IMG/VR virus record: IMGVR_UViG_2711768060_000007
Coordinates: 1-6,337 of that record
Length of the DNA stretch: 6,337 bases
From: a virus
Taxonomy: Duplodnaviria > Heunggongvirae > Uroviricota > Caudoviricetes
Reading direction: 5' to 3' (one strand)
How positions within the stretch are numbered: the stretch's first letter is position 1; every line of letters begins with the position of its first letter. This document shows positions 1 through 6,337 of this stretch, piece after piece. A program made the position numbers and the translations under genes. The notes beneath the pieces are model-generated. The model saw only the letters and a list, made by a program, of their open reading frames with translations. It was not told the origin of the DNA and did no database searches.

Positions 1-230
1 GTGGCCGCGACGGCAACCACCGAAATCTTATTGCCGACCCGGCCCTCCTGTTTCGCCGTGAAATCCAGCGCCGTTCCCAGCAGCCACGAGCCAGCAGTAC
101 CGGAAGCGCACACACCGCCGGAGGCGCCCGGCGCAGTCCCCACCAGGCCAATCACTGCCGTGGAGATGGTCTGCACGGCAACCGTGCCTGTTGTCAGTTC
201 AATGGTTTCAACACCATGTAATCCGGACAT
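1..230 (-). CDS. contractile tail sheath protein (P2 FI-like), N-terminal part only; gene runs off the window start
   Basis: ATG at 230..228 preceded by GGGAGA (241..236 on minus) with 5-nt spacing. The first ~76 codons translate to MSGLHGVETIELTTGTVAVQTISTAVIGLVGTA..., resembling the conserved N-terminus of P2-type sheath proteins as I recall it. It sits directly downstream of the fiber assembly gene, as FI follows G in P2. Similarity fades after ~35 residues, so confidence is moderate. The + strand ORF 1..276 over the same bases translates to Pro/Thr/Ala-rich low-complexity sequence and is taken as a shadow. Confidence 0.5.
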   Translation of the reverse strand, partial: MSGLHGVETIELTTGTVAVQTISTAVIGLVGTAPGASGGVCASGTAGSWLLGTALDFTAKQEGRVGNKISVVAVAA

Positions 231-243
231 ACATTTCTCCCAT

Positions 244-265
244 AAAAAAACCGCCCTCAGGCGGT
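244..265 (-). terminator. rho-independent terminator downstream of the tail fiber assembly gene
   Basis: Plus strand 250..265 is a-ccgcc-ctca-ggcgg-t: a 5-6 bp GC-rich stem with a 4-nt loop. On the minus strand it is followed by a run of 7 T (complement of A 244..250). It lies 20-40 nt after the stop of the 285..827 gene. Confidence 0.55.
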
Positions 266-284
266 CAGATGATTAACTTCTTTT

Positions 285-827
285 TCAGGTATTTTGTGGC
301 TGCTCAGGCCAGCTAATATTGTTGTATGTGGTCTTATCCGTAATAGCGCTGAAATCCATCGCCTGCAGCGATTTCGCGTAAATGCGGTACGCTTTCAGCT
401 TCTCCCTGTCTTCGTCACTGATTAATCCCGGCAGCAGGTCTTTTTCCCACTCGCTGGTCATGATGCTGACCTGTTTTAACAGGGCATCGCGCTCATCTTC
501 CGCTTTAAGTTTGTAGTCGAAGACAAATTTATCGTCGCGGTAAAACCAGTAACCAGGCACGGTAATACGGCGATTAGCGGTAATATCAGGAACTTCAATA
601 ACACTGGCGTTACGGGGTTCAATGCCTGTCACATCCTTACCGACCCACACCACGCGCCCGTCTCCGGTGTAAACCATTTTTATGGTGTCACTGGCAAAAT
701 TCTTCTGTTCTTCATACCAGTTTTTTCCGTCTTCCGAAAAAAGCCAGGTGACACCATATTGTTTTGTCAGCTGATATTGTTCCGCGGTTTTCGGATTACC
801 CGCAGTAATATTTTTTAAATGTAACAT
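285..827 (-). CDS. G: tail fiber assembly chaperone (P2 gpG / Tfa family)
   Basis: 180-aa ORF. N-terminus MLHLKNITAGNPKTAEQYQLTKQYGVTWLFSEDGKNWYEEQKNF closely resembles P2 gpG as recalled. C-terminus ...KLKAYRIYAKSLQAMDFS...ISWPEQP matches the Tfa C-terminal pattern. Start ATG (827..825) is 2 nt after the upstream fiber stop TAA (832..830), indicating translational coupling. Confidence 0.85.
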   Translation of the reverse strand: MLHLKNITAGNPKTAEQYQLTKQYGVTWLFSEDGKNWYEEQKNFASDTIKMVYTGDGRVVWVGKDVTGIEPRNASVIEVPDITANRRITVPGYWFYRDDKFVFDYKLKAEDERDALLKQVSIMTSEWEKDLLPGLISDEDREKLKAYRIYAKSLQAMDFSAITDKTTYNNISWPEQPQNT

Positions 828-829
828 TG

Positions 830-1303
830 TTAAACACTCGCCACGTTATACCAGGTGCCATTAATCAGTTTCTGAAGCGGACGGTAATACACGCCGCCGA
901 TGTTATCTGCCGAATTACTTCCGGTTTCCTGCACATTAATACCGGATAACCCGTAGCCTGCAGGTGAGCGAAATGTCCAGGAAATTTCATTTCCCCCAGG
1001 GTTATAGAACATTTCGGAACCATAACGCACATCCTGCACGCCGCCATTTCGCTGCTGATAACGGGCATCGAAATTTCCATAGTTTGATGGGGTCATCTGT
1101 CCGTTTACAGCGAATGTGATACTGCCATCGGTATTTCTCTGGCTGTAAAAATGCCAGCCGGAATCATCACCAAGCTCTGCAACTACAGGTCGGGATGAAT
1201 TACCCCATAAATTAAACGTTGCGTTTTTCGTGGAGTTGTTGGCGCTGGATAACGTGAATTTTTTAGCATTTCCGGCCTGAATATTTTTTAACGCTATCGC
1301 CAC
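830..1303 (-). CDS. H: tail fiber protein, C-terminal (tip) portion; 3' piece of a frame-shifted P2 H-like fiber gene
   Basis: 157-aa ORF from GTG 1303: (M/V)AIALKNIQAGNAKKFTLSSANNSTKNATFNLWGNSSRPVVAELGDDSGWHFYSQRNTDGSITFAVNGQ...INGTWYNVASV, very like the P2 H C-terminus as recalled. The same frame is open upstream to a TAA at 1483..1481 and there encodes ...GYIGVQNALGGNSIAFGDNDTGIKQNGDGILDVYANGQHVFRFQNG, which is also fiber-like. The real coding extent in this frame is therefore about 830..1480. Confidence 0.75.
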   Translation of the reverse strand: MAIALKNIQAGNAKKFTLSSANNSTKNATFNLWGNSSRPVVAELGDDSGWHFYSQRNTDGSITFAVNGQMTPSNYGNFDARYQQRNGGVQDVRYGSEMFYNPGGNEISWTFRSPAGYGLSGINVQETGSNSADNIGGVYYRPLQKLINGTWYNVASV

Positions 1304-1371
1304 ACCATTCTGGAAACGAAATACATGCTGTCCATTCGCATAAACATCCAGAATGCCGTCGCCGTTTTGTT

Positions 1372-2259
1372 TTATACCTGTATCGTTATCCCCGAAAGCA
1401 ATTGAGTTTCCGCCCAGCGCGTTCTGAACGCCGATATACCCAGCGCACCATTGACCTGAGAACCGCCGCCAACAGACACTTTATGCGACATGGATATTTC
1501 ACCCGTCCGCAGATTAATAGTGAACGGTCGAAGTGGACCAATATCGCCATTCTCGCCCTGACCTTCACTGGTAGGGATAAGATGCAGGCACTCTTCCGAA
1601 CGACGAAAAATAAGGCCAAAAGCGTCGTTGAAAATCCTCAGCGCATTAACGCCACGGATTTTCAGTTCCCCGGTCATGGTGTCACCATCACGCTGAACGG
1701 CATTTTTTGCCTTGTCCACCGTGGGTTTTAATCCGAGGTTTTCAACAGCCTCATCCTTGTCTTCCACATCCGAAAGATTCTTTTTTCGTTGCAGATAGCG
1801 TCTGTCTCCGATTTCCTGAGTAATAATGGCCCTGTTCGGGTCAATTTCCACCACCACACTTTCCGCATGCGTCAGTGTCAGCACCAGTGTGATAATCACT
1901 TCTTTCACAATGGAATCCGTCTGGGCAGGCAGATACGTATCCGGATAGCGCCCGTAAGCAATCAGCGTACCTGAACGACTGCGCAGCCCCAGTTCACGCA
2001 GGATTTTTCCCGGATATTTTTTGCAGTCAATCACCACCTGACCACTGATCATCCCTTCGTCACTGCCGGCTGTGGAAAAGGGTTCACTGCCAAACGGCCC
2101 ATACAACTGCGTGACCGCCGCCATATCATCCGGTGTATCCGGCAGGTTTCCGTCACCACCGTCACCCAGTACCACATCTGACAGAACAACCGTTTTACCG
2201 GCCTGCCAGGCGGCTTCAATCTCCCTGGCCCCGGCCAGCGTCAGGACAAGTCCGGACAT
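1372..2259 (-). CDS. H: tail fiber protein, N-terminal and shaft portion; 5' piece of a frame-shifted P2 H-like fiber gene
   Basis: 295-aa ORF. ATG 2259..2257 is preceded by GAGGAGG (2270..2264) with 4-nt spacing. N-terminus MSGLVLTLAGAREIEAAWQAGKTVVLSDVVLGDGGDGNLPDTPDD...ILRELGLRSRSGTLIAYGRY and internal ...KPTVDKAKNAVQRDGDTMTGEL match conserved P2 H-type motifs. The last ~20 codons before the stop at 1374..1372 (..ISAFRTRWAETQLLSGITIQV) look like out-of-frame readthrough. Confidence 0.8.
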   Translation of the reverse strand: MSGLVLTLAGAREIEAAWQAGKTVVLSDVVLGDGGDGNLPDTPDDMAAVTQLYGPFGSEPFSTAGSDEGMISGQVVIDCKKYPGKILRELGLRSRSGTLIAYGRYPDTYLPAQTDSIVKEVIITLVLTLTHAESVVVEIDPNRAIITQEIGDRRYLQRKKNLSDVEDKDEAVENLGLKPTVDKAKNAVQRDGDTMTGELKIRGVNALRIFNDAFGLIFRRSEECLHLIPTSEGQGENGDIGPLRPFTINLRTGEISMSHKVSVGGGSQVNGALGISAFRTRWAETQLLSGITIQV

Positions 2260-2456
2260 ACAGCCTCCTCTGTGGTCAGACCAAATACACGGACAAGGCG
2301 GTCACGGAGTTCCGGGCTGACCTCTTTTTTCTCTTCATCAATGTCTCCGTCGTTAATCACCAGAACCCCGGCCCGGGCCAGTGTCTGCAGGTACGCAACG
2401 AAACAACTGTCCGTCTGGCAGAAATGAATTAACGTCTTCATCTGAACGAACGTCAT
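2241..2456 (-). CDS. hypothetical small acidic protein (71 aa), function unknown
   Basis: ATG 2456..2454 lies 2 nt after the upstream TAA (2461..2459) and has GGAG 6 nt upstream. Its stop TGA (2243..2241) overlaps the first codons of the fiber gene. It exactly fills the I-H gap with coupling at both ends. Translation: MTFVQMKTLIHFCQTDSCFVAYLQTLARAGVLVINDGDIDEEKKEVSPELRDRLVRVFGLTTEEAVCPDLS. No family recognised. The ORF track gives a longer 88-aa version from ATG 2507, which overlaps the upstream gene by 49 nt. Confidence 0.4.
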   Translation of the reverse strand: MTFVQMKTLIHFCQTDSCFVAYLQTLARAGVLVINDGDIDEEKKEVSPELRDRLVRVFGLTTEEAVCPDLS

Positions 2457-2458
2457 GG

Positions 2459-5400
2459 TTAACTCCATCCTGTCGGCAATTCGCCGTAATCGTCCAGTGC
2501 TGTGCACTGAAACAGTGTTCTTGCATGGATGACCTGCTCAGGCAGTCTGCTGATAAATGACAGCCCGTGCCCGCGCAGCTTCACACACCCTTCAAACGCG
2601 CTTCTTACATCCGTCACCGTACTGAAAAAATCCGGGCTGAAAATCGCCTCCACAATACTTTCCAGTGATACACATCTGTCAAAGAGGTGCCCGGCATCCG
2701 ATACCGCTGTACCGGAAAGCAAGCCTGTTTCCGCCTGTTTCAGTGATGTGCACTGGCTGAACGCATAGCTGAAATCCGTGGCCAGACTGTTACCGGAAAA
2801 CAGATCCGCGGGGACCACCTCCAGACGGGAACATTTCATAAACACCTTACTGAACGTGGTGACGTGCAGGTTGTGACGGAACAGCCCTGCAGGCACTGAG
2901 ACCAGTCCGGTTTCAGAAAACGCACTCAGGAAGACGGATATCAGCGGACAGGCAGCAAACAGCGACTCCGGTACGGTCTGCAGCGCTGTACATCCCGCAA
3001 AAGCACTCTCCACCGTAACCAGCAGCGGATTGTGCTCAAACACACCGGGCGGAACAGTGGTCAGTGATGTGCAGGAATAAAAAATACCCCTGGCGGTCGT
3101 CAGTTTCGTCATGGCTCCAAACAGGTCGTCCGGGAGGCTTTCCAGCGAAATGCAGCCACTGAACGTCATCCAGAGATAGGTGACTCCGGGAACATTGCCA
3201 AACAGCATCAGCGGCAGGGTGCGCAGAGCGCGGCAGTTCCTGAATACCTCCAGTAGCTCTTTAATTTCTGAGCACCCGTCAAATAAGCGGGCTCCAACAG
3301 AGCGCAGCGAGACACAGTCGACGAACAGCCCCCGGACCTGTGTCAGGGCGGTGCAGTCACTGAATACACGTTCCCCCACGCGCAGCAGACCGGAACACGC
3401 CATAAAGGCGTTATACACGTTGATGAGATTTTCAGCCCCTCTGAACGCACCGTCAGGGATCTCCGTCAGTGACTCGCAGTTACGAAATGCAGAATGAAGG
3501 GTCGTCAGCTCACGGCAGTCACCAAAATCCGGCATTACGCTCAGCACCCGGCAGTTATAAAATGCCGAAGCAAAGTCTTTTGCACCGGTACAGCCTGCCA
3601 GAAGCCCCTCTCCGGTGCTTTGCAGTGATTTATCACCGTAAAATGCGAAAGAAAAATCTCCTGCCCCCGTGCAGTTACGGAACAGATGGTCTCCGGTGGT
3701 ACGCAGCGCCGTACAGTTTCTGAACACACTGTTGAAGGTGGTGACGCTGGTCAGATTTTCAAACAGGCCATCCGGGAGGGACTGTAATGCACTGCAGTCC
3801 ATAAATGCCTCCCGGAATGTCGTTGAGCGGATGCACGGGCTGAACATCCCGGAAGGTACCGCCGTCAGTGACGTACATTTGCTGAATGTCCGGGAAAAAT
3901 CCCCGCCAGGCACATGGCTGAAGATACCTCCGGGAATGGTCGCCAGTCGACTGCAGGAATAAAACGCCTCCCTGAACTGCGTGGCACTGACACAGCCAGT
4001 AAACAGCCCCTCGCCGATACTGGTCAGTGAGGTACAGTTATAAAAAAGCCTGCCAAAATCCTTGGCCGATGTGCAGCCTGAAAACAGGTCTCGCCCCACC
4101 GTCTGCAACGCGCTGCAGCCATAAAATGCACTGTCAAACGTACCCGCGTTCTCCAGACCACGGAATAAGCCGTCAGGGACAGCTGACAGCGAGGTACAAT
4201 TACTGAAGACGCCTCTGAAACTCCGGGCCTCAGTGAAGCCGGCGAAGAGTGTGGCGGGAACCGTCTCCAGTGCGGTACAACCAGTAAACAGGCTGTAACA
4301 GTCCCGTACCCCCTGCAGTCCCTTAAAGGCGTCGTCATGTACAGTGACCAGGTTTCGCTGTCCACTGACAAACGACGCTAATGAACTCACTGTTCCCGTA
4401 TAACGAACCAGCTCCGTGACCGGATTCAGGGCGGCGGAGAACGCGTCTGCTGTGCGTTGCAGCGTGGCCTGCCCGGGGTTTTTTACGGTAATAAGATATT
4501 CGGTACCCTCCGTCAGCGGGCGTGTGGCGTATACACCATACAGCACACCGGAATTTGTACTCCTGAGCGCATACTCTCTGTTATCACCGTCACCGTAATT
4601 AATCAGGAAATCAGCGTTTTCAGGCCGGACAAAAAATAAGGGCCGGTCAGCAGACTCCACCCGGGAGACAAACGCCAGCACCGGAACCACCTTCACGCTG
4701 ACCGTGCAACTGATACCGTTGAGGGTGGTCACGGTAACCTGGCATTCTCCGTACGTCTGTCCCGTCAGTAGAAAACCGCCTTCCGCCAGGGTGGCTGTGA
4801 CACAACCAGGCTCTGCAACCCGGACAGTGAAACTTTTGTCTTCCGCCTCCGGTGGCAGGATAGTGACGCCGATAAAACGACATTCCCCGGGCTCCAGCCA
4901 GACTTCCGTTTCCGTCAGGGTGATACCGGTCGGAAAAATGCGGCTCCTTATATATTCGGTGGCACAGGCGTAACCGGCTGCATAAACCGGGCCTGCACTG
5001 CGACCATAAACGTGAACCGAAAACCATGAGCGCAGATTTTTCGCACGAAGCACCGCATGCTTCAGATCCTGATGATCATTCATCAGCACCGGTAAATCCT
5101 TCTGCTCCACGTTCAGACGAAAGGTATACGGCTCCCCGGGTGGGGTCTGCTCATACCACTCAACAATCTGCGACCGGAAGGGACTGTCAGCCAGCGATGC
5201 CATCAGCGCCGCTTTAGTCCCTCTGTGGCGGTGGATGTAAGCAGCACGTTTTATCGCAGACCTTTTTTCCGTCTCCGTCCAGTGTTCATTCCAGGTATCC
5301 ACCGCCATTTCCCAGGCCAGCCATGGCAGCAATTCAGCAGGGCATAAATCGGGATTTTTCACATAGCGGATCAGGCAGACCGCTATGTCTGACAGCATAT

Positions 5401-5476
5401 CTCCGGCGACACAGTCCACCACCCGCTCTGCCCGGCGGGCACTGACCGGCAGTATGCTCCTGATATCGTCATTCAT
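2459..5476 (-). CDS. baseplate wedge protein I (P2 gpI family) with large C-terminal extension: Ig-like domain plus ~22 BspA-type leucine-rich repeats
   Basis: Uninterrupted 1005-codon ORF. ATG 5476..5474 has GGAG 7 nt upstream and overlaps the end of the J reading frame (ATGAATGA). Residues 1-~180 (4937..5476) carry the gpI signature ...NPDLCPAELLPWLAWEMAVDTWNEHWTETEKRSAIKRAAYIHRHRGTKAAL.... Residues ~183-265 (4682..4930) look like a Big_2-type Ig fold (..FTVRVAEPGCVTATLAEGGFLLTGQTYGECQVTVTTLNGISCTVSVKV). Residues ~382-990 (2507..4333) are tandem 26-27-aa units, e.g. FSNCTSLSAVPDGLFRGLENAGTFDSA, FYGCSALQTVGRDLFSGCTSAKDFGRL, FMDCSALQSLPDGLFENLTSVTTFNSV. Confidence 0.9.
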   Translation of the reverse strand: MNDDIRSILPVSARRAERVVDCVAGDMLSDIAVCLIRYVKNPDLCPAELLPWLAWEMAVDTWNEHWTETEKRSAIKRAAYIHRHRGTKAALMASLADSPFRSQIVEWYEQTPPGEPYTFRLNVEQKDLPVLMNDHQDLKHAVLRAKNLRSWFSVHVYGRSAGPVYAAGYACATEYIRSRIFPTGITLTETEVWLEPGECRFIGVTILPPEAEDKSFTVRVAEPGCVTATLAEGGFLLTGQTYGECQVTVTTLNGISCTVSVKVVPVLAFVSRVESADRPLFFVRPENADFLINYGDGDNREYALRSTNSGVLYGVYATRPLTEGTEYLITVKNPGQATLQRTADAFSAALNPVTELVRYTGTVSSLASFVSGQRNLVTVHDDAFKGLQGVRDCYSLFTGCTALETVPATLFAGFTEARSFRGVFSNCTSLSAVPDGLFRGLENAGTFDSAFYGCSALQTVGRDLFSGCTSAKDFGRLFYNCTSLTSIGEGLFTGCVSATQFREAFYSCSRLATIPGGIFSHVPGGDFSRTFSKCTSLTAVPSGMFSPCIRSTTFREAFMDCSALQSLPDGLFENLTSVTTFNSVFRNCTALRTTGDHLFRNCTGAGDFSFAFYGDKSLQSTGEGLLAGCTGAKDFASAFYNCRVLSVMPDFGDCRELTTLHSAFRNCESLTEIPDGAFRGAENLINVYNAFMACSGLLRVGERVFSDCTALTQVRGLFVDCVSLRSVGARLFDGCSEIKELLEVFRNCRALRTLPLMLFGNVPGVTYLWMTFSGCISLESLPDDLFGAMTKLTTARGIFYSCTSLTTVPPGVFEHNPLLVTVESAFAGCTALQTVPESLFAACPLISVFLSAFSETGLVSVPAGLFRHNLHVTTFSKVFMKCSRLEVVPADLFSGNSLATDFSYAFSQCTSLKQAETGLLSGTAVSDAGHLFDRCVSLESIVEAIFSPDFFSTVTDVRSAFEGCVKLRGHGLSFISRLPEQVIHARTLFQCTALDDYGELPTGWS
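2507..4333 (-). repeat. in-frame tandem coding repeats (~78-81 nt period, ~22 units) encoding BspA-type leucine-rich repeats
   Basis: Protein-level periodicity F-x-x-C-x-x-L-x-x-[VI]-[PG]-x-x-L-F-(x)8-F-x-x-A, repeated about 22 times. Related motifs recur on the plus strand at roughly 80-nt multiples: gaacagccc near 2879 and 3323, aaacaggcc at 3761, aaacagcccc at 4001, aaacaggtc at 4082 (4081 begins aaaacaggtc), ggaataagcc at 4162. Units are diverged, not identical. Confidence 0.7.
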
Positions 5477-5575
5477 CGGTTGTCTCCACCTTATTCAGCG
5501 TTACCCTACGGCACCACGGTGCCTGCCCCATCGCAGGAACGATATCACTGGCTGGTGAGGTCAGATTCACCGTAA

Positions 5576-6268
5576 TCACCCCGGTCTGGTGCAGAGCACC
5601 ATAATATCCGCCACCACATCGTAGGGAATAATTTCTGCCGTCCGGACACTGACAAAATCCGTCAGGGGACGGGTTTCATCATCACAGACTGATGCTGCCA
5701 CCTTATCCAGCAGGGGTTGTGATGCAGTGCCATTTCCGGACCGGGATAACACATAAAGAAAAACCCGGCCTTCCTGCGAATGTGTTTCCGGCCCGTAAGC
5801 CTTCACATCCAGCACATCAGGATCAGCACTTTGTGCAAAATAGTGATACGCATTTTTCGCGCCGGCGGTGCTGAGCCGTGCCCATGACAACTGGATACGT
5901 TCGCGAAAAGCGTCATCATCTTCATACACCGCCGGCGTGGGCGGAATGGTGCTGTCGTCTGCCGGGGTAATAACCAGCCGCTGAACCTGATAATTCGCGC
6001 CAACCTGATCCAGGTCGTTCCCACCGGCACTGGCAAGCAGTACAGCACGGACAGCATCATTGATCTGCTGGCGCATCAGCGCCACCCGATAAGCCAGCGC
6101 CTCTGCCCATTTATATGCGGGATCAGATTCCACCAGAGCCGAAAACAACGTATCCAGCTCCTGATACTTCGCCACTATCTGAGTGACCAGCACAGCGGTG
6201 TCCGGCACATCCACTACATCCGGTACAGGTATCGCGGACAAATCAATAATGGCCTGAGACGTTGCCAA
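5576..6268 (-). CDS. J: baseplate assembly protein J (P2 gpJ family); ORF ends early, apparent frameshift near the 3' end
   Basis: 230-aa ORF from TTG 6268..6266, with GAGGAG 7 nt upstream and an in-frame TAA two codons before. Translation (M)ATSQAIIDLSAIPVPDVV...NDAVRAVLLASAGGNDLDQVGANYQVQRLVITPADDSTIPPTPAV... matches P2 gpJ motifs as recalled (IIDL..LP.PDVV; RAV.LA.AAGNDLD; L.ITPADDSTIPPTPAV). Stop TGA is at 5578..5576. The adjacent frame over 5469..5579 encodes VITVNLTSPASDIVPAMGQAPWCRRVTLNKVETTDE and ends overlapping the gene I start, which looks like the true J C-terminus. Confidence 0.8.
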   Translation of the reverse strand: MATSQAIIDLSAIPVPDVVDVPDTAVLVTQIVAKYQELDTLFSALVESDPAYKWAEALAYRVALMRQQINDAVRAVLLASAGGNDLDQVGANYQVQRLVITPADDSTIPPTPAVYEDDDAFRERIQLSWARLSTAGAKNAYHYFAQSADPDVLDVKAYGPETHSQEGRVFLYVLSRSGNGTASQPLLDKVAASVCDDETRPLTDFVSVRTAEIIPYDVVADIMVLCTRPG

Positions 6269-6337
6269 TTTTTATCTCCTCGAGTCGAATCGTTTCCTGA
6301 GTTTCGTTATTCACCCCGACAAGCGTCAGCCAGGCGC

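What the first reader, a model, noticed from the sequence alone, without database searches (positions are those of the whole stretch)
1..6337. Two broken structural genes flank an intact 3-kb repeat gene: decaying prophage or homopolymer errors
J and H both carry single-base frame losses at short G runs, while the longest and most repetitive gene in the window (1005 codons) is fully open, and tight coupling between genes is preserved. If the frameshifts are real, the tail module is probably non-functional and the intact LRR gene may be kept for a host-beneficial role, for example as an adhesin or part of a tailocin-like particle. If they are homopolymer sequencing errors, this is a complete P2-like tail with an unusual baseplate appendage. 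The two readings imply different biology.
Basis: inference. Interest (0 to 1): 0.45.

Follow-up and report, generated by a model that had tools for sequence, protein, structure and literature searches.

The report
Phage tail genes with two private breaks
This E. coli contig is the baseplate and tail-fibre block of a P2-type phage tail; its two broken genes carry a 115-bp deletion and a 2-bp insertion found in no sibling genome, so they are an assembly fault or very fresh damage, and the large intact repeat gene is the normal, little-studied long form of baseplate protein I.

Summary
The window is the whole 6,337-bp contig CXYG01000049.1 of E. coli draft assembly GCA_001269325.1. All genes are on the minus strand: W (end), J, I, a 71-aa ORF, H, a tail-fibre assembly gene and the sheath start.

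J and H are broken, but not by single-base losses at G runs. J lacks 115 bp at 5603|5602. H has an extra TA within TATA 1435-1438.

More than ten sibling E. coli loci (99.2-99.95% identical) carry intact J (304 aa) and H (475, 461 or 419 aa), beside full head and tail genes. Compared with 11 sibling loci, the window has no private substitution. Its only private differences are the two indels.

This excludes homopolymer error and argues against slow decay. The 1005-codon gene needs no special retention: two random hits miss it 27% of the time.

I lean 60:35 towards blunt assembly-join artefacts over genuine very recent lesions. Only the reads can settle this.

The 1005-aa protein is P2 gpI (the baseplate subunit where the fibre docks), extended by an Ig-like domain, a second β domain and about 24 BspA/PARCEL-type 27-residue repeats. 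Long forms of gpI (614-1049 aa, most with such repeats) occur in Klebsiella, E. coli and Salmonella prophages, annotated only as "tail protein I". It is probably a second adhesion or receptor-binding appendage.

The parts
6243..6335 (-). 3' end of the gpW/gp25-like baseplate gene (last 30 codons); the contig starts inside it
   Evidence: Translation. Siblings have a 118-aa PF04965 GPW_gp25 gene at this position.
5576..6268 (-). Baseplate gene J (gp6-like triplex subunit), truncated: native aa 1-222, then 8 out-of-frame aa and TGA. TTG start as annotated in RefSeq relatives.
   Evidence: Pfam Baseplate_J 70.5 bits. Siblings encode 304 aa. Codon table.
5602..5603 (-). Junction of the 115-bp deletion in J (J nt 667-781 missing). 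Blunt, with no microhomology.
   Evidence: All 10 siblings that cover the site have the 115 bp.
5469..5600 (-). Stranded 3' remnant of J, now out of frame. It still reads GALHQTG...TTDE* and overlaps the I start by 8 nt.
2459..5476 (-). Long gpI: 1005-aa 'phage tail protein I' (WP_064759507.1), intact
   Evidence: The identical protein is found in intact prophages L002 and L003.
4946..5476 (-). gpI core (aa 1-177), the baseplate triplex/fibre-docking subunit. DNA homology to short-gpI prophages ends at about 5004.
   Evidence: PF09684 116.7 bits, TIGR01634 91.6 bits. BLAST boundary. Weak Foldseek hit to pyocin R2 baseplate chain 6u5b_0, from a low-confidence part of the model.
4682..4945 (-). 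Big_2 Ig-like domain (aa ~178-265)
   Evidence: AF2 pLDDT about 90. Foldseek hits to lambda gpV Ig domain 2l04 and Big_2-CBM56. phrog_215, phrog_41 and phrog_341 Ig-domain matches. PF02368 in homologues.
4397..4681 (-). Second β-rich domain (aa ~266-360), no family assigned
   Evidence: AF2 strands 266-359 at high confidence.
2462..4396 (-). BspA/PARCEL-type LRR solenoid (aa ~361-1005), about 24 units of 27 aa, F..C..L..vP.gLF
   Evidence: Repeat parsing. PF13306 44.1 bits and TIGR02167 42.2 bits. AF2 pLDDT above 90. Foldseek hits 4fs7, 4gt6 and TLR ectodomains.
2241..2456 (-). 71-aa ORF of unknown function, coupled between I and H (phrog_11426)
1372..2259 (-). Tail-fibre gene H, 5' fragment: collar domain, native to about aa 275, then 20 aberrant aa
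   Evidence: PF12571 54.6 bits.
1435..1438 (-). TATA where siblings have TA: the +2 insertion that splits H. It lies next to the unchanged GGG at 1439-1441.
   Evidence: Absent from 9 of 9 siblings that cover the site.
830..1434 (-). Tail-fibre gene H, distal (receptor-binding) part, displaced into another frame. The 157-aa ORF 1303..830 is its tail end.
   Evidence: Removing TA restores a 475-aa H, the length of the sibling H. phrog_6859 and phrog_454 tail fibre.
285..827 (-). Tail-fibre assembly protein (gpG/U-like, 180 aa), intact
   Evidence: PF02413 82.9 bits. The identical protein is in 17 contigs.
249..266 (-). Intrinsic terminator-like hairpin plus T run, at the end of the baseplate/fibre operon
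   Evidence: Top terminator-like site; sequence.
3..230 (-). First 76 codons of the tail sheath gene; the contig ends inside it
   Evidence: Siblings have a 491-aa sheath here.

Best explanation
The window is the baseplate/tail-fibre operon (W-J-I-orf71-H-tfa, then a terminator and the sheath start) of a temperate E. coli phage. The phage combines a lambda-like head with a P2-type contractile tail.

In this phage family the module is intact and mobile. The two breaks are private to this one draft contig. They are a blunt 115-bp loss in J and a duplicated TA in H. No private base substitution accompanies them.

My preferred reading (inference, about 60%) is that the 6.3-kb contig was stitched from three pieces of 735, about 4,165 and about 1,435 bp, and that both lesions are join errors. 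One join dropped 115 bp. The other abutted two ends that truly overlap by TA. On this reading the underlying prophage has a complete tail. If the lesions are instead real (about 35%), they are very recent and cripple the virion.

On either reading the intact 3-kb gene is not a domesticated survivor. It is the ordinary long allele of baseplate protein I. Its N-terminal gpI core (aa 1-177) would enter the (J)2-I triplex of the baseplate wedge, where the fibre docks. Its C-terminal Ig-like domain, β domain and about 24-repeat BspA/PARCEL LRR solenoid would project from the six wedges. There they would act as an extra adhesion or receptor-binding appendage beside fibre H.

Shown: gene identities, the nature of the lesions, their privacy, the domain architecture and the distribution of the family. 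Inferred: the artefact mechanism, the placement of the extension and its binding role.
For: Identity and context:
- The window equals NCBI contig CXYG01000049.1 of GCA_001269325.1.
- Sibling loci L002, L003, L005 and L007-L014 (L008 is the same contig as L002), and further contigs, have J of 304 aa, the same I of 1005 aa, orf71 and, wherever the contig reaches that far, a full-length H of 475, 461 or 419 aa. tfa, sheath, tube, tape-measure, U, X and D follow where the contig extends, and terminase, portal and capsid genes lie upstream.
- The same tail module sits behind two different head modules and next to at least three different host flanks (ZinT; Ni_hydr_CYTB; DinI/SmpB). This is a mosaic, mobile phage family.

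Lesions:
- The 115-bp deletion and the TA insertion are defined.
- In a multiple alignment with 11 sibling loci, the window's only private differences are these two indels. It has no private substitution in 6,337 bp.
- The truncated J and the H fragments exist in no other contig of the 153-billion-gene index, Logan read assemblies included.
- The deletion junction has no microhomology. By my own knowledge that is atypical for E. coli, which lacks end-joining. The H lesion is exactly a duplicated 2-bp overlap.
- The contig is short and ends inside the conserved W and sheath genes. Related prophages occur at up to 6 places per E. coli genome.

gpI-LRR:
- PF09684 and TIGR01634 are well above threshold, and the LRR_5 and PARCEL repeat models also match.
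- The AF2 model has pLDDT 85.6, with residues 180-1005 mostly above 90.
- Folds match BspA-like LRRs, the lambda gpV Ig domain and many phage BspA-type LRR proteins. A match of the low-confidence N-terminal part to a pyocin R2 baseplate chain is weak (E 6.8e-3).
- Homologues of 614-1049 aa annotated 'phage tail protein I' occur in Klebsiella (clusters of 1,551 and 877 sequences), E. coli, E. albertii, Salmonella and Trabulsiella. They also occur in deposited Peduoviridae genomes with the same J-I-orf70-H order.
- In phage E217 the triplex is two J-like subunits plus one I-like subunit, and the fibre docks on the I-like subunit (PMC10329688).
Against: No reads or other contigs of GCA_001269325.1 were available, so the join-artefact mechanism is untested. 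I found no long repeat at either lesion that would explain a de Bruijn-graph misjoin, and I do not know which assembler or gap-closer was used (nothing found). The contig is reported in 2 samples. If the second is an independent isolate rather than the RefSeq twin, the lesions would be reproducible and probably real.

For gpI-LRR, the N-terminal core is modelled at low confidence (pLDDT about 45). No structure or experiment places the extension on a virion, and no ligand is known. Among close E. coli alleles the LRR is nearly invariant, which is unlike the fast-evolving tip of a typical host-range determinant.
Confidence: 0.55

Rival explanations
1. Both lesions are genuine, very recent mutations in this isolate. 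The prophage has just lost the ability to build infectious tails. J lacks its last 82 residues and no longer ends at the I start, so coupling to I is lost. H lacks its receptor-binding half. The rest of the module has not yet diverged.
For: Both lesions sit in clean sequence that otherwise matches the siblings base for base, with no chimeric SNP pattern around them. By my own knowledge, Illumina-era assemblies rarely invent a TA insertion or a 115-bp loss. No repeat is present that would explain a graph misassembly. Imperfect repeats (ATTCCCTACG, TGGATGGTG) lie near the J deletion. The contig is recorded in 2 samples. Prophage structural genes are common pseudogenes.
Against: There are two indels of rare types and no private substitution in 6.3 kb. 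With base substitutions about ten times more frequent than indels in E. coli (my own knowledge), the chance that the first two events are both indels is about 1%. No selection is apparent that would hit two tail genes. The deletion junction has no microhomology. The truncated products are seen in no read-based (Logan) assembly.
Confidence: 0.35
2. First reader's reading 1. This is an old, decaying (cryptic) prophage or tailocin-like remnant, in which the LRR gene is kept open by selection for a host-beneficial role such as adhesion.
For: Two structural genes are broken while the longest gene is open. BspA-type LRR proteins are adhesins in other bacteria (family names).
Against: The lesions are absent from every sibling, and the window has no private substitutions. 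The same LRR protein, identical in sequence, sits in intact prophages with full head and tail genes. It has no export signal, only a gpI baseplate core at the N terminus. It lies inside the late baseplate operon with translational coupling. The gene fills 47.6% of the window, so two random hits miss it 27% of the time. Head genes beside the module in siblings argue against a tailocin.
Confidence: 0.05
3. First reader's reading 2. Both frameshifts are single-base homopolymer sequencing errors at short G runs.
For: G runs lie at 1439-1441 and 5579-5582. In frame terms, +2 is equivalent to -1.
Against: Both G runs have the same length in all siblings. The real differences are a 115-bp deletion 20 nt upstream of the GGGG, and a TA dinucleotide next to the GGG.
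Confidence: 0.02

Closest known systems
Phage P2 gpI / T4 gp7-like triplex subunit of contractile-tail baseplates (E217 gp45, and the pyocin R2 baseplate chain hit weakly)
   Same: The N-terminal 177 aa match PF09684 and TIGR01634. The gene lies directly after J, with an overlap, and before fibre gene H. In E217 the homologous subunit is where the fibre docks.
   Different: P2-type gpI is about 176-196 aa (196 aa in L001). This one is 1005 aa, with an Ig-like domain, a β domain and an LRR solenoid appended. None of the papers my four topic searches returned describes such an extension.
Tail protein I of Klebsiella phage ST16-OXA48phi5.4 (NC_049450, YP_009882546.1, Peduoviridae, Reipivirus) and Kp48xx-1 prophages
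   Same: Same architecture (1008 aa), 43% identity over 99% of the length. Same J - I - 70-aa ORF - tail collar fibre order. The small ORF is 48% identical.
   Different: Different host genus. That record is a classical P2-like 38-kb genome, whereas the E. coli siblings pair the tail with lambda-like heads. Function is uncharacterised there too.
BspA-like / PARCEL (DUF285, TIGR02167) leucine-rich repeat surface proteins, e.g. BACOVA_04585 (PDB 4fs7) and FAEPRAA2165_01021 (4gt6)
   Same: Same repeat family and solenoid fold. The nearest non-phage sequence relatives are BACON-domain LRR proteins from gut metagenomes, one of them named as Alistipes (27-31% identity).
   Different: Those are cell-surface proteins. 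Here the repeats are fused to a virion baseplate subunit. The units are 27 aa.
Ig-like (Big_2) decorations on phage structural proteins, e.g. the lambda gpV C-terminal domain (PDB 2l04)
   Same: Residues ~178-265 match this fold and Ig-domain PHROGs.
   Different: Here the Ig domain is a linker between a baseplate core and a long LRR, not a tube or capsid decoration.
Defective (cryptic) prophages of E. coli
   Same: Interrupted structural genes in a prophage context.
   Different: The lesions are not shared by any relative, there is no accompanying substitution load, and siblings are complete.

Membership tests
P2 gpI (Tail_P2_I, PF09684 / TIGR01634) | Profile match above the curated threshold | tested here: met
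   PF09684 116.7 bits against a cutoff of 20.6, aa 9-149 covering the whole profile. TIGR01634 91.6 bits against 30.05.
P2 gpI (Tail_P2_I, PF09684 / TIGR01634) | Gene immediately downstream of baseplate J and upstream of tail fibre H in the baseplate operon | tested here: met
   Order W-J-I-(orf71)-H-tfa in the window and all siblings. The J stop overlaps the I start by 8 nt.
P2 gpI (Tail_P2_I, PF09684 / TIGR01634) | Small single-domain protein of about 176-200 aa | tested here: not met
   1005 aa, against 196 aa in the related prophage L001. It is therefore an extended variant rather than a canonical gpI.
P2 gpI (Tail_P2_I, PF09684 / TIGR01634) | Physical subunit of the baseplate wedge triplex with two copies of J | not testable with these tools
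   Only inferred from homology and from E217. The AF2 model of the core alone has low confidence.
BspA / PARCEL leucine-rich repeat proteins (PF13306, TIGR02167) | Repeat profile matches above threshold | tested here: met
   PF13306 44.1 bits against 27.7; PF13855 34.9 against 27; TIGR02167 42.2 against 30.
BspA / PARCEL leucine-rich repeat proteins (PF13306, TIGR02167) | Curved or solenoid LRR fold | tested here: met
   AF2 pLDDT above 90 for residues 360-1005, with one short strand per 27 aa. Foldseek hits 4fs7 at 1.4e-9, 4gt6 and TLRs.
BspA / PARCEL leucine-rich repeat proteins (PF13306, TIGR02167) | Exported cell-surface protein (signal peptide or anchor) | tested here: not met
   The N terminus is the gpI core, with no leader. 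No dedicated signal-peptide predictor was run.
Decaying / cryptic prophage | Inactivating lesions in structural genes | tested here: met
   J and H are interrupted in this contig.
Decaying / cryptic prophage | Lesions inherited, that is shared with related strains, and accompanied by accumulated substitutions | tested here: not met
   None of the sibling loci that cover each site carries either lesion (10 for J, 9 for H). The window has no private substitutions.
Decaying / cryptic prophage | Loss or disruption of other modules (head, lysis, integrase) | not testable with these tools
R-type tailocin | Contractile-tail gene cluster without head and packaging genes | tested here: not met
   Siblings with the same module have terminase, portal, protease/capsid and decoration genes directly upstream. 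The window itself cannot show this.
Homopolymer sequencing error | Length change of ±1 base in a run of identical bases | tested here: not met
   The G runs are unchanged. The lesions are -115 bp and +TA.

The most novel reading that the evidence does not exclude
The long gpI is a second specificity device carried on the baseplate. A BspA/PARCEL-type LRR cassette, whose nearest non-phage relatives are BACON-domain LRR proteins from gut metagenomes, is fused through an Ig-like linker to the fibre-docking subunit of P2-type tails. It would give six extra binding arms per virion. These arms might hold temperate enterobacterial phages to a conserved ligand rather than to the strain-specific receptor read by fibre H. 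Candidate ligands are host mucosal glycans or matrix, or a conserved envelope component. The near-invariance of the LRR among E. coli alleles, while the gpI core and the H tip are swapped, would fit a conserved ligand.
Probability: 0.15. Interest if true: 0.6.

Novelty: new variant of a known kind. Interest (0 to 1): 0.27.

Why it matters
As posed (decay versus sequencing error), the finding has little biological consequence. It is one draft contig with two private indels in an otherwise intact, widely shared phage tail module. The lesson is practical: frame breaks in short prophage contigs should be checked against sibling loci before they are read as pseudogenisation.

The worthwhile residue is the long gpI. 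Several thousand database sequences from Klebsiella, E. coli and Salmonella prophages carry an Ig-like domain, in most cases followed by an LRR, on the baseplate subunit where the fibre docks. They are annotated only as 'tail protein I', and I found no published study of them. If the extension is an adhesion or receptor-binding module, it bears on host-range prediction and on engineering P2-like phages and R-type tailocins against Klebsiella and E. coli.

Tried and rejected
1. De Bruijn-graph repeat collapse as the cause of the 115-bp loss. I searched the flanks of the deletion in the intact sibling. I found only a 9-bp repeat (TGGATGGTG) that does not sit at the junction, and no microhomology. 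A simple repeat collapse is therefore not supported.

2. Chimeric assembly with a paralogous short-gpI prophage. The window matches the LRR-type siblings on both sides of each lesion, with no foreign SNP pattern. Rejected.

3. Read-level support through independent Logan assemblies. The truncated J and the H fragments occur in no Logan contig, but I could not identify a Logan assembly of this isolate. Inconclusive.

4. Looking up the assembly or sequencing method in the literature found nothing.

5. Programmed frameshift, phase variation or an invertible fibre segment as explanations for the split H. Siblings at 99.9% identity have one continuous H, and (TA)2 is too short for a phase-variable tract. 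Rejected.

6. DNA-level tandem repeats in the LRR gene: none.

7. Rfam families: none in the window.

8. The 71-aa ORF. The word-indexed search found only the query itself. The exhaustive HMMER search found 8 clusters. The AF2 model is confident, but Foldseek found no PDB match. It is absent beside the 614-aa and 861-aa long gpI alleles. Its function remains unknown.

9. Four literature searches for LRR-bearing gpI or baseplate proteins gave nothing relevant. One search gave general triplex biology only.

I reran it without that sequence.

Full report
**What the window is.** The 6,337-bp window is the reverse complement of the complete contig CXYG01000049.1 of E. coli draft assembly GCA_001269325.1. 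All genes are on the minus strand:
- the last 30 codons of a gpW/gp25-like gene (6335..6243);
- baseplate gene J (6268..5576);
- a 1005-codon gene whose N terminus is P2 gpI (5476..2459);
- a 71-codon ORF (2456..2241);
- tail-fibre gene H, in two pieces (2259..1372 and 1303..830);
- a tail-fibre assembly gene (827..285);
- a terminator-like hairpin (266..249);
- the first 76 codons of the sheath gene (230..3).

W and J overlap. The original J stop overlaps the I start by 8 nt. A 2-nt spacer separates I from orf71. orf71 overlaps H by 19 nt. A 2-nt spacer separates H from tfa.

**Checking the observation.**
- J: I aligned the window to a related prophage in a complete E. coli genome (L001, NZ_LR778141) and to much closer siblings. 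J lacks 115 bp (J nt 667-781) between window 5603 and 5602.
- The protein is native to residue 222, followed by 8 out-of-frame residues and TGA at 5578-5576. The downstream remnant (5600..5469) still encodes the J C terminus in another frame.
- The GGGG at 5579-5582 is unchanged. It is simply where the shifted frame stops.
- H: the GGG at 1439-1441 is unchanged. The adjacent sequence reads TATA (1438-1435) where every relative has TA.
- Removing one TA restores a 475-aa H.

The large gene is repetitive only at the protein level, with about 24 units of 27 residues. Tandem Repeats Finder finds no DNA array in it.

**Sibling genomes.**
- Exact-sequence look-ups of the window's own proteins found the identical 1005-aa protein, orf71 and tfa in many other E. 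coli assemblies.
- Where the contig reaches that far, these loci have J of 304 aa and a continuous H of 475, 461 or 419 aa. Sheath, tube, chaperone, tape-measure, U, X and D genes follow where the contig extends, with terminase, portal, protease/capsid and decoration genes upstream.
- The same tail module is joined to two different lambda-like head modules and lies next to at least three different host flanks. This is a mosaic, mobile phage family, not a tailocin.
- BLAST of the window against 11 sibling loci gives 99.2-99.95% identity. Every locus that covers the sites has the 115 bp and lacks the extra TA.
- In a multiple alignment the window's only private differences are those two indels. 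It has no private substitution in 6,337 bp.
- The truncated J and the two H fragments occur in no other contig of the index.

- Homopolymer error is excluded for both sites.
- Slow decay, with the LRR gene preserved by selection, is not supported. The lesions are private and there is no substitution load. The same LRR protein sits in intact prophages. It has a baseplate core rather than an export signal at its N terminus. A gene that fills 47.6% of the window escapes two random hits 27% of the time.

**Real or artefact?** I could not reach the reads, the other contigs or the assembly method, so this part is inference.
- Against genuine mutation: two indels of uncommon types with no substitution. 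With substitutions roughly ten times more frequent than indels in E. coli (my own knowledge), the chance is about 1%. The deletion junction is blunt, with no microhomology, in an organism without end-joining. I see no selection that would hit two tail genes.
- Against artefact: there is no repeat that would explain a graph misjoin, the flanking sequence is clean, and the contig is recorded in two samples.
- One mechanism explains everything at once: blunt concatenation of three assembly pieces. One join loses 115 bp. The other duplicates a true 2-bp overlap (TA|TA). This also fits a very short contig that ends inside the conserved W and sheath genes, in a species where related prophages occur at up to six places per genome.
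- I therefore lean about 60% join artefact and about 35% genuine, very recent lesions.
- If the lesions are real, the prophage cannot make infectious tails. J would lack its last 82 residues and its coupling to I. H would lack its receptor-binding half.

**The intact 3-kb gene.**
- Residues 9-149 match PF09684 (116.7 bits) and TIGR01634 (91.6 bits). The remainder matches BspA-type LRR_5 and the PARCEL 26-residue repeat.
- DNA homology to short-gpI prophages (196 aa in L001) stops at about window 5004 and resumes at about 2272. The extension plus orf71 therefore replaces 97 bp of the short form.
- An AlphaFold2 model built on 30 homologues has mean pLDDT 85.6. The gpI core is poorly defined in isolation. 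Residues 180-1005 are confident: an Ig-like Big_2 domain, a second β domain and a long LRR solenoid.
- Foldseek matches BspA-like LRR proteins of Bacteroides and Faecalibacterium (4fs7, 4gt6), TLR ectodomains and the lambda gpV Ig domain. The low-confidence N-terminal part gives only a weak match to a pyocin R2 baseplate chain (E 6.8e-3). Among viral models it matches many uncharacterised phage BspA-type LRR proteins.
- In phage E217 the baseplate triplex is two J-like subunits plus one I-like subunit, and the tail fibre docks on the I-like subunit (PMC10329688).
- By homology, the window's protein should anchor through its core in the wedge and display six Ig-LRR arms at the baseplate rim beside fibre H. 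The arms would be an accessory adhesion or receptor-binding device. This placement and role are inferred, not shown.

**How new is it?**
- Homologues with the gpI core plus Big_2, with or without LRR, range from 614 to 1049 aa. They are abundant in Klebsiella (clusters of 1,551 and 877 sequences), E. coli, E. albertii, Salmonella and Trabulsiella, all named just 'phage tail protein I'.
- Fourteen deposited Klebsiella Peduoviridae or prophage records carry a 1008-aa version, 43% identical. The annotated record NC_049450 shows the same J-I-orf70-H order. The small ORF is 48% identical.
- PHROGs files both proteins under 'unknown function' (phrog_9915, phrog_11426).
- Four literature searches found no study of an LRR-bearing gpI.
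- The module is thus a database-known but functionally undescribed variant of a well-known baseplate protein.

**Verdict.** The broken-gene puzzle is ordinary, and most likely technical. The only item of wider interest is the long gpI family. Interest 0.27.

Noticed in passing
window 2241-2456 (-): A 71-aa ORF is translationally coupled between the long gpI and H. It is conserved at 48% identity at the same position in Klebsiella phage ST16-OXA48phi5.4. Only 8 clusters (at 50% identity) were found among 1.84 billion representative proteins. The AF2 model is a confident small α/β fold with no PDB match. The ORF is absent beside the 614-aa (Salmonella) and 861-aa (E. coli) long gpI alleles, so it is not an obligatory partner of the extension.
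   Followed up: partly
window 2462-5476 (-); cluster members P0001, P0121-P0133: Among E. coli alleles at least 90% identical, 62 of 105 variable positions lie in the gpI core (aa 1-200), while the LRR is almost invariant. This is the reverse of what is expected for a fast-evolving receptor-binding tip. It suggests that the Ig-LRR cassette has spread recently onto different baseplate backgrounds, or that it binds a conserved ligand.
   Followed up: partly
L002, L003, L005, L007, L009, L012 (sibling loci): The same tail module (over 99% identical) is joined to two different head modules: ClpP-capsid fusion with Phage_cement_2, or Peptidase_S49 with HDPD, Phage_cap_E and Packaging_FI. It lies next to different host genes (ZinT, Ni_hydr_CYTB, DinI/SmpB). 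This shows head-tail mosaicism and several neighbourhoods.
   Followed up: partly
window ~830-1305 versus L003/L005/L009: The distal part of H comes in at least three alleles (475, 461 and 419 aa) among otherwise near-identical modules. Part of this region does not align between the window and L003/L005. The proximal collar region (window ~1830-2259) is only about 70% identical to the short-gpI prophage L001, while the rest of H is about 99% identical. H is recombined in blocks.
   Followed up: no
window 323-1677; hit H26 (PP818812.1): A phage deposited as Actinobacillus phage vB_Apl-pPE4 (host A. pleuropneumoniae) shares 91.6% nucleotide identity with this E. coli tail-fibre and tfa region, as do phiP27 and Rac-SA53. 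That is surprising across families and may reflect a mislabelled host or contamination.
   Followed up: no
window 2462-4470 (aa 335-1004); hits H65-H80: The LRR region has weak protein similarity (about 31% identity, E 2e-10) to a 'tail protein' or hypothetical protein of 150-kb lytic E. coli phages related to Phapecoctavirus (Mt1B1_P17, anhysbys). BspA-type LRRs therefore recur in unrelated coliphage tails.
   Followed up: no
window 249-266 (-): A strong terminator-like hairpin (GACCGCC-TGAG-GGCGGTT followed by TTTTT) lies between tfa and the sheath gene. It marks the end of the baseplate/fibre operon, as I recall for P2.
   Followed up: partly
P0183 (2061 aa) and P0187 (251 aa), hits of the 71-aa ORF: Two much longer proteins contain up to three stretches similar to the 71-aa ORF (E 4e-6 and 4e-4). 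I did not examine them.
   Followed up: no

What the first reader, a model, noticed from the sequence alone, without database searches (positions are those of the whole stretch)
1372..1483. Tail fiber gene H-like is split by a frameshift, probably at a short G run
The fiber is in two ORFs in different frames: 2259..830 spans 1430 nt, which is not a multiple of 3. The C-terminal frame is open upstream to 1480 and encodes fiber-like sequence (..GYIGVQNALGGNSIAFGDNDTG..), while the N-terminal frame runs into a stop at 1372. Adding one nucleotide, for example in the GGG run at 1439..1441 (minus strand CTGGGTAT), would give a continuous ~476-aa fiber reading ..SQVNGALG-YIGVQNALGGNSIAFGDNDTG... This is either a homopolymer sequencing error, a genuine inactivating mutation, or slip-strand variation. 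Even when repaired the fiber is shorter than P2 H (about 670 aa, from memory).
Basis: partly seen in the sequence, partly recalled or inferred. Interest (0 to 1): 0.55.

Follow-up and report, generated by a model that had tools for sequence, protein, structure and literature searches.

The report
Tail fibre gene broken by 2-bp insertion
A prophage tail-fibre gene in an E. coli draft genome is split by a two-base (TA) insertion found in no related copy, next to a second broken tail gene, so it is an ordinary pseudogene in a decaying prophage or, less likely, an assembly error.

Summary
The minus-strand fibre gene (2259..830, 1430 nt) is split into a 295-codon ORF (stop at 1374..1372) and a second frame that is open from 1480.

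The proposed cause is wrong. No G is missing from the GGG run. The window has two extra bases, a TA duplication: GGGTATATCGG (TATAT = 1438..1434), where relatives have GGGTATCGG. Removing the TA gives a 475-aa protein 100% identical to WP_001585573.1. A near-identical prophage (4 substitutions over 6.2 kb) carries that intact gene.

The TATAT allele was absent wherever it could be checked. The best copy in each of 130 complete E. coli records lacks it. Exact-pattern scans of genome, metagenome and viral contigs found nothing. The 295-aa product is on record only for this contig (CXYG01000049.1, GCA_001269325.1).

The same contig also has a private 115-nt out-of-frame deletion in baseplate gene J (junction 5603|5602).

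The site has no slippery heptamer and no repeat tract, and the two-frame layout is not conserved. The best reading is a real inactivating mutation in a degrading prophage (about 0.7). An assembly error is the rival (about 0.2), and only the reads can separate them. Interest is low.

Aside: the neighbouring gpI carries a roughly 850-aa Ig plus leucine-rich-repeat extension.

The parts
830..2259 (-). Whole tail-fibre (P2 H-type) pseudogene, 1430 nt. Without the extra TA it is 1428 nt, giving 475 aa plus a stop.
   Evidence: The repaired translation is 100% identical to P0020 (WP_001585573.1).
1372..2259 (-). ORF A, 295 codons plus a stop. It has 275 native residues (PF12571 baseplate-attachment domain at aa 4-148, then proximal shaft) followed by 20 out-of-frame residues (SAFRTRWAETQLLSGITIQV).
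1434..1438 (-). TATAT, the site of the 2-nt insertion (a tandem TA/AT duplication). Relatives have TAT here. It falls in codons 274/275.
   Evidence: Alignment A1. Exact-pattern check in L001, L002 and L006.
830..1435 (-). Stranded C-terminal 201 codons (Ile275-Val475) plus stop, now in the -1 frame. This includes the receptor-binding tip, which is homologous to Mu gpS and the P2 H C-terminus. The first start-type codon in this frame is GTG at 1303, an internal Val codon with no Shine-Dalgarno-like sequence upstream of it.
285..827 (-). Tail fibre assembly chaperone (Caudo_TAP, 180 aa), intact.
5576..6268 (-). Baseplate J gene truncated to 230 aa (304 aa in relatives) by a 115-nt out-of-frame deletion. 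The junction lies between 5603 and 5602.
   Evidence: The truncated product is on record only for this contig.
2459..5476 (-). gpI-type baseplate protein, 1005 aa, intact. It has a Tail_P2_I domain (aa 9-149), an Ig-like segment, and about 22 leucine-rich repeats of 27 residues. This is context, the likely docking partner of the fibre N-terminus.
2241..2456 (-). 71-aa ORF between I and H (phrog_11426, function unknown). It overlaps the start of the fibre gene.
   Evidence: A 70-aa ORF sits in the same position in a Klebsiella phage.

Best explanation
The fibre gene is a pseudogene made by a 2-bp tandem duplication (TA) in codons 274/275 of a P2 H-type tail-fibre gene. The gene sits in an E. 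coli prophage that combines a lambda-like head module with a P2-like contractile tail. Translation now yields a 295-residue stub: the N-terminal baseplate-docking domain and proximal shaft, then 20 nonsense residues. The distal 200 residues are left in the -1 frame without a usable start. These include the receptor-binding tip, which the downstream Tfa chaperone would fold. Particles made from this prophage would therefore lack functional fibres. The prophage has also lost 115 nt of baseplate gene J. It is therefore most likely a defective prophage that is accumulating lesions under relaxed selection. Shown here: the nature and position of the lesion, its absence from all relatives examined, and the second lesion. 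Inferred: that both lesions are present in the strain's DNA and not only in the assembly, and that the tail is non-functional.
For: Alignment to intact E. coli fibres shows a single 2-nt gap (window GGGTATATCGG, relatives GGGTATCGG) inside a block of about 800 nt that is almost 100% identical. Deleting the TA gives 475 aa identical to WP_001585573.1. The prophage in Logan SRR35867296 (L006) differs from the window by 4 substitutions, the TA and the 115-nt J segment. It encodes an intact 475-aa fibre and a 304-aa J. ERR3372453 (L005) also has intact J and fibre genes. In 130 complete E. coli records (128 genomes) holding this stretch, the best copy is at most 84/86 identical, meaning it lacks the 2 nt. 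The TATAT pattern gave 0 hits in genome, metagenome and viral contig collections. The 295-aa and 230-aa truncated products are on record only for this contig. The insertion is not in a homopolymer, so it is not the classic platform error. The J junction shows no microhomology that could explain an assembly collapse. P2 H aligns in frame straight across the site. The C-terminal tip matches Mu tail fibre S, PDB 5yvq, at E = 2e-20. Precedent: laboratory lambda lacks side fibres because of a frameshift in stf (PMC12617516), and stf frameshifts arise readily under selection (PMC2762979).
Against: No reads were available, so a consensus or assembly error cannot be excluded. Both lesions are private to one short-contig draft assembly. 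That is what a poor assembly would also produce. Two indels against only 4 substitutions relative to L006 is a high ratio. The rest of the prophage is not in the window, so its overall state is unknown. The other four genes that lie wholly within the window are intact.
Confidence: 0.72

Rival explanations
1. Assembly or consensus error. The strain really carries the intact 475-aa gene (and perhaps an intact J), and the extra TA arose during assembly, scaffolding, gap-filling or polishing of the draft.
For: The allele occurs in a single 6.3-kb contig of a draft assembly and nowhere else. The contig ends inside genes that are repeated in other prophages (up to 6 places per genome). This is a region where short-read assemblers struggle. 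Apart from the two indels, the contig is almost identical to an intact prophage.
Against: The indel is a dinucleotide duplication outside any homopolymer, so it is not a typical platform error. The second lesion is a clean 115-nt deletion with no junction microhomology, which k-mer collapse does not explain. The 3-kb gpI, the Tfa gene and the 71-aa ORF on the same contig are error-free. The look-up reports the identical contig in 2 samples, though I could not tell whether those samples are independent.
Confidence: 0.22
2. The split is functional. Either programmed -1 ribosomal frameshifting (P-site slip of tRNA-Gly from GGU to GGG at CUG GGU AUA) or slip-strand phase variation of the TA tract produces a full-length fibre some of the time, or the two parts act as separate proteins.
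For: The C-terminal frame is -1 relative to the N-terminal frame. A -1 slip on G_GGU would give ..GALG-YIGVQ.., differing from the native protein by one extra residue. P2-like tails do use a -1 frameshift elsewhere, at E/E+E'.
Against: There is no X XXY YYZ heptamer (sequence). The downstream RNA is not unusually structured (z = -1.2). The two-frame layout is not conserved: every relative examined has one continuous frame. The tract is only TA x2.5, no tandem repeat is detected, and there is no length polymorphism among 130 records. The C-terminal frame has no start before an internal GTG with no ribosome-binding site. Baseplate gene J is broken as well, so a rescued fibre would have nothing to attach to.
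Confidence: 0.03
3. One reading: one base was lost from the GGG run (homopolymer slippage or error), and the ancestral gene encoded 476 aa.
For: Adding one G does restore an open 476-codon frame.
Against: No relative has the 1431-nt / GALGYIGVQ form. L001, L002 and L006 have GGGTATCGG with the same three Gs and two fewer bases. The best matches in 130 complete E. coli records span 84 nt, not 87.
Confidence: 0.02

Closest known systems
E. coli prophage tail fibre WP_001585573.1 (P0020, 475 aa; 'phage tail-collar fiber domain-containing protein')
   Same: Identical in every residue once the TA is removed. It occupies the same locus, J - long gpI - 71-aa ORF - fibre - Tfa - sheath, in L006.
   Different: The window copy has 2 extra nt at codons 274/275 and is split into two frames.
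Bacteriophage P2 tail fibre gpH (NP_046775.1, 669 aa) with chaperone gpG
   Same: Shares the PF12571 N-terminal domain. Residues 172-475 are 49% identical to H 376-669 (E = 4e-86) and residues 22-161 are 27% identical to H 26-163. The gene order V-W-J-I-H-G is the same.
   Different: It lacks the ~200-residue Phage_fiber_2 repeat region of H. The head genes of the prophage are lambda-like, not P2-like. The window copy is frameshifted.
Laboratory lambda stf frameshift (lambda wild type compared with Ur-lambda)
   Same: A tail-fibre gene with a downstream tfa chaperone is split by a spontaneous frameshift, which abolishes fibre synthesis (PMC12617516). stf frameshifts arise repeatedly under selection (PMC2762979).
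   Different: Lambda stays infectious through its central tail-tip protein gpJ, which is unrelated to P2 gpJ. Here the fibre belongs to a contractile P2-type baseplate, and a baseplate gene is broken too.
Phage Mu tail fibre gpS C-terminal domain (PDB 5yvq)
   Same: Fibre residues 377-474 match the gpS C-terminus at E = 2e-20. A Caudo_TAP chaperone is encoded immediately downstream.
   Different: There is no invertible segment or invertase in the window. The N-terminal part is P2 H-like.
P2 E/E+E' programmed -1 frameshift
   Same: Two overlapping frames in a tail gene, with the second frame at -1.
   Different: The P2 site is conserved and lies in the tail-assembly chaperone. The site here is private to one contig, lacks a slippery heptamer, and interrupts a gene that is continuous in all relatives.

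Membership tests
P2 gpH-type tail fibre | N-terminal tail-collar fibre domain (Pfam PF12571) | tested here: met
   aa 4-148, 53.5 bits against a cutoff of 23. P2 H itself scores 193 bits.
P2 gpH-type tail fibre | Sequence homology to P2 H beyond the N-terminal domain | tested here: met
   49% identity over aa 172-475 against H 376-669, E = 4e-86.
P2 gpH-type tail fibre | Position between baseplate genes J-I and a Tfa chaperone, upstream of the sheath gene | tested here: met
   P2 order shown.
P2 gpH-type tail fibre | Phage_fiber_2 (PF03406) repeats in the shaft | tested here: not met
   No hit, whereas P2 H scores 129 bits. The repeats are also absent from the Klebsiella Reipivirus fibre, so this marks a shorter subtype and does not exclude membership.
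P2 gpH-type tail fibre | One uninterrupted reading frame encoding both the attachment and the receptor-binding ends | tested here: not met
   the +2 insertion makes the window copy a pseudogene of this family.
P2 gpH-type tail fibre | Trimeric fibre folded with help from Tfa and bound to the baseplate | not testable with these tools
   Needs biochemistry or electron microscopy.
Programmed -1 ribosomal frameshift site | Slippery heptamer X XXY YYZ at the frame junction | tested here: not met
   The sequence in the zero frame is CUG GGU AUA UCG.
Programmed -1 ribosomal frameshift site | Two-frame arrangement conserved in relatives | tested here: not met
   all relatives examined have a single frame.
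Programmed -1 ribosomal frameshift site | Stable stimulatory RNA structure downstream | tested here: not met
   MFE -28.7 kcal/mol, z = -1.2, with 23 of 200 shuffles folding as well. No Rfam match.
Simple-sequence-repeat phase variation (contingency locus) | Tract of several tandem units | tested here: not met
   TA x2.5 only. Tandem Repeats Finder finds nothing in the window.
Simple-sequence-repeat phase variation (contingency locus) | Tract length varies among closely related copies | tested here: not met
   the best place in each of 130 complete E. coli records shows the same shorter form. L001, L002 and L006 all have TAT.
Homopolymer sequencing error | Indel lies within a mononucleotide run | tested here: not met
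   the GGG run has the same length in all sequences. The extra bases are TA.

The most novel reading that the evidence does not exclude
Both lesions are real, yet the locus is not dead. A low-frequency -1 slip of tRNA-Gly on CUG_GGU would restore a 476-aa fibre (..GALG-YIGVQ..). Alternatively, the 295-aa stub could cap the fibre sockets of a co-resident related prophage's baseplate and so modulate the host range or adsorption of that phage or tailocin.
Probability: 0.02. Interest if true: 0.35.

Novelty: already known. Interest (0 to 1): 0.1.

Why it matters
It matters mainly for annotation. The two ORFs should be annotated as a single frameshifted tail-fibre pseudogene whose lesion is a +2 insertion at 1438..1434. 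The neighbouring J gene should be marked as truncated, and the prophage scored as probably defective. If the lesions are real, they are a small and typical example of prophage decay, in which tail and host-range genes are lost while near-identical intact copies circulate in other strains. If they are assembly errors, they are a caution against calling pseudogenes from short-contig drafts. Neither outcome changes current understanding of phage biology.

Tried and rejected
- **Source and spread of the allele.** An exact TATAT pattern found nothing in species-representative genomes, metagenome contigs or viral contigs.
- A protein-guided scan of genome contigs with the 1005-aa gpI confirmed no relative. 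A literature search for the assembly and contig accessions found nothing, so the sequencing platform and the strain's history remain unknown.
- **Lost G in the GGG run.** Rejected from the alignment.
- **Programmed frameshifting.** Rejected: no heptamer, no conservation, and no unusual downstream RNA structure (z = -1.2).
- **Phase variation.** Rejected: no repeat tract and no length polymorphism.
- **Invertible-segment (Mu G / P1 C type) fibre switching.** This was considered as a reason for the two frames. It was rejected because the fibre and tfa genes are followed directly by the sheath gene, and the break is a simple 2-nt indel within otherwise collinear sequence.
- **Rfam.** No RNA families were found in the window.

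Full report
**What is in the window**

All the real genes are on the minus strand. In order they are:

| Gene | Coordinates | Notes |
|---|---|---|
| Baseplate J-type | 6268..5576 | truncated (see below) |
| gpI-type | 5476..2459 | 1005 aa |
| Small ORF | 2456..2241 | 71 aa |
| Tail fibre | 2259..830 | split into two frames |
| Tail-fibre assembly chaperone | 827..285 | Caudo_TAP |
| Sheath gene | contig end | start only |

The window is the complete contig CXYG01000049.1 of the E. coli draft assembly GCA_001269325.1.

In longer contigs of near-identical prophages, the same tail genes follow a lambda-type portal, a ClpP-capsid fusion, and decoration and head-tail joining genes. They precede P2-type sheath, tube and tape-measure genes. 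The element is therefore a prophage with a lambda-like head module and a P2-like contractile tail.

**Checking the observation**

- ORF A runs 2259..1372 (295 codons, stop at 1374..1372).
- The second frame has a stop at 1483..1481 and then stays open to the stop at 832..830. It reads ..GYIGVQNALGGNSIAFGDNDTG...
- The span is 1430 nt.
- GGG is at 1441..1439.

**What the lesion actually is**

I aligned the gene with intact fibres from E. coli SC407 (475 aa) and CEA224S. There is exactly one indel in the central block, which is about 800 nt long and almost 100% identical. The window reads CTGGGTATATCGG where both relatives read CTGGGTATCGG.

The three Gs are the same in all sequences. The window has two extra bases, a TA (or AT) duplicated within TATAT at 1438..1434.

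Deleting them gives a 1428-nt gene. Its 475-aa product is identical in every residue to WP_001585573.1 (P0020). No relative has that form. P2 gpH itself aligns in frame straight across the site: NGCFGVGTTNALGG in P2 against NGALGIGVQNALGG here.

**How widespread the allele is**

The allele is private to this contig.
- The 86-nt stretch around the site occurs at 180 places in 128 complete E. coli genomes. The best place in each of the 130 records is at most 84/86 identical and spans 84 nt, so it lacks the two bases.
- An exact TATAT pattern has no match in one-genome-per-species contigs, metagenome contigs or viral contigs.
- The 295-aa product is on record only for this contig.

The closest relative is a Logan assembly of SRR35867296 (L006). 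It differs from the window by four substitutions, this TA, and one further indel. It encodes the intact 475-aa fibre. ERR3372453 (L005) shares the identical 1005-aa gpI and also has an uninterrupted fibre, with a different tip.

**A second lesion**

The further indel is a 115-nt deletion in the window relative to L006, L005 and SC407. Its junction lies between 5603 and 5602.
- It is out of frame and cuts baseplate protein J from 304 to 230 residues.
- The truncated J is likewise on record only for this contig.
- The junction shows no microhomology, so a k-mer collapse during assembly is an unlikely cause.

**What the gene is and what the frameshift does**

The intact protein has three recognisable parts.
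- A PF12571 tail-collar N-terminal domain at aa 4-148. It is 27% identical to the P2 H N-terminus.
- A shaft.
- A C-terminal half that is 49% identical to P2 H 376-669. Its tip (aa 377-474) matches the solved Mu gpS C-terminal domain, PDB 5yvq, at E = 2e-20.

It lacks the Phage_fiber_2 repeats that make P2 H 669 aa long.

From general knowledge of P2/Mu-type fibres, the N-terminal domain docks on the baseplate. The gpI N-terminal domain here matches the R-pyocin baseplate protein Tri2 PA0619, PDB 6u5b. The C-terminal tip binds the receptor and needs the downstream Tfa chaperone to fold.

The insertion falls in codons 274/275. ORF A therefore encodes 275 native residues plus 20 nonsense residues. 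The 200 distal residues are stranded in the -1 frame, where the first start-type codon is an internal Val GTG at 1303 with no ribosome-binding site. The inferred outcome is that no functional fibre is made. With J truncated as well, the baseplate rim is probably not functional either.

**Alternatives**

*Programmed -1 frameshifting.* Unlikely, for three reasons.
- CUG GGU AUA is not an X XXY YYZ heptamer.
- The downstream RNA is unremarkable (z = -1.2), and there is no Rfam match.
- The arrangement is not conserved in any relative.

*Phase variation.* Also unlikely. The tract is TA x2.5, no tandem repeat is detected, and no length variation is seen among relatives.

*Assembly or consensus error.* This is the serious rival. 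Both lesions occur in one short contig of a draft, in a region flanked by sequence repeated among prophages. I had no reads. Several points argue against it:
- the indel is not in a homopolymer;
- the deletion junction is clean;
- the other genes on the contig are error-free, including the 3-kb gpI, whose product is identical to that of two independent assemblies.

I put a genuine mutation at about 0.7 and an artefact at about 0.2.

**Comparison with what is known**

A tail-fibre gene split by a spontaneous frameshift is a textbook situation. Laboratory lambda lacks side tail fibres for exactly this reason (PMC12617516), and stf frameshifts are readily selected (PMC2762979). Frameshifts and deletions in prophage structural genes are the usual route of prophage decay (general knowledge).

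The intact allele of this gene is already in public databases. The finding is therefore real as a sequence feature but ordinary. Its main value is correct annotation: one pseudogene with a +2 lesion, plus a truncated J.

**Side observations**

The most unusual thing in the window is not the frameshift but the neighbouring gpI.
- It carries an extension of about 850 residues after the Tail_P2_I domain: an Ig-like segment, then about 22 repeats of 27 residues with the pattern FxxCxxLxx(V/I)PxxLF (BspA/LRR_5-like).
- It is followed by a conserved 71-aa ORF.
- This 2.65-kb module has no megablast match in 5,426 complete E. coli genomes.
- It does occur in draft E. coli assemblies (37 cluster members).
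- At 40% identity, and with the same gene order, it occurs in Klebsiella Peduoviridae phages such as ST16-OXA48phi5.4.
- It corresponds to phrog_9915, function unknown. A role as a second receptor-binding module is my guess and is untested.

Noticed in passing
window 5576..6268 (-), junction 5603|5602: Baseplate J gene carries a private 115-nt out-of-frame deletion relative to L006, L005 and SC407. The product is 230 aa instead of 304. The junction shows no microhomology, and the truncated protein is on record only for this contig.
   Followed up: yes
window 2459..5476 (-): gpI-type baseplate protein of 1005 aa (P2 gpI is 176 aa). It has a Tail_P2_I domain (aa 9-149, matching pyocin Tri2 PA0619), an Ig-like segment (about aa 173-265), and about 22 BspA/LRR_5-like repeats of 27 residues (aa ~397-985). 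It has no megablast match in 5,426 complete E. coli genomes. It is 40% identical to 'tail protein I' of Klebsiella phage ST16-OXA48phi5.4, which has the same gene order. It corresponds to phrog_9915, function unknown. It may be an extra receptor-binding module.
   Followed up: partly
window 2241..2456 (-): A conserved 71-aa ORF (phrog_11426, no Pfam match) lies between the long gpI and the fibre and overlaps the fibre start. A 70-aa ORF sits in the same position in the Klebsiella phage. The ORF is absent from prophages with the short gpI (SC407), so it travels with the LRR extension. It may be a chaperone or adaptor.
   Followed up: partly
window 830..2259 (-), compared with L001/L002: The fibre gene is a mosaic. 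Its first ~420 nt are visibly diverged from the fibres of prophages with a short gpI, nt ~420-1240 are almost 100% identical, and the tip varies again. The diverged N-terminal docking domain goes with the long-gpI variant, which suggests the fibre N-terminus and the gpI C-terminus co-vary.
   Followed up: partly
window 1 and 6337 (contig ends): The window is an entire 6337-bp contig that ends inside the sheath gene (at window position 1) and the gpW gene (at 6337). These genes are shared with other P2-tail prophages, with up to 6 related places per E. coli genome. This suggests the strain carries at least one more related prophage that broke the assembly and could supply J and H functions in trans.
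   Followed up: no

What the first reader, a model, noticed from the sequence alone, without database searches (positions are those of the whole stretch)
2241..2456. Small coupled ORF inserted between baseplate gene I and the tail fiber gene
In P2 the fiber gene H follows I directly. Here a 71-codon ORF fills the gap exactly: its ATG is 2 nt after the gene I stop with GGAG upstream, and its stop overlaps the first codons of the fiber gene, so it would be co-translated with the tail genes. The product is small and acidic (..VINDGDIDEEKKEVSPELRDRLVRVFGLTTEEAV..) and I do not recognise the family. It could be a chaperone for the repeat-bearing protein or a moron-type cargo gene.
Basis: partly seen in the sequence, partly recalled or inferred. 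Interest (0 to 1): 0.45.

Follow-up and report, generated by a model that had tools for sequence, protein, structure and literature searches.

The report
Small partner gene of phage LRR tail module
The 71-codon ORF is a real, conserved phage gene that always sits just after one type of leucine-rich-repeat tail module, whichever tail that module is fused to, so it is most likely that module's assembly helper or cap rather than cargo or a chance ORF.

Summary
On the minus strand, a 71-codon ORF (ATG at 2456, stop 2243-2241) starts 2 nt after the stop of a 1005-aa gpI-LRR gene. GGAG lies 6 nt upstream, and the ORF overlaps the fibre gene start by 19 nt.

It is a genuine gene. It matches PHROG 11426 (function unknown) end to end at E 9e-39. 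Median dN/dS is about 0.12. AlphaFold2 gives a confident fold (pLDDT 89).

The family is narrow: 30 cluster representatives among 1.84 billion proteins, all stand-alone, 31-119 aa (most 60-80) and, in the 11 members measured, acidic.

In about 20 lineages and six tail architectures, every family member follows an LRR (BspA/PARCEL-type) module ending in a cap "L-x-D-Y-x2-[LI]-P-x2-W". The N-terminal anchor varies, and the downstream gene varies or is missing. Sister E. coli prophages share a near-identical gpJ, gpI anchor and fibre N-terminus but carry a different LRR cassette without that cap tail. They lack the ORF, as does P2.

So the LRR module and the small gene move together as a two-gene cassette. 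The best reading is a dedicated chaperone or capping partner of the LRR module, inferred from context and not demonstrated. The moron and chance-ORF readings are not supported.

No homologue of known function or fold was found. Phapecoctavirus LRR tail proteins lack the gene, so it is not universally required.

The parts
2241..2456 (-). Small ORF: 71 codons plus stop, acidic (pI 4.6). A member of PHROG 11426. Residues 1-59 form the conserved folded core. Residues 60-71 are poorly conserved, have low pLDDT, and overlap the fibre gene's ribosome-binding site and start codon.
2463..2466 (-). Shine-Dalgarno GGAG for the small ORF. It lies inside the last codons of gpI-LRR, 6 nt before the ATG.
   Evidence: sequence read directly
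2459..5476 (-). gpI-LRR gene, 1005 aa: a baseplate wedge protein I anchor fused to the LRR module. The stop is at 2461-2459.
5030..5452 (-). Tail_P2_I anchor domain (residues 9-149 of gpI-LRR). This part is shared with sister prophages that carry a different LRR cassette.
4724..4930 (-). Ig-like (Big_2-like) domain, residues 183-251. It marks the start of the swappable module. The Pfam match in the window's own protein is weak (E 0.042, below the gathering score); homologous modules in relatives score significantly.
4328..4681 (-). Pre-LRR beta domain, conserved across modules (motifs 'NYGDG' and 'EYLITVKN').
2816..4327 (-). Array of BspA/PARCEL-type leucine-rich repeats (F-x2-C-x2-L ... P-x2-LF units).
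2462..2815 (-). C-terminal cap of the LRR module, ending '...CTALDDYGELPTGWS'. A cap of this type precedes every family member whose upstream gene could be read.
2264..2269 (-). Shine-Dalgarno AGGAGG of the fibre gene. It is embedded in codons 63-65 of the small ORF.
   Evidence: sequence read directly
1372..2259 (-). Tail fibre gene, N-terminal part (295-aa ORF). In this window it is frameshifted by a 2-nt insertion at 1437-1438. The C-terminal part continues as the ORF at 830-1303.

Best explanation
The ORF encodes a small acidic protein of about 60 folded residues: helix, helix, beta-hairpin, helix. It is the cognate partner of a mobile LRR (BspA/PARCEL-type) module that phages graft onto baseplate or distal-tail proteins.

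The proposed sequence is as follows. The ORF is translated from the late tail operon immediately after the LRR protein, by coupling or re-initiation. It then acts on the freshly made LRR solenoid, most probably at its conserved C-terminal cap. There it serves either as a dedicated folding or assembly chaperone, analogous to a tail-fibre assembly protein encoded just downstream of its fibre, or as a small subunit that stays bound to the cap.

Shown here: the gene is real and under purifying selection; it is translationally coupled; it co-occurs exclusively with this LRR module; and it co-diverges with that module across unrelated tail architectures.

Inferred, not shown: physical binding, the binding site, and whether the protein is released (chaperone) or retained in the virion (cap or adaptor).
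For: 1. Real gene. It matches phrog_11426 end to end at E 8.7e-39. A profile search of 1.84e9 representatives finds only 30 relatives, all stand-alone small proteins of 31-119 aa, most 60-80. Median dN/dS is 0.12-0.13. The AlphaFold2 model has pLDDT 88.9.

2. Conserved coupling. In 69 Klebsiella-type and IMG/VR loci, the ORF start overlaps the stop of a ~1010-aa gene (ATGA) or lies 2-5 nt after it. Its end overlaps the next gene's start.

3. Constant upstream partner. In every context examined the preceding protein ends in the same LRR module and cap 'L-x-D-Y-x2-[LI]-P-x2-W/Y'. Its N-terminal anchor differs:
- Tail_P2_I (window, L001, L077, L079, L170);
- divergent Tail_P2_I (L005, L066, L169);
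- DUF2612/Phage_Wedge1 (L071, L156, L161);
- a split 263-aa anchor (L162, L167);
- two siphovirus-type contexts (L081, next to phiJL001_Gp84/BR0599 genes; L168, directly after the tape-measure gene).

4. Variable downstream gene. There are at least five different fibre or tail genes, and none at all in L080.

5. A natural swap. Prophages L155, L157 and L158 have gpJ 92-95% identical and fibre N-terminus 63-78% identical to the window, and a near-identical gpI N-terminal sequence on inspection. They carry a different LRR cassette ending '...LTD', and the fibre gene starts 10-16 nt after gpI. L159 is similar, though its gpI-LRR reading frame is interrupted. None of the four has the small ORF.

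6. Co-divergence. Pairwise identity of the small protein correlates with the LRR body (r = 0.85) and cap (0.83) more than with the fibre (0.64) or anchor (0.51). Where caps are at least 85% identical, the small proteins are at least 74% identical even when fibre and anchor identity falls to about 20%.

7. Operon position. There is no promoter or terminator of its own, and GC content matches the flanks.
Against: Adjacent genes co-diverge through linkage alone, so the correlation is supportive rather than decisive.

The partner is not universally needed by LRR tail modules. Phapecoctavirus ESCO5 gp226 has a related LRR region and a cap ending 'LSDYNNIPSGYK', yet no family member was detected in 148.9 of its 149.3 kb (best E 0.089). 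The type-B cassettes also do without it.

Most of the ~150 loci are close Klebsiella relatives. Independent evidence rests on about 20 lineages.
Confidence: 0.6

Rival explanations
1. The small protein is a fibre-related factor. In this reading it is an adaptor that docks the tail fibre onto the enlarged gpI, or a chaperone for the fibre N-terminus. It would be needed because the LRR extension displaces the normal gpI-fibre contact.
For: In the myovirus contexts the ORF lies immediately before the fibre gene and overlaps its start. Small-protein identity also correlates with the fibre N-terminus (r = 0.64).
Against: The downstream gene varies widely: P2-type fibre, Collar/Gp53-like fibre, unrelated 406-aa and 413-aa proteins, and DUF1833. 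In L080 nothing follows on that strand.

Sister prophages L155, L157 and L158 have long gpI-LRR proteins and 63-78% identical fibre N-termini but lack the ORF. An enlarged gpI therefore does not by itself call for it.

The correlation with the fibre is weaker than with the LRR module.
Confidence: 0.12
2. The ORF is a moron or cargo gene carried in the tail operon, with a function unrelated to virion assembly. Candidates are lysogenic conversion, superinfection exclusion or anti-defence.
For: The gene is small, of unknown function, has no homologue of known function, and is absent from P2 itself. Accessory genes are often found near tail fibre genes.
Against: There is no sigma-70-like promoter or intrinsic terminator flanking it, and the counts in the region do not exceed shuffled controls. 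GC content matches the neighbours.

Start and stop overlap the flanking structural genes in nearly all loci. It has no PADLOC match.

Its position is fixed relative to one protein module across six tail architectures. That is not how independently acquired cargo behaves.
Confidence: 0.07
3. The ORF is non-functional residue, an open frame kept open by chance or by constraints from the overlapping genes.
For: The last 19 nt overlap the fibre gene, and the last ~12 residues are poorly conserved with low pLDDT. The window's prophage is itself decaying, with J and H disrupted. L068 carries a truncated 52-aa copy.
Against: Median dN/dS is 0.12-0.13, measured on the first 58 codons, which overlap nothing.

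The frame is intact in about 150 loci that diverge down to 27-30% identity. The profile match is full length and the predicted fold is confident.
Confidence: 0.02

Closest known systems
PHROG 11426 (phage protein family of unknown function). GenBank example: YP_009882547.1, gp36 of Klebsiella phage ST16-OXA48phi5.4.
   Same: Full-length profile match (E 8.7e-39, residues 1-69 against positions 2-70 of 70). Identity to gp36 is 46%. gp36 lies at the same junction, between a 1008-aa 'tail protein I' and the tail collar fibre gene.
   Different: Nothing is known about the family's function. The window's E. coli variant is a divergent branch, 38-47% identical to the Klebsiella/Raoultella-type members aligned. 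Its link to the LRR module was not found described in the papers searched.
Tail fibre assembly proteins and receptor-binding-protein chaperones encoded just downstream of their substrate: P2 gpG, lambda Tfa, Mu U (Pfam Caudo_TAP, PF02413), T4 gp38 and gp57A.
   Same: The gene lies immediately 3' of the receptor-binding-type module it accompanies. It is co-transcribed and coupled with it, travels with it on horizontal exchange, and co-diverges with it. The window also has a classical Caudo_TAP gene (285-827) after its fibre, so the same logic would apply twice in one operon.
   Different: There is no sequence similarity. The protein is much smaller (71 aa against ~175), with a different predicted fold. 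Its presumed substrate is a monomeric LRR solenoid rather than a trimeric fibre tip (inference from established knowledge of P2/pyocin-type baseplates, not tested). Chaperone activity is untested.
BspA / PARCEL (DUF285, TIGR02167) repeat surface proteins. This is the family of the partner module, not of the small protein.
   Same: The upstream protein matches LRR_5, LRR_8 and TIGR02167, and relatives match DUF285. The repeat family is described in PMC2996958.
   Different: Here the repeats form the C-terminal extension of a phage baseplate protein, with a dedicated downstream partner gene. A 2020 phage paper stated that PARCEL domains had not been described in phages until then (PMC7765460).
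Winged-helix subdomains (PCI domain WH, MerR/Xre-type HTH).

Membership tests
PHROG 11426 | Significant full-length match to the family profile | tested here: met
   E 8.7e-39, 132 bits. Residues 1-69 match profile positions 2-70 of 70.
PHROG 11426 | Phage or prophage genomic context shared with other members | tested here: met
   Same junction as gp36 of Klebsiella phage ST16-OXA48phi5.4 and as 69 further loci.
Tail fibre assembly protein (Caudo_TAP, PF02413) | Sequence match to the Pfam or PHROG chaperone profiles | tested here: not met
   No Caudo_TAP hit for the small ORF or for any of the 28 family members. The true Caudo_TAP gene of the window is at 285-827.
Tail fibre assembly protein (Caudo_TAP, PF02413) | Encoded immediately downstream of, and exchanged together with, the receptor-binding module it serves | tested here: met
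   The gene always follows the LRR cap across six architectures and is absent when the cassette is replaced.
Tail fibre assembly protein (Caudo_TAP, PF02413) | Required for folding or assembly of its substrate and binds its C-terminal region | not testable with these tools
   Needs genetics or biochemistry, or a multimer prediction.
Moron (autonomous accessory gene in a late operon) | Own promoter and/or terminator, and composition unlike the flanks | tested here: not met
   There are no flanking signals: one promoter-like and one terminator-like site in 1 kb, neither adjacent to the ORF, and counts equal to shuffled controls. GC is 0.52-0.60 against 0.51-0.59 in the flanks.
Winged-helix DNA-binding proteins | Significant structural match and a basic DNA-recognition surface | tested here: not met
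GlgS / 'surface composition regulator' (the name one source gives to member P0102) | Match to the GlgS family profile | tested here: not met
   No GlgS Pfam hit for any of the 28 members at E of 0.1 or lower. The name is best taken as an automatic mis-annotation.
Anti-phage defence proteins (PADLOC-DB) | Match to any defence-system profile | tested here: not met
   No hits.

The most novel reading that the evidence does not exclude
The LRR module and the small gene form a portable two-gene host-recognition cassette that can be plugged onto unrelated tail anchors: P2-type gpI, DUF2612 wedge proteins and siphovirus distal-tail proteins. In this reading the 70-aa protein is a new class of LRR-specific chaperone or cap that recognises the conserved 'DY-x2-[LI]P-x2-W' C-terminal tail. 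It would be a solenoid-specific counterpart of the fibre-specific Tfa proteins.
Probability: 0.4. Interest if true: 0.55.

Novelty: new variant of a known kind. Interest (0 to 1): 0.42.

Why it matters
LRR/PARCEL-type extensions on phage baseplate proteins are common in Klebsiella, Escherichia and Serratia prophages, yet they are essentially uncharacterised.

If the small gene is the obligatory partner of this module, three things follow:
- Anyone expressing, engineering or swapping these putative receptor-binding modules (host-range engineering, tailocins, Klebsiella phage therapy) would need to move both genes together.
- The pair gives a simple genomic marker for one class of LRR tail module.
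- It provides a tractable test case for how a monomeric solenoid adhesin is assembled onto a tail.

If it is not required, the finding is only a better annotation for one PHROG of unknown function.

Tried and rejected
**Searches that found nothing**
- Pfam, NCBIfam, PADLOC and PDB sequence searches with the single protein, with all 28 members, or with a profile: nothing significant.
- Megablast of the region against complete E. coli genomes: no match. The element is present only in draft E. coli assemblies.
- Literature searches for LRR/BspA/PARCEL tail proteins, and for the Klebsiella phage that carries the homologue, found no functional work on either gene.

**Tools or queries that fell short**
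- The word-indexed protein search with the window protein alone returned only its own cluster. The family was opened up by querying with the Klebsiella homologue and by the exhaustive profile search.
- A first AlphaFold2 run on a shallow alignment gave pLDDT 68. It was superseded by the run on the diverse alignment.
- An alignment of the LRR cap was too divergent to seed a locus search. The pre-LRR beta domain was used instead.
- Seven loci without the small ORF (L093, L096, L102, L105, L106, L116, L118) were discarded as uninformative, because the contig ends before the LRR gene does.
- L083, a human-gut contig with a BspA-type LRR protein, turned out not to be a tail context and was dropped.

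**Ideas rejected**
- A second 68-aa ORF in L080/L081 (591-797) was suspected to be a paralogue, but its sequence is unrelated.
- The idea that the cap tail 'DY..P..W' strictly predicts the small gene was rejected. ESCO5 has the tail but not the gene.

Full report
**1. What is in the window**

All genes lie on the minus strand. In order, they are:

| Gene | Window coordinates | Notes |
|---|---|---|
| Baseplate J-like | 6268-5576 | |
| gpI-LRR | 5476-2459 | 1005 aa |
| The finding | 2456-2241 | 71 codons |
| Fibre, N-terminal ORF | 2259-1372 | |
| Fibre, C-terminal ORF | 1303-830 | |
| Caudo_TAP fibre-assembly gene | 827-285 | |

The 1005-aa protein has Tail_P2_I at residues 9-149, a weak Big_2-type Ig match, and BspA-type LRRs. 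NCBIfam also recognises the PARCEL repeat TIGR02167.

The gpI TAA stop is at 2461-2459, followed by two bases and then the ATG at 2456. GGAG lies at 2466-2463. The small ORF's stop is at 2243-2241, which is 19 nt past the fibre ATG (2259-2257). The fibre's own AGGAGG (2269-2264) is embedded in the small ORF's last codons. In P2 itself, gene I is 176 aa and H starts 10 nt after it.

**2. Is it a gene?**

Yes.
- It matches phrog_11426 (function unknown) over its whole length, E 8.7e-39.
- The identical protein occurs in draft E. coli genomes.
- A 46%-identical protein is annotated at the same junction in Klebsiella phage ST16-OXA48phi5.4, between a 1008-aa 'tail protein I' and the collar-fibre gene.
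- In 68 of the 69 related loci the frame is intact at 68-76 aa; in L068 it is cut to 52 aa. It usually overlaps the upstream stop as ATGA and overlaps the next gene's start.
- On the first 58 codons, which overlap no other gene, median dN/dS is 0.12-0.13 over 543 sequence pairs.
- An AlphaFold2 model built from a diverse alignment is confident, with pLDDT 88.9 and pTM 0.73. It shows helices at 3-9, 16-28 and 48-57, a hairpin at 39-46, and a short helix at 62-66 within the low-confidence tail (residues 61-71, block mean pLDDT 63 and 41).

**3. How big is the family, and what does it resemble?**

An exhaustive profile search of 1.84 billion representative proteins found only 30 relatives at E of 1e-3 or lower. 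All are stand-alone proteins of 31-119 aa, most of them 60-80 aa; the shortest and longest look like fragments or frameshifted calls. The domain was never found inside a long multidomain protein. The 11 family members measured are all acidic, with pI 4.0-4.7.

**4. What does it travel with?**

This is the informative part. I recovered genomic contexts for divergent members and read the flanking proteins.

In every case the preceding protein ends with the same module:
- an Ig-like domain;
- a beta domain with 'DYGDG...YTITVK' motifs;
- a long BspA/PARCEL LRR array;
- a conserved C-terminal cap ending 'L-x-D-Y-x2-[LI]-P-x2-W/Y'.

What lies in front of that module differs:

| Anchor type | Loci |
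|---|---|
| Canonical Tail_P2_I | window, Klebsiella phages, L077, L079, L170 |
| Divergent Tail_P2_I | L005, L066, L169 |
| DUF2612/Phage_Wedge1 wedge protein, in a different myovirus baseplate | L071, L156, L161 |
| Separate 263-aa anchor gene | L162, L167 |
| Siphovirus-type, beside phiJL001_Gp84/BR0599 genes | L081 |
| Siphovirus-type, directly after the tape-measure gene | L168 |

What lies behind the small gene also differs. It may be a P2-type fibre, a Collar/Big_2/Gp53-like fibre, other proteins, or DUF1833. In L080 nothing follows on that strand.

**5. The converse test**

I searched IMG/VR with the pre-LRR beta domain and scanned all loci with a family HMM. Every locus complete enough to judge had the small gene, with four exceptions: L155, L157, L158 and L159.

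These four are sister prophages of the window's element. For L155, L157 and L158, gpJ is 92-95% identical and the fibre N-terminus 63-78% identical to the window. The printed gpI N-terminal sequences are near-identical to the window's on inspection. L159 looks the same, but its gpI-LRR reading frame is interrupted (626-aa and 189-aa ORFs).

Their LRR cassette is a different type. The three intact proteins are 803-1049 aa and about 40-43% identical overall to the window's protein. They end '...C-x-[RL]-LTD', without the 'Y-x2-LP-x2-W' tail. The fibre gene starts 10-16 nt after gpI, as in P2.

So within one phage lineage, swapping the cassette removes the small gene while the anchor and fibre stay. 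This shows that the LRR module and the small gene are one exchange unit. It argues against a role tied to the gpI anchor or to the fibre.

**6. Co-divergence**

Among 65 non-redundant loci, pairwise identity of the small protein tracks the LRR body (r = 0.85) and cap (0.83) better than the fibre N-terminus (0.64) or the anchor (0.51). Where caps are at least 85% identical, small proteins are at least 74% identical even when fibre and anchor identity falls to about 20%. Because the genes are adjacent, linkage alone contributes to this result. I treat it as supportive only.

**7. Limits and counter-examples**

Phapecoctavirus ESCO5 gp226 is an 890-aa tail protein with a short related LRR region and a cap ending 'KLSDYNNIPSGYK'. 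The next gene is on the other strand. A maximum-sensitivity HMM scan of 148.9 of its 149.3 kb found no family member; the best E was 0.089. Together with the type-B cassettes, this shows the partner is not a universal requirement of LRR tail modules. It is specific to one clade of long modules found so far in Enterobacterales prophages (Escherichia, Klebsiella, Raoultella, Serratia) and in metagenomic contigs.

**8. Mechanism**

The most economical reading is that the small protein is the dedicated accessory of the LRR module. It would be made by coupled translation right after its substrate and would act on the C-terminal cap. It could be a folding or assembly chaperone, following the logic of gpG/Tfa after the fibre gene, which this operon also contains at 285-827. 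Alternatively it could be a small retained capping subunit. The two sub-variants cannot be separated with these tools.

- **Shown:** gene reality, coupling, exclusive co-occurrence, and cassette behaviour.
- **Inferred:** binding, binding site and activity.

The moron reading is disfavoured. There are no promoter or terminator signals, the composition is unremarkable, and the position is fixed relative to one module. The fibre-adaptor reading is disfavoured by the variable or absent downstream gene and by the sister prophages. The chance-ORF reading is refuted.

**9. State of this particular copy**

The window's prophage is damaged. Relative to a 99.7%-identical IMG/VR contig, it has a 2-nt insertion at 1437-1438. 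This splits the 475-aa fibre gene into the 295-aa and 157-aa ORFs. gpJ carries a 115-nt internal deletion at 5602|5603 and is truncated to 230 aa instead of 304. Other E. coli contigs encoding the identical small protein have J, I-LRR, fibre and Tfa intact. Either this copy is decaying or the assembly has errors. The small ORF and gpI-LRR are intact in it.

**10. Novelty and score**

The gene already exists in databases as a 'hypothetical protein' and as a PHROG of unknown function. What appears undescribed is its strict association with a mobile LRR/PARCEL tail module and the cassette behaviour. The literature searches found no functional work on either partner.

Functionally it would be a new variant of a familiar theme: a receptor-binding module with a cognate downstream helper. 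Interest is moderate. It offers a clean, testable hypothesis and a useful annotation, but no demonstrated new mechanism.

Noticed in passing
window 1437-1438 (fibre gene; ORFs 1372-2259 and 830-1303): A 2-nt 'TA' insertion, relative to a 99.7%-identical IMG/VR contig (L004), frameshifts the tail fibre gene. The gene is one intact 475-aa ORF in L004 and in L171, L172, L174 and L175. Either the gene is a pseudogene here or the assembly has an error.
   Followed up: yes
window 5602|5603 (gpJ, ORF 5576-6268): The baseplate J gene has an internal 115-nt deletion relative to L158, which shifts the frame. The product is 230 aa instead of the 304 aa seen in L171-L173, L175 and L176. With the fibre frameshift, this suggests the window's prophage is defective.
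   Followed up: yes
L155, L157, L158, L159 (IMG/VR E. coli-type prophages), gpI genes at about 4190-7350: This is a second, 'type-B' LRR cassette on the same gpI anchor. The intact proteins (L155, L157, L158) are 803-1049 aa and end '...LTD', and there is no downstream small gene. In L159 the gpI-LRR frame is interrupted (626 + 189 aa). LRR cassettes are evidently exchanged at the gpI anchor/Ig-domain boundary.
   Followed up: partly
L162 4043-7313 and L167 2147-4982: In two independent sources (IMG/VR and a Serratia fonticola genome), the anchor and the LRR module are separate ORFs of 263 aa and 811 or 666 aa. The break falls in the middle of the Big_2 Ig-like domain. This could be a conserved split, a programmed frameshift or a shared pseudogene.
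   Followed up: no
window 323-1786: The fibre C-terminus and the Tfa gene are 91-93% identical at the DNA level to phiP27, Rac-SA53 and, unexpectedly, Actinobacillus phage vB_Apl-pPE4. This shows mosaic exchange of the fibre tip and chaperone. An Actinobacillus phage carrying an E. coli-type fibre tip is odd.
   Followed up: no
L171-L173 and L077 (head-gene regions upstream of the tail genes): The P2-like tail module carrying this cassette is joined to non-P2 head genes. These are a ClpP-protease/capsid fusion with Phage_cement_2 in some loci, and lambda-type Phage_cap_E with Packaging_FI in others. The elements are mosaic, not Peduoviridae proper.
   Followed up: no
L082/L163: Escherichia phage ESCO5 gp226 (record 95378-98050): Phapecoctaviruses carry an 890-aa tail protein whose last ~250 residues are a short LRR array with the same kind of C-terminal cap. 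They have no detectable member of the small family anywhere in the genome.
   Followed up: yes
L016 (gpI ORF only 592 aa) and L068 (small ORF cut to 52 aa): Occasional Klebsiella-type loci show an interrupted gpI-LRR or a truncated small ORF. These are sporadic decay or assembly errors among otherwise intact copies.
   Followed up: no
P0102 (Klebsiella spallanzanii, locus L003): One UniRef entry names a family member 'Surface composition regulator' (GlgS). No member matches the GlgS profile, so the name looks like an automatic mis-annotation.
   Followed up: partly

Follow-up and report, generated by a model that had tools for sequence, protein, structure and literature searches.

P2 gpJ, Mu gp47 and T4 gp6 exemplify a type of baseplate wedge protein whose closest solved homologue, for the J gene described here, is PA0618 of the R2 pyocin (Tri1; 6U5B/6U5K). 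In simple baseplates of this class, the wedge has the composition (PA0618)2-PA0619, i.e. (J-like)2-(I-like)1, and adjacent wedges are linked by dimers of the C-terminal domains of their J-like subunits, which fasten the six wedges into a ring (PMC10457771). In the pyocin, this inter-wedge dimer breaks on contraction (PMC10457771). The J gene analysed here resembles the genes for such proteins in its Baseplate_J match, its place in the gene order and the overlapping junction of J with gene I, but differs in that its product ends at residue 222 plus eight aberrant residues, without the inter-wedge dimerisation domain.

The stretch of DNA analysed (the window) is the entire 6,337-bp contig CXYG01000049.1 of draft assembly GCA_001269325.1. 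All named relatives are from E. coli. Its minus strand carries a P2-type tail module, arranged as in annotated relatives, where the order is V-W-J-I-H-tail fibre assembly-sheath-tube; J lies within the W-J-I-H part of the module, with an overlap of J stop and I start. The features are as follows:

6337 (window end), minus strand: W, 3' end only
5576..6268, minus strand: J, 230-aa ORF with a TTG start at 6268
2459..5476, minus strand: gene I, 1005 aa, identified by Pfam and PHROGs, intact, downstream of the broken J
2241..2456, minus strand: conserved 71-aa ORF between I and H, overlapping the start of H by 19 nt
1372..2259 and 830..1303, minus strand: tail-fibre gene H, split into ORFs of 295 aa and 157 aa
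1435..1438, minus strand: TA to TATA duplication in H, private to the contig (GGGTATCGG to GGGTATATCGG)
285..827, minus strand: tail-fibre assembly gene
1 (window start), minus strand: sheath gene, start only

The contig ends inside the sheath gene (window 1) and inside W (window 6337), and these two genes are common, at high identity, to related prophages of which one E. coli genome may carry up to 3-6 copies. Outside the window, two of the relatives (L006, positions 1..9000, and L001, positions 1..5700) show the prophage family to be a hybrid. Its head side is lambda-like, with a GpA terminase, a lambda-type portal, a ClpP/S49 protease, a head decoration protein, a major capsid protein (in some loci) and FI, FII-like head-tail joining genes, and to these head genes a P2-like contractile tail module is joined.

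The J product of the window matches the Baseplate_J profile (Pfam PF04865) with an E-value of 1.8e-19 and 70.5 bits against a cut-off of 21.1, and Baseplate_J_N and Baseplate_J_M are also on record for it, in agreement with an earlier note on this DNA, which had recognised a Baseplate J-like gene. The intact J of a relative matches phrog_6, 'baseplate wedge subunit' (3e-64), and can be aligned from end to end with PA0618 of the R2 pyocin (6U5B, E 3e-58), its residues 211-296 matching the C-terminal domain of PA0618 that was solved separately (5CES). A complete member of the family is a protein of about 300 aa that includes this 5CES-type domain; the J of the window has residues 1-222 only.

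Read directly, the 230-aa ORF (6268..5576) closes as ...VLCTRPG-TGA, with the stop at 5578..5576 directly after a run of four G's (5582..5579), and 99 nt (5575..5477) separate this stop from the ATG of gene I (5476..5474). The adjacent frame from 5579 to 5469 reads VITVNLTSPASDIVPAMGQAPWCRRVTLNKVETTDE and ends in a TGA at 5471..5469, within ATGAATGA. The earlier note had described the ORF, the gap, the G run and the adjacent frame correctly, and it had taken the adjacent-frame peptide for the genuine C-terminus of J, ending at a coupled J/I junction in ATGAATGA. This is borne out by the relatives: the peptide of 36 residues matches the J C-terminus of the closest ones (L006, L007 and L009) at 100% identity and that of the other loci checked at about 92-97%. 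The conserved remnant begins seven codons further upstream than had been proposed, with GALHQTG preceding VITV..., and comprises codons 262-304. The broken gene thus has the following parts:

5603..6268, minus strand: intact 5' part of J, codons 1-222; residues 1-222 identical to the 304-aa J of L006
5602..5603, minus strand: deletion junction, ...GGCGGATATT / ATGGTGCTCTG..., with 115 nt absent
5602..5579, minus strand: out-of-frame codons, translated MVLCTRPG, then the premature TGA at 5578..5576
5579..5582, minus strand: G run of four, the wild-type length; GGG-G(TG) is Gly-Val in the original J frame
5469..5601, minus strand: stranded 3' remnant of J, codons 262-304 at 5600..5472, original stop at 5471..5469
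5484..5490, minus strand: Shine-Dalgarno-like GGTGGAG, located 7 nt before the ATG of gene I, by direct reading

(The last two bases of codon 261, at 5602..5601, form the 5' edge of the stranded remnant.)

Where was the frame lost? Close relatives were found in public assemblies by exact-protein look-up with the gene I protein and the 71-aa protein of the window. In a nucleotide alignment with three intact J genes of E. coli prophages, the J of the window shows a single gap of 115 nt, with CCGGGGTGATT identical, and in the protein alignment residues 223-260 are absent from it. The missing segment corresponds to J nt 667-781, made up of codons 223-260 and the first base of codon 261. The gap falls between window positions 5603 and 5602 and thus lies 20 nt upstream of the run of four G's. 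Since 115 (3 x 38 + 1) is not a multiple of three, the J frame is left after Ile222, and eight wrong codons and a stop follow (ATG GTG CTC TGC ACC AGA CCG GGG TGA), so that the TGA at 5578..5576 is reached. Seven relatives that are 99.7-99.95% identical to the window, and three more at about 98.5%, agree on the position: the BLAST alignment breaks at the same point, 115 nt are skipped and a 304-aa J is called in each. Compared with the whole 6,337-bp contig, the relative L006 (Logan SRR35867296_6575, locus positions 9025-15474) differs by 4 substitutions, the 115-nt gap and the 2-bp insertion in H. (Another relative, L030, appeared to lack J, but has a scaffold gap of 3,265 N's at that place.)

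The intact form is also the one found in complete genomes. When the J region was compared by megablast with 5,426 complete E. coli genomes, 69 matches covered it in full; each of those listed is split into two pieces and extends over about 115 nt more than the query. When a 140-nt query across the junction was used, the match in complete E. coli genomes spanned 255 nt; 64 complete-genome records cover at least 80% of this query, and all 55 of those listed consist of two pieces with an extra 115 nt. In RefSeq, the J gene of the matching records is 915 nt long, encodes a 304-aa 'baseplate assembly protein' and overlaps gene I by 8 nt. The full-length members listed for the 507-member 90% cluster of the J protein are likewise 304 aa long. 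The deletion allele was sought among GTDB species representatives, JGI metagenomes and the 5,426 complete E. coli genomes, and was not found in them. The exact 230-aa protein is on record for this one contig only, which speaks against homologues of gpJ that naturally end in ..CTRPG, a possibility that had been raised before. Whether artefact or not, the 115-nt gap almost certainly accounts for the loss of frame in the sequence as it stands.

One match to the junction query, in E. coli STEC313 (H89; L037, NZ_CP041433.1 4662875-4664930), spans 256 nt versus the usual 255. As a carrier of a junction variant it was rejected, since its J is separately degraded, with small indels away from the G run. 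In this J remnant, which is annotated as several small ORFs, unrelated sequence replaces the 5' part, and there are several 1-nt indels (J nt 429, 458 and 704) and none at the G run.

The stop had previously been accounted for in another way, by contraction of a G5 run to G4 at 5579..5582, through slippage or sequencing error, in a J of about 266 aa that a fifth G would restore. The arithmetic of this proposal holds, in that one inserted G joins both frames, and the J of the window is like genes with homopolymer (contingency-type) frameshifts or homopolymer errors in stopping directly after a short G run. It differs from them in that the run is invariant at four and the frame changes 20 nt upstream of it. 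In 25 of 25 related loci, CAGACCGGGGTGATTACGGT lies within an open frame of about 304 codons that closes at ATGAATGA (two of the 25 open J frames are shortened only by the end of the locus), so that the run has exactly the same length in intact and broken alleles. At this place, the sequence of the intact genes is CACCAGACCGGGGTGATTACGGTG, with four G's as in the window, and its translation is H-Q-T-G-V-I-T-V. A pattern scan of IMG/VR gave 19 matches (contigs) for the 20-mer with four G's and none for the one with five; the CCGGGGG form that the earlier note had suggested looking for in related prophages thus has no representative in either set. Among the fetched loci, the window is alone in having a frame of 68 codons at the G run. 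The ATGAATGA overlap of J and I, on the other hand, is kept in all 26 loci including the window, where only the frame of the stranded remnant leads to it. Adding a G would give a protein of 266 aa from which residues 223-260, and with them about half of the C-terminal domain, are absent and in which seven residues (261-267) are misread, whereas the wild type has 304 aa. Tracts prone to slippage are far longer than four bases, and the frame change is fully explained by the 115-nt gap; contraction of the run is next to impossible. What stands of the earlier account is the broken J and its true C-terminus, while the cause and the repair that it proposed give way to the gap 20 nt upstream. The locus is a cautionary case, in which a stop beside a short homopolymer mimicked slippage and comparison with relatives alone placed the lesion elsewhere.

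Could the frame be restored during translation instead? If the Gly-tRNA in the P site slipped back by one base (-1) on G_GGG while UGA occupied the A site, some of a 266-aa product, J', would be made. A stop codon in the A site favours ribosomal slippage, and CC-GGG-G-TGA permits perfect re-pairing on GGG one base back. However, in all relatives the G run and the bases around it belong to ancestral coding sequence that is read in frame, as one continuous ORF through the site, so there would have been no selection for recoding; moreover, J' would be without 38 residues, and have seven more misread, of a C-terminal domain of about 86 residues. If such recoding did take place, the internally deleted J' would end at the coupled J/I junction, partly preserving the coupling to gene I, and some baseplate function would perhaps be kept in an apparently dead J. 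We consider it highly improbable.

The close relatives also allow the lesions to be dated in relative terms. All four substitutions between the window and L006 (two in J, two in I) are synonymous, and the stranded 3' remnant is 100% identical to L006 at the nucleotide level. The gene I protein of the window is identical to that of L006 and is also encoded in L007, and an intact J adjoins it in both. When the changes are polarised with the seven close relatives, those private to the window amount to one synonymous substitution (3626) and two indels, namely the J deletion and the TA to TATA duplication in H. With differences that are synonymous only and a remnant that is undecayed, the event appears to be very recent. 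H is intact in L006 (475 aa), and the frameshift in the window divides it into the ORFs of 295 aa and 157 aa. This break, too, had been placed at a homopolymer, but the actual lesion is the dinucleotide duplication at 1438..1435. Neither indel is a homopolymer error, and the artefacts typical of sequencing chemistry explain neither of them.

By what route might 115 nt have been lost? No microhomology was found at the deletion junction, so there is no simple replication-slippage mechanism. The longest direct repeat nearby is TGGATGGTG (9 bp), between the copies of which recombination would remove 96 bp, in frame, and not 115. Folding of the intact region as single-stranded DNA is no more stable than that of shuffled sequence (z = -0.38). 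In appearance, the event is either an illegitimate deletion independent of microhomology or an assembly mis-join.

The best reading, and in our judgement the probable one, is a genuine loss of 115 bp from J as part of recent prophage decay. An E. coli prophage whose tail module is of the P2 type would have lost these base pairs from its J between window positions 5603 and 5602; ribosomes would leave the J frame after Ile222 and stop at a TGA that happens to lie beside an ordinary, wild-type GGGG, and the last 43 codons of J would persist, with the ATGAATGA overlap, as an untranslated remnant. The frameshift in H would fit the same picture of very recent decay, with purifying selection acting until shortly before. 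The window J shares with other decaying prophage genes of E. coli an intact orthologue in near-identical relatives, a lesion whose length is not a multiple of three, an undecayed 3' remnant and a second lesion nearby in H. It differs from them in nothing unusual, except that the event is very young and so far confined to a single assembly.

The alternative is a 115-nt gap produced by a wrong join or gap closure in the draft assembly, with J and H both intact in vivo. The allele is a singleton, and the window is the whole of a short-read-sized draft contig, which ends in genes (W and the sheath gene) that are common to multi-copy prophages; such shared regions are error-prone in assembly. Assembly-breaking repeats probably bound the contig, and this bears on the trust to be placed in its two private indels. 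Both of these break genes, and they stand against one private SNP, an unusually high share of indels for natural divergence, while the products of 230, 295 and 157 aa are each on record for one contig only. The lack of junction microhomology has been counted here on the side of a mis-join, but it also cuts the other way, since a De Bruijn assembler can skip sequence only by way of a shared k-mer, of which there is none here; the 9-bp repeat is in the wrong register. The contig contains no N's, the TA to TATA duplication and the clean loss of 115 bp both resemble ordinary mutations, and prophage decay is common, as in the independently degraded J of STEC313. An assembly error is thus possible but the less likely of the two, and we infer that the gap is biological. 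In either case, whether J is a common pseudogene formed by deletion or was misassembled, there is no new biology; the family is well known, and so is the decay of prophage genes.

What would a genuine deletion mean for the phage? The truncated J keeps the N-terminal and middle domains and about 12 residues of the C-terminal one. As the dimerisation domain is nearly all lost, closure of the ring, and hence tail assembly, should fail. To judge by the pyocin homologue, the J of the window is most likely a null allele, and the prophage would be unable to build tails. Termination 99 nt upstream also removes the translational coupling of gene I to J; gene I may be translated without it, by way of its own Shine-Dalgarno-like GGTGGAG. 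For annotation, J is best entered as a pseudogene by 115-bp internal deletion in a prophage that is probably tail-defective, and should not be 'corrected' by the addition of a G.

Gene I encodes 1005 aa in the window and 196 aa in most related E. coli prophages. A Tail_P2_I domain (residues 1-~150), an Ig-like stretch (~173-265) and a long region of BspA-type leucine-rich repeats make up its product, which falls in a 37-member 90% cluster in E. coli, matches phrog_9915 (unknown function) and shares 43% identity along its whole length with the 'tail protein I' of Klebsiella phage ST16-OXA48phi5.4. It may provide the baseplate wedge with an additional module for receptor binding. Two otherwise near-identical relatives, L007 and L029, have a shorter H (419 aa) that is without 18 + 150 nt of window 1103..1303 and has a diverged C-terminal part, so that the tip of the tail fibre is polymorphic within the lineage of this prophage.

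A cassette of about 3 kb (window about 2035..5029) comprises the extension of gene I, the 71-aa ORF and the 5' end of H. By megablast, the cassette had no match in the 5,426 complete E. coli genomes, where only its flanks were found (~50% coverage), but it is present in dozens of draft and Logan assemblies, and the region for host recognition thus appears to have been exchanged as a module. The 71-aa ORF gave no Pfam match and corresponds to phrog_11426 (unknown function; E 9e-39). Public assemblies contain the exact 71-aa protein in at least 30 blocks, and the long I gene accompanies it in all ten of those shown.
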